From Perna viridis (taxonomy: Eukaryota): DNA of 64,000 nt. The notes beneath the pieces are model-generated. The model did not search any database. It was not told the origin of the DNA and saw only the letters and a program-made list of their open reading frames with translations. The stretch covers positions 40,548,001 to 40,612,000 of the forward strand of contig CM074512.1 of NCBI GenBank assembly GCA_037379345.1, written 5' to 3'. Shown piece after piece: positions 1-64,000 of this stretch. The position numbers and the translations under genes were made by a program. Positions within the stretch are counted from its first letter, which is position 1; each line of letters opens with the position of its first letter.

Positions 1-1233
1 GTTTATGTACTTACCACAGAATTCACACCTATGAGATGTTAAGTAGTTAGTAGCTGACACTTCCATTGTCAGATCTTCCAAAAAATTGTCAAAATAAAAA
101 TCATGACACAATCAAGATTACTATATGTTTTAGGTAACAAAGTCACTATTCATGATCTACGTTTTATGTTACTTCCAATACAATCATAGAAGCAAAGGTA
201 CGCAAGTAATGACAATTCACACGTCATAGGGACCAAGTGTGAGATTCTAATGATGTAAAAGGAGTTAGACAGATGACAAACTCTCACTAAATACCGTACA
301 TATAAACTTATTTAGCTTTTTCTAAAGTAGAATTTTAGCAACTTCAAACTGACACATACATGTAAATGGTCACGGGAACATCAAATGTACCCCTTATAAT
401 TCCAAAATGGTTCAAAATAAAATAAAATTTCAAAAGGAAGAAATTGACATCTGAATCATAAAAATCTGATCAATCTATCAATTCTTATGGCTACACCCAT
501 TTCCCCTTTTTAACCCTAATTTCCAAAAAGGGTGGAGTGAACAACCTCCAAAAAAAATAAGACCCTATGACATGTGCCTAGGAACAATGTGTTAAAATCT
601 TAATTACAGTGCTGTTAGCACTGGGGGTTTCTGATTCTTGTGAAAATTGTAGCATAAACAAAATTTATAAGACTACAATGTAAAATAAAATTATAATCAT
701 ACATTTGTGTTTCCAATATTATTTATAACTGTTTTACCTAATATGTATAAACTTAATGCAAATCAATCAATCAATCAAAACTCTTGATTTCTGAAAAAAA
801 AAAACAAACAAACAAACAAACAAACTGTAATTGATAGTTAAACAGTATCCAACTTTACACACATTTACAAATTGTATTTCCAATAGTTTAAACCTGTCCA
901 AAAGTTAATTTGCAATCATAACCAAAACTATTCTGACAGAGTATTATCCTACACTGTAATTATACTAAAATGGAACTAATTACGGCTTAAGAAAACAATT
1001 TCATTGATCAATATAAGATTTTAAAAATTAGACACTTTTCATCAACTTGAATTTCCCACTAATTTTACTTGGTTAAAATCACTGCTCTTCACTTCCTGTT
1101 TATTTATCATAAAATATTAACGACAGGATGGAGAATGTGACTGATAATTGTGTTAAATGGAACATGCGTAGCACAATTAATGCTTCTTGACACATTACTG
1201 CAAGAACTAAATTCCCTTAATGCAAACTTATTA

Positions 1234-2123
1234 CAGTCAAACCTCGTTAAGTCGAAGTCAAAGGGACCATGCAAAAATGTTTAAGTAATCCAAGGTTCGA
1301 GTAATATGAGGTCGAGGATAAACCGGAAATACTACTAGTTTGGTCCATGATAGTTTCTGTATTTACATCATTTGTTATGCTTGTACATGTACATGTACTT
1401 CACTTTACATGGTACTTCGTAATGTCATGCATTTCATATCAGAAGATATTTTTTTTTGTATGTTGTATATCATGTTTGAAATACTGAACGGTACGGAGTG
1501 TTTTAGTGAAATTTCCTTTTTATTTTTTCTATATCAAAAATATCGTAGTTCATAACATGCTGTTTTGTTTGATTCACAATCAGGAGTACCATCAAACCAT
1601 GTGCTCTACAATATTACAATAAAATTTCAGATTTACTAGCGAAACGAATGTAGTGTTGAAATACCATTACAATTCATCCGTATTTTAAAATTTTTTTTTC
1701 AAAATATCAAAATATCCAATATCACTGTTAGTGTAAATTCTGACGTGTTTTTAATACAATTTGTTTCTTTTAACAACACGTGCAATTTTAAATTAATTAA
1801 ATAAACAAATCAAACCATAAAGAGTGTCAACAAAATAAGCCCCAATAATTGTTGTTAAAACACACTTCAATCATGGTTTGTAATGAAGCAATCAGTTTTC
1901 AGACTAATTAGTTGACTTTGAGACAACATGGTTAATTAACATTGAAGTCCTATCAAAGAAAATGACTGATTACCTCGATTACACAAGGTTTCGATTCATC
2001 CGAGTTCGAGTCATCCGAGGTAAAATAGTATTGGAGTAAGGGGAGTTTTGCTGGGACTTTGTAATTAGTTCGAGTTATCCAAGATTTCGACTAATCTAAG
2101 TTCGACACATCAAAGTTTGACTG
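1234..2123. mobile_element. Non-autonomous Tc1/mariner (pogo/Tigger-like) DNA element
   Basis: TA|CAGTCAAAC...GTTTGACTG|TA terminal inverted repeats with TA target duplication; subterminal TCGA-core repeats at both ends. Confidence 0.75.
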
Positions 2124-4157
2124 TACTTAACATTATTTCAAGCCCTAAAAAGGAGTCCCTTAAATCTTCACTTCATTTGAAGATTACATCTCAACTTTAT
2201 TTGCAGAACTAAAAATATATTATTTAGCTAAATAATTGTCCAAAACATATTAACAGGTTACAAAAGATATATTGAATGGTATCAGGAGAAGTACATTTGG
2301 ACTATATTTTTGTGTAGTGTTCAGAAACCTTAAGGAAGTTCCAGGCATGAACCGCCGACATAAGGTATTTTGATCCTAATGGATCAAAAACCCCAGAAAA
2401 GATCAAAAAAGTTTTACTCAAGTTACCGTAAATATTGTATTTTTGTGTGTATAATGCACATTTATGTATTGTGCGCAGTGCAATTTTGATAGTCTGAACA
2501 AGTAAAAAAAAGTTTTTAAGACTTAGAATGCAGTAAAATTTTGTAAGACAAAAGATCGATATTTTGCACTTGATAGGTCAATTTATTTACCTTGATGCAG
2601 TATTTCCTATGAAAATATGATGGAAAGGAACTTCTATGTAGACTAAAACATCATGTAAACATCAGTAGCTACATAAATTGGAAAATTTTAATTTCGAACT
2701 TGATAAAAATTGACACTGGATGTATAAAATGGTTCATAAAACAAAATCGAAAGTCGGGAAATTCAGACATTTCCAGTGTAACTTAAATTTCACAATTTGT
2801 CATTGAAAAACATACTTTTAAGAAAGAAAATTGTAAGAAACAGTCAAAATAAGTATCAGAATAATCATTTTCAGCTGTAAAAGCATTTGATAAGGAGGGT
2901 CTGACAAAAAGGACTTGGTTACTTTTTGGTTTTTAGTTGTTTCATATTAATTTCTAACCAAGTTTTATGAGAAAGAATATTGTACAACCTTTGTTTGAAA
3001 CATGTTATGTCATTTGAACATGATTTGAAGAAAATATTACTAAAAATTTAATACTTAAAGATGTATTTGATGATTACCATTTCACTTCCAGTTTGTTTGT
3101 TTGCATTACACAATGTCTTTTCTCATACCAAAATCTTTAATTTCGTGGCCAATTCTTATATACTGATGCTTTATACGCACCCTCATGTTCTGCAAATAAT
3201 TTCTATGTAAAAATGTGTGCATAATACACACCAAAATACCGTAAACTAAAGTTAAAATCATGAGAATTGTAAATCTGATAGAAAAATGCAGGCAGGACTA
3301 GGACAACACAGACAAAATATTTTCAATCATATAGATGTAGCAAAAAGTTATAAAACCTATAAAAAGGTCCTTCAAAAGGTGGCTGCTTATAATTATAAAA
3401 ATATTTCATCAATTTATGGCCTTTATAAATAAACACTTTTTTCAAATTTGCTGATCACCTGAAACAATGCCAAGATTATTACATGAAGAGTATACCTTTT
3501 CTTGACTGAAAAACTGTGCCCAAACCAACAAATGGTTAGTGTCAAAAAACTTTGTCCTTCACAGTAGAATGTATTGCATTGTAACTCCACAAAATTCCTA
3601 TTTGACAATTACTGAATTCAATAATTAAAGAATTACCTGTTATAAATATTGGATATCATGAAAGAATATTTCTTAATTTTGACACATTAAAGACTGTGGT
3701 CTATTTTACTGACAATACACTGAGCAATCATGAACTGAAGTCCTTTTTAACTTAATACATCCTTAATACATGTTGTCAAGTTCCTCAGTTATTAAGTGAT
3801 ACAGTTCTCATACAAGTGATTTCTTTAATATAAATTTTATAAAACTTGACGGCATGAACCAATATTATAATACATGTTACACTTTATGTATAAAGGTTTT
3901 TAGTCCTTTTTTTTTAATTCTAAAGTGCATTGTTTTCATTTTTTTTTCTCTAAGCATGACCATAATAACTATATTTAGTTTATTCATTCATTACCAATTA
4001 TTATGATCAGAATTAATTTTGCAACTTGTTAAGTAATAGCCTGAGGTGAAAAGACATTATCAGTTCAAAGACTAGAGCAACATCATGCCCTAATCTGTTC
4101 ATTGTCATTACTGTAATATTGTAGGTTCATATTTAAAATATCAGTTAAAATCAAATA

Positions 4158-4363
4158 CTGTGAAAGTACTGTTGTTCATGGGGTACTAGTTTTCTTGGTT
4201 TTCATGGGTAGGCCAAACCATGAACTTTGGTTCCCAATGAAAAGGAGATTTCTATTGATGTCTATACAGAAAACCTCAAAACCACGTATTCAAGAATCCA
4301 TGAACTTGTGTTTCTTCCCTAATCCACGAAAATTGGTATCCACGAATTAAAGTACTTTCACAG
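4158..4363. mobile_element. TA-flanked MITE
   Basis: TA|CTGTGAAAGTAC...GTACTTTCACAG|TA; degenerate internal inverted repeats (TTCATGGG/CCACGAA). Confidence 0.75.
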
Positions 4364-6740
4364 TAATCCCCTGGAATCCTGTTGTTTCATATCCAGTCTG
4401 TGCTTTTAAAGCCAAAAAAATAACATGTCTGTTTTCTGCTACACTACCTATCCTACTTTTTTGTCACCACTCTTAAGCACTGTTGAAAGTCTAGATTGTT
4501 TCCCTATTAACTCAAAGTGTGCTTTATAAAAATAAAATTATTTCCCTATCCCCTGAAAAAGAAATACTGCTAGATTGAAGAAATGTCCAGTAAAAATGAT
4601 TTCAGGCCAACAGAATTTTCAAAAAATTGTTTTCAGTTGGCCAATTAGGAAAAAAGTACAAAATTTGAGAATTGGTCTGGTAGTCTCTGAACCAATTTTT
4701 TGTACACTGCCTACCCTATTTTTCATGCTGGTAGCAGGAAACAAGACTATTATTTTTTTTAGGCCAAACCAGTAGCTCTATGCATTTTCAAGATTTATGA
4801 AGTTTGTGGGTATTTTAGCAAATGTAAAATTTATGGTTTGGGCTAGAAAGACAAAAAGAAAAAAAGACATATTGTGTATAAATTTTTCTTTTGTTTATAT
4901 CAACCCTTAAGCAAGATAAACAGAATAAAGGCAGTTTTGATGTTAAGACAAAAAATATTGCAGTCAGCCTATTGGATGAGATGTGAGAGATAGAAATGGG
5001 GAAAATGATATAGTTGCCGATATAAGGTTTTGGTTAGATACATGCCAGGTTGGTATAGAGATGTTACAGTATGTAATAACTAATCAATAATAATTTTAAG
5101 GTACAGCTCTAAACCCTTCCTGCTTATACTATGTTAGAACATGTACTCTACAGGACATATCAAATAAATGGAAAAATGTAATTCTAAAATAAGGCATGCA
5201 TTTTTTACTAAATTAAAGTTCAAGTTAAAAATGTAAGTGATATTTCCATTCTCAGTATTTTTTTAATTAATCTTGAATATCAAGAGATATAAATTTACAG
5301 CAATTCAGTTATAAAATTTATCAATGAACAAAGCGGTTAACAGTATTGGTAAGCTGTCCTTTGGGAAAAAATGAAACAAGTTACAGTATTCCCTACATAT
5401 ATATCTTCTAATTTCAACCAGTTGAAAATTTCTTCTATAGCATGTACTAATCTATGCATAGACTTTACTACATGATATGTGTGTTCATTAAGTTTCAGAA
5501 TCATTACAATGTAAACTAATACTTTCTCTGAATAATTCAAAGTATTCTTCAGAACAATAATCCCCCATGAGACAAAAGTCTTTGTTCTAAAATTATGCAA
5601 CAGATGCATTAGTGAAATTCTGGAAATTAATATCAAGTTAATGCTGCATTGAATCTCATCAGAGACTATGCTCAGTGGGTACATGTAAGTACTAAATGAA
5701 CATGCCTACTTAAGTACCTGTATGCTCATTCAATAATAATTAAAATATTTTAAAAATTGCTTGAAATACAAGTACATGAATATGAAATGTTAAAGTGATA
5801 TACAAGGATATTTCTAGCCATTTGAGACATCCTTTTCACACATACTGGTGAGATAAACCAAGTGATGTTAGTGATGTTACAATTATTACATTGCATTTTC
5901 CATATCGACCCATGTATCAAATCATGACTTCCATATCAAACTTCTGCCCTTTCTGCTCAAGGGCTGATATGGGTCAAACATTGATGCAAGGGGTGATGTG
6001 GAACAATGCAATGTCATAATATTCTTATCTCATATTTGAATCATTATAAAAAACTTGAAAAAACAATTTCTAGCCATATTTGAATGCAATTTCTATATTT
6101 AAAAACAAATTATTTGATTTATTATCAGAACATTACATTATATACCAATGCAGCCACCGTTGACCACATGCTGACATTGATAATTGATGAAGTTGATGAC
6201 AGGCCAATAACCAATCATAAGACCAGGGCTGTTATAGGCTGGCAACTTCCAGCCTTATTATTGGAGCAAAAACATCCATATCACCTCTAAATATGTGATA
6301 AAACAGTACATGTAAATACAAAGGAATTTCAGCTAGCAATGCATTCTGAATTGGAATACTAATCACTATATCAATTTCTCAAGTGAGAAAAAAATTGAAC
6401 ACCACTAAAAAACTTCAAGACTAGGAAATCTCTGACACCTTGAGGTAAAATTTCGATGTCCTCCAAGTCAGCAATGCCTCGATAGAGAACTTGATATCCT
6501 TTGGTGTCTGAGATTTCTGTCTTGCACTCTCAGCAGTGTTAGATTCCTAATTTATTAATGCCAGTTTCCAGCAGCACTGACTAAGACAATCAGCCAGTTT
6601 GTATCCATGGGACAGTTTGAATACTGACTGTGTAGTCTTGAATGACAAGTATTTAATGCTAAGTCCAATCCTGTTGACATTGTCTGAAACTGAAAGAATT
6701 TTTTTTCGAAAATGCAGTGAGTGTTTCATAAATGACCTAC

Positions 6741-7194
6741 CTTGAATATGTTGAATTTGATCTCCAACCCTCACAGAAAATGTCTCCCCAGGATTAACAT
6801 GAACATGAACTACATGCTGGTGATTGGGCGGGGAACTACTGTTAGTCTGTTGGTCATGCGGACTCTCACATCGCGACAAATGCTGAGGGGAAGTTATCCT
6901 ATTGGGTGAGCTCCCTTGGTCATGATTATGCAGATGACTGTTACAAAGTGGTGCAGATGGATCAACCTCCGGAGAGACAGGCTGATGATTGATGGCGGGG
7001 GCAGGGGAAAATGTAATGGACGAACCCGCACCATTTGGAACGACAGGGGTATCACTGTTACTACTTGTTTCACTGTCTATTCCGTTTTTAAGAGATTCAA
7101 TGGGACTGATATGTCCATTTGTTTTAGCTTCGGAGCAGTTCTGGTTTGTGTTTACTTCTGGCATCTCTCTATCCTTATCAATATCATCATCCAT
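6741..7194 (-). CDS. FNDC3: Probable FNDC3-family (FNDC3A/B, Drosophila mtgo-like) N-terminal coding exon
   Basis: Low-complexity S/P/H-rich N-terminus ending HVVHVHVNPGETFSVRVGDQIQHIQG, resembling the conserved FNDC3 N-terminal VxVNPGExF...QxIxGP motif (recognised from memory). atttcag acceptor (exon start 7223), AAG/gtaggt donor, phase 1. The gene continues beyond position 1. Confidence 0.7.
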
Positions 7195-10100
7195 TGTCCG
7201 TACGGAAACAAAACTATACAACTCTGAAATGTACAATTACTCAAAATAGTTATGACAAGCAGTAATCATTTTAAATTTATAAAAAAAAAATTACAAATAC
7301 TGTTTTGGCATTGTGATGATACTATTTATGACCTTCAAAATCAAAAAAAAATATAAATGTGTTTCAGGTTTCATATTTTCATACACTGGAGTAACTTTAA
7401 GTTTTATACTTTTTTTTGTTTTCTTGAATTGCTTCACTCTGCCTCGTTTTATTATGTGGCAATTATTTTGTTTAAAGTGTGACATATTCAAAAAATTCCA
7501 ATCCAATGTTACGAAAAAATTTTTTTTAGCAGTGATATACCTAAAACACAACCCCATACTAATAATCTGGATATTGTATGCTTTTAACCCATATTCAATA
7601 ATAAATATATAAAAACACAAATGATCTTCTATGACCTGTGCTACTTGTAAACTGGTACCCTGTTTGCTTCAAGGAGTCTGACACTATGAAAGAAATAGTT
7701 TGTCCAAGTAACAAAATAATATGCAAGTGTGTTTTGATGTGTCAGCACAAAAATAACGACCTTTTCCCTACCATCACAAAAAACGAAACATTCCTTCAGA
7801 CTTTGGAAAATATTTATAACCAAGTTGAATAACATTTTTGTTATTCATTATTTTTGTTTTACCACATTTATCATTATATATCATGACATTACAACACCAG
7901 ACATATTTTAATTTCAAAAACATCTGTTAATCAAGACTTGTTAATATATACCAAAACCAATAATCTTTCCATTTTTAATGTATGGGTTAACCAAATATGA
8001 AGTATAAAAATTGAAAATCAATTAGAAACGTCAAGTCAATAATTGTAGCAAATAAAATTCTTACCACGAAATATTCCACGATATTTTTACCAAATTGGAT
8101 GGCATGTCAAACAGTCAAATTTACATAACATATTTACAGAGATGTATACATGATTAATACAGTGTCTTCACATTGTGTATTCTGTGCATGTAATATATTA
8201 AAATTCTAATTTACATGTACATTGTATGTACACTTTTTTATACCTTAAAAAGCTTGAAAGACCAGTTCTATATGTAAAGAACATGAATTTAAGCGAGAAC
8301 TCAAACATACACACTGCATGACCATGTAATGAGTAGTTGGTTTTCAGTTTGCCCAACTATCTACACTATATTCAGTGTTGAACACCATTCATAACAGACC
8401 AACAAATCACTGGAAAATAACCAGTAAATCAAACATTGTACTGCAAACTGACAGTCAAGAAGATTTAAAATGACCAACATTGGTATGTATATTTCACAGT
8501 AAACTAACAGCTCCACTTTGATGTAATATAAGCATGTAATAAACAAGGAAGTTATCTTTTATGATGCCATGGTGCTATATTGACAGAATAAAAATACTAG
8601 GAAAGATAGAATAATCACTCATGAGAAATGACAGTACTCTTTGTACTAATGCTCAAATCTCAAATCTGGCCCAGTTTCTGACCCACACTGAACAGATCAG
8701 AAGCACCTTATCCCTATTTCTGCAATTTTGGCATTCAAGTTTTTAAGAAGTCATGGCTACAGTTCTTGATCTTTTACTACATGTAGTAAGAAAGCCCTTT
8801 GAAATCTTACCTATACCTAATAAACAATAAGAGAATGAATAGTCCTGTCATTAGCCAATATTTGAGTCTTCCAGGCAAAACTTTTGCCAAAAGATAACCG
8901 AGACAAATACAAATGTATAAATACACAGGCTTACTTTTTAACTCTTAAGTACTATGTAGATACTCCAGATGAATACAAGTTTGCTCCCATGTTCGTTTGG
9001 CTATACATACATGAATACCACTAAACAAATTAACAGGTCTATAAATTTCATGAATCTTTTTCCCCAATGGTAATTTTTGTTATTATTTCATGACTTTTTC
9101 ACCCACACAATAATCAAATATAAATTATTTCATTTTTGAATTTGTACGAAGTGTTAAAAATGATTACCATCGAAATTCAACCAATTTTATTAGGATTCTA
9201 CATAAACTATGATGACGTTAAATATCAAAGTTTAAATGAAATACAATGTAGCTGATCATTTGTCCATACCTTAGTAGACATCCTATGGCAGGTATTGCCC
9301 TAAAAGCATTTTCTCCATTTTACTTCAACAACATGTAGATTATATATACATTGGTTTTTTTTCATAACAAACCTACCAGTAATAGGTATGCAAAAGAAGT
9401 CTACATCTGTTGTATGACGTCAAATAAATAGCTTAAGACTTTAGGAGAAGTTAAGAGTAAATTTTTTCAGCATTTATGGTCAATCCTATCAGGGGAGGAC
9501 TTCTACATTTTTACGTAATTCAACATAAAAAGTTACAAGTAGGATAAACAAATACTTCTAAAAATTAACCATTTCAAAAACTTTTGTGGTGTCAAAAAAC
9601 ATTAGATAATCTGACTGTAGGTAACATTACTGACATATTCCAGTATTTGTATTGAAATAAAAAAAATTTAATTTGAATATTTTGTATGGTAGATATGGAA
9701 AACAAATACAAAAAAACAGCTAAAATAAGTTTTTCCCTTGAGTAGAGCTCAGGTTTACATAAGCAAAGTACAAAGACTAGAGAAACTAAAGTACTCCTTT
9801 GTAGACCAAGATGGGGGCATCTACATGTACATTTGTACATGTACATGTGCATTGTACCTATACAATAAAACTCAATAACTCGTTGATTTTTTTTTTAATA
9901 TGGATGCTTTCACTTTGTCACAACATGAACAGTAACATACATGTTTTAACACTAATCCCTCTACATGTAGTACAATAAACATGCAGAATAGCTCTCAATA
10001 ACTTTGTTACTAGGTGTTTCGATTATCCTCCCTAATGAATTTGTATGAATTTTAAAGGTTTTCATCCAGATAACTTAGCAAAAGACTATCAAATCATGTA

Positions 10101-10814
10101 TCCAATGTTGATACTACTCAAGTCAATTGGTGCAAGGTGACAGTTAGAGACCATACACAGATTTCAAAATAATATCAGGCTTTTCATTTTGTTTTATGAA
10201 AATAGATAAAAATGTGATGACAATCAATGTGCTTCATGTAATTTAGACTAAAACAACCAAAGAAATTGGTATGATGAGCTAAAACAACAGATGAATTCCA
10301 TCATTAATAAGCTTAAAATGAAAAGTCTAAATATAATAGCAGTGATTGGGATTAAACTTTTGGCACTGGGACTATAGCCCCCTTACCTGTCAATTCAATG
10401 GGACATTTTCAATTTCAATGGGCCTTTCTAAAAAAAAAAAAAAAAAAACATGGGACAAAATTTGGAATAGCAGCTAAGGCCAGCTAGACATAGATATTGA
10501 AGACCAAATGTAACTTCAATTTACACTGCGTTGTTTAGTGCTTTATCACAGTCCACAGATCCCCCATCAGTTAGGCTATTAAAGTAGTTCATCACAAATG
10601 ACAGGAAAGAGTCTTATTTTTTTTTTTTGGCCGCAATCAGATTTTGGATTTTTTTGGAGTACTTCAGGACCAGATAATATGACTCCATCATTGTCAATAT
10701 TTTCAATATGAGGTTCATAATCGTAAACAGCGGCCAAGTTAGTTTCTATAACAATTGCAGTTTGATTCTGGTAATTACCATCATTGATATTTTTTGTAGG
10801 CTTTGAAAAAGATA

Positions 10815-11006
10815 ACACACATGTATGATACTTAAGAGGTACATTTTTATCTGGTATGAAGCTATAACTATGATGCTGTGGTGGTAAACACAGGGAGGAT
10901 CTGCAGTTTTAAGTGGAGTAGAACTACATAGTTATGCTAATCATATGCAAATATTAAGTATTGAAATTACGAGTTCAAGAAGTCGCTAACAATATTAGCA
11001 ACTTAA
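10815..11006 (+). repeat. Dispersed repeat family C, copy 1
   Basis: ~190 bp aligning with 48890-49081; ends in TTAA; contains ATGCAAAT. Confidence 0.75.
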
Positions 11007-14000
11007 AAATTCTTTGTACATTCACATATACATGTATCTTAGTTTACATACATACAAGGTACATGTACATTAACACTTCAGGTTCCATAAAGAATGCTAC
11101 ATGCTTTTACCGAATACTAAAACTGCAAAAAAGGGTGGGCAGTGATATATCAGCATAGTTGATAATTCAAGTATGAGTCTCTGTAAAAATCAGGCAATGG
11201 ATGAAATATGCTACATGTATGAAATATCTCACCACTTTTAGGGTAGTTTGTCTATCAGAATAAAGGATTAAACACAAGATTTTCCATATTATTGTCGTCA
11301 AATTTGTTATAATTAATTTTATTGAAATGTACTGCAAATAAGTATTTCAAGAAATGACCTTATAAAAAACCTTAGGCATCATTGTTAGAATTTTAGGGTC
11401 CTACACTTATTGCCTGTGTTAAATGTTTAACAAAATGTTAATTTGATGCAAAATAATGATAGATATGCACAGATATAAGAATTATGTTGCACTTTCATGA
11501 CACTTACTTGTATCCTACATGCATAAAACAAAAGTGTGCACTTAATCTAGTCACATAAACATAAATTAAACCTATCAATGTCCCTGAAATTAGATTCTGT
11601 CTTTGTCAAACATGTGTAACACATGAAATGTACATCATTAACAAATGTCAATTTCATAAATCATCTTGTACTTTCTAAACACTTCATAAACCAGCATGTA
11701 TGTCAATTAGTTCGAATATTGATGATTCAGCAGGCATTCAAATAGAATGTACTATATTATCACTCCTTTCCATGAAAATTAAATAGAAATTACTCGTATA
11801 AATTACTTGTATACTCATTACTACAGAAAAGTAAATACAACAACTGAAGAATTTCATGAATATATGCACACAGCATTTGTCACCATTTCCAAAACCCCAG
11901 TAATTTTCTCTATACAAATTTGATTTAGTGAGCATGTTGATGTAAAACACTGGTACATGTAACAAGAAGCTATCAACTACAATGTATGTAAATGTACATA
12001 AAGAGTTAAAATGTCAATGTAAACTTATGTCTCATCATCAGGATTTTTAGGGTTTTTTTTTACAAAATTCCCTCCAGGAACCAGTTTTAGACACTGTAAA
12101 ATAAATTTGTCATTTAATTTATACATGACACATGATAATTGCTCTGATGTCAACAAGAATTTCTTAAAAAAATACAAACAAACAAAACAAAAACAAAAAC
12201 AGATTAGGCATAAATATGCATGTAAATACATGTAATTCATATCATAATATTTGGTGGGGAATTGTTTTATTTTACTATCCAGGATCACAAATTTGGAGTC
12301 AAAACAATCAGCATTAGTGTTTAACAAATTTGTACCTTTTCAAAGATGAAATAATATTTATGTTGCAAGTCTGGAATAAATGTTTTGGGAGTAGAGCAAT
12401 TTTACGGGTGAAAGAACTGACATAACATAACTTTAACACAGGCCTTACTGATTACAATTCGAAGAAAAATACAAGAACTCTGCAACATTTAAGGTTATAA
12501 CAATGACTTATACAATGTATGTAGTATTATTAAGTAAGTGACATGGTCATGTAAAATTCTATAGAAATAATACTATACATGAGTAATAACCACTAGAGTC
12601 TATGATTTCATTGGTCAGTAGACATACATGTATCATACTTTTCAATATAATCCTAAGTTAAGTACTGTAACTAGACCATGTAATGACATTAAAAAATATT
12701 ACACTTTGAATCAATTACATAAATATTGGCTTTGTCTCAGCCAATATCATTTTTTAGGTGAGGTACATGTATCTCTTCAAATTTGAATTATTTCATCTCA
12801 GCATCATTTAAGGTAAGGGTACATGTACCTTCATCCTTCAGAGCACTGAATATTGTTACATGTATTAATCAAGAAATGGACAACCTGTTCAGTGTTCTCT
12901 TAATGTCAGCTAATAAAATGATGCAAGATGTTCAAAAATTTATCTCTGTGATATTTCTTTCCTTACCTCATCTGTTTCAATTTCTTATTTCAAAGAAACT
13001 TCTCTGTGATGAACATATCATGATGTACTATACAGAAAGTTTATAGGTAGATATGAAGCAGATGTACAATTCCTTCATCTTAGTAGGTAAACAAATATTG
13101 GGCAGATGAGCACAGCTTTGAAAGAAACTGCTGTCTGTAACATACGATTCTTAGAAATGTAAATGTTAGAGTACATGCATTGACTAACTTTCATATTTAA
13201 ATGGAGGATAAGGCATTAAGGGTATAGAGATGAATATTGATAAGAATTAATCAGATACAAGCTCTTCCAAAAATGAAAACATTAGAATTTCTGACCCAAA
13301 ATACATTAACCCATCGTGCTACACCCGGACCTGCTCGGGAATTGACCTGGTTCTGCTTTATTGGTTCTGGCAGTATTAATCTTAGTTTAGGAGAGCACAA
13401 GTTGTGTCCATCTGCAAGCAGTGTGACTGTGCTTTAAAATGAGACTATCTGATATAGAATTTGTTAATAAATAATGACTTGAAAACTAAAAGAAGAGGTC
13501 ACAAGTTTCCACTGTAAAAAAAAATGAGATTTTTTCGGGGTAGATATCATTTCTCAGACCCTCGCCAGAGCAAAATTAATCTGTAGTACTCTATTTCATC
13601 TGGAAACAAAATAAAAATTATTTGTCACCACCACTTCAACTGTAACACACTTTATTTGGCTTCAGTAGCCTTCACAGTGTACAGGCAGTAGGATGAATGT
13701 GCTTTGGTTCCTGATTTGTTACCGTTGAACCCCACATGTAGCAAATAATGACCAGAAATGGCCAGAAATGACCATTTTCGAGTGACAGACCCATTTCTAC
13801 GTGTTGGCCCACTCATCCTCCCACCACGTTCTCACTCCATCCACGCCACCCCGCAATCACCTATCTTTAATTTATATATAACCAGCATCAGTACCATTGT
13901 GTAACTAATTTGCATAAGGTCGCAAAATATCAAAATCTAGACAATCGTTCAGAAATGCTCAGCACAACAAGGATTAACATATTTCTTCACTACGACAATA

Positions 14001-16485
14001 AAAATATAATATAGAACAAGAAATAAATTTTACAGCCTTCAACTAATATCTGAGAATCAAGACTTCTTATAAGGCACATACAGAATAAAAATAAAAATCT
14101 TAACAACACAAATCATTTGATAAAATACCCCCTAAAGAAACATGTACATTGATTGCAGTAAAAGTTTTTTAAATCATATGCTAAAAAATAATCACATCTA
14201 TTTATACATTTTTTTATAGTGGTGACATAAACATGACTCCACAAATAAGACATTCAGTCTTCACAAAAAAACTTTTCAATCCACAGGCCAAAACAGCAGT
14301 TTTTTTATTCCAAGAAGGTAACTTATTACTTATGTGGGCATTAAAAAGTGTTGAATGGAGTGTACTGTACTTTAAATGCAAAGTTGAAATTCAAAATTGA
14401 AACATGACCTGTCAATTTTGTTAACTCATTTCTAGCATGAAAATAATATAAGCTTACATGTAAATTATTTCAGCTTATGACTGAAGTTGAACAGGCATGG
14501 GGCTTATATAACTATGCTTAGTGTTGGTAAACAGATTGAAAATCCACAATCGATTAATCAGAATAATCATTGTCAACTGTTTGATGTGATTTTCAATAAT
14601 AATTGGACTTTAGGTCTTTGATGAACCTGTTCTAATTGCATGAACTATTCAGTAATTCATTGCAGTAGTCAGTATCTTATTCGCTTATTACAACATTTGT
14701 AGATTGCCATTTCATGTATGTAAGTACATGTATCATACAGTATGGTGTATCATGGTATATGTTTCCAAACAACACTTTTTTTCCTGGATGTTCAAACAAC
14801 TTTTGTTGTTGCCATGTGAATGGATCCTGTCAATAAGTGCTTATAAGATAAGAAACATAAACAGATAATGGAGACAAAAATAAATTTTGATCTGGATTCT
14901 GAAAAAATAACCAATCATTGACGGAAATTGAAAAATCAATCGAATTTCAATTAAATTCAATTATCAGAACATCACTATACTGGTAATTTAAGCGTAATTG
15001 TGAGAGCTGTGGACATATTTGTTAAGATAAACAATGCAGATCTCAGAGATTCCAAATCATTTTCAAGAGAAGAAAGTTCTAAGATTCAATCAAATATATG
15101 GTCTAATTTTGGGGAATAAAAAGTCAACAACAAAGTGTCAGTTATATGTAAATGGGTTGAAGGTCCAGGACTCAGGTAAATAAAATTTCAAAGGTCCTAC
15201 ATGTAGGTAAGAAACTGAAGATCTCTTAGCTCGGACTGCCACTAATTTCAACAAAAGATCTACAAAGTAAGCATACATGTATTTCTATGATACATACATG
15301 TACATTTTGTAAAATACAAATATTGCTGTACTAAATAACTTCTGAATTGTTACATAAAATGTACATGTACATGCAAGTTGTACTTGCAAAGACATACAAT
15401 GTACATGTACAGTATTAAAGGGCTCAATAATTTCAAGTATGAAATGCACTCAAGTAATATTGATTACAATGTATACATATACACACTGACAAGTATCACA
15501 ATTGATGGTGAATTTCCCATATGACAGCTCCAAAACTTACTTTTAATTTTTCAAAGAGCAATATTGACCACAATCATACAAATAAGTAGTGCATCAGATT
15601 TGTTTTGTCACAAAAAAAAACCCAAATATGTACACTTTAATGAATTTGAAGGCCTGTAATATTTTTCTTGGATGCTGATGACCTTTTTAAGCATAAAACC
15701 CCATGGGCATGTACATGTACTACATGTACTTAAAGATATGTTTCACTTTAAAGATACTTTGCTTCTTTTGCATTATCCAGTGTTTAAATCAAAAAAATTA
15801 AGGCAGATGCATAATCACAGGAAGGGTACATTAAGGTAATAAATAAGAATTAAGAAGTCATACAATTAGTGATTTCTCTAGACCAATTTAGCATGGCACA
15901 ATACCATGCCTTTATCTTCAAGCTATATGCATTAAATTTTATTATATATGCCCCCAATTGGCCAAACCAAACATTCAGGTTTGGATCTATTTTATCATTT
16001 TTTTAAATTTTATTTGCAATAAAACATGTACTTCTGCTGTGTTGGAACCTATTCATGTGTATGTCTGTTTTCCATGTCTGGTCTTTGTCCCTGGATTACA
16101 TTCTTTTGAATACCGCTATAACCTTGGTTCCCTTGATTACTCTACGACACTTTTACAAAATCACACAAACGAGAAGGCTGTTTATTGCAGGTTTAAGAAA
16201 AAAAATGCCCTAATATATGGGTGGAGTGCCCCCATAATAATATTATGTAATGGTTTAGTGCCCTCCATATACATAAAGAACCATGCCTTCACATATTTCT
16301 GAGAAAAACACCAATAATGTACAGTAATTCTAAAATGTAATGAATATGGTTAAAAGATGCACCTTTTAGCAAAATTACTTTAATACAAATTTTTAAGATG
16401 TTTTTCTTTCATAACTTTGTACAGGGTAGAAGAACCCCTTACTTCATATATATATGTACATGTGGGCTAGATGTGACACTGTTAT

Positions 16486-16856
16486 GTGTCAGTCTCTGTA
16501 AGAATCAGGCAGTGAGTGAAACATGATATGTAAAAAAATCAATTTAACATTGTAATTTGACCGTTTGCACCATCAGAATCAAGGAAAAAAGACAATATAA
16601 CCAATACCACGTTGGTGCATTGAGTATAATTTCATTAAAATGCACCGAAAATTACCATATTAAGGACAGAAAACTGTCAAAAACCTCATATTCTAACACT
16701 GTATTGCAAAAGTTCGGAGCAAGCCAGTAATGCCGAGATCAATGGTCTTATCAAATAGAGAAAGCATCCTTGAGTGATTTTACACTGTCAGATCGGTGGG
16801 TTTTTGACATGCATATTTCTAATTTTTCCCATTTCGCCTGATTCTGACACTTACAC
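16486..16856 (+). mobile_element. ~380-bp TIR element family A, copy 1
   Basis: Aligns with 28207-28591 and 55077-55462; TIR core GTAAGAATCAGGC / GCCTGATTCT.AC; TTAA at the right end. Confidence 0.8.
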
Positions 16857-17768
16857 TTAATGCTAAAATACAGTAAATGTACATTTTTTTTAATTTAAAG
16901 GTAATTGAAGAAATACACAAACCAAGGATTAGAAAATTCTACAATTCTTTATATTTTTTATGCTGAAATTGAAAAGTTTTTGAAATTGTAATTACAAATT
17001 GTCACAGAAAAGAAAGCAGGTTGATCTATACAGTAGTTTAAAATTACTTAAGCATGTAGGGTTCACTAACCTGCTTCTTTTGTCATAGCAGCAAATTTCC
17101 AAATTTCAAACTGTTCAAGATTTAATATCACAATATGTTAAATGATGCTAGCAAATTTTAACATCTACGTACAGCATCACAATCACCCCCACACACTACT
17201 TTGACATTCATTAGTTACAATTTAATCAATACCACAGTCACATCACATGGAGGTGTTTTTTAAAAAAAAAATAAATGAAGAAAATTTTCACACGTGTTTA
17301 CTGCTATGCAATTATAACTATTGCCAGTGAGTCTTTCATGTATATGTGACAATTTTTCAACTCTTTTTTCTGACGACAGTGAAATGTTCATCAATGTTTA
17401 CAAATAATGTACATCTTATCAACAGCTGACCCAACTGATAAAACAGCAACGGATATCTTTCCCGATGAAATGATATTTCTGTGGAACAAACTAACTCAAT
17501 GGTCTGAATGCTCTTCAATTATCAGTACAAAAAATAAATGCAAAAGAAGAAATATGGATGTATTTATCAGACGAGACAGACTACGTGTCAGCATATTGAA
17601 TGAAAACAATGTGCAAATACGCAATAATTTTGAAAATGTTGTTAAGTCTGTAATGACACACAGTAAGCGATGTTGCATACTGATTTTGGGAGGTCAATAG
17701 CTATAAAAGTGTGAGTTTTGGTTACATAATATCCTATAATGACATAAATTTAGGATGAGGTTCATTAC

Positions 17769-17830
17769 CTGCTCGATAATACCGCCATTTTGAATATGAT
17801 TTTGGATTTGTTGCTGTGCATTGTGGGAAC
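17769..17830 (-). promoter_or_regulatory. Putative promoter/first exon of the FNDC3-like gene
   Basis: ZNF143/Staf-type site TTCCCACAATGCA (17829-17817), YY1-type AAAATGGCGG (17791-17782) and a strong donor CAG/GTAATG at 17769/17768, at the edge of a CpG-retaining region. Confidence 0.6.
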
Positions 17831-20800
17831 GCTCCTTTGACATTTAACCGGGACATTTCTGGCTACATCATGCCTTTCATTGGTAAAATTGATGTAAACA
17901 AAATTTCCGAAAGTTCGTTATTAATAACTTTGGTGCATGTGCTTATAAATCTGTTTACATGTATCAGAAGTTTCGGAAAGTCGAGAATACTATTGTAAAT
18001 ATTTGTGAGTTGTAGGCTATCTAAATCTATTTCAAAAACTTCGATTTTTTTGTTTTGAAAAGGAAACATGACATACTCTTATGTTCTGCACTTGGTCGTC
18101 TGGTTTCGCGCCAAATTTGCAAGACGATTGCAAGTACAAAAAGGCTGGTTGAATCCCGGGTTGGATCGTTAATATCAACTGTCCGTGCAAGACCCGAAAG
18201 GGTAGTCGAAAAACAAAAAAAACTAATCAGTAAATATCCTTTTTGGTGTCAATCAAATATCTAAATTTATGACCATGGTGCGACAATGGTGTAAATCTGA
18301 TCAAAACATTAATCTATAGCTTAAACGTTATATATTTACATGATTCATTCGATTCCAACATTCATTCATGAATTTGATAGTTATTTTGAGCTACTGTTTA
18401 ATATATATAGTATATCTCTTATATTAAGTAAGCTGAGGTCTCACATTAAATAAGCTGAGGCGCGGATTTAGACGGAGCCGGGAAAATTTTATTTTTTGCA
18501 CGATACTACTCAAAACTTTCTTGCATCGCTTCGCTCGGCATTTCATTTTATTAGCGCCCCTAACCTGAAATTACGACAATCACGGAATCATACATCAAAA
18601 GGACAAAATAGCTTTTCATGCATAGGTCTTTTTCAAAGACTGCTGTTTTTCAACGACGCTGGTCCGGAAGTAGTAGTGTTTTATAGCGAAAGTAGGGTCA
18701 CAGTTAAACATTTTTAGATGAATTGAAATTCAAGATTGAGGTTTTACGCAAAGTTATCGGGAATTTTTCCCGCAAAAAAACATTATTTTACAGTATAACC
18801 AGTCATAACGTACATCATTTCTAGTATTTAAGGATTACGGGGATCAATTAGAGTGTCTTTTAAGTATACGGTTTTAAACAACACAATATACTTAATTACT
18901 GAATGATTGATTGATTGATTGTCTGACGTCTAGTCGCAAATATGTTATGTATAGTATTCAGGACGAGAACAAAAATAACAGAAAAGAATATGAACAGTTG
19001 GGGCAAGTATGTGCACACTATTAAAACTTGATACAGCTTAATTTGATTGTGATTTGATAAAGAATTGACGAATTTTACTAGAATAGAAGTGGTGTGATGC
19101 AGTAAAATTCTATATAATTTATCAAAAATTGAAAATAAATAAAATCCCGTTTTAGCTTAAGTCAACGGATAAAGTCTATTGACAATTTATAGAGATTGGT
19201 AAAATGTAGGTGATATTTTCCATTGTTTAAGGATAAATAAATTAAAAATCATATTAGAAACAAAAGATAAAGTAATTTTGGTCAACGTAATCTTAGATAA
19301 CCAAAAGTTTCATAGAATTGGGCTAATGAATATTCATCTTTAGTAATTAAATGAAACTGTAAAATTTCATTGGTAAATAAAAATTGTCCCGTCAGCACGT
19401 GATACTGGGTATTCCAGGGAGCTCTGCCCAGCCCCGGCATCATTGTGTATGTTTGGACAAATAAAATATAAAATTTGATATCTTTATTTACCAGGTACGT
19501 AAACAATTTTAAATTTGATATTTGATTCTAACTTCTATTTTTATAATTAGAATTTATGTAGTAATGTTTATAGCTTAAGTTTCATTTAATGCAACTGACT
19601 ATATATAGTTAATTTCTTATTGATTAAAACAAATAAACGGAAAGTATTAATTAAACAAATAAAAGTATAAATAATATTAAACTAAAATAATTATGAAAAT
19701 ATATTGGATCACCGTGTACCTTTGGACAAATAAAGTATAAAACTTAATATCTATTTATCGGACCAGCCTCGAAAAACACGCAGTGTCCGACGAGCCATGG
19801 ACAAACAAAATAAACAATGCCAGACATAGTTAGAAGACACCAACACTCCACCATGTGCATCTATTCCCCAAGCAACATGGATGTCAAAAGTTTTTACATA
19901 ACACGTTTCAGACGGGGAGTAGTCGACAATCCCGAGGAGCCAAGCTATGCCCATTTCTTATTCTTATTTTCGTATTACAAAACCGTTTACTAGTATGTAA
20001 TGAAAAATAAAAAGTTTCAAAAGCGAATGATTATGCTGTTCCGTTTTCTTTACCACTGATGGTATAAGTTCTACTTGAAAAGGATGAAAAGTTAAGTTTT
20101 CCTGCCTTTTTTGTTCTGTCTGTTGGTTGTTTTGATGAAGCCAGTGATTTGTATATACACTGTACAAAAAACAATCATTGACAAACATGGGGAATTTCGC
20201 ATGGTGTACAGGTGTTTCGAGGAGTAATCCCTCACCAGTAACAAAAGAATTAATTACACAGGACGATCATTCGGTGGTGAAAAGGGCAACAGTCAAACAA
20301 AAAATACAATATAATACATCCTCAGAGGTCGAACCCAGAACAGTATGGGGGAGTATGAACATCCTATTACAAGCTTGATACAGCTATCATCGGAATTTGG
20401 ATTTGCAACAAAATAAGATTTTGTCCAGAATGGAAGTGATAAAAAAAAAAAAAAACAAAAAAAAACACGCAAATGGATTCATGTACATCTCCAAGTTTTA
20501 CGGGGGGGGGGGGGGGGGTGATATGAAAAGTGAAAAAAAAATAAATACGTGTCTTCATTGGCCATGACATTGGACTGTTGTTAATTACAATTGCTCCCTA
20601 ACCCAGCTGGTTATAGAAGTTGAAAAATCAACACAAAACATACAAGGTAAAACTAATATCAATACTATTGTAATACACTAAAATTCAATCAAACTAACAC
20701 GCTTGCTTCTTTGGAAAATAATAGATTGGAATAAAATGTTTCCTGCAATTTCAATTAAACAGATAGACAAATGTCTAGGACAAAAAAACTTAATTAAACG

Positions 20801-23800
20801 TTATATCAAATAAAACATAAAAAAAAACTTGGAGAACGAAACAAAAAATATTGTTCAAATTTTTATTTTGAAAAGTAAACGCTTTTCACATTAACTTGCG
20901 GTCAGCTGTTTAATTTCTTTCCAATATATTTTCCATGTACACTTATTTCCTAATACACATTCTTTATTTTCATTAATAAGCAATGGTAGGTTTATAGACA
21001 TTTAGCTGCACTTGTATACTGTTTACCGTCGCACGGTAAAAAAAAAAAAACTCAATCGAACTTGTTACTGAATTCTAGTTATTTCCAAATATTGTATTAG
21101 CTAAGTTGTAAGTATCTGTTTGTTTTTCTAAACAGAGTATGTTTAAACTAAATCATTTAACAAAGCATTACCAGTAACCGAACCACCAAAGTAAAATTAA
21201 TAACAAATAGGCGGATACAATGAAGCCCGGGGTCCACCCCCTTTAGCTCGGAAAAAAATTATTTTATAGGAAATCACTGAACCATGACAGTGCCGACCCC
21301 TCTTCGGCCAGTCAGTGGATATCCCATTTGAATCTCTGGATCCGACTCTGGAATATGATACCTAGCATAATTATTTTACCTTTCTCGTCAACTTTATTTC
21401 AAAATATAATGAATGTATACCATTGTTTATAGATTTGAAATGCAGGAAATTCAATTTCAAAGAACTCTCCAAAGATATTTTAATCGAACATCATTCGAAT
21501 TTGGACCATTTGGACTTCAATCTATCTGAACCATGGATAAATTCTGCGTATGGAAACACTTTGAAATTCTGTGTAACAAACAATCCCTAACTAGAATTCA
21601 TATTTGTTGAAATCGACTGCATTTGGGCGAAATTGAACAAGGAGCTTAAATGGGGTAATATACATATGCAGTTAAATCTAGCACATAATAAAACCGTGGA
21701 ACTGTAAACCCAACTAAAATTGTCCAGAAATAAGGGTTTTTTTTCACAGTTCATGTAAAATAAAAAAAAAAACCGCTTATGTTTGCATGGCACGTTTCGA
21801 TCGACTCAACAAGTTGTTCTTAAACGATAAGGGTAACTGGAATATAAACAAACAAATCAATCATATGTAACAACGACAGCAAAAAAAAAAAAAAAAAAAA
21901 AAATCCGAAACTTTCTTTTGAAGGAATTACACCTTGTGGTTTAATATCGTAAAGATCCATTACATGTTACTGCCCTAAAACCAAGAACACATTGTTTTGG
22001 TCCCTTTTTGCAAATATTATAGTCGTATGAAAAAAAAAACCTGGTTTTGTGTAGTCATAACATACTGTGTTGCTTCAAATCAGTTCACACTCACCGGAAT
22101 TATATATATTTCTATTGTAGATATCGTATACTCAGAGATCTAACACTCACTACCACTCTAACGCATGCAACATGCAATTTATATTTTTACATATCCCATA
22201 CAGAATTACCTATAGTCTAAATTTAGACGAAGACAGACATATTTAATTTGAACGAGATTTTAACTTATATTTCACTTTCCTTTTCAGTACAACTAGTAAT
22301 ACTTGTATTATCTATAACTAAGAGTTAGGTAAAAAAAATCTTACTGTTCGGTTTTTATTATTGTTACTTTATAAGCTAAAAGTGTCTCGTGTTTAGTTTT
22401 CACATACTTTTATTCAACAACTATCGGATCTATGCATTTTCGTTTTGCGGGGGGCATTTATTAAAGTCTGTTGCTGGAAGTATTCTAACCAATGTGTAGG
22501 AAACTCCCATTTTACATGCCTCATAATTTTGATAACTGATTCTTACAAGGTATTGTATTATTTAGGTTCCGCCTTAAATCAGGATAGAATACCCTTACAA
22601 AACGATTGAGTAATGCATTTATTATGTAATAATGGCTCAGCTATTCTAAATAGAGCAGTTATGCAATTCTCTTCCGCTTAATATGAATGAAACTATGTCC
22701 TTGATCAATTAAACTATCAGAAAGTTGAAATGTAATTTCAGGAAAAATACATTTATAGTCCTATGAGATAGTTGAGAAGTTTAAGAATTTTTAACCACAC
22801 ATTTCTATTCCATAATAGGCAGAGTTAACTAATTGAAACATTTCTTTAAAAGTACGACTAGATCGATCGTTGTTTCAATTTGATTAAAAATTGCCTATAC
22901 CTATAAAATGAAAATTGGAGCAAGAATAATCGACTGTCGAAAGTCGAAACAGTTACTGCAATGCTTGCACTGGTACATATAAAAGGTTATCGTTTATAAA
23001 CCTACCGGTATTTAAAACAAAACTGAATTATATACATGATCGTACTATATAATATTAATATTCATCTATAAACTTTTGTGATAAATAACGGTTATCGCCC
23101 ACTTCATAAGGACTACAAGTACATGTATATAGAGTACTTTTTAATGTTTCAGTTTACTGATATCACTGGAAATATATCGGTGAATAAAAACTATCAAAAA
23201 CAATACTCTGCCCTGCAAACATGCTTAAAAGCAAAGTTAGTATAAAAATACCAGTTACAATTGCAATACAATGTGTTGAATGATATTTTCCTAAAGAAAA
23301 AAATATAACTTTATATAAATACCTTCTTCTGATGATTTGCCTCCTCCCATCTTAATTAGGTGCAACTTATTGAATTTAATTAAAAATGGATTTTCCAAAT
23401 GTTACGTCTCCCATGCGTCAATGATTTGTAAAATGAAAGCAACCGGCATGTTACTGCTAAATTTATATTTCAATATAAGGAAGTATATGTTCACATCCAT
23501 GTTCATACGCCGAAATCTGAACAATTTTATTGGAAGTCCAATTTTATGTCTTTTGAATAAATTAAAGTAACGTACATAGCAAGGGTTAGCCCAAAGAAGA
23601 AGCAGAAGAAAAAGGTAGCGGTATAGCCTTCTTGGTTTATGTAATATAAACTATGGTAGCCCAAGGTTTTATTCATATTCTAGCAGGGAGTTTGATGTTG
23701 GAATTTTAAGAAGTCAAGGACCACCCCCTCCCCGCCACACACGCACAATTTTTTTGGTGTATTATATAATGTTGTATTAGTAAGAATTCACGTTCGTCAG

Positions 23801-26800
23801 CCAATAAGCGCAACTACTCGTTAACGTGAAATAAAGTTTAATGTAATTTAACTAAATGTAATTTTACATAATGTTTTGTGTATCATACTGGAAATCTTAT
23901 TCACACGGTTCAACTAAAATCAAGACCAAATACACGCCACAACAATCTAGTTCCTGCAACCTTTCTATTTCTGTAACAAGATGATCTGAAGATTGCTTAT
24001 GTACTCATTTAACATGAAACCAGGTCTGATCTCAATACATTCTTGTTCCAAGCGGTGCAGCTCTACCAAAAAGTCAACACTAAGGACAAATACACCATAT
24101 GTAAACTGTCCTAAACTAAACAGGAGAAAATTTCTTCAATTCTATACTTCTTGATATTTCATGTAACCTTTTTGTAAGAGGCACTGTATTTGTATTTGTA
24201 AACTGCACTTATCAGAAAAAATGTGAATGAAATAAAATTTCAAATGTTGCAGATTTTTGTCTGCCTTAATACAGAACAAACATAAGAAAGACATTTTTAG
24301 AGGTATGTATGATACCTTCATCTATTATTAAATATATTTTTTATCTTTTTTTAACATTAACTTATTGACAGGCTTGAATGACTCATCTGGAATATTTCTA
24401 AACACTGGTAAAACTAATTATCCCATCAAAAATATTACTATATACCCAGTAATACATTTTTTTCTAAAATTGGCATGTTCTTCATTTATCATTCAGGGAA
24501 GACCGACTTATCCAGATATAAACCAAACTAACAAATACATAACTCCTACACATGCATCCCATATTGGATATAAATAGAATCTGGGGTAGAAGTCAAAATA
24601 ATAAGCCAGAGACTGTAAAACTGACCTTTCAGACGCCAGAACCCTTCAGAATACTTTTATTATATTCAGCATTGGTATTTAATCAAACAGAAAAAAAATG
24701 CAATGTCAGGGGCCATAACTCTATCTATTATAGCACTGTTTTAAAATTGAGAGTAGTAAGTCAAACTCACCAAGACAGATTTTTTAATTTGTTTAAAGTT
24801 TTTACCAACAACTGCAGTAAATCTCCTATGTTGTGTATTTAACCAAAGCTACCATCTTAAATACAAAGTTAATAGCCATACTTTATTTTAAGTATCTTTT
24901 TTTTTTTCAATAAAAGAAAACATACAGTACCGGTTTTAGAGTCGGCCTTTAAAAATTACCCACTAAAATAGGACTTTTTTGAATGTTTGTCCATAAAGGT
25001 TGCACACATGGACCTTAACTCCTGGTGAGCTATAAAACTTCAGGTTTTTTCCAACGTTTGTCCTAAATTTCATCTACTTTATGTCTTAACAATATGAATT
25101 TTTCTCTGAATTACATGTTGCAGTTTTTTTGGTCATATCATTAATCAAATGAGATAGATTTGGGTACCAATCTCATATCTATTCGTAAGCATGTCCTAAA
25201 TCAGGAACATATTTATGGTTATTCCTTACTTGTCATTACCTTGTCATTCAATTTATGTCCTGTTTCAATTTTAAGATGGGATGATGATTTAACCATTTCT
25301 TGGTTAGGTTTATCTATTATTGGGTATATATCCTCATCATTAACCTTAGGTTTATAATGTAGGGTACTTTTCTCATGGACATTTTCCAAACATCTTTGTT
25401 TTACTACTCTGCTAGTTATTGAGGACATCTAAACAAAATATTCCTTTGGGCAAAGCTTAATACAACCACAGATGTGGAACCTTGTACAGTTGGTCAAGTA
25501 TGGGTACTATACTAGTTACCTAAACAAAAGGAAATCATACGATTTTTGCAATTTTGTATAAATAAAGTTCTTTAACTCAAAAAATAAAAATCAAGTAAAA
25601 GTTGGAAGGAAGCTCACATTAATAGAAACAAGCTGTTCACCAAAGTTTCATGAAAATCAATTGGAAAAACCTTTTAAAAAGTTGGAACAGACAGATAAAT
25701 GGACAAACAATGGTAAATCATAATGAGTTCTATCTGAAAAGACAGGCATATTAAAATTCAACAACATTGGTTAAAGCACCAAACATAAATAATAACCGAG
25801 AATGTAAAGTCTAATGGACAAAATTTAGGACTGATATGGTATACAAGGTATTGTTATATTTGGAACAGCTTAAAGCCTCCACTTAGAATCATGCCAATAA
25901 AGGAAAAGTTTTTTGTCAACTTTATAAATAGCCTATTAAATCTTTCAGACATTCCAATATGTATGGTTGGGAAGCTAGTCAAAACAGTTTAGTTAAAATA
26001 TAAATGTATAGATTAATTTGACTGATTTGGTATGTTAAAAAATTAAAAAAAAGAAAATATTTTGTTTTTGTGGATTAATTAAACAAATTTGTACCACATC
26101 TGTTCATGCAATCAATCCTTTACAAGAGTTAACCTCAATTGAATTATCTCCCTTTTAACAATTTATTTGAAAATTCTACAAACCCAACAGAAAAAAGATG
26201 TTTCTCTTTTGCAGTAAACTCATATGAAAATTGAGTTTAAATGTAAATTCATATCTCCTACAAAATCACAGTAACCACTTATACATTTGAAAAAAAAAAA
26301 AATTATCATATTTAGAGCATTCAATGCAATGCATCTCAATTTTACTTGAAGTATAAGAACTGTATGTTCCACAGTTTAATTGAGTACAAAAAACTGTGCT
26401 TTGTAGAAAATTATTTGGTTTTCACGAAGTATTTTTTTGCATAAAAATACTCAATACATTTGACCCAAAGAAGTTCTGAATACCAAATGCTGTCTTTTAT
26501 TTAAAAAAAAAATTAATTAGAAAATGTCTGAAAGCAATAACAAAGAACCAAGACATTAACTTTGAATGAACTAAATATATTTATAAATCTTTTCTTCTTG
26601 TTTTTTTTCATGAAAGAAAAAAACAGTCACAATGCAGTACTAAAGATAAATTGGGGAAAAGAAGCAACTTCAATTAAGGTAAAGACATTGATATGATACA
26701 TATCTTTAATAACTTATAAGTAATTGCTAAACAGAAGTAAGTAATAATGTGCTTTAAAAGTTGAAGTTATGGCTCTTCATCTTGTCCCTTATATTTAAAA

Positions 26801-26862
26801 AAAACCAGAAAAAATATCAAGTATTCTCTTCCAAAAAGACAAGCCCAATAATATGAAGATGA

Positions 26863-27669
26863 AACAAGAGGCTCCCAAGAGCCTGAATTGCTCACCTGGT
26901 TTATTAGCTTTAAACAGTTGAATACATGTAAAAACTAAAAATGGTCAAAAACCTTTGATCAAATTTGCATAGATGATATTTGTCATGATACTGAATATTT
27001 TTGCTGTTAACATTAATCATAATTCCTTTAATTTTTTTAACTGAATAACAGACTAAAAGTGCAAAAAATCATAAAAAAATGCAATTGAAAGATTTTCCCC
27101 AAATTTGGACAGATGATATTTGTCATGATACTGAACAGTTTTGCTGTTAACATTAATCATAATTCTACTAATGTTAACTGAATTACAGACTAAAAGTGCA
27201 AAAAATCATAAAAGATGCAATCTAAAGATTTTTCTCAAATTTGCACCAATTATAGATATTGAAATACTGAGAATTTTATCAATTTACAATAATCATCAAT
27301 CAGCCCTCGTTTTCTAATTAATATGCCAAAACTGAAACAAATATCAATAATGACATTTTCATGGGCCATAACTCCAAGAAGTGTTACAGACTTTTCTGAA
27401 ATTTGTACGAAATATAGAACATTTTATTAATCTACATTTGTTGTCTTAACAACTGTAGGCAAAACAGCAAAAAAAGTTATAATCAGCATAAAAAGGGCAA
27501 TAACTCCAAAATTGGTGAATTATTAATTTGAAGCAGTGGCCATGTTTTTTTGCCAAGGACGATAGCAGATACAATTTTGGGAATAGACATGTCAAGAATG
27601 ATTGTAAACAAATTAAATAAAATTCTGTTCATTGGCTTCAAAGATTTTTTAGGCCAAGTGAGCTAAAAA
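26863..27669 (-). mobile_element. Helentron-associated interspersed element (HINE/DINE-1-like)
   Basis: Minus strand reads TTTTAGCTCAC... at the 5' end and CAGGTGAGC plus hairpin GGCTCTTGGGAGCC then TCTTGTTT at the 3' end; internal ~140-bp tandem duplication; shares both ends with 51836-52770. Confidence 0.7.
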
Positions 27670-28206
27670 GACTATGTCATATGCTAGGGAGATTTTTTTA
27701 TGATAATGTCAAATTGTTGGCTTTGTGTTTTTACAATTTGATATGTGTAAAGATGTCAAGTTTAGGTAGTGTGACAAATTCCTGTGATTTTCCTGTTGCA
27801 ATTTCTCTACCATAAATGCTGGCATTTAATCTCTGTGAGTGTGTTGGAGTTGTAAGAAGTATGATTGGACAGACAAGACTATCAAAAGTCCATTAAAAGA
27901 CAGGAGTATATTAAAAAGGACCCTTATAAGCAGAAGTTTAAATTGAACAGTAGAATTTCAAATGATTATCATGTAAAGTATTGGTCTGTTTTAAAAACCA
28001 TGCAGAGGTTGATTCATCATACATGTATCTCAAGATATTTGATGAAACTGTTCAAATACATTTGTTACATCCTAAAACAAATCTTACTGTATTATTTTCT
28101 TAGAACTGCTATTTATCATGAAATATTTTTTGACAGGTCATAGTGTAAAGATTCTGACAGGAAATTTTCCTGTACTTTTCGGTAGTAGAATACAACCAAA
28201 TCTTAA

Positions 28207-28591
28207 GTGTCAGTCTATGTAAGAATCAGGCAGTTGGTGAAACATCGTATGAAAAACTCCATCATTTTGATAGTGTAATTTGACTATTTGCACCTTCAGA
28301 TTAAGGAAAACAGACAAGATTTTCCATATCATGCTGGACCATTTAGTCACAATTTCATTGAACTGCATTGAAAATGAACATTTCATGGGCAGATAACTCT
28401 GTCAAAAACCTCATTTTTCTAAGATTCTATTGAAAAATTTCTGCACAAAGCCAGTGATTTAGAGATCAAATAATGGTCTTTTGAAATAGAAAAGGTATCC
28501 TTGAGTGATATTACATTGTCATATCGGTGGGGTATTGACATGCATGTTTCTGATTTTTCCCATTTTGCCTGATTCTTACAAACACTTACAC
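28207..28591 (+). mobile_element. ~380-bp TIR element family A, copy 2 (TTAA-flanked)
   Basis: TTAA at 28203-06 and 28592-95; ~25-bp imperfect TIRs; nested inside a family B element. Confidence 0.85.
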
Positions 28592-29641
28592 TTAAGCGTC
28601 TATATCTCTAGTGACCAACTTTAATTTGCAATCTTATCATCAAATACAGTTTCTATAAGGCCTCCTGCAAGAGTTCCAATAAAAAAATGGGATTAAGAAA
28701 TTCATGAATCACTTACTATAAGCTTCTGTCTAATTTTAAGGCAGAGCTGTACTTTGGTAAGAGATAAGGCAGAGTATGATATTGAGTTCTGAAAATAATA
28801 CCAAGACTGATTAAAACTACCATAGAGTTTCTTAATTATAACTGGTAGTAATGAGAAATGTTTTGACGACAAGTGTTTAAAAATCTATAAACAAGTATTC
28901 CAACTGAGAATAGTCAGTTCTGTGACTTTCAACCTGTATTAACATGAGATTCAATACACATAATTTTATGTCAGAGGCAAAGTCTTAAACTATATTAGTA
29001 GACTACATAATTAATACAATTAATAATTGGATGAAGTTCCTGAAAACTAAGGCACCATGATGATTTACCATAAAAAATACTAGCTTTGTCTAACCCTACA
29101 ATACTGCTTTGGTTTTAATTAATTCTTACAGTTAATCTAAGTATGAATGAAACACATTGTATCATAACTCAGTTTCACATTATGATAAGAGACTACCAGT
29201 AAATGATTTTTTTCTTTGTCTTTTTTTTTTGTGTGATATCAAAAGTGAATGAGAGTGAAACCCATCGCATCTGGAGTAAGAACAAATATCACCATACTTA
29301 GAATGAAAATCCATCACTGTTGAAAAGAGAAGAAACTCCATCACTGCTGGAAAGAGACCACAAGACATCACTGCTTGATACATTAGTTCATACCAAGTAA
29401 AAACATTTGTAAGTTTCTTCCGTCATTATCTCCTCACACCTCTCAATTTGAAGATACTATAATGTCAAGTCTGGCGTAACTCTCTTTACTGATATTTTAA
29501 GACACATAAGCACCATCTAAGACCACAAGTCAAATGCTTCATTACAAGTATCAATTATCATTACCATGATAAGAGTGAGTCTTTAAAAAGCTACTGAACA
29601 ATGTCTTTTTTTTCAAATCTTGACAAAATTAAAAGTACTTG

Positions 29642-31534
29642 CATAGTCATTAAGTAATGTCACTGTATAGCACATAGTCATCAAGTAATGTCACTGTATA
29701 ACACATAGTCATCAAGTAATGTCACTGTATAACACAGTCATTCTGTAATGTCACTGTATAACATGTAGTCATTAAGTAATGTCACTGTATACAGTCATTA
29801 AGTAATGTCACTGTATAGCACAGTCATCAAGTAATGTCACTGTATAACACATAGTCATCAAGTAATGTCACTGTATAACACATAGTCATTCTGTAATGTC
29901 ACTGTATAACATGTAGTCATTAAGTAATGTCACTGTATACAGTCATTAAGTAATGTCACTGTATAACACAGTTATAAAGTAATGTCAATGTATAACAGAC
30001 AGTGATAAAGTAATGACACTGTATAACACATAGAGATAAAGTAATGTCACTTTATAACATGTAGTCATCAAGAAATGTCAGTGTCTAACACATAGTCGTT
30101 AAGTAATGTCACTGTATAACACGAAGTCATTAAGTAATGTCACTGTATAACACATAGTCATAAAATAATGTCACTGTATAATACAGTAATAAAGTAATGT
30201 CATTGTATAACACAGTGATGAAGTAATGTCACTGTATAACAGACAGTGATAAAGTAATGTCACTGTATAACACATAGAGATAAAATAGTGTCACTATATA
30301 ACACATAGAGATAAAATAATGTCACTGTATAACACATAGTTATCACGTAATGTCACTGTATAACACAGTGATAAAGTAATATCAGTGTATAACACGTAGT
30401 CATCAAGTAATGTCACTGTATAACACATAGTCATTAAGGAATGTCACTCTATAACACAGTGATGAAGTAATCTCACTGTATAACAGACACTGATAAAGTA
30501 ATGTCACTGTATAACACATAGAGATAAAGTAATGTCACTTTATAACATGTAGTCATCAAGTAATATCACTGTATAACACATATTATCAAGTAATGTCACT
30601 GTAGAATACAGTGATGAAGTAATATCAGTGTATAACACTTAATCATCAAGTAATGTCACTGTATAACACATAGTCATTAAGTAATGTCACTGTATAACAC
30701 AGTGATAAAGTAATCTCGCTGTATAACAGATAGTGATAAAGTAATGTCACTGTATAACAAATAGAGATAAAGTAATGTCACTTTATAACACATAGATATA
30801 AAGTAATGTCACTGTATAATACATAGTCATCAAGTAATGTCACTATATAACAAATAGGCATAAAGTAATGTCACTGTATAACACATAGTTATCAATTAAT
30901 GTCACAGTAGAACACAGTGATAAAGGAATATCTCTGTATAACACATAGTCATCAAGTAATGTCACTGTATAACACAGTCATTAAGTAATGTCACTGTATA
31001 ACACACAGTCATTAAGTTATGTCACTGTATAACAAATAGGCATAAAGTAATGTCACTGTAAAACACATAGTTATCAATTAATGTCACTGTAGAACACAGT
31101 GATAAAGTAATATCTCTGTATAACACATAGTCATTAAGTAATGTCACTGTATAACACATAGTCATTAAGTAATGTCACTGTATAACACACAGTCATTAAG
31201 TAATGTCACAGTATAACACAGTCATTAAGTAATGTCACTGTATAACACATAGTCATAAAGTAATGTCACTGTTTTAGTGTATAACACATAGTCATTAAGT
31301 AATGTGACTGTATAACACTTTGATAAAGTAATGTCACTGTATTGCACATAGTCATTAAGTAATGTCACTGTATAACACATAGTCATAAAGTAATGTCACT
31401 GTATAACACAGTGATAAAGTAATGCCACTGTATATCACGTAGTCATTAAAGTAATGTCACTGTATATTACGTAGTCATTAAAGAAATGTCACTGTATAAC
31501 ATGTAGTCATTAAGTAATGTCACTGTATAACACA
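29642..31534. repeat. Minisatellite, ~29-31 bp unit (gtcattaagtaatgtcactgtataacacata), about 60 copies
   Basis: Directly visible head-to-tail repeats; the array overlaps the stop codon of the EF-hand/CaaX gene. Confidence 0.97.
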
Positions 31535-31590
31535 AGTCTTCGACACTTCTTTGTTTTGTTTAAGTCCTGTCTTGAATAACTTGGATTTTC
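31520..31590 (-). CDS. EF-hand/CaaX gene terminal coding exon, ends in CaaX box CVIQ
   Basis: ttttgtag acceptor, phase 1; (G)KSKLFKTGLKQNKEVSKTCVIQ then TGA at 31522-31520. Confidence 0.88.
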
Positions 31591-31931
31591 CTACAAAAGA
31601 AATAAATATATCATTTCATTTGTCTATGGCCTTATAACAAAGTGTTGACATCACATTATACAGTCAAAATTATCTACCTTAGCAATACTGATTAAGCAAT
31701 ATTCGTTATTCTGTAACTTTTTTTTCATAAAGCAAAAAAATAGCTCAAAAGTAAAAATATGTTGTGAAAAGATGAAATTCCAAATCATTTTCTTTATATT
31801 TATAATTTTAATATATTTTTACAAAAATGTTAGAAACAGATTTTGATAAAAATGTTAAAATCAGGCATATTGTTTGATTTTGAATAAATACTGTCAAGAA
31901 CAAGTTAAATTGTATCCTTAAGCAAACATAC

Positions 31932-32022
31932 CTGACTTTTTGGTGATTTTATCTAAAACCAGTAGGTATTCAAAGAAATCTAATGTGTGATTATTATCTC
32001 GATCTACTTCATCTATAGCTTC
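31932..32022 (-). CDS. EF-hand/CaaX gene exon, EF-hand 2
   Basis: 91 nt, phase 0 to 1; EAIDEVDRDNNHTLDFFEYLLVLDKITKKS with loop DRDNNHTLDFFE. Confidence 0.9.
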
Positions 32023-32656
32023 CTGTATAAATATAAATAGAAGAATAAATATAGCTATACATTTTTTTTAATTTAACTTCACTACTTCTCCTGATTTTTC
32101 TGATTTAATCTTACAGCTACAATGCACACATTCAGCACTGACCATTTCATCAGCAATAAGGGGAGGAGGGCATTTATTCTTTTTGAAAAAAGAAATTAAT
32201 GTTCCAAAGTTTTGAAAAAAAAATTATTCATCCATTGAAAAAAAAATAATGATTCTTTATTTTCCAATTACTTAACAAGGTAGATTTTGCAAATAAAGAT
32301 ATTGATTTCAGTTGTTGCTTAAAAATAATAAATATTTTGCCCTGGCATGAAAAAAAATTCTTTCCCCAACACCAAATCCAAGCCACCACCTCCTTCAGAA
32401 TAAAAATGGTTAGTGCCTTAGTAATTTATCCTTAATTTTGTTTGATACTACAAGTAGTGCAAAAATGTTTACTACAAACTGAAAAAAAAAACACAAGTTA
32501 ATTTTTTTCAGCCATCATGCTTTCACATTATTACTTAACAGCTTATTTGAAATGGATTAACATGTAATACATTTTGTACTATTTTTAAACATTAATAAAA
32601 ATGTAAACTGAGTTGCAAGTCCTATATCAACAAATAGGCTTTAGAAAATGGTATAC

Positions 32657-32710
32657 CTCAATTTGATCAGGTGTAAACTGACAGCCAATAGAAGTAAGAA
32701 TCTTTGATAC
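32657..32710 (-). CDS. EF-hand/CaaX gene exon (inter-EF helix/linker)
   Basis: 54 nt, phase 0/0; VSKILTSIGCQFTPDQIE, resembling the calmodulin inter-EF linker. Confidence 0.88.
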
Positions 32711-32762
32711 CTGTATGAAATTGAATCATATTATAAAACAGCACAGAGATATATACATTTAA

Positions 32763-32933
32763 GGAGGTAGACATAGGTAAAGGAAACAACTCTTACAAAT
32801 CATTGGAATGTTTGTATTCAGCATTCTACATCAATCTCATGGATGAAAGTTTGATAAATATTGGTGAAATTGAATATGATACAAGTATATCACAGATTTC
32901 AAGAGTTATGTCCCTTACCCTAGGTCTACCTCC
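32763..32933. mobile_element. TTAA-flanked MITE (Kolobok-like)
   Basis: TTAA|GGAGGTAGAC.TAGG...CCTAGGTCTACCTCC|TTAA; purine termini with TTAA duplication. Confidence 0.75.
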
Positions 32934-33767
32934 TTAACTAAAAGTGAGACATGTAATTTGAATAATTTAAATAATTAATGATTTAAATAACTTTTACTGA
33001 TCAATTTTTGGGGGTAATGGAAAAAGACACTCAAGTGCATACTAAAACCTTGTTTTGTTTTGTTTTTTGTTCTTTTTTTTCATTTCTATGTCAAATATTT
33101 AATACATCACAATTAAATCAGAGTTCCTGGTAAGTCTAATCAAATTTAATTACTTGTTTTTCAGACCCTCCCTTTTTTCTGCAGAGGATGCCTCATTAGC
33201 CACATTTATTGCCCTATCAATGTAATAAAACCAAATAAGCACTTTCCTCATCATTTTTTCTGTATAGGAACAATGTATAAAGCTCCCATTTTTTAAAGGT
33301 CAATAAAAGAAATGACTTCCTATCTCATCAGTTTCAAGAAAAATGGTCAGAGAACCAAGAAATAAACTTGGTATAGCCTAACCTTCCTGTCTTTAAAATA
33401 TGTTCAATAGGTGATTAGTTAAAGTGTGGAACTAATATTTCTCTGGTTTACCATGAAGTGGGTAATTTTTGCAGCTGGCAAATTTCACAATTTGCTCTAT
33501 GAATATGGGTATCAAATGTTAACCGACTTCATTTTTTGTGTCTTCAGATTTAATAGTCGAAATTATAATAAAATATCTTGACTTAAATTTTGCAAACTTA
33601 TTTTTTGTGATTTCCCAAACCTCATGAATACAACGAAATTTAGAATCCCGCAAAGATTTCTTGCTATATGGTATCTTTTATTTATACTTATTGTTCCTCA
33701 TTTTAAGAAACAAGTAGGTAAGTGTGATTGGTGCATCAATAATTAACTGAACCATATATGGACATAC

Positions 33768-33836
33768 TTCACTTAAATCTAATGAACAATCGTGGTCGGT
33801 ATCATATTCTTTAAACTTTTTCCAATGATCTAAAAC
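33768..33836 (-). CDS. EF-hand/CaaX gene exon, EF-hand 1
   Basis: 69 nt, phase 0/0; VLDHWKKFKEYDTDHDCSLDLSE with a canonical 12-residue loop, DTDHDCSLDLSE. Confidence 0.9.
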
Positions 33837-34240
33837 CTGCGAGGAAAAATAAAGCATTAATTTTACATGTTTCATGATGTAAACTTAATTATTAGCCTTA
33901 ATATACCTCAGTCATTTACCTGGAATACAGTTTTACAAAATTTATCATTTATGAATTATCACCAACTGAAGAGAATTTTTTGGTGTTACTTCATTAATAT
34001 AGAACTGTTATGAAGTTGCTAGAAGCCATACACATCAAATGAAAAATCTTGTTTTTCTTGGCTTTAAACATTTTTCTTCAATCCTTTGTTACAAACAATA
34101 CACTAACTTGACAAAAAATTGATATAATCAAAATTTGGTCAAACTGGTGAAAATGCTTAGTGCAACATTTCATTTTCACAAGGTTTTGTTTCTTGCACCA
34201 TTTATGTCTATATGTTGCACTTAAACATTTAAAAACTTAC

Positions 34241-34329
34241 AAAGTTTTGAGCCATGTGTGGGAAGTGCATTAGATATGCCATACTGTTAATTCTTCCTGT
34301 ATGTGGATCTACAATAACCGGATTCTCAG
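34241..34329 (-). CDS. EF-hand/CaaX gene exon
   Basis: ttttcag / gtaagt; 89 nt, phase 1 to 0; ENPVIVDPHTGRINSMAYLMHFPHMAQNF. Confidence 0.85.
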
Positions 34330-34854
34330 CTGAAAAACACACAAATAAATAACTAAACATACAACTCAATTTCATACCAACAAGCCAATTGCTGACTTCA
34401 CAAAAAACTAATGTGAATTTTTTTTTAATTTACAAAAACTTGGGTGATTATTTTCAAATTTTATTTTTATTTCTTATTATGAAAAGGTAGCAGAATATTT
34501 GCACTACTATTTTACTTTTATATTAGGGAAACTGGTATGTTTGTATTACTTTTTTACACCAGTATGTTTGCACAACTTCCGATTGATACATATATACATG
34601 TATAATAAATCAAAATGCCCAGTAGATAGTAATACAATGTCAGGTAAGTAGTTAGGTCACTGACCCAATGACATTTTCCAATTTTTTTGTTTGTACTTTG
34701 AATCAATATCTTTTAGGCCATAAAAGAAATGTAATTAAAAATTTAATATACCAGTTATAATAAAAAGTTTGTCCAGCCATAAAGCAGTTAAACCCAGCAC
34801 TTTACTTTGAAATTCTTGTACCAAAGCTGGAACATAGTGGCTATTTGTTATCCA

Positions 34855-35035
34855 TGGCAGAGGACGCTTACCCTGCCAGTGCACCTGGTCCATGCATCAG
34901 TTTTTAGTGGAGTCTGAGTTGCTCATTTACTTTTGTTACTTTCTATGTATTATTTTGTGTTCTTTGTTGTGTTTGTCTGTTTTCCATGTCTGGTCCTTAT
35001 CCCTGGATTACATTCTTTTGATTTCCTCGATTACT
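34855..35035 (+). repeat. Common dispersed repeat (fragments also at 16061-16140, 35655-35720 and, reversed, 50740-50870)
   Basis: gtctgttttccatgtctggtc.tt.tccctggattacattcttttga is shared with 16063-16110; tgccagtgcacctggtccat is shared with 35658-35677. Confidence 0.6.
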
Positions 35036-35317
35036 TTTTCCAGTTTATCCATGATTGGCTAGGTCATGTAAATTTCCCTCTGGTTGTGATTTCGGTAATT
35101 TTGTTAATAATTTTGTATAAACATTTAAACAGTCCTTTAGCTCTTTAAGCAAATTAGAATGTAAAGAGCACCACAGATTTTAATGAGCAGTTATCATGCC
35201 ATGTAAAAATTTTCACATCCTGGATAGAAACTATTGAGATTGCAGAGTGATACACAGTAAATCTAGAAGCTGTTTCTAGGTCAGCAGAGGAGATTATGAA
35301 GGTACTACAACACTTAC

Positions 35318-35475
35318 AGACAGAAGCTAACTTTTTAGAGGGTATACTAGTAGTTGTGGTTTGTGTTGTCGTAGTATCTGTTACTGCTGATACCTCCCCA
35401 TTACTGTGTATTGTCTCTAACTTGCCTAATGATGCACCAATAGTAGGCAAAGGTTGGGAAGTAAAATCTGATGAT
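35318..35475 (-). CDS. EF-hand/CaaX gene exon (S/T-rich linker)
   Basis: 158 nt, phase 2 to 1; SSDFTSQPLPTIG...TDTTTTQTTTTSIPSKKLASV; gtaagt donor. Confidence 0.8.
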
Positions 35476-35912
35476 CTAAAAAAGCAACATAAAAACTCTA
35501 ACATGTTATACAACTTTTATAAAAATAAAGAATTAGTAGCCTTTGTATCATTGTGTCAATAAGACCATGACAATTAGGTATAGTCTTTCATTCCATACAG
35601 GTATTTTTCTAGTTTTTGTCATAGTTATTTTTTTAAATCTCTTCATTAAGCTAATGTTGCCAGTGCATCTGGTCCATACTTCCATTTTTTTTTTAATTCC
35701 TGGTTGCTCATTCATGCTTTAGTTTCTGTGTATTCTTTTTTTATTTGTGTTAAAATAAGTTTTTTTTCTGATTTCTTGGTCTAGTCTTTGACCAAGAAAT
35801 TGATTACACCATTTCCTAATCTATTCATGGTCTCCTTGCTTTAACATAATATTCTCCATAACAAAATATACTAACAAGAGAGTGCTTTGCAATATTGAGT
35901 GATGTAACTTAC

Positions 35913-35971
35913 TTTAAGGAGGGTAATGAGGCTTGTTTTGACAATCTTTTCAGTTTTCTTACTTTTAGTTC
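35913..35971 (-). CDS. EF-hand/CaaX gene exon
   Basis: ttttcag / gtaagt; 59 nt, phase 0 to 2; ELKVRKLKRLSKQASLPSL. Confidence 0.85.
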
Positions 35972-36433
35972 CTGAAAAAGAGAAACAAAAGAACAAGTAG
36001 AAAGTATGTTTTAAATTTAGAAAAAACAATCTGTTGATAGGAAAAAATGTGGAAACAATATTCAAAACTAAAAGGTCAGCTACCAGTGATGACAGCAGAC
36101 CTTCACTTTCAATCTCATCAAAACTGTTTACCATTAGTTGGATTATCTCCCCTTTCAGTATTCTGGCATTAATTATCCTGATTCTTCATAACTACATATA
36201 AACCTTAACATTCCTTTAAGATTTCATGTAAGTCAATATGCAGTTTAGTAGGGTTGTATGGCCAGACAAACAGATAAGGGGACTCTCTGTTTGGGGTATA
36301 ATAAAATAACTGAAAATATTTGAGAAGTACATTTGTATAATCACATTTTCATCAAATATAGCAAGAAGGCTTAGAAAATACTTTAAAAAGAGCTACAACT
36401 GAAACTTCACTATATTATTGTATCAGTACAAAC

Positions 36434-36593
36434 CTTATCAAAGTATGTAAAATGAGGAGGAAGCATCATTCTGACAGAGGCAAGTTTCCCTTCAGAAGCA
36501 CCATCAAATATTTTTTCCACATTCTTAGTCAGTTTCACAAAATCTGGGTCTCGAATCTGTTCCTCTTCCTTGTAAAACTTTTCACTTAATATA
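36434..36593 (-). CDS. EF-hand/CaaX gene exon
   Basis: 160 nt, phase 2 to 0; ILSEKFYKEEEQIRDPDFVKLTKNVEKIFDGASEGKLASVRMMLPPHFTYFDK. Confidence 0.85.
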
Positions 36594-36940
36594 CTAAAAC
36601 CCAAAAATATTACAGTAACTTTTTGTGTATAAATGTCCCACTACTATTTTTCTTTGTCATAATTTACACTTAAGTTACATTTAAAAAAATAATATTATTT
36701 TTGAATGACGGAAAGAAATACAGATACACTGATTGGACTAAATTCTAGCCTGAGATAACTTTACTTTTATTAAAAGGTCATAAATCCACACAGCAAAGTA
36801 GATTGAAGTAAGTTATTCAGAACTTGAACCTCTTATAACGCTGCTCTGTTATAAGTCTATAAAAGGTCAAATATATCTTTGTTTATTATGTTCATGTGTT
36901 CCAAGTTTTATAGTGATGAGTCACCAACTTCATAAAAAAA

Positions 36941-37280
36941 GATTGATTGATTGATAGAAAGACTGACTGGAGTTTAACATCCTATGGCAAATATTTCATG
37001 CATTTCAGGATCAGAAAATTTCATTGATCCAACAGACCTTGCCTTGTACTAGTCCCACAAATTGAGTTTGTTATTGTTAATGTACTGGTAGTAACTCTCT
37101 GAATCAACAACCTACAACACAGGTACCACCCCACTCAGACATATTATTATGACACCAAGGCCAACCAATTGTAATTTTATCTCCTATATGCCACATGCTT
37201 GGCAGAGAAATAGTAAATAACAATTGTTATGTCTCAGAAGCAGATCAAATCCACTATTTCACTTACTTGAGATGAGCACA
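36941..37280 (-). mobile_element. Degenerate SINE (Nin-domain-like) with (CAAT)n tail; tail fragment also at 18903-18970
   Basis: (gatt)n...caaatatttcatgcat.tcagga tail shared with 18903-18970; decayed core atgc...tgcttggcagagaaa.agtaaata resembles bivalve Nin-SINEs (recognised from memory). Confidence 0.45.
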
Positions 37281-37378
37281 TTATCACAAGAAAAAAGCCT
37301 AAATTTTAAACCTCCATGTAAGTAGTAACAAATGTATACACAGATTGGAATTTTAAGTTTAAAATTGCAATTTCTTAC

Positions 37379-37514
37379 TTAATATCTGTTCTTATTCCCC
37401 CAAGGATACCCATGACAACTTTTTGTTCATTGTAGAACTGATCCTCCAGATGTGCTATATCTTTATCCTTTATATAGATATCCCGTTTTAATCTCTGCAC
37501 TTCATTGCTTTCTC
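37379..37514 (-). CDS. EF-hand/CaaX gene exon
   Basis: 136 nt, phase 1 to 2; ESNEVQRLKRDIYIKDKDIAHLEDQFYNEQKVVMGILGGIRTDI. Confidence 0.85.
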
Positions 37515-37820
37515 CTAGAATTATAATCACAGAAAAAAAGGCTGTTATAATAACATCTATTTAACAGAGAATACTTGAAGTTGTTTAATTTTTTTGGATC
37601 TGAATTTTGCTTCTCGAAGTTTCTTCCAAGTTTATTGTTATTAAAGTTCAAAAATACTTGTTTAACTTAATCATTATTTTTACCAATCATCAGAAAAAAA
37701 ATTCCCAACTGTACTGTAAAAAATAATGAAATAACAAAAAAAAGAACTTCCACAAATATTTTTATTTTAAAATTATATTTGCAACAAGATAGTGTTTCTA
37801 AAGACTTTTCCAATCTTTAC

Positions 37821-37883
37821 CATCTTTTGGTAAGTCAAATTCATCCTTCAGTACATCAAGGATTGATGATACTTTAAAACAAT
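37821..37883 (-). CDS. EF-hand/CaaX gene exon
   Basis: 63 nt, phase 1/1; CFKVSSILDVLKDEFDLPKD. Confidence 0.7.
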
Positions 37884-39029
37884 CTATTACCATAGAAACA
37901 AGTAAGAATGTTTTAAAAGGAGTGTAGAAATTTGTAGAACTAATTTGACCAGCTTAAATACCATATCCAATATAATTGTCGTCGTATTGATCAGTTTTTT
38001 CTTGATTTGGGGTAAAATAGCATAAATAATCACAGTAAAACCATGACAAAATACATGTACAACTTATATAATGGATTTAATATTTGGTGAAATACCACAA
38101 AAAAAAAAGAACAGGTGTTTAAATGCATAAGCTTGACCTTGGGAATAAAAATGGTTATTCCAAAGATAAATACACTCAAAGCTTAAATATTTAAAGGCTG
38201 TTTTATATTTTGCACATGTATAAAACATAACTTCATCTTTTTGTTTATACCAATTACAAGGTAAGGTATCAAAGACAACTTTCATTAAGACACTGATATT
38301 AGCAACCTGATATATGATGCTTCTTCTTTTGGGTCAATACATGTAATTCATAAATAAACTTTAAAATTGTAAAATGTTGTAAAATTATTGCAACAGCCAA
38401 TGGGTTGGAATTAGGAAATAACCCTTACACGAGGACGGTAAGTTTTATTTTAAAAAAACTTTTGAAACATAATAAAAAAACTGAAGTACATTGTGTTAGT
38501 GTTTTAGAGAGTGTATTCATATGAATATATTAATTAAAAAATATTATGCATTTCTATAAGCAGTTTTGCTTTGCTTCTGAAATGAAGTACCAGTATTATA
38601 TATTGAAGTTAACATAAATTAAAAATGAATAAACTAATTTGATTTATATGCAGTTAACTAAATGACTTTTCAGCTACAAAAGAAATAATCTATAAGGAAA
38701 AAGTAAGAATAAAAAGGTTTACTACATTACTACATCTACATCTGTCGAAAATCAAGCAAAGAGAGTAGCATCAAGTCAAAATCTAGGATCAACACACACC
38801 AATATTTTATTTATAAATTATCCTATACACCATTGATTTGACTGCCAAAAACTAGACAAAATTTCTTAGCTGCAAGTTCAATTTATTTTTAGATTTATAC
38901 ATTTATGACTATAAAAGAAAAATATAGTAACACATAAATCCATAGTTGATAAGAACTTGTCCAGGATGTTGACTTTAATAGATCCATAATTGTATTGCAG
39001 CAAGAATATTCTACACAATTTGTTTTTAC

Positions 39030-39053
39030 CTTCTTCTCCATCAACACAGTCCT
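39030..39053 (-). CDS. EF-hand/CaaX gene 24-nt microexon
   Basis: ttatag / gtaaaa; symmetric phase 1/1; (E)DCVDGEE. Confidence 0.55.
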
Positions 39054-39495
39054 CTATAAAGTTTAAAATGCTTTTGTTGTAATATTGACAATTTCATCTT
39101 TTAACATATGCATGTTAGAACAAATATAAAACAGTTTGAAATCAATTGTGCACTTTTTGACTGTGAAAATCAAAATTTAAATAAAGCCTCAAAACCACTT
39201 GTAATGTCTTTACAATAACTCTCATTACTGACATATATTTTGATTGAGCCAAAATAAAGTAATTGTGTCATTCCAGTTCCCCAACCATACTTTTGTTTCC
39301 AACACCAACCCTTTACATTTTACTGACAATTGAAAAAAATAAATCTGGAAACAATGAAAATATAATAAAATGATTTTGTAAAATAAAATGTTTTTCCTAC
39401 CTTCCTTTCCTAATTTTTTTAGGTGAAAAAGGAAACCTGCAATTAATTCATTTCAGCCTTAAGCTTTTGACCTTTTCTCAATACTAGTCACCTAC

Positions 39496-39553
39496 CTCCA
39501 ATGCCAAGTCTTTCTTGTTTCAACTTTAACATTTTATTCTGGTCATCAATGCA
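39496..39553 (-). CDS. EF-hand/CaaX gene exon
   Basis: tttcag / gtaggt; 58 nt, phase 0 to 1; CIDDQNKMLKLKQERLGIG. Confidence 0.8.
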
Positions 39554-40072
39554 CTGAAATTAGACAAACCAAAAATATGTATGACTCCCTACCGCAGAAC
39601 AATAGTATAAGCTGGAAAAAAACCATTTACATGAATTTCATATATGAATCAAAAGCATTTAAATTCTGTTCCAAAGTTCATTAGAAATGTGTATAAATCC
39701 AACCATTATAAAATGTGTGAATACATCTTTTCCATTAAATTCATTATAATTGAAATTTGCATGAAAATCTCAATTAACTTATATAAACTTAAAATGTAAT
39801 GGCATTTTCCTTCACTTGTGCATAGTTTAAATTGAACATTCCATTCTAGAACATCAAGCTTTTGTCTAACTAAATCTATTCAGATTTTCACTTTTCACCT
39901 TCTCATTGATACATGGTCTACTGTAAAAACATATATGATTTCACAAATAAAAAATAAAATATAAAATGGCCACTGAAATCATGAAGAATGAATCCTAAAA
40001 TCCAGGTAAACAGGTAACCACAAATAAAATATTACCTTCACCATATAGACTTGATATATCATATTTACTTAC

Positions 40073-40142
40073 AGACAGTCTTCTAGATGCTCTCTGTTTA
40101 CTGGCCTGTAATTCCATGATCTGTTCTTCCAATTCTTCTATT
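40073..40142 (-). CDS. EF-hand/CaaX gene exon (coiled coil)
   Basis: 70 nt, phase 2 to 0; IEELEEQIMELQASKQRASRRLS; gtaagt donor. Confidence 0.85.
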
Positions 40143-40242
40143 CTAAATCACATCAGAAATTTTACTCATATTTTTGTAGCCTAAATGACAAAATCTCTTA
40201 CTAAAATTACTATGCTGTTTACTATGCATTTTCAAAAGGAAA

Positions 40243-41117
40243 AGTGTGAGAGGTACTGATATTCATAAACTGGAAGTCATTAATGCATTACAAAGCTGAC
40301 AGTGTGAGAGGTACTGATATTTATAAACTGGAAGTCATTAATAGACTACAACGATGATAGTGTGAGAGGTTCCAATATTTATAAACTGGAAGTCATTAAT
40401 ACATTACAAAGCTGACAGTGTGAGAGGTACTGATATTCATAAACTGGAAGTAATTAATACATTACAAAGCTGACAGTGTGAGAGGTACTGATATTCATAA
40501 ACTGGAAGTAATTAATACATTACAAAGCTGACAGTGTGAGAGGTACTGATATTTATAAACTGGAAGTCATTAATAGACTACAACGATGACAGTGTGAGAG
40601 GTTCCAATATTTATAAACTGGAAGTCATTAATACATTACAAAGCTGACAGTGTGAGAGGTACTGATATTCATAAACTGGAAGTAATTAATACATTACAAA
40701 GCTGACAGTGTGAGAGGTACTGATATTCATAAACTGGAAGTAATTAATACATTACAAAGCTGACAGTGTGAGAGGTACTGATATTTATAAACTGGAAGTC
40801 ATTAATAGACTACAACGATGACAGTGTGAGAGGTTCCAATATTTATAAACTGGAAGTCATTAATACATTACAAAGCTGACAGTGTGAGAGGTACTGATAT
40901 TTATAAACTGGAAGTAATTAATACATTACAAAGCTGACAGTGTGAGAGGTACTGATATTTATAAACTGGAAGTCATTAATAGACTACAATGATGACAGTG
41001 TGAGAGGTTCCAATATTTATAAACTGGAAGTAATTAATACATTACAAAGTTGACAGTGTGAGAGGTACTGATATTCATAAACTGGAAGTCATTAATATAC
41101 TACAAAGCTGACAGTGT
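40243..41117. repeat. Intronic minisatellite, 58-bp unit, ~15 copies
   Basis: agtgtgagaggtactgatattcataaactggaagtcattaatacattacaaagctgac repeated with period 58. Confidence 0.97.
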
Positions 41118-41151
41118 TAACTCAGAATAGTCTTTTGCAACAAAGTCTTAC

Positions 41152-41223
41152 TTTTTATTGGCATTCTCCAGTAGCTTCTCCTTCTCCTTTTCATTCAGCT
41201 GTACATTTTTATCTCTAAGTAAT
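41152..41223 (-). CDS. EF-hand/CaaX gene exon (coiled coil)
   Basis: 72 nt, phase 2/2; LLRDKNVQLNEKEKEKLLENANK. Confidence 0.85.
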
Positions 41224-42099
41224 CTGCAACACAATAAAATTTATGTAACCAACTAAAAATTATCAATATAATGAAACATAAATCATAGTAAGGACAACAC
41301 AATCTCCATAAAAAAATGACAACTGTAATACTGATCTTTGGCCTACAGTATTGAAACATCTTGATTCAAAACATTTATTAGGAATACTTCTAAGCATATG
41401 CTAAGTTTGATCAATATTCCTTGAAGGCTTTTGGTTTTAGTATGTTTAAAAGGATGTTACAGACAGGCTTACAAAAGTTTTGATTGAGGAATGGATAGTA
41501 GGTTTTAGATAAGTGGATAATATTCTTCTTAAGTACCAGTCAGTATAAAATTCAGACTGCCAATGGCAAAGTGATTCATGGTGAAGAAAAACCCACCTAA
41601 CAAACCATGCTTTTTCAGTCTACATATGCTGTACTTTCACATAACAAAAATCTTTTCTGCATTCAGATCTGCACTTTTTACAAAATTATGCATTCATCTC
41701 CCTTTAAAATCAACCAAGTCAAGCCAAATCACGAACGACAACTCTTGTAAAGCGCTAATTCCATGTACAATCTATATAAATTTTATCTCAAAGGCTCAAC
41801 CCCAAATGAAAAACTAAGACTGGTTATCTGATCTAGAACAGTTTCTGAACAAGAAATAAAACTGAGATCCATGGGTTCTTGACATGCATAAATCACCTCC
41901 TGTCTTATTTTTATAAAGACTGGTACTTCAAAAGTCATATTCATGAACCAGTTGTCTTACAACCCTCAAAATACGTATCAAGATTTTGCGTAATAGAATT
42001 GAACTTTTTCAAATAAAGCAATGATACTTTCAAGATGGAATTACCTTCAGAATAAATTTTACAAACCCTGGAATCTAAAAGGTTGATGTGACAACTTAC

Positions 42100-42238
42100 T
42101 CAGTAATTTTACTATTTTTCTCCTCAACCATTTTCTCCATCAGTGTGACTTTCCCCTGTAACTTGGCAAACTCTAACTTTCTATCTGCATTCTCTCTCTT
42201 CTCATCTAGCAGCTGCTGATAAAGGTCTGTTGTTTTGG
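42100..42238 (-). CDS. EF-hand/CaaX gene exon (coiled coil)
   Basis: 139 nt, phase 1 to 2; KTTDLYQQLLDEKRENADRKLEFAKLQGKVTLMEKMVEEKNSKIT; gtaagt donor. Confidence 0.85.
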
Positions 42239-43692
42239 CTTTAGAATACAAATTAAGTAAAATAACAAAATAAATACATGAAAAAAAGTAAAAAGCATAT
42301 CTCTAAGTATGGTAGCATTTTGAGACACAGAAATCCTAACATAAGAATACAGATATTTCTATTTTCACATGATATTTACATACACAAGAATGTAATTTGA
42401 CAGCCATCTTTTGTAGTTAAGTAGCACTCCACATGCAAATTGTGATTCATGGTTGGGGAGCGTACATATTTTCATTTTTGATATTTTGTTTAAAATGTTA
42501 TAGTAAACAGAAATTAACATGAGACTTTTCATATAACCTTTGTTCTTAGAGGATAAAAATTATATAGAATGTACTGTAAAATTCAAAACTAAGGGAGATA
42601 ACTCTGTAAAGTGACACTAAAATACAATAGAAACTATAGGATTTTCCATGTGGATTATCCCCTAAGAGCAGACAGATCAGAATGAATGAATAACTATACA
42701 TTTCATCATATAGATCTATAAAACAACTTTATAACAAAAATAAAGATATGTAGCCTTTTTTTTTAGGTGTATCACATTCTACAGAATTTGCATGATTCTT
42801 ACATAGACTACTACTTTAATAATAGTTCTAGAAGCTTTAATGTTGGAATTACAAAAGGGTATATATAATTTCCTTCAATCACTAAAATGCCAGTAAAAGT
42901 TAATTTCTTGGTTTCAGGACATTTTTTTTTTATGAAAATCAATATTAATTGCCCTCTAAAATTTTTGTACTAACCCTTAATATGCAGAAACTTTATACAT
43001 ACAGTCTTGGGCTGTTTTCTGATTTTTGGGTTCTGGCAATTTTATTTTTAATTTTGGAAACCATAATTTGATTTCATATGCAAGGAGAGTGAATGTGCTT
43101 TGAAATGAGGCTATTTTATACAGAGTTTGATAAAAAATAAAGACTTGACAGCTGAATGAGAGGTCATGAGTTAAGAAGGCCACAAAAAGTTGTGATTTTT
43201 TTAGGGATAGGGCTCAGTTCTCAGTCTGTTGCAACAACAGCATGGATGCATAATGCTTCATTTCACCTGATTTCTATAGAATAATGATGTCTCTCACCAT
43301 ATACTAACCACTTCTGGTTTTCGGCCAATCTGATGCCAAAAATTGCGAAAAAAGCCTATTTTTTTCTCAAGAATAACTCCTCTGGAGTCCCCTGACCTTC
43401 CACTTACAACTGTTATGAACAATTCTTGGCTTAAATTACCATCAGAGGGAACAAGCTTTGGAAAATTGAACTTCGTACCCCTGGTGAGCACCACATCCAG
43501 TGAAAAATGAAAAAAAAAATGCCAAAAATGACCATTTTCAGACAACAGACCCATTTTCTCACACATGTGCACCCACCCACTTGGTTTACTAACTGAAAAT
43601 ATGTCAAAAATAAATGTTTTTAATGTTGTTTTACAAACCTGTTCCACTTTTTTTTTCACCAAATTTTAAAATTTTCAGTAACTGATACTCAC

Positions 43693-43744
43693 TTCTCATT
43701 TCTTCCAATTTGTGGTCCAACTGCTGCATATCATGGTGTTTCTC
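43693..43744 (-). CDS. EF-hand/CaaX gene exon (coiled coil)
   Basis: ttacag / gtgagt; 52 nt, phase 0 to 1; EKHHDMQQLDHKLEEMR. Confidence 0.85.
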
Positions 43745-43918
43745 CTGTAAAGCACAAATTTTAATTCAATAATAACCTGCTATATCCTGCAATGCTTCAG
43801 GGCAAGTGTTCTAGAATTCATGTTCCTGTTATTAGAAAGTAAATTTTCATGACTTAACCTTGGACAGGCTGAAAATTCTTAAGTTCTAAAAAACGTCAAA
43901 AGCAACTTTTTAATTTAC

Positions 43919-44086
43919 CTGAACTTTTTCCAGAATGCCTTCTCTACATTTGCAAAGAATTGACAGCAAGTCCATGATCAGTTTGGCTGGATTGTTCATT
44001 TCATCATCTGAGAAATTACCATCACAGTAGCCATAGTATTCCTCATATAGATACATATTCCTGATTTCCTTCCAGTGCATTTGATC
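43919..44086 (-). CDS. EF-hand/CaaX gene exon
   Basis: 168 nt, phase 0/0; DQMHWKEIRNMYLYEEYYGYCDGNFSDDEMNNPAKLIMDLLSILCKCREGILEKVQ. Confidence 0.8.
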
Positions 44087-44447
44087 CTGTTGGTAGTAAG
44101 TAAGATATCTAACTTGTGGGTTCATGTTGGAAGAAAACAAAGTTCTCCAATGTGCAAAATCAGAAATATCCATAACCCTAAAACCTTGTGTCTCACAGTG
44201 TTTGACCTTGGGAGAAAGTCTACTGTTTTGATTAAAAGCAAATATATTTCACATAAGAGTCTATCAAATATTCAAAGTGATAGGAGATTTTTTACTTGAA
44301 GACTTATTAACAACAAAACATTTTCTCTAAGAATATAATTTATATAAAAATACTTCTGTAATTTGTCATCACTTTTTCAACTGTTATCTTAACAAGAGAT
44401 AGCTGCCTTGACCACAAGGTTTCTTTTACTTAAAAAATGTACTTTAC

Positions 44448-44612
44448 CACATTATGTAACCGCTGCATGACATCTTGTGTATTGAAATAGGCACCATATT
44501 CAAAATCCTTCTCTAATATATCATGAAATATATCCAACAGCTGTTTGATAGCATCCTGTATTTTCCTGATATTTGCTTGTTTGAATATCAGCATGTTCAG
44601 TCGGCTTAGTCT
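44448..44612 (-). CDS. EF-hand/CaaX gene exon
   Basis: 165 nt, phase 0/0; RLSRLNMLIFKQANIRKIQDAIKQLLDIFHDILEKDFEYGAYFNTQDVMQRLHNV. Confidence 0.8.
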
Positions 44613-44715
44613 CTGAAAAGTAAATTGTTTCTATCAAATATAGATTTCACACAGATTTATTGTACCAAATAAATGCATTTGGAGTTGATTTTTCTGATCT
44701 CAAACTGCTCTTCAA

Positions 44716-44821
44716 CCCCCATTACAGAGAAATTGTATGGACCTGTGGAAGACCTACAGAAGACGGCCAGATTTGTTGAGAAGACTGGCATTCAACTGTA
44801 ATGGCGAACAACAAGAAGAAG
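44716..44821 (+). mobile_element. Severely 5'-truncated LINE 3' end
   Basis: Encodes PITEKLYGPVEDLQKTARFVEKTGIQL*, resembling non-LTR ORF2 C-termini; (AAG)n tail; 14-bp imperfect target duplication aaactgctcttcaa / aaaatgttcttcaa. Confidence 0.65.
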
Positions 44822-45652
44822 AAAATGTTCTTCAAGAAACACAATGGGAGGAGGGCTTTTTTACCTAACAACAGCCCAAAAAAAGTGATGAAGGTAATCT
44901 TTACATTGTTCATAGCCAAAAAAGAAAATGAGGGCAACACATTATAAAAATGACAGTAAAAATAGGTAATGAGACACATTAAAAAGAGAATAGTGGACCT
45001 GGGAAGCAAGAACTTAGTTTTTGGTTGACCTAATAAGTATGAAGTTGTAAAGCTAGCTTATTTATAAATACACAGAAATCAATGAAAAAAATCAAGTTAT
45101 CTTTCTCTTCCAAATGTTTACATCAACTTAACTAAGCCTGTAACAACTTCACTTACAAAAAAGTTCCAGCCTCCTTTCAACTTTTCATCTGAGAAGACTT
45201 TGTTATACTTGTATTTAAGTGCAGATCATTTGTATTTCAGAAAGAGGGTTTATTCTTTAAAAAAGTGTTTTGGTCTTGCTTTCTGTCAACAAAAACATGA
45301 AGTTGCACATGTCGTCATGCTAGGCATTCCCCCACTCATACAGGAAGTTGATATTGAAAAGTACACCAAATAACATATGCCCTACCTATATGAAGCCACA
45401 CACTAAATTTGAAATTAATTCATCCAGAATAATGGACTGACAAGGTGATTCCAATATACCATCCACTCATTCAGTGGAGGTTTAATATACTGGTTCACAT
45501 TTAACCCATCAGAAAAAAATCAAAATAAATTTTTGGAAAAACATTATGGAAGCTTACAAAAAAGATTCACTTTGGAAAGCTCAGCCCCATCCCCCAAATA
45601 TATCAAAAGGATCATGCCTTATGTATAAATTTCAGTGTACACTAATACTTAC

Positions 45653-45667
45653 ATCTGTACTGGTCAT
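45653..45667 (-). CDS. EF-hand/CaaX gene, first coding segment (MTSTD) of exon 45653-45709
   Basis: cttcag acceptor at 45711-45710; in-frame TGA before the ATG; gtaagt donor; phase 0 matches the next exon. Confidence 0.65.
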
Positions 45668-48469
45668 ATTGTTTGTATTTCTGATGTGGTATCACCTCAA
45701 GTGTCCTTTCTGAAGCAAGAAAAAATGCAAAAATGAACAAATTTAAGGTAGTGATAATGATGGTTTTTTTTCAAAACTACCCCATCCTCTTCTAATTTGG
45801 AAAATATGTAAATTTTACAAATTGAAAAATTTGGGATATCAGTAAAACACCTTAAATTTGTAGTTAAATTCATTAATATTATAGAAGATTACAAGAAAAA
45901 CACAAGTCATAAACAATTCATCAGTGTATTACTGAACTGAAATACCATATTCAGCACTTCAACTACCAATTGAGAATGTCTTATTCAGAATATTTTTTTT
46001 GCCATTTTTTGTACAAGTTGGGAAACTTTCATCAGGGGAAACAACCTAATTTCGGAGGTAGTTTAAGGCAAACAGTATCACTGAAAGGTTATCATTGATC
46101 ATAAGATAATATTGCCACAGTAGATAGTACTGTCACGCTATGATTTTATTTACAGAAGATCCTGCTATTTTGTGTTAGTCCTGCTCTATTTTAAGAGGCT
46201 AGGTGAAAATTTTAATAGTACATGTACAAATATTTACTTTAGGAATGATTATTGTTTTATTAAATGTCCCATTTCATTTTTGTATCAGGCGTTGATTTCA
46301 CAAAAAGTGTAAAGTTGATCGTAAGTAATGACTCATAACAGAAAAAAAGCATTGTTACGTCATAACTTACAATCAATTTTACACTTACGACATTTTGTGA
46401 AACTGAGGCCTGTCCTTTAGATTGACTAAATGTATTTAATGTCTTTCCTAACAAATACAGCTTAGGCACTTTTTGTCCTTATGCAATTCATAAGACAGAT
46501 ACATTGTGCATCTGTCTTTTTAAGTGCAACAACTTTTTATAAACATGTTTTAATTTTGTATACAATGGTCCTGGATCTTCAACCCTTTTGATTGACTCTT
46601 AAATTTAGACTTTTGCTTTTCTTACAGTGGACCATTGATTTGAAACTTGTAAAAATTCAGGACCTTCTCCTCATGAATGTAAATTTGAACCACTAGACAA
46701 ACTCAACAAAACATCTTTATATGACTTCAGTCACTTGAATGTAAAAGAAATGTAATTCTATTGATGTAAATACAGGTGTTGGGACATTTAGCTGAACACT
46801 GAACTTTTCCTTTGTGAATTCAAATTATTTAGAAAATATTAGTTTAAATAATTTACAAATCACATTTTCTGGCAATTCGATTAAAGAGAAGTAAAATTTA
46901 AAGATAAAGATTTTAAAAAGAATTTTCCTATTATTTTAAATTAATCCAAATATTTATGTATCAATTACCACAGAAGAGTTACAACTTATCAATAAAAATT
47001 TGGTCAGTCAAAAGAGTATATGCCATTTATAACAAGCAATGCCAAAATACATTTTAATTTGGAACTGACCTTAAAATTAAATTTAAAATGACATTAACAT
47101 ACCATAAGTAGGTTATAATTTCACAGTTCAAGGATAAATATAAAATTAAGAAGATATAAAACACATGCTATCTACTTCTTCACTATGACTTAATACAAAA
47201 ACACTTTAGCCATTAATAAGATAAATAAAATAATTTCTAATTTTAAAGTAAAATGAGAGATTTATCCATACATGAAACAGTAAACTAAACAACCCCAGAA
47301 AGTATTTTGTCATCACCTTATGTCCCAAATATACCTTTAAAGTGGAATAAAATCAGTCATAGTACCTTACAAATATATTTAATAATTGAGAGTAAAATTT
47401 CCTACATAAGCGACAATTGGTGATTCATTAAAAAAAAACACAACAAATTTAAATCTATATCAATAGGGCTGAGCATTTTATTCTAGATGGAGGGGCAAAT
47501 TTTATTTGGGTTAAAGTTTTCAGGCCAGAAATTTATTCAGAACTCCATCAGAGCAAGATTATTTATTTTCATTTGACTGTATGAAGTATCTGGTCTGAGG
47601 TAAAAAATTCATTTTTTTACTAGGCGATGTAGGCCAGAATATTTTTTTTCCAAAAACTGCCAGGCCCCTCCCCCATACACCCCCCCTCAGAATCAAATGG
47701 TTGTCCCCTATTTTGAAGACAATGAACATGTTTCTGTTGTAAGAGAAATCTAAAGTTCCTGTTTAGTTATAGGAAATCAAAAAGAAACCTTAAAATGAAA
47801 TTCAACAATATAAATTTTGGCCTAAGTATTTCTGTTGGGACTAGAAACAGATGTACTCATACCTTTAAATATATGGACAATCAATTCAGGTAAAGTTGAA
47901 AGGTGGAAAAGTCATTTTCAATAAGTATCAGTTAACGGTCATTCTCCTTAGGTATCAATTGAAAATAGGGTGAAATTTTATTGCCAGTTAATGGTATTTA
48001 CATTGTTGATGATCATTTAACAACCAGAAAATCTCCAAATAATTGTCTTCTATATAAATTTGTTTTACTTGACATATCCCAATCATGACAAGGCATTCAT
48101 TTCAAAAGTAAATAAGTGGAAACAATCAAATAAAAAAAAATACCAAAATTATGTTTTACTAAATCTAACTTAAGTTTTATACATATAATGCTTGTTGGCC
48201 TTCCATTGTTGTTGTTACCTGCAATTGTCATTTTCAGGACAAGTTTAATGTGATCAATTAAAAATAAATCAAAGACTGAAGTCTTCAAAGTCATTAATCA
48301 TCAAATATTCACTGTCATCGATTTTGGCTTACTTTCAACATCCAAAATGGTATGAATGCAATATGCTCTAAAATCTTCTGCTAAAATCTTGGTTCCCTTG
48401 ATATGATTGCGTACTCTTTGGTAACTGAGATGACCCCAATGTTTTTCAATCATCCAGAACAAGATCAAA

Positions 48470-49081
48470 CAACTGGCAATATTTATTATAATAAATTATA
48501 TCAATTGTAACAAACACTTGTGTTTTAGTCGGAAACTGTGTAATATTACATAAATTCAATGCTAACCGATCATTTCATTTTTTAATGTAAACTTCCCATT
48601 CTAATACAAGCAAAAATAAAAAGCATAGACATGTGTATGATATGTTTTAAAAGAGGATAGATGTAGCGATCTTTGGGTCGCTTATGATATTGACCAGGGA
48701 ATCAGTTTAGGAACCAAATTGAGCAACTGGCAATGTATATTCATAAAAATCTGGGCGTGCTAATGTATATGACCTAGAAAGTCTTGTAACGAGCCCCAGT
48801 GCCTGAATCGGAAACTAGGTAATGTTCAAAGCTAACCGATCATTTCATGTAAAGTTCCCATTCTTGTATAAGCAAGAAACATGCATAGAACACACATGTA
48901 TGATACCTAAGAGGTATATTTTTATCTCGTATAAAGCTAGTACTCTGACACTATGGCGGTAAACACAGATAGGATTTGCAGGATTATGTAGCGTATAACT
49001 ACATGTTTATGCAAATTATATGCAAATATCAAGTACTGAAATTAAGAGTGCAAGAAGTCACTAACAATAATAGCGACTTAA
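48470..49081 (+). repeat. Dispersed repeat family C, copy 2, with internal ~255-bp duplication
   Basis: caactggcaat...gctaaccgatcatttcat...ttcccattct...tgtatgata occurs twice (48470-48640, 48724-48905); the 3' part matches 10815-11006. Confidence 0.7.
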
Positions 49082-50989
49082 CAATACAGTCACAGTTCTG
49101 GCATAATATCAAGTTGTGATATTGAAGTAGTTGCCTTGAAAAATGTAACAAAATACTGGGTAATTGTGAACAGATGGACAGACACCATGCTCACTATATA
49201 CCTCCTTCACAGCATGGGTAAAATATAAATAAATAAGACTACAAACATTGATTACTTTCCCATTAAACCTTACTTACTTGTAAAACATGAAATAAAAGAG
49301 AGAAATGAGTCAAAGAGACGATAACCCTACCAAAACATAAGAACAAAAGCTAAAAGCATTCTAAGCCTTCAATTAACATTGAGAAATTTCCCACACCCAG
49401 AGACTGGCTCCTGAAACAAAACACACGAATTTGTAAATTGGTTCAGAAATCGCAACACAGGATCTCTAAATTCCATCCTGATTCCTAACTATTACACACA
49501 TGCATACATGTATGTACTACCTAAGTTAGAAATTAATTATACTAAAATTTAAGATAAGCTCTTAACAAGGTTCATGGCCAGAATCTGACGCTGCAAACCA
49601 ATTCTGTACATATATGCATAACAATCACACCATCATTAATACAATAATTTTATTAAGACCCTCATTTTAACAGCTTATAATTTATAAGATTTTTTGCTAA
49701 TCCTAATCTCCAAAGCACTTCAAATCAAATGATTTATAATACCATTTTATTAGTATGGAAACATTTATACCATGCAAAGGATCTCATTCATGACTGTTTA
49801 ACCTTTGGGTTTTATTTAGTAAGATCCCACTTGAACTTGTGAATATTCACCCACTAATCTTTTTTTAGAAATAATAACATTTAATGTCAAGGTGTATAAA
49901 AAGAAAGTATAAATGATTCCCTCTTTACATTTATCTATAACATTAACTTTAATTACAATTATAGAAAATCTAGCAGACAGATGTGACTTTCATATACTTT
50001 ACATACAGTCAGAAGATCAGATATTCTCCACCATCTACCTTACATACACATTAACAAACATTAATAAAATACACCATTACAGAAGAAGATTATTTCATTC
50101 TTGGGTATTCATTTTCATTTTTCAAAATTGGGTTATTGAAGGTAAGATTTCTAGGATTTCAAAATAAAATTTACCTTTGTATAGGGGTCTTGAGAAAAAA
50201 ACATAAGCCAAGTACTCATATTACAAAAAAGTTTAAGACATATCTTTTTTTTTCTTTAAATGCTTCTAGTCAAGTTGTACTTGATTTAAATCAAATTTTA
50301 ACTACATGATTTAACTTTAAATCATTATCTTTCAAGAAACTTTTGTAGAACCTGTAAAATGTGTTGCTATGGGGGAAGGTCAAACAAGGCAACTAGTGAT
50401 AAAAAGGAACAGGGTTCCATGTTGATAATTGCTACAAACAATTTCTTCAAATAATTTTTTCACAGAAATATATCCAATTCTGTCAAAGTCCACAAATTAT
50501 TGTGCACAATAGAGTCCTAACTAGGTTAATTAATTAATATAGCACACTGATACCAATCCATAAATAAGGGCCTTGCGGTCAACAGATTCTGAGATAAAAT
50601 GTGATGGAAACTTTGTTACTGGTAAACAACTGAATTTCAGAATTAACACGCTTTCTGAGTGGATGAAAAATTGCGTCCATCATCTCATAGACCAAATTTT
50701 GTATATGACTGTGACGGGAAAATAATGCTGGGAAACCAAAAGGACAATACACAAAGAACAAATAACACAAAACAAAAAGAACTAAAAAGTACAAAGACAG
50801 ATAAAACTGAACAGCAGAAAGCATCCTTAATCCAGGAGTTGAACTGGAAGCACCAGTATATTGGATCACCACTAAATAATTTATATGGTCATAGAATTAG
50901 TGACCTACGAAAAATAATTCAAAGGCCCATAATGAAGAAACGCAGAAAAAAATCATCTGTAATCTAAAATATTTTATGACATCAACTCA

Positions 50990-51059
50990 GGCAGGAGAAG
51001 AGTTTTGAAAAATTGTTAATGACGATGGACGACGACGAATGCCAAGTGAGCTAAAAAAA
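50990..51059 (-). mobile_element. HINE 5'-end fragment
   Basis: aagagttttgaaaaattgttaa...gacgacgac...tgccaagtgagctaaaa matches 52666-52770. Confidence 0.65.
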
Positions 51060-51349
51060 CTTGAACTTTCAACATTCATAGTACATACACTTACATACAA
51101 AAAAATCCTCTCAATATCTGAAAGTGTATAGAAAAGTCTGGAAAAATGTTAGTGCCAGACAGACTAACAGACTGCAAACAAGGTTGCCTTCAGTGATGCC
51201 ATTAAGGGACTGAAGTAGACTAATAGAAATAGACTAATTGTAAGAAATATTCAGGTCTTATTACAAAAGGTTGCTATTAGAAAATTTAAAAAATAAGAAT
51301 TCTATTGCATTAATAAAATAAAAAAAGTACAGCGTTCAAATGTCCCTCA

Positions 51350-52890
51350 CGAAAAAAAAAAAATGTGGAAAACTTTAAATACACTGAAATTTTCTAAGTC
51401 CAAGAGCGTAACTTCCATAAAAATCAATCAACCGTAACCAAAGTTAAACTTCATCTGCAACTTCTCATAGTAAGACTACATACAAAATATAAAGTCCTTT
51501 GGTAAAAGCATTACAAAAAAAGTGTGGAAAACTTTAAATTCACTGGAATTATCCAAGTCCAAGGGCCATTACTACCATAAAAATCATTCAACCGCAACCA
51601 AAGTCAAACTTTATCTGTAACTTCTCATAATAAGACTACATACAAAATATAAAGTCAATTGGTATAAGCATTACAAAAAAAGTGCGGAAAACTAAATTCA
51701 CTGAAATTTTCTAAGTCCCAAGGGCCGTAACCTCCGTAAAATTCATTCAACCACAACCAAAGTCGAACTTAATCTGTAACTACTCATAGTAAGATAACAT
51801 ACAAAATACAATATCAATTGGTAAAAGCATTACAAAACAAGAGACTCCCAGGAGCCTGAATTGCTCACCTAGTTAAAGCTTGTCTTTCAAGAGCAATAAA
51901 TTTAACAAGGAGTTGTCCATCAATTTTGACTAAACAAGACTTTAGTAGGTTATCTTAAGATCATTTCAACGACTGAAAGTTTCATGCTATCTATCATAGT
52001 TTTCAAAATATTGGCTGAAAACTGTAAAAAAAAAAGTCATTTTTCATCCTTCAAGGGCAATAACTCATACAAGGAGTTGCCTGATAACTTTGATCCCTGA
52101 AGACTTTTGAAGGCCTTATAATAAGGGTCATTTCAGCTATTGAAATAATTATGCTAAACCTAACACTTTTGGAGATATAAACGAAAAACACACAGTCTGA
52201 CCCCTATGTTCTATTTTTAGTAATGGTGGCCATGTTCTTAGACAGATCAAAAATCCCCACAATAGTTCTATGCAAGATACCCCAAGGAACATTCATACCA
52301 AATTTGGTTCCAATTGGTCAAGTGGTGTCAGAGGAGATTTTTGAAAGAAATAACAATCAAAATAGCAAAAAAACGTCAAAAAAAAGGACAATAACTCCAA
52401 CATGGCTTAAGATATTAAAATGAAAATTTGATCACAGATAGATCTCATCATGCTGAACACTTTTACCTGTGTCAGAATTTGACTAAACCTAACGGTTATG
52501 GAGATATATGCGAAAAACTACTGTCTGACCCCTATGTTCTATTTTTAGTAACCGTGGCCATGTTTTTCCACAGATCAAAAATCCCCACAAAAGTTCTATG
52601 CAGGATAATCCAAAGAACATTCATACTAAGTTTGGTTCCAATTGGTCAAGTGATGTCAGAGGAAAAGAGTTTTGAAAAATTGTTAACGACAATGACGACG
52701 GATGACGACAACAAGGGATGCCAAGTGATGGCAATAGCTCACATGGCCTTCATCCAGGTGAGCTAAAAAAGTGCAGAAAACTGTAAATTCACTGAAATTC
52801 TCTAAGTCCAAGGGCCATAACTTCCGTAAAAATCATTCAAGCATAACCAAAGTCGAACTTAATCTGTAACTCTTCATAATAAGGCAACAT
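51350..52890. repeat. ~160-bp satellite-like tandem repeat (4 units, the last displaced by the HINE insertion)
   Basis: Units begin near 51362, 51521, 51681 and 52770 (gtg.ggaaaact...ctaagtccaagggcc.taact.cc). Confidence 0.8.
51836..52770 (-). mobile_element. HINE/Helentron-like element inserted in a ~160-bp tandem array
   Basis: Same subterminal repeats and hairpin as 26863-27669; (GAC)n-like tract; internal ~328-bp duplication; inserted in an A-run (TT on the minus strand). Confidence 0.75.
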
Positions 52891-54859
52891 ACTTTGGTAA
52901 ACATGTAGTTGATGTTTAAAGTTTACAAAAAGTGTATTTAAAAGTCTGCTGTTCCTCTTTATTGAAAGTGCTTCCTGGCAGTACAGCTGAATTTCACATT
53001 TTCATAAAGTTTCAAATTTACTTTTCTTAAAAACCTTCCTATAAAAAGTAATACCAACACACAAGATAGAAGAGTCCATACAAAAATATTTATCCTAAAA
53101 TACAAATAGAAACACTTGCCTGAAATCTGTTTTAATTTCCTGGACTCTAAATGTCCATCCACAAGCCCTCTAAAATGGCAATTAACTTCATTTAAAGGGG
53201 TCTGAAATTCTCTGACCATTTTTAAATTCTCTTGGCTTAAGAGGTCACTACTTGTAAGCCTATTAAATAGAAGCAATAAAGTATTATGAAATGATAGATT
53301 AAATGTAAAGCCTATTTTCTTTCATTTTCATTCAATGTGTAAACATATTTTTGGTCAAAATAAGATCTTTATCAGACAGAAAAACAAGTATGATTGCATA
53401 TAATCAGTCTGACGTAAAAGCATAATATTCATAAACTATCCACAGCAACTTGATTGTGTTTAAAATTAAGTGTGAATGTACTACATGTATTTGATTCCTA
53501 ATCTAAATATATGAATTTCAAAACTTCATGTACAATCTGTATTAAAAGAGATGATATTCTTCTTTTATCACATAAACAATGCAATTTGTGAATAGTTCAA
53601 GTGACTCATGCATCCTGCCAAAGGTTTTACTCAGAAGTTACTCATTTTAAAGCCCCAAGCTTTTCCAATTGAGAAAGGGTCAATGATTTTAAACTGTCTT
53701 ATGGGAGTGTAATTCATATATTCCTTGTAAAGTACAAGTTTTTTACGGTTAAAATATTGCAAATAAAATGTAAATGTTCTGCTTGACTCAAGGATTGAGA
53801 TTCTCAAAATTTTAATTCCAATTACTGCAGTGTAAACTGAGTGTGTAAAGGAATTGATTTTTCTGAAGACCAGTATTTTCTCAAACATGAAAATTCCTTG
53901 TTTTGAAGAATTCACTAAATACCAATTTTCAAGATATTTGTTTTTCCCTCCTGTAATACTGGTATGTTCGTATTAGTAATTTTGTCTTTATTTTCATAAG
54001 TTCTTTTTTAAAAATTACGAATATAAAGGATTATCCATTAATGACTCCACACTTCTATCAACTATACAGTAAGTGATCTGAAAGTCATAAAGTCGTCAGT
54101 TTATTTCTTCTTCTAGTCAATCAGTAGTCTAATTCTTATAAGTTCTACAATGTCATTAATACTAGAATACCTTATTAATTACATTGAAAGGCCAAATACA
54201 CTTAAATGGTAGATTCTCACCCAACCTTCACAAAAAAATATGGGGTAGGTGGGAGGTTTTTACTTTCTTACCAGATATTTGCTAGCATAGTTTTGCTATA
54301 TGAAGTACAACAATGTTCTAAATCTATAGCAACATCAGTTTCAGAGAAGAAACATCATTTTAGTCACAAAGAAATGAAATGTGTGTATTATAGTAACTCA
54401 ATACTAAAAACTGACAAGAAAAAAATCCTGATTTTGAAATTCCTTTCCTAATTTAAAAAAAATTTCAGCCAATGCTTTAGGGCCGGGAGGGAATGAGAAT
54501 CTAATAATTAATTTTATTTGGCCTGACACGTAACAGAATAAGCCTGTCGTAACTATATTGCTTCTAAAGTCTCTTTATACCAGTTTGTTAATATGCAATT
54601 AATTAAAAGCCTGTTTACATAATCAAAGTTTTCCATAAAAATCTTTGACAAAGTTTTTTTTACCTGTGTAAACCTGTAAAACTGGACTTAATGGAATATA
54701 CCTCAATCTTATTTTCTAATTGTTTTAGATGGAATTTGACCATTCAAAATTTTCAGTTTGAACATAGAATTAAACAAGTACTATCTTTAAAATAAAGATA
54801 GTGACACAGTAAAATTTGTTTTTTTTTAGTTATAGTTTTCAATACATTTTCGAACACTT

Positions 54860-55070
54860 CTAAGTTACCAGTATTTGGCCAATCGAGAAATAGAATTGCG
54901 ATCAGGTGACTCATGTTTCCATGGAAGAGCGTCTTTAAGGTCAAAGGGTAAAAAGCGAAACTATACCAACTGCGTCAGAAAAACATGTGTGTGATTTGTT
55001 TCATTTATTTAACTTCAATCATATAAACAGACATGATGACAAACTCGGACCTGCCTAAACCAAACAAATC
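54860..55070 (-). promoter_or_regulatory. Candidate promoter of the EF-hand/CaaX gene
   Basis: Local CpG retention; CCAAT 54879-83, TGACTCA 54907-13, partial X-box GTTTCCATGGAA 54915-26, CGTCA 54973-77; possible donor CTG/GTAACT at 54869. Confidence 0.3.
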
Positions 55071-55076
55071 CGTCGG

Positions 55077-55462
55077 GGTAAGTCTCTGTAAGAATCAGGC
55101 AGTGGGTGAAACATTGGCATGAAAAATCTTATCAATTTGATAGTGTAATTTGACTATTTGCACCATCAGAATCTAGGAAAGAAGACAATATTTTCCATAT
55201 CATGTTGGTGCATTGAGTTATAATTTGATTGAAATGCACTGAAAATGAACATTTCAAGGGCAGATAACTCTGTCAAAAACCTCATTTTTCTAACATTCTA
55301 TTAAAAAATGTCTAAGCACAGCCAGTGATGTAGGGATCAAATAATGGTCTTTCCAAATATAGGAAGTATCCTTAAGTGATATTACATTGTCAGATCGGTG
55401 GGGCATTGACATGCATGTTTCTGATTTTTCTCATTACACCTGAATCTTACAAACACATATAT
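55077..55462 (+). mobile_element. ~380-bp TIR element family A, copy 3
   Basis: High similarity along its length to copy 2. Confidence 0.8.
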
Positions 55463-56142
55463 TTAAGCTGTTTTAACAGTGCAGTGTTCTAGGATTCAAC
55501 TTTCCCATCATCTGGGGCAAGTTCAATTTTGGTGTCAGAAAGTTGTATATTATAATTTACTTTACCTTTGTGAAGTAGAAAAATTGAATTTTTGAAGTAT
55601 TTGTTTAATTAGGAAAACAGACTTAACTTGAGGGAAAATTAATTTTTATTTAGTCTTCCTGTGGAAACCCTAAAAAATCCTAGAACACAGCAATGGTTAG
55701 GGTCCATGGTCATCAATATGCCTGCAAAGTTTATGTAAAACATTGCTAATATTGCTTGTTTACATGGTCTAATTAAGTCTTTAAAATCAATCAAATCATG
55801 TGCTTTTTTTTGTTTGTTTGTGCTTTGTTTACATTCTAAAAAACTCCCTTTGATTGTTTAAATTCCATCAGTCTGACTAAGTCAAATAAAAAATAGGATA
55901 GAGTTTTTTTTCCATCAATGTCTAAGTCAATCATAGTTTTTTGTCAAAGTTTTTAACACAGGTTTACAGGATGAAATAAACTTTGTCAATTCTTTGATTG
56001 TGTAAACAGGCCTAAACAGAAACCTTTCATTCACAAGCAATATGATTTTTCAGACCTTTCTATACGTTTACATTATCTTCCCTGTATCAATTTGATCCGA
56101 TGGAGCAGTGTAGTGAATAGAGTTGTCACATTCTGAGACATA

Positions 56143-56560
56143 TACACACACACACACACAAATTTATTTGGTATATTGCTATATCATGCATTGGCAGTAA
56201 GCCGACTATATCTGGTGGAGCACTGAACAATGTGGGAATGACAAAGTTTAGTAAACGACATGATTTCCAAGTCTTGTAGATCAGTTTGCGGCCATTTTCC
56301 TAATAAAATTGTGTAAAAATCCTCATCATCATAACACGAGAGTTCCTGGTAAAGTGTCAGAGGAAAGTTTTCAATTAAAATGTCTGACCAGATATCACGC
56401 ATAACGTTTGTGCATGGGCAACTGCAGGAAACATGCAAGAACAAATCTCTATATATTCGACCACAAATGGAGCAATATCTCTCTGAAAATTCAGAAATGT
56501 CACATAATAATTTCGTAATAATACACACCACAAGACTTATTTACATTTGTGTCAGTTTTG
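56143..56560 (-). mobile_element. 5'-truncated non-LTR retrotransposon 3' end (ORF2 C-terminal zinc finger)
   Basis: ORF 56184-56531 has CSIC-x8-H-x4-C...R..W (CCHC knuckle typical of LINE ORF2 C-termini), followed by AATAAA and a (TG)n tail. Confidence 0.65.
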
Positions 56561-58155
56561 TAGACATTTTTTAAGTGAAATCACAATTTAGCACTTCATA
56601 GTTTCACTAAGGTCAATAAGTCAAGGGTGAGTGGGGTTACAGCCCCTCTTTTGTCTGAAGATTTCGTTTATTTTGTGCAATAATTGAACAAAGAGAGCAA
56701 AAAACCTAAACCAACTGCCCTTTTTTAAAAAAATTCAAGATCCTTGATTACACATCATGCTTTTCTGGTCATATATGTTTTTCTTCTGAGTACTAGCAAG
56801 TTTGCATGAGAGTAAAACTACTAATAACATGTTTACAGAGGTCAGACAGCAAAGATAATGGTAGATGAAAACAAAATAAGAAATTTAACATTTTGAATTA
56901 AAATTAAAAAGTTCTTTTAAAATATTTAATCAAGAAATAAAATCTTTTCTTTACAAAAGACTGAAGAAATTTAAATACATCAATATTATTACGTCAATTA
57001 GAGGGTAAAATTTTAAAGAAAATATTATCTAAACGATTATATGTATAATCATATTTTGAGAACTCAAGGTGAAATAATTAAATAAATAGCTAAACATAAA
57101 TTCTGCATGAAAATATTCACAAAACATTCCCACTGAGATTTGTCAATGACTTCAAAGATCATGTAAAACATGTACATATACATTGTAGGCTAGTTGGTTT
57201 GGTAATTTTCATTGTAAACTGACATGCAAAATTGCTAGTAGGATTTATTCAAACTATAAAGCACTTTGACTTAGTAGTTGAACTGACTGAACGATCAGAA
57301 TTGATGATAAAGGTCAGGCTTACCGTATCTTTTTGGTTCGTCAATAAAATGCATAGCATATGAACAACTGAAAGGCAGACAATTGTGTCTTGAGGCCAAT
57401 TTGTTTGCATTTTATTTGAAAATTTAATTTTCTAAAAGTTGTAGAGTAAAAATATATTGTAAGACTGGTATAAGTTTTCTTAATATGCATGTTTATGTAT
57501 AAAGTATTTTCATATTTTGATTAAATGAATCTGAAAAAAAAAATGGACTAACAACAAAAATAAAAATAATGCCTTTTTAAAAAATTTAATAAAATAAATA
57601 AATTGTACAAAAGTACAGTGATTATTTTATCACAGATAATGTAATGACTTTCTTAAATAAATAAATATATTGGTACCACATGCAAATGACATCAAATATT
57701 TGATAACATAAAAACAATGCCAAGAAATGTATAAAGAGGTAACATTTTTCAAGGGAGTTGGACACCTGAAGATCTGATAAAAAAAAAAAAATCAGAATCC
57801 CTTCAATGACTTATTATACAGCTTATTGCATTCATCAAATTGTAGCCATAACAACTTTTAATTTTATAAGGCAAATAGTGTGAAATTTTAATATAAAAAA
57901 ATGATATTACACCCATGATGATTTGTCACACCTATTCTTTCATCCTGATGTAACCAAAGTTTTCACATATGAAATGTAGTCTTTATTAAATCTTCTTATG
58001 ACAACAGAAATCTCTCCCAAAAAACTGTCCATAAATGGCAGTAGACTTTGGATATATCAGTAATAATTTTTTCACAAGTGATACTCTGAATTATATATAA
58101 TTAAGAAATAAATCATGGAAACTTTCCAATTATACAATGGAACATAATCTCCTTA

Positions 58156-59409
58156 TCAATCACTATCAGTATCAGACATAACCATCACCCTGTTAACAAC
58201 ACCTATTCTACTACTTCTTGTTCTTTTCTGAGATAAGATAGAACTAGAACCAATGTTATTGTCTTCCACTAAAAAGGATAAAGCAGAGTTATTGTCCTTG
58301 TTAACATTCTCCACTTCTGAGTTGCTTTTCTTAGTAATATTAGATGAAGATTTTACTGGACTATTACCCTTCATAAGTTTTTTACCCTTATCAACTTTTT
58401 TAGATACTGTACACATAGCTTCAGCCTCTTTTTTATTTGAATTATTAGTCTTTTGCCTCTTTACCAGAGGAACTTCCGGTTGTCTTTCATCAAACTGTGC
58501 TCTCTGTGTTTTCTGTATTTTTACAGCACTAGAAGTCTCATTTCTCTGTGTTTTTGACTTAGTCTTTTTCACTTTATCAAATGATTTTACTTCATCTTCC
58601 AAGAATCCTTTTTGAGGTTCCTTTGGTTGGTCCACTGCAAATTGTTCAGTAGCATGACCTGCCATCCCTATTCTGATTTTTGGCCTTGTCCTTTTACCTT
58701 GACCTGAGGATGAGTCAGTCACACTCTGAGATAATGTCACTCCCTGAGATTCATTCACAGTGTTGTTATTGAGATTGTTAGAAGTATTATTGCTAAGAAC
58801 TTGTTGAGTAATTGGAGTCACATATTTTTGCTTAGGTTTAGAGGTAGTTTGTGCCGATCTTTTAGCAGGCTTTCTCGACTCATTACTTACACTATTTAAC
58901 TCTGTTATTATTGAAATCCCTGTTTTAGGTATAGATGTTTCAGGCTTTGCACTTGCATTTCCTGAAACCAAACTGTCTTCAACAATATTCTCATAATCCA
59001 AATTAGCAATTAATTCATCTCCACTAGATTCACTACTGCTCTCCTCAGAAAGATTAACTTCATCAGCCACAACAGTCCTTCGCCTCTGGCCTACTGAACT
59101 TTTACCAACACCTTTACCTTTTCCTCTACCTCTACCTCTCCCTCTTCCACGACCTTTGCCCCTAGTAATTTGTATTGCCATAGCCTTAGCCTCCTGCATT
59201 CCAGCAGACATAGGTTTGGATAGAGGTGTAAGTATTGTAGGAGGTACAGGTGCCGTTATTGACAGATTAATTAGGTTACCAGAAGGTTCTATCTCTGTCT
59301 CATCTTTCCCTTGTATAATATTTAATGCTCTCTGTAATCTTTTACTTTTAATGTTCTTAGGTTGCATGAAACTTTCAGGTTGGAAAAAACTGTTAATTCT
59401 TGTCTGTGT
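58156..59409 (-). CDS. ERCC5: XPG/ERCC5 terminal exon: PIP box and long basic/disordered tail
   Basis: atttcag acceptor at 59411-59410, phase 0; begins TQTRINSFFQ (PCNA-binding PIP box) and KSKRLQRAL; in frame with the 403-aa ORF ending at 58156. Confidence 0.92.
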   Translation of the reverse strand, partial: TQTRINSFFQPESFMQPKNIKSKRLQRALNIIQGKDETEIEPSGNLINLSITAPVPPTILTPLSKPMSAGMQEAKAMAIQITRGKGRGRGRGRGRGKGKGVGKSSVGQRRRTVVADEVNLSEESSSESSGDELIANLDYENIVEDSLVSGNASAKPETSIPKTGISIITELNSVSNESRKPAKRSAQTTSKPKQKYVTPITQQVLSNNTSNNLNNNTVNESQGVTLSQSVTDSSSGQGKRTRPKIRIGMAGHATEQFAVDQPKEPQKGFLEDEVKSFDKVKKTKSKTQRNETSSAVKIQKTQRAQFDERQPEVPLVKRQKTNNSNKKEAEAMCTVSKKVDKGKKLMKGNSPVKSSSNITKKSNSEVENVNKDNNSALSFLVEDNNIGSSSILSQKRTRSSRIGVVNRVMVMSDTDSD

Positions 59410-60273
59410 CTGAAATACATGTTTAACAAAAGCTACCTTTCAAGGGAAATTTAAATGAAGACAAATTAATACACATTAATAAAACATCTCCAATTAACTT
59501 ACCAATAAAATCATTTATACATAACACATAAGTAATTGAAATCTTGTAAAATGATGTTGACCATTATTATAGTATTAGAATTGCTTTCAATAATGCAATC
59601 ATTAAAATGAGATGTTTAAGATATAACATATAAGTAAACCTATATTCAGTTTACACATAAGAAGCACAATTGAAAAAAAATTAGTAGATTAAGTACTGTA
59701 CTTGTCAATAATGATTTAAAAGTTATTTGGTAAATGATAAATGGTATTGAGGACCATATGACAGAATATAGACATGCTGTTTGTTCAAAAGAGTTATTCG
59801 GACCAAGGCTTACCCATTTAACCTTTTTTGGGCTATCAATCAGTATGTCAATCTGTCTGAAGTATTAAAAACTATTTTGCTATGAATTACTTGTAAAATA
59901 AGTAAATACAATCTAATGGATTTCATGTTGATGAACTACATCTAAAAACTAAATCAATAATTCCATCAGGATGTGTTTTTGGTTTGAAGTGGTCCATATA
60001 ACATTTTTAGGACTAGCTTTATTTTTATGAACAAGTAGAGAACTCAAATCTTAAAAAAATTTCAATCATTTAATTTATAGGTTACTTTAAAAAAAGGAAG
60101 CACCATAATTACTGTTCTGTCCTAAACTACCGCTACCATGCAGATGATTAAACAATCAGATAATGTTTCGTAAATTCATTTCATCTTGTAAACATGAAAG
60201 CGATCTGTCAATTTTATAACTTTTTTCAGTCATGAATTGTGTTTAGTATTTAACTGGAATGTATGTAACTTAC

Positions 60274-60358
60274 ATGTCTCAAATTGAGTTGTTTCAACAT
60301 TGGTATCATACTCTCATCACACTTGTCTTGGTTCCAACCAAACTTACATTTTGTAAAA
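60274..60358 (-). CDS. ERCC5: XPG/ERCC5 penultimate exon
   Basis: 85 nt, phase 2 to 0; FTKCKFGWNQDKCDESMIPMLKQLNLRH (XPG FGW...K.DE...P.LKQL motif); gtaagt donor. Confidence 0.9.
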
Positions 60359-61250
60359 CTAAAAATTGGTCAAGGATTCTTGTCTTAACTTATAAATATA
60401 CAATGTAAGTTTGGCAATACTCATGTAAAGTTTTAAGTATAGGTCTATCTAAAAATCATATCTCAAGATAATAGATAAAACTGTTCAAATATATTTGTTA
60501 TGTGATAAAAAAAAACTTTTCCTATTCATTTGTTGCATCTGCTATATTCATGAAATATTTTTTGACTGGCTACAGTGTACAAATTCTGACAGAAAAATTT
60601 CCAATACTTTTCTATAAACCAATTTTCATTTGCACTCTTATTGTCAAATGCAGTTTCTATGAGGCATACTAAAGGATTCCTAATCAAAAACTTTGGGGAA
60701 GTGCATGAATCACTAATAATAAGCTTCTGCCTGGTTTTAAGGCAGAGCTGTACTTCATCAGCAAAAGTTCCAGAATTTCTACTGTTGACCGATTTGTATT
60801 TAGTTGGCTACTTATGAGTAATTTAATTAGATACATAGATTTAAGAATTTTTATTTTGTTTTATTGTGAAACTTATTAGTGCAGAAAAAGTTCCAGGTCA
60901 CATTTTTATTGTGGTATGAAAACACAAATTGTTAAGATTGTAGTTTTTCTGAACAACAAATTCATATGCTTTGGAACAGGAGTTGTGACCCATTCTTGTG
61001 AAATTATAGGATCACATGACAAGTCTTACACATCCAAATTTGCATTTAAATACTATAATAATGGAATAATTTAAATGTAGCTTATGACACTGTTTAAACT
61101 TCTTTAATTAAAACTTCTGTATTTCAATTAAAAGCATTACTTTAAAAGGCAAATATTTCAAAGGGCAGATATAAATGTTCCTGTATTAAGTAATTAGAAC
61201 TCAAAGTCTATCAATAAATAATGCAGCAAAAACATTAATAAAAAGGATTC
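60359..61250 (-). other. ERCC5: U12-type (minor spliceosome) intron with GA-AG termini
   Basis: 5' end GAATCCTTTT (U12 consensus RTATCCTTT with T to A at +2). Branch point TCCTTGAC at 60376-60369 lies ~11 nt before the AG, with no long polypyrimidine tract. Splicing keeps the frame (IR-D-FTKCKFGW). Confidence 0.8.
60571..60752 (+). mobile_element. Short dispersed element family B (interrupted copy at 28141-28751)
   Basis: Shares attctgacag...tacttttc and ...catgaatcact...aagcttctg...ttttaaggcagagctgtac with 28141-28180 and 28618-28751. Confidence 0.7.
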
Positions 61251-61353
61251 TCTCTAATCAAATCTAGTTCTGGCTGACTCCAGGAAAAGTTTTCAGCAGA
61301 GTCATCAACCTCTGGACTCAGGTAGGCTGTAACTACTCGATCATTAGGGAAAC
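61251..61353 (-). CDS. ERCC5: XPG/ERCC5 exon followed by a U12-type intron
   Basis: ttttaag acceptor; 103 nt, phase 1 to 2; GFPNDRVVTAYLSPEVDDSAENFSWSQPELDLIR (XPG GFPN...AYL.P.VD.S...F.W..P motif). Confidence 0.9.
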
Positions 61354-61545
61354 CTTAAAAAAACAAAAACGACAGTAAGCATTATTGTATTACAAATTCA
61401 GGAAAGAAAATTTGCTTCCTATAAAACTGATGTTATACAACCAGTAGAATATGGCTTCAACAATCTTCCAAGGAGACAATGTAGAAGGTGGAAATAAAAT
61501 GAGAATAAAAAGCTATGCAGAATGCAGCATTATATGACTGCAGTG

Positions 61546-62215
61546 GTCGAACCTGGAACAGTTGGGGCAAGTGTGGACACTATATTAGTTTTTGACACAC
61601 TTGTATGCATAGGGCCTTACAATTCATTTTGGACATAACAACTGGATTGGACACTATAATGCACAAGAAAAAATTTTCAAAATCTGACCAAAAATTAAAA
61701 AACATGATTTTTTGGGGTGTGGTCCCTTGGACTCCTTGTAACTCAAAAACCATAAGAGATATCTGAAAGCTGATTGGAAAATGCAAGCAGCAATTTCATA
61801 AGGAATCCAATAAAAAAAATAATTTGAAATAGACCAAAAATAAAGAAGTTGATTTGTTTGGGGTGTGGCCCCTTTGACTCCTTATAATTCTATAATGGTC
61901 CAAAATGCATTATATCTGCTTATCATATTTGTTTAACAAAATAAAATAAGGAGCACAATTTAAAAATAATGATCAAAATCGGAAGAAAAACAAACATTCT
62001 GCATTGGTTTTAATAATAAACCTATTTTTACCCTTTTTGATCCCTTTTTCTAACACAGTAGGGGCAAATAATCCAAATAGATAAAGGAACCTTCCTTTAG
62101 TGGTTAGCAAAATAAAATTGAAGTTTCATAACAATTGGTCATAACAACTGTATTTACTGCACCAAAATTTAGTGTCTACGGATTGTAATAATGACAGGAA
62201 CGAGTACGACAACAC
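61546..62215 (+). repeat. Dispersed repeat beginning gtcgaacc.gaacagttggggcaagt (motif also near 18990, 20327, 25474, 62654)
   Basis: Five diverged copies of a ~40-80 bp motif; internal duplicated ggggtgtgg.ccct.tggactcctt segment. Confidence 0.55.
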
Positions 62216-62345
62216 CATACCAAAAATTTGCTGTCATATAACAATATATTCCGACTGCAAGGAAAATAACTTGAAAAGTCATTATTACTTTATTTCAAAA
62301 CATTTTAATCATTATAACTAACTTGTGACAAAGGTAAAGCCGTAC

Positions 62346-62434
62346 CTTCAGGAACATCAAGTTTGCGTAATTTAGACTTTATTTTAGCTTCTAGGGGTGC
62401 AGTTACTTGTCTTTGAGCATCATCCCACCATGAT
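62346..62434 (-). CDS. ERCC5: XPG/ERCC5 exon
   Basis: ttttcag / gtacgg; 89 nt, phase 2 to 1; SWWDDAQRQVTAPLEAKIKSKLRKLDVPE. Confidence 0.9.
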
Positions 62435-63128
62435 CTGAAAAAAATGAAGACATGCCAATGTGTAATAAGAAATCACCAATTTCAAATTCAGTACTATTAG
62501 GGAACTTTTTTTTAATGGCAGAAATTGCCATGTAAATTATTGAACAACTATAAAACTGAAAATGGGCATAAAATGGGATATAGTCATATCCAGCCAAAAT
62601 GTATATCATAATTCAAAAAATACATTACAGGGCTTAGCTTAATACAACCATAGAGGTCAAAACATGAACAGATCAGACAAGTATTGACACAAACATACAA
62701 ACTTGACATAGCTATCTAATTTGGATTGTGAGAAGACGTTTGACAAGATTCTAACTAGACTAGGCAAAGATCTTTAAAATTTGCAGTCAGACATCAGAAA
62801 TCTGCAATTTATAGAAAGTCAAAGAAAATGCTTATTTCTTATTCTTGTTGGCCCACCATTTCTAAAAAGGTAAATGCCATAACCCTTTAACTCCATTAAA
62901 CATAAATTTTGAGGTATGAAACATTATAGCAGATTTCATATTGATTCGTACAGAGACCTCATGCTTTTGTTAGGAAATAATTTTTGTCCTCTAAAGACTT
63001 TTCTTAAAAGAAATTTTCAGCTGAAATTTTGGCATATGCTCCTAGATCGGTATAAAATACAGACAAATACTTTCACACATTGTACATACAGTCTAATCAA
63101 TTGACCTTGTAACCTATTGTTAACCTAC

Positions 63129-63273
63129 TTGAATGCTCTCAATCCCTCAAGATTTTCACCAGGAAACTCTGTCAGTAATTCCATGGCAGTAATTGTACCA
63201 ACTCCCTGTATACCAGGTGTGTAATCACTACCACATAGCAGGGCTAACTTGATCAATATATCTCGACCAATGC
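63129..63273 (-). CDS. ERCC5: XPG/ERCC5 exon, H3TH region
   Basis: ttttcag acceptor and gtaggt donor; 145 nt, phase 1 to 2; [31 protein letters not shown] motif. Confidence 0.95.
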
Positions 63274-63801
63274 CTGAAAATAAGGAAAAACACTTTATCC
63301 AGGGATTCAATTGAAGAGAAGATTTGAATTTCACCAAAATTATTTATCTCATGATACTTCTCATAAAATATAACTAATGGACTTTATACCTCCTACATGC
63401 AGCAAGCTGTATCCAAAACCACAATTCCTGATATGCACATTTCTAAACAGTGATCTAACACTGCATAAAGTTTCATAATAATCCTGCAAGTAATATAGAA
63501 GGATCTGTGGACAAGGTTATGTCATACAACAAACTTAAAAAAATCTTAGATATATATCTTACTAAACTTGCCATAACTTAAATAACTGACAATATGCATA
63601 TCTCTGAATACTGAATATAATACTGTTTTTTTTTCAAATAACAACCCACTATATAAAGAAGAAGTTGTGGAGGATGCAATGTTGGATAAAAGGACTGAAA
63701 CCTATCTTTCACAAAAATACTGGTTTAATTTTTTTTTAAATATACATGAACACCCATGTGTTAAAATCAGCATTCAGGAAGAACAGATTACTAGTTATTA
63801 C

Positions 63802-64000
63802 CAAGCTGTGCCTTTATGCTGACTTCAGTGAAGAATTCCACATGTTTGTCCTGATTGAAGAAGTTTTTATAGACCCTCTTTCCACCAAACAACCAGATAT
63901 CACTATCATCAGTAATTGTCCCCTGGGTCAAATCACTTAGGTCTAACTGAGCACACTGTGCTTCAGCCTCCATGGGACTAATAATATAAGGTACACCAAA
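63802..64000 (-). CDS. ERCC5: XPG/ERCC5 endonuclease, I-domain exon (5' end lies beyond the window)
   Basis: Translates [19 protein letters not shown]...[21 protein letters not shown], the FEN1/XPG catalytic motifs EAEAQC and TDDSD; GT donor at 63801, phase 1. Confidence 0.95.

What the first reader, a model, noticed from the sequence alone, without database searches (positions are those of the whole stretch)
29642..31534. A 3' UTR minisatellite built from the gene's own CaaX-stop codons
Seen: on the minus strand the repeat unit reads TGT GTT ATA CAG TGA CATTACTTAATGACTA, i.e. Cys-Val-Ile-Gln-STOP plus ~16 nt. The first unit (31534-31520) is the real C-terminus of the EF-hand protein, and about 60 further copies follow over ~1.9 kb. 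Established: CaaX ending in Q is a farnesyltransferase-type motif. Inference: either the CaaX/stop junction was tandemly amplified, or a pre-existing satellite donated a prenylation signal to the protein. Unequal crossover or gene conversion with variant units (TGCTATACAG, TTCTACAG, TTATAAAG) could swap or remove the prenylation signal. Array length could also change 3' UTR length or regulatory-site number between alleles.
Basis: partly seen in the sequence, partly recalled or inferred. Interest (0 to 1): 0.8.

Follow-up and report, generated by a model that had tools for sequence, protein, structure and literature searches.

The report
Minisatellite seeded by gene's CaaX-stop end
A 1.9-kb run of 62 copies of a 31-base unit begins at the last four codons and stop codon of a conserved, probably farnesylated calcium-binding protein gene of a mussel-like bivalve; relatives show the gene end came first and was copied, leaving the protein untouched, so this is a clear but ordinary case of minisatellite birth.

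Summary
A 31-bp x 62 tandem array (29642-31538, minus strand) starts at the Cys codon of a CVIQ-stop, and its first unit matches the commonest full unit. The array is unique in the 723-Mb assembly and no transposable element flanks it. Homology confirms the terminal exon: a Mytilus galloprovincialis orthologue maps collinearly onto 17 window exons and ends ...SKACVIQ. Orthologues from oysters, scallops, a pearl oyster, gastropods and the brachiopod Lingula all end C-[VAS]-[VIL]-[QM]. The CaaX box is therefore ancient, and the idea that a satellite donated it is rejected. Five orthologous loci carry unique sequence after the stop, so the array is a lineage-specific amplification of a 31-bp seed spanning the stop codon. 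The first stop still ends translation, so the copies do not change the protein. Swapping of the CaaX by unequal exchange is unlikely, because unit homology reaches only 4 nt left of the Cys codon and the edge units 2-4 are not homogenised. Membership of the mature 3' UTR is inferred from the lack of any AATAAA before the array ends; it is not shown, because the contig evidence was patchy. The same gene holds a second private minisatellite in an intron. The scan had no earlier finding of this kind on other DNA. Low-to-moderate interest.

The parts
29642..31538 (-). Locus-specific minisatellite: 31-bp unit, about 62 copies, 1.9 kb
   Evidence: TRF; unit parse; all genome-wide matches fall here
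31504..31534 (-). First unit: last four codons (CVIQ), the stop and 16 nt. Identical to four interior units
31520..31590 (-). Terminal coding exon (71 nt including the stop) encoding the basic tail and CaaX, ending ...VSKTCVIQ
   Evidence: AG acceptor and phase; tblastn to Mytilus P0020 residues 518-540, 74% identity
31411..31503 (-). Edge units 2-4: divergent, two are 32 nt long, none keeps the Cys codon
   Evidence: a 176-nt contig from independent run X1 matches about 31337-31512 with no differences
31932..32022 (-). Exon with the second EF-hand loop (DRDNNHTLDFFE)
32657..32710 (-). 18-codon linker exon between the two EF-hands
   Evidence: AG/GT boundaries; tblastn
33768..33836 (-). Exon with the first EF-hand loop (DTDHDCSLDLSE)
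29485..29490 (-). AGTAAA, first variant poly(A) hexamer after the array
   Evidence: hexamer scan
29114..29119 (-). ATTAAA, first strong poly(A) signal after the stop. No AATAAA between 31519 and 27500
   Evidence: hexamer scan
28965..29641 (-). Single-copy 3' flank of the array; not a transposable element
   Evidence: own-genome DNA search

Best explanation
This is a lineage-specific minisatellite. It arose when a 31-bp segment spanning the stop codon of a conserved gene (four CaaX codons, TGA and 16 nt of 3' UTR) was duplicated in tandem, and it then grew to about 62 units by slippage and unequal exchange. The gene encodes a coiled-coil, EF-hand-pair protein with a basic tail and a farnesyl-type CaaX box. 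The first stop codon stays in place, so every later copy is untranslated and the protein is unchanged, which is why the array is tolerated. The array probably lies in the 3' UTR and lengthens it by about 1.9 kb. Shown here: the array, its uniqueness, the reality of the terminal exon, the antiquity of the CaaX, and the absence of the array in relatives. Inferred: the growth mechanism and membership of the mature 3' UTR (about 0.6 on its own).
For: Array and unit register. The repeat is found only at this locus in 723 Mb, its flank is single-copy and the gene is single-copy. Terminal exon and gene model: Mytilus P0020 residues 4-540 map collinearly onto 17 window exons. CaaX is conserved in Ostrea, Saccostrea, Crassostrea, Magallana, Argopecten, Pecten, Pinctada, Mytilus, Physella, Biomphalaria and Lingula. 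In M. galloprovincialis the last 15 nt of the coding sequence plus the next base match the start of the unit consensus, yet unique sequence follows. No array starts at the stop codon in 5 orthologous loci, and no relic of a second unit is detectable. An independent run has a contig matching array units 2-7 exactly, so at least the proximal array is not an assembly artefact. There is no AATAAA from the stop to 4 kb downstream; the first ATTAAA lies 520 bp past the array. A second private minisatellite in an intron of the same gene shows that such births are common here.
Against: No RNA evidence for this species. The laid contigs covered exons and introns alike at low depth, showed no exon-exon joints, and the runs' RNA status is only a guess. 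The total array length rests on a single assembly. The source of the non-coding half of the unit cannot be traced, because the 3' UTRs do not align with Mytilus. No genome of a closer relative was available, so the time of origin is bounded only by the split from Mytilus.
Confidence: 0.82

Rival explanations
1. A pre-existing satellite lay next to the gene, and the reading frame ran into it and took the CaaX and stop from a repeat unit.
For: The first unit cannot be told apart from interior units.
Against: The C-xx-Q/M end is conserved across bivalves, gastropods and a brachiopod, and the whole basic tail aligns. Mytilus has the same 15 nt with no array. The repeat occurs nowhere else in the genome.
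Confidence: 0.02
2. The array is real DNA but is not part of the mature mRNA. Cleavage and polyadenylation occur at or near the first units using a weak hexamer, so the array is simply downstream intergenic DNA.
For: Weak variant hexamers lie in the edge units (AATATA at 31468, AATACA at 31343). The Magallana orthologue is encoded on roughly 2-kb Logan contigs, which suggests short UTRs in relatives. No spliced RNA contig reaching the array was seen.
Against: No AATAAA or ATTAAA lies between the stop and the end of the array. Sixteen transcriptome-sized runs from six studies hold 5-23% of the words after the stop.
Confidence: 0.3
3. The array has a selected function in the transcript, for example as many binding sites for an RNA-binding protein or microRNA, or as a bank of cryptic splice acceptors (each unit ends a pyrimidine-rich run in CAG).
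For: Unit positions 9-23 are nearly invariant. Each unit carries an acceptor-like run.
Against: No Rfam match. Folding is no better than shuffled sequence, z = -0.52. Units differ by about 17% and indels are frequent. The array is absent in all relatives examined. Comparable private arrays sit in introns of this gene and of its Pecten orthologue.
Confidence: 0.1
4. The array, or most of its length, is an assembly artefact.
For: Only one assembly was examined. The DNA runs of the source sample hold 24-66% of the sampled words, not all of them.
Against: An independent 2020 run has a 176-nt contig identical to units 2-7. Runs from seven studies hold part of the stretch. The units carry an ordered, non-periodic set of variants, unlike a collapsed or stuttered assembly.
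Confidence: 0.04

Closest known systems
3' UTR minisatellites (VNTRs), e.g. the 40-bp VNTR in the human SLC6A3/DAT1 3' UTR (from memory, not tested here)
   Same: A locus-specific tandem array of units tens of bases long, located after the stop codon of a single-copy gene. Length variation would alter the UTR and not the protein.
   Different: Here the array starts inside the coding sequence, so its first unit supplies the last four codons and the stop. Transcription and polymorphism have not been shown.
Bivalve satellite DNAs and TE-borne tandem repeats (Helitron- or MITE-associated arrays; from memory)
   Same: An AT-rich tandem repeat in a bivalve genome.
   Different: Those families are dispersed over many loci. 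This 31-mer is confined to one locus and has single-copy flanks.
Partial tandem duplication of a terminal exon, as in the M. galloprovincialis orthologue (L015 20068-20212 and 20299-20443)
   Same: It also spans the CaaX codons, the stop and the proximal UTR, and it leaves the first copy's reading frame intact.
   Different: Two copies of 145 bp, 231 bp apart, 98.6% identical and recent; not a 31-bp array.
Polybasic-CaaX calcium sensors such as plant CaM53 (from memory)
   Same: An EF-hand domain followed by a lysine-rich tail and a CaaX box.
   Different: This protein is about 540 residues with a long coiled coil, its X residue is Q (farnesyl type), and it is a family of molluscs and brachiopods with no experimental study found.

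Membership tests
Minisatellite / VNTR | Head-to-tail copies of a 10-100 bp unit forming an array of 0.5 kb or more | tested here: met
   31 bp x 62.2 copies, 1897 bp
Minisatellite / VNTR | Confined to one locus, as opposed to a dispersed satellite family | tested here: met
   All 32 matches of the 31-mer lie in the array. The 18-nt core gives 49 hits in the array and 5 elsewhere, against 8 for the reversed control
Minisatellite / VNTR | Copy number varies between individuals | not tested
Word shares do not measure length
Dispersed or TE-derived satellite DNA | Many genomic loci or TE flanks | tested here: not met
CaaX prenylation box (farnesyltransferase type) | Cys at position -4, aliphatic residues at -3 and -2, and X = A/M/S/Q at the C-terminus | tested here: met
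   The window gene ends CVIQ-stop. The rule is stated in PMC9141697
CaaX prenylation box (farnesyltransferase type) | The motif is conserved in orthologues, which argues for function | tested here: met
   CVVQ, CVIQ, CVLQ, CSVQ, CSIQ, CAVQ and CAVM across 12 or more taxa
CaaX prenylation box (farnesyltransferase type) | The protein is actually prenylated | not testable with these tools
   Needs metabolic labelling or mass spectrometry
EF-hand pair (PF13499) | Two canonical 12-residue loops about 24 residues apart, with a Pfam score above the cut-off | tested here: met
   Orthologues score 37-41 bits against a cut-off of 30. Window exons carry both canonical loops and the linker exon. The joined window protein was not searched
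3' UTR element | Present in the mature polyadenylated transcript | tested here: inconclusive
   Contigs are patchy over exons and introns and show no joints. No poly(A) signal precedes the end of the array

The most novel reading that the evidence does not exclude
The 3' end of this gene may be a recurrent duplication hotspot in mytilids: a 31-bp x 62 array here, and an independent 145-bp duplicate spanning CaaX and stop in M. galloprovincialis. Rare conversion from variant units (SVIQ, HVIQ and FVIQ lack the Cys; CVIL would be a geranylgeranyl type) into unit 1 could then produce alleles that switch the protein's lipid anchor on, off or to another type.
Probability: 0.04. Interest if true: 0.6.

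Novelty: new member of a known kind. Interest (0 to 1): 0.25.

Why it matters
It is an unusually clear case of how a minisatellite starts. The seed overlaps deeply conserved codons, so the direction of events (gene first, repeat second) can be read directly, which is rarely possible for non-coding arrays. It also shows that a tandem duplication spanning a stop codon is neutral for the protein. In practical terms it flags a likely length-polymorphic marker and a possibly much longer 3' UTR in one bivalve lineage. It also confirms the C-terminus of an uncharacterised family of probably farnesylated calcium-binding proteins conserved in molluscs and brachiopods. No new mechanism is implied.

Tried and rejected
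1. RNA evidence. The look-up of sequencing runs on the stretch after the stop returned only runs whose RNA status is a guess. Read laying on 31411-37410 was dominated by two dispersed intronic repeats, showed low patchy depth over exons and introns, zero depth on the exon at 36434-36592, and listed no exon-exon joints. It gives no verdict on transcription.
2. The joined spliced protein of the window was never built or searched. Exons were searched separately by reference and the gene model was checked by mapping a database orthologue onto the window.
3. Exon-by-exon Pfam gave only sub-threshold EF-hand hits, because the pieces are short.
4. Aligning the window's flank beyond the array with the Mytilus 3' UTRs found nothing significant, so the origin of the non-coding half of the unit is untraced.
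5. A weak resemblance between the unit and exon sequence about 47 nt upstream (17 of 22 positions, shuffle p = 0.035) is treated as chance.
6. Rfam, RNA folding, three literature searches and earlier scan notes gave nothing relevant. One search call failed on a malformed term.
7. The look-up of encoding contigs had no record for the M. edulis protein.
8. I considered searching for ORFs encoded within the array to recover transcript contigs. I dropped it because k=31 assemblies must break at unit 1, which is identical to four other units.

Full report
OBSERVATION. Tandem Repeats Finder reports a single array at 29642-31538 with period 31, 62.2 copies, 83% matches and score 2297. Parsing the minus strand gives 62 units. 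Forty are exactly 31 nt; most of the rest are 29-nt variants ending TTTATCAC. The first unit (31534-31504) reads TGT GTT ATA CAG TGA followed by 16 nt. It differs from the 31-nt consensus only at position 24, which is tri-allelic in the array, and it is identical to four interior units. Read in the register of unit 1, 24 units would encode CVIQ-stop, 17 keep the Cys with another change (for example CVIL-stop, CAIQ-stop, CVIK-stop) and 21 lack the Cys codon (HVIQ, SVIQ, FVIQ, RVIQ and others).

IS IT A DISPERSED SATELLITE? No. In the whole 723-Mb, 46-contig assembly, the 31-mer with up to three mismatches occurs 32 times, always inside this array; the reversed control gives 0. The 18-nt core with one mismatch gives 49 hits in the array and 5 elsewhere, against 8 for the control. 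The 3' flank next to the array is single-copy. No Rfam family matches, and the RNA folds no better than shuffled sequence (z = -0.52).

THE GENE. On the minus strand, an exon at 31590-31520 follows an AG acceptor. It continues in phase from an exon at 32022-31932 that carries a canonical EF-hand loop. Upstream lie an 18-codon linker exon with clean AG/GT boundaries (32710-32657) and an exon with the first EF-hand loop (33836-33768). The longest exon (43919-44206) was used as the query in the exhaustive protein search. It returned 12 relatives, three of them full-length at 528-536 residues. Word searches seeded with these hits and a cluster look-up gave orthologues from Ostrea, Saccostrea, Crassostrea, Magallana, Argopecten, Pecten, Pinctada, three Mytilus species, the gastropods Physella and Biomphalaria, and the brachiopod Lingula. 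All are annotated as uncharacterised, as EF-hand domain-containing, or by a loose similarity name ("median body protein", or a leucine-rich-repeat name in Argopecten). Pfam finds only the C-terminal EF-hand pair, at 37-41 bits against a cut-off of 30. The M. galloprovincialis protein is the closest. Its residues 4-540 map collinearly onto 17 window exons at 43-89% identity per exon, and the terminal exon matches at 74%. The gene is single-copy in this genome.

THE CaaX IS ANCIENT. The orthologues end in CVVQ, CVIQ, CVLQ, CSVQ, CSIQ, CAVQ or CAVM, always after the same EF-hand pair and a lysine-rich tail. X = Q, like A, M and S, directs farnesylation, whereas L, I and F direct geranylgeranylation (PMC9141697). 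In Magallana gigas the same C-terminus is encoded on roughly 2-kb contigs from Logan run assemblies, a length that suits an mRNA; I did not examine those contigs.

POLARITY. I fetched five orthologous loci: M. galloprovincialis, M. coruscus, Pecten maximus, Crassostrea virginica and Pinctada imbricata. In each, the CaaX and stop are followed by unique sequence, and TRF finds no array starting at or near the stop. In M. galloprovincialis the last 15 nt of the coding sequence plus the next base are identical to the start of the window's unit, yet the following sequence is unrelated. No relic of a second unit is detectable in the first 60 or 300 nt after the stop in any relative; the one exception is explained by M. 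galloprovincialis's own duplicate. The gene end therefore came first. A 31-bp seed spanning the stop was amplified in the window's lineage after it split from Mytilus. The alternative, that a satellite donated the prenylation signal, is rejected.

WHY IT IS TOLERATED, AND WHAT IT CANNOT EASILY DO. A tandem duplication whose left edge lies in the coding sequence and whose right edge lies in the UTR leaves the first copy's frame and stop intact, so the protein does not change. Unit homology extends only 4 nt (GACT) to the left of the Cys codon. Any in-register crossover, slippage or single-strand-annealing product therefore keeps the left, coding part of unit 1. A conversion tract covering those 15 nt would have almost no homology to anchor its left end. 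In line with this, units 2-4 are the most aberrant in the array: two are 32 nt long and none has a Cys codon. This is the usual signature of an array edge that does not take part in homogenisation. Swapping is not impossible, but it should be rare, and selection would oppose it given conservation of the motif from molluscs to brachiopods.

IS IT 3' UTR? This step is inferred. There is no AATAAA between the stop and 4 kb downstream. The first ATTAAA is at 29119, 520 bp past the array, and an AGTAAA is at 29490. Only weak variant hexamers lie in the edge units. Sixteen transcriptome-sized runs from six studies hold 5-23% of the sampled words after the stop, but their RNA status is only a guess. 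I laid four of them on 31411-37410. The bulk of the array was deliberately left out, because the tool turns away long repeats. Depth was low and patchy over exons and introns alike, one exon had none, and no exon-exon joints were listed. One 176-nt contig from an independent 2020 run matches units 2-7 with no differences. That shows the proximal array is not an artefact of this assembly, but it does not prove transcription. I put array membership of the mature mRNA at about 0.6.

CONTEXT. Private minisatellites are commonplace here. The same gene has a second one (58 bp x 15, 40243-41117) that is also unique in the genome and makes up 87% of a 1005-nt intron. The Pecten orthologue carries three intronic arrays of up to 2.9 kb. 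M. galloprovincialis independently duplicated a 145-bp piece spanning its CaaX, stop and proximal UTR, at 98.6% identity, and this duplicate is absent from M. coruscus. Two literature searches on this topic found no description of this protein family or of stop-spanning minisatellites in bivalves, and the scan's earlier notes hold nothing similar.

VERDICT. This is a new instance of a known kind of element, a locus-specific minisatellite. Its one notable feature is that the seed overlaps conserved codons, so its origin can be read unambiguously. No new mechanism is indicated. Interest 0.25.

Noticed in passing
window 40243-41117 (intron 41150-40146, minus strand): A second minisatellite in the same gene, 58 bp x 15 at 90% identity. 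It makes up 87% of a 1005-nt intron, starting 33 nt after the donor and ending about 100 nt before the acceptor. All 14 genome-wide matches lie inside it.
   Followed up: partly
L015 20068-20212 and 20299-20443 (M. galloprovincialis orthologue): An independent, recent (98.6% identical) 145-bp duplicate of most of the terminal exon, the CaaX, the stop and 80 nt of UTR, plus a 25-nt partial copy between the two. It is absent from M. coruscus (L017).
   Followed up: partly
window 32753-32941 and 34857-35026: Two short intronic segments draw summed contig depths of 10^4 to 10^5, with many variant contigs, in all four runs. They are probably abundant dispersed SINE- or MITE-like repeats.
   Followed up: no
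window 31520-44615, minus strand: The gene belongs to an uncharacterised family found in molluscs and brachiopods: a conserved N-terminal region, a coiled coil, an EF-hand pair, a basic tail and a CaaX ending in Q. Lingula's copy is named 'median body protein' by similarity only. No experimental study was found.
   Followed up: partly
L016 9027-9714, 11269-13046, 19015-21953 (Pecten maximus orthologue): Three large minisatellites inside the called gene span, so presumably intronic (33 bp x 21, 41 bp x 43, 34 bp x 87). This gene tends to accumulate arrays in other bivalves too.
   Followed up: no
L019 19382-22038 (Pinctada imbricata): An XPG-family gene neighbours the orthologue in Pinctada, as a first-reader note reports for this window (about 60.4-61.3 kb). 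This suggests conserved linkage.
   Followed up: no
window 31921-31931, minus strand: If the last intron is retained, the frame runs on from ...ITKKS through GMFA to a stop. The product would lack the basic tail and the CaaX, giving a possible non-prenylated isoform.
   Followed up: no

Follow-up and report, generated by a model that had tools for sequence, protein, structure and literature searches.

A U12-type intron with GA-AG termini in a mussel XPG gene, very probably excised at its unusual donor

The 3' part of a mussel XPG/ERCC5 gene lies on the minus strand of the window, that is, the whole stretch of 64,000 nucleotides that was analysed. It is very probably interrupted by an ancient U12-type intron that carries an A instead of a T at its second position (+2), and that is removed exactly at its GA and AG ends, likely by the minor spliceosome. 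The identity of the splicing machinery is suggested by the signals at both ends of the intron, while the position of the cut is given by transcript contigs and the A at +2 by genomic DNA from separate studies.

The gene is identified as XPG/ERCC5 by its XPG-N and XPG-I domains and by its collinearity with ERCC5 proteins, its N-terminal exons being located upstream of the window. The six exons on the minus strand of the window (64000-63802, 63273-63129, 62434-62346, 61353-61251, 60358-60274 and 59409-58156) join into one stop-free frame with its stop at 58156, and four of the five introns between them are ordinary GT-AG introns. The first of these exons belongs to the XPG-I domain and is cut by the end of the window, the gene running on to G000:C2:40620197 in the genome assembly (G000); the second and third have ordinary GT-AG flanks. 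The fourth, of 103 nt, encodes GFPNDRV...PELDLIR plus two nucleotides of a split codon, and is supported by homology and by the matches of spliced contigs from the runs X9, X14 and X15, which end at 61251. It is followed by the phase-2, 892-nt intron with GA-AG termini (60359..61250) and by the penultimate exon, of 85 nt, which encodes FTKCKFGW...LNLRH and at whose first base, 60358, spliced contigs of X9 and X15 start exactly. The last coding exon starts with TQTRINSFF, aligned to human QTQLRIDSFF, which we take to be the PIP box.

The mussel protein shows 80-81% identity with four Mytilus ERCC5 proteins over 242 aa and, in a tree of 16 rows, one unrelated row having been removed, groups with Mytilus ERCC5 at 100/100. 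Judged by these sequence relationships, the DNA comes from a mytilid mussel that lies outside the Mytilus clade. The XPG exon gives one match only in G000, so that the assembly contains no retrocopy, and a retrocopy or paralogue was rejected on this ground. Intron 1 of the same gene (614 nt; G000:C2:40620109-40619496, minus strand, L002/L003) is a canonical GT-AG U12 intron, which, together with the GA intron, gives the XPG gene two minor introns. High-copy interspersed repeats are found in two XPG introns, at 61456-62160 and, within the GA intron, at approximately 60469-60755; depth in the run X3 reaches 57,800 across the two and 13,700 in the latter, against about 70 in the flanks. Elsewhere in the window, a 229-aa open frame at 6547-7236 (minus strand), which ends in HVVHVHVNPGETFSVRVGDQIQHIQG and has no Pfam match, presumably resembles the N-terminus of FNDC3 proteins. 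Other probable exons are located at 43910-44248, 52959-53321 and 56184-56540, and six open reading frames of the window outside XPG gave no Pfam match over the cut-off.

On the minus strand, the exon upstream of the intron ends in ...TTGATTAGAGA at 61251, and the intron (61250-60359) starts with GAATCCTTTTTATT and ends with AATCCTTGACCAATTTTTAG. Its 5' splice site, GAATCCTTTT (61241..61250), is backed by DNA contigs and by pairing with U11 and U6atac, and contains the U12 donor core ATCCTT at +3..+8. The RT found at +1/+2 of canonical U12 donors is replaced by GA, with the A (base 61249) also seen in the runs X3 and X4, which places the intron outside the canonical subtypes GT-AG and AT-AC. 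At the opposite end, the branch-point motif TCCTTRAC is represented by TCCTTGAC at 60376-60369, whose branch A, at 60370, lies 11 nt from the AG of the 3' splice site (60359..60360), the distance given in the original prediction; the same branch-point variant occurs in the orthologous introns of loci L053 and L089. From the frequencies of the window, a chance of about 2e-7 is obtained for finding ATCCTT at the homology-defined donor and also TCCTTRAC no more than 25 nt from the acceptor. Joining in phase 2 reads SQPELDLIR-D-FTKCKFGW, and the expected collinearity of this product with XPG is found in the homologues: 84 of 120 span the junction with 12 aa on either side, 74 of them gap-free. When every GT-AG, GC-AG and AT-AC pairing of a donor within 61300-61201 with an acceptor within 60420-60301 was tried, none left DLIR and FTKCKFGW both intact and free of indels, in agreement with the earlier statement that there is no GT or AT donor at the homology-defined end of the exon.

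Some further features of the donor were observed. It sits at the end of an AGAGAGA run, and the split codon is D here, while it is L in Mytilus and in mussel-like open reading frames (window 61249-61258). Speculatively, the GA may have arisen when the final bases of the exon changed as well, perhaps through slippage. The donor word GAATCCTT at 61243-61251 recurs on the minus strand at 60372-60380, just upstream of the branch point, and at 60671-60679, within the intron repeat, and neither copy is used in the observed joint.

Eight of 24 available runs were examined, of which X3 and X4, from two studies and neither of them ranked highest, are DNA-like, and X9, X12, X14, X15, X17 and X20 are RNA-like. 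The RNA nature of the latter is a guess, none of them being recorded as RNA, and X14 and X15 have near-identical records and were therefore counted as one dataset, which leaves five RNA-like datasets. Two of the five back the junction 60358^61251, one directly (X14) and one by coordinates (X9), and no other junction appears in any of the five. The X14 joint skips 892 letters, has the ends CT..TC on the plus strand (that is, GA..AG on the minus strand), allows no shift and has a depth of 27.3. Its short side is 30 letters long, one under the 31-letter bridging rule, presumably because this is what a contig graph with k=31 leaves at a branch. In X9 and X15, a 3012-nt contig passes through three exons and its match ends at 61251 with exactly 30 letters left, while the next contig (record 22 in X9 and record 1 in X15) begins at 60358 and joins 60274 to 59409. 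By these coordinates, X9 appears to fit the same junction, though not as a listed joint. The remaining three datasets (X12, X17 and X20) have no exon contig and are silent on the junction. The original prediction had placed the junction at 61251^60358, and the only joint listed across the intron, that of X14, uses this GA donor and not a different canonical one. An alternative canonical junction was rejected, as none preserves the homologous sequence and none is found among the listed joints of X14, in which contigs drop rare forms.

The identity of base 61249 has been established from DNA. The X3 contig covering 60726-61591 has no letter differing from the window and no other letter listed at 61249, with a depth of 69.9 over the donor and of 66.8-71.1 in the flanks. 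The X4 contig (60726-61596) has no differing letter either, at a depth of 7.2. At several other places X3 differs from the window, which indicates another animal or haplotype, and the presence of A at +2 in both X3 and X4 excludes an assembly error at this base. The GA donor had been proposed as a +2 substitution whose base should be looked at in other individuals, and it reads A, with no T, in two DNA runs from separate studies.

From the perspective of its evolution, the GA intron derives from an ancient minor intron. Metagenome contigs were scanned with a degenerate exon-end pattern that left +1/+2 free and required ATCCTY, so that orthologues without the U12 motif could not appear, and the scan returned 84 loci, which BLASTP of the upstream exon divided into 33 XPG loci and 51 chance matches. 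Within the reach of this pattern, all 33 XPG loci (24 distinct; 17 GT and 7 AT) carry RTATCCT at the same codon and in the same phase, which is consistent with the ancient U12 intron originally claimed. For 14 of the 24 distinct loci, the following exon and a U12-like branch point could also be located, with AG after GT and AC after AT. Some of the XPG loci resemble coral (94%, P0110), turtle (85%) or fish (85%) proteins closely, the others having weaker best matches (59-79%) among invertebrate homologues. Four short mussel-like open reading frames (P0121-P0124), 86% like Mytilus, read DLIR-L-YP, which implies a T at +2 in another mussel-like lineage; this T, together with the GT or AT of the orthologues, marks GA as derived. 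The Mytilus proteins themselves say nothing on the +2 base. Five vertebrate and one clam protein models (P0038, P0061, P0066, P0096, P0115 and P0009) read through the donor as xYP(F), and the U12 intron is thus mis-annotated in these public ERCC5 models.

The split codon of the mussel intron is that of human E960, and two vertebrate-like loci (L023 and L078) have AT-AC at the same position. We take the AT-AT U12 intron of human ERCC5 to be the same intron as the GA one of the mussel (intron 13). That human ERCC5 contains minor-class splice sites, as stated in the original prediction, agrees with the AT-AT U12 intron listed in Table 3 of PMC1557818. The correspondence in position with the human gene holds for the split codon; Table 3 leaves the intron unnamed.

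The components of the minor spliceosome encoded in G000 have ordinary pairing sequences. Two copies each of U11, U12 and U6atac are over the Rfam cut-offs, and the 5' end of U11, the branch-pairing box of U12 and the AAGGAGA box of U6atac equal the Rfam consensus, for which reason a compensatory change in these snRNAs was rejected. Positions +4..+10 of the donor pair with the U11 of the genome through one G-U and six Watson-Crick pairs, and +4..+9 pair with the AAAGGA box of U6atac at six out of six positions. SNRNP48 was not located in the genome, where PF05253 gave only a two-finger locus on C14, an arrangement that we assume to be GTSF1-like. The donor as a whole is read by several factors. 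According to PMC3584512 and PMC7367187, U11 forms no base pairs with the first three positions of the intron, whose recognition falls to U11-48K. PMC11874965 assigns positions -1 to +4 to SNRNP48, SNRNP35 and U11 stem-loop III, and SNRNP48 cross-links to U+2 according to bioRxiv 2023.12.22.573053. Terminal dinucleotides do not define the U12 class, as is also stated in PMC3584512.

Since U11 does not pair with the first three bases, a change at +2 should leave the helices intact. The substitution of T by A would thus spare both the U11 and the U6atac helix, and its cost would be restricted to the contacts of SNRNP48, SNRNP35 and U11 stem-loop III and to the contact of the catalytic core with +2. 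The cut would be held at its ancestral position by the strong donor tail, by the U12 branch point and by the lack of a frame-preserving GT. The +2 A is probably a lineage-specific, tolerated substitution that arose from a GT-AG state; GA would be fixed or at least common in the species, and removal of the intron is perhaps slower. Reading through the intron leads to a stop after ENPFY, five codons in, and a protein made from unspliced transcripts would be expected to lack the last part of the nuclease domain together with the C-terminal tail.

An extension of this explanation, to which we give a rather low probability, is that the GA donor is maintained by selection as a putative slow switch that limits the rate at which full-length XPG is made. 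That U12 introns are removed slowly and so form a rate-limiting step is a published hypothesis (PMC3584512), and intron-internal contigs are present in each of the five RNA-like datasets, with two reaching into the next exon, which is a weak and ambiguous hint in this direction. However, X9 and X15 also contain contigs within the next, ordinary intron, the parts of the gene cannot be ranked by contig depth, DNA carry-over is possible, and it is the spliced form that assembled into the long contig. Additionally, none of the 24 distinct orthologues has GA, nor does the mussel-like relative, and hence it is not conserved. Regarding the intron contigs themselves, they are of low depth and lie within 60329-61113 of the window, with one entering the next exon in X9 and one in X14/X15; they may correspond to pre-mRNA, lariat species or DNA carry-over, which cannot be told apart. 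One intron contig of X12 has its end at 60372, two bases short of the branch A, and no contig across the exon-donor boundary is listed in the RNA-like datasets.

It is improbable, to a greater degree than such a switch, that the mussel lineage has relaxed the reading of +2 by its minor spliceosome or that an extended donor tail compensates for the A. If this were true, GA minor introns would be enriched genome-wide, and the site would be a naturally occurring suppressor system for the +2 U, which hardly varies, and one that possibly throttles XPG output. In a survey of 59 exon loci from three families (10/10 NHE, 19/19 RasGEF and 30/56 calpain matches), too small to weigh either way, there was one clear U12 donor at a matched exon end, with GT, and the counts of NNATCCTT gave GA twice in sense and twice in antisense orientation, without GA excess. 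The surveyed U12 donor is of the canonical GT type and belongs to a calpain exon end (L133, G000:C3). Of the 16 bases at the 5' end of the U6atac of the genome, 15 can pair with the tail of the GA intron. The resulting duplex has an energy of -11.4 kcal/mol, which 71 of 853 random tails attain and which, with the same U6atac, 3 of 24 canonical orthologues exceed. Given this ordinary energy, extended pairing was rejected as compensation and is not counted as support. Both U6atac copies (L008 and L009) have UA at bases 8-9, where the Rfam consensus has AU, a difference that would allow two more pairs, with +11/+12 of the GA intron. The two U12 donors of the XPG gene share ATCCTTTT(T)ATTAATGTT at 17 of 18 aligned bases (window 61231-61248; G000:C2:40620091-40620107), and the 9-mer ATTAATGTT, which lies beyond the consensus, occurs eight times in 188,000 bases. 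Candidate origins of this shared tail are chance, an extension kept by selection and a past conversion between the two donors.

The simple tolerance of the +2 A, which we prefer, also has to be weighed against a GA/GT polymorphism, in which the spliced transcripts would come from GT alleles and GA would be weak or null. Contigs collapse rarer alleles, so that a low-frequency GT allele would not show, and the spliced contigs do not reveal which +2 base the animals of the RNA-like runs carry. However, the three DNA sources that cover the base (the window, X3 and X4) all read A, and the depth of X3 over the donor equals that of its flanks with no other letter at 61249, which makes this alternative very unlikely.

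Slightly less probable still is the removal of the intron by the major spliceosome as a U2-type GA-AG intron. Its AG follows a short T run, and 11 of the 17 positions at -20..-4 are pyrimidines, within the 10-14 of the neighbouring introns. In contrast, its donor has only 2/9 matches to the U1-type consensus, compared with 5-8/9 in the four neighbouring introns, and it is fully complementary to U11 and U6atac. The intron also retains a U12 branch point, 11 nt from its AG, and the 33 orthologous loci found are all U12. U2-type GA-AG introns occur in FGFR genes and in copepods, where they keep a U1-type donor context; the mussel intron has the same dinucleotides and differs in its poor U1 match and in its U12 signals at both ends. 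Least probable of all is an assembly error or contig artefact (a wrong base, a chimeric or template-switch junction or a retrocopy), since, even with a joint side of only 30 letters, guessed run types and a 9-mer, AGAATCCTT, found at the donor and again shortly before the branch point, two other studies show the same base, the joint has no microhomology and lands on the AG and not on the AGAATCCTT repeat, the exon is single in G000 and the join restores the protein without gaps.

GA-AG termini have been described before in minor introns. A U12 intron of this type is found in zebrafish actr10 (Lin et al. 2010, PMC2831892), and that work notes that such termini do not seem to be challenged by any experimental data. 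The subtype is repeated in a review (PMC8199999), and it accounts for 14 counts, or 0.019% of about 73,700 conserved animal minor introns, in Table S1 of Larue and Roy 2023 (PMC10639083), where U12-type GC-AG has 123 and GG-AG 21 counts. The term GA-AG is absent from the accessible portion of PMC11347168. Zebrafish actr10 and these 14 counts share with the mussel intron the GA-AG in a U12 context and orthologues with GT-AG or AT-AC. Mussel XPG is a different gene in a different phylum from zebrafish actr10, and here the base has been checked in independent DNA runs and the junction is present in a transcript contig. The 14 counts are not itemised by gene in the table, and may or may not include XPG. 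In the openly searchable literature on XPG/ERCC5 U12 introns, there was no report of a GA donor.

For the U12 intron of ERCC5, Table 3 of Sheth et al. 2006 (PMC1557818) lists AT-AT termini in human and AT-AC termini in mouse; this is the same gene with non-canonical minor-intron termini, as in the mussel. The human intron departs at its last base, whereas the mussel one departs at +2, the position that SNRNP48 reads. U12-type GC-AG and GG-AG introns (PMC1557818 and PMC2831892) resemble the mussel intron in having a natural +2 substitution in an otherwise perfect U12 donor, with C or G in place of the A found here; among these three, GA is the least frequent. In minor introns the U at +2 hardly ever varies, and SNRNP48 cross-links to it (bioRxiv 2023.12.22.573053). 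A natural +2 A, carried by independent animals and spliced in the sole copy of a core DNA-repair gene, is a better-validated test case for tolerance at this position, and could inform the judging of +2 variants in human minor introns. Gene callers will mis-annotate the GA junction, as several already do with the canonical U12 donor. Set beside these known systems, the GA-AG intron of mussel XPG is a well-supported further case of a rare, already described subtype, and not a new kind of intron.
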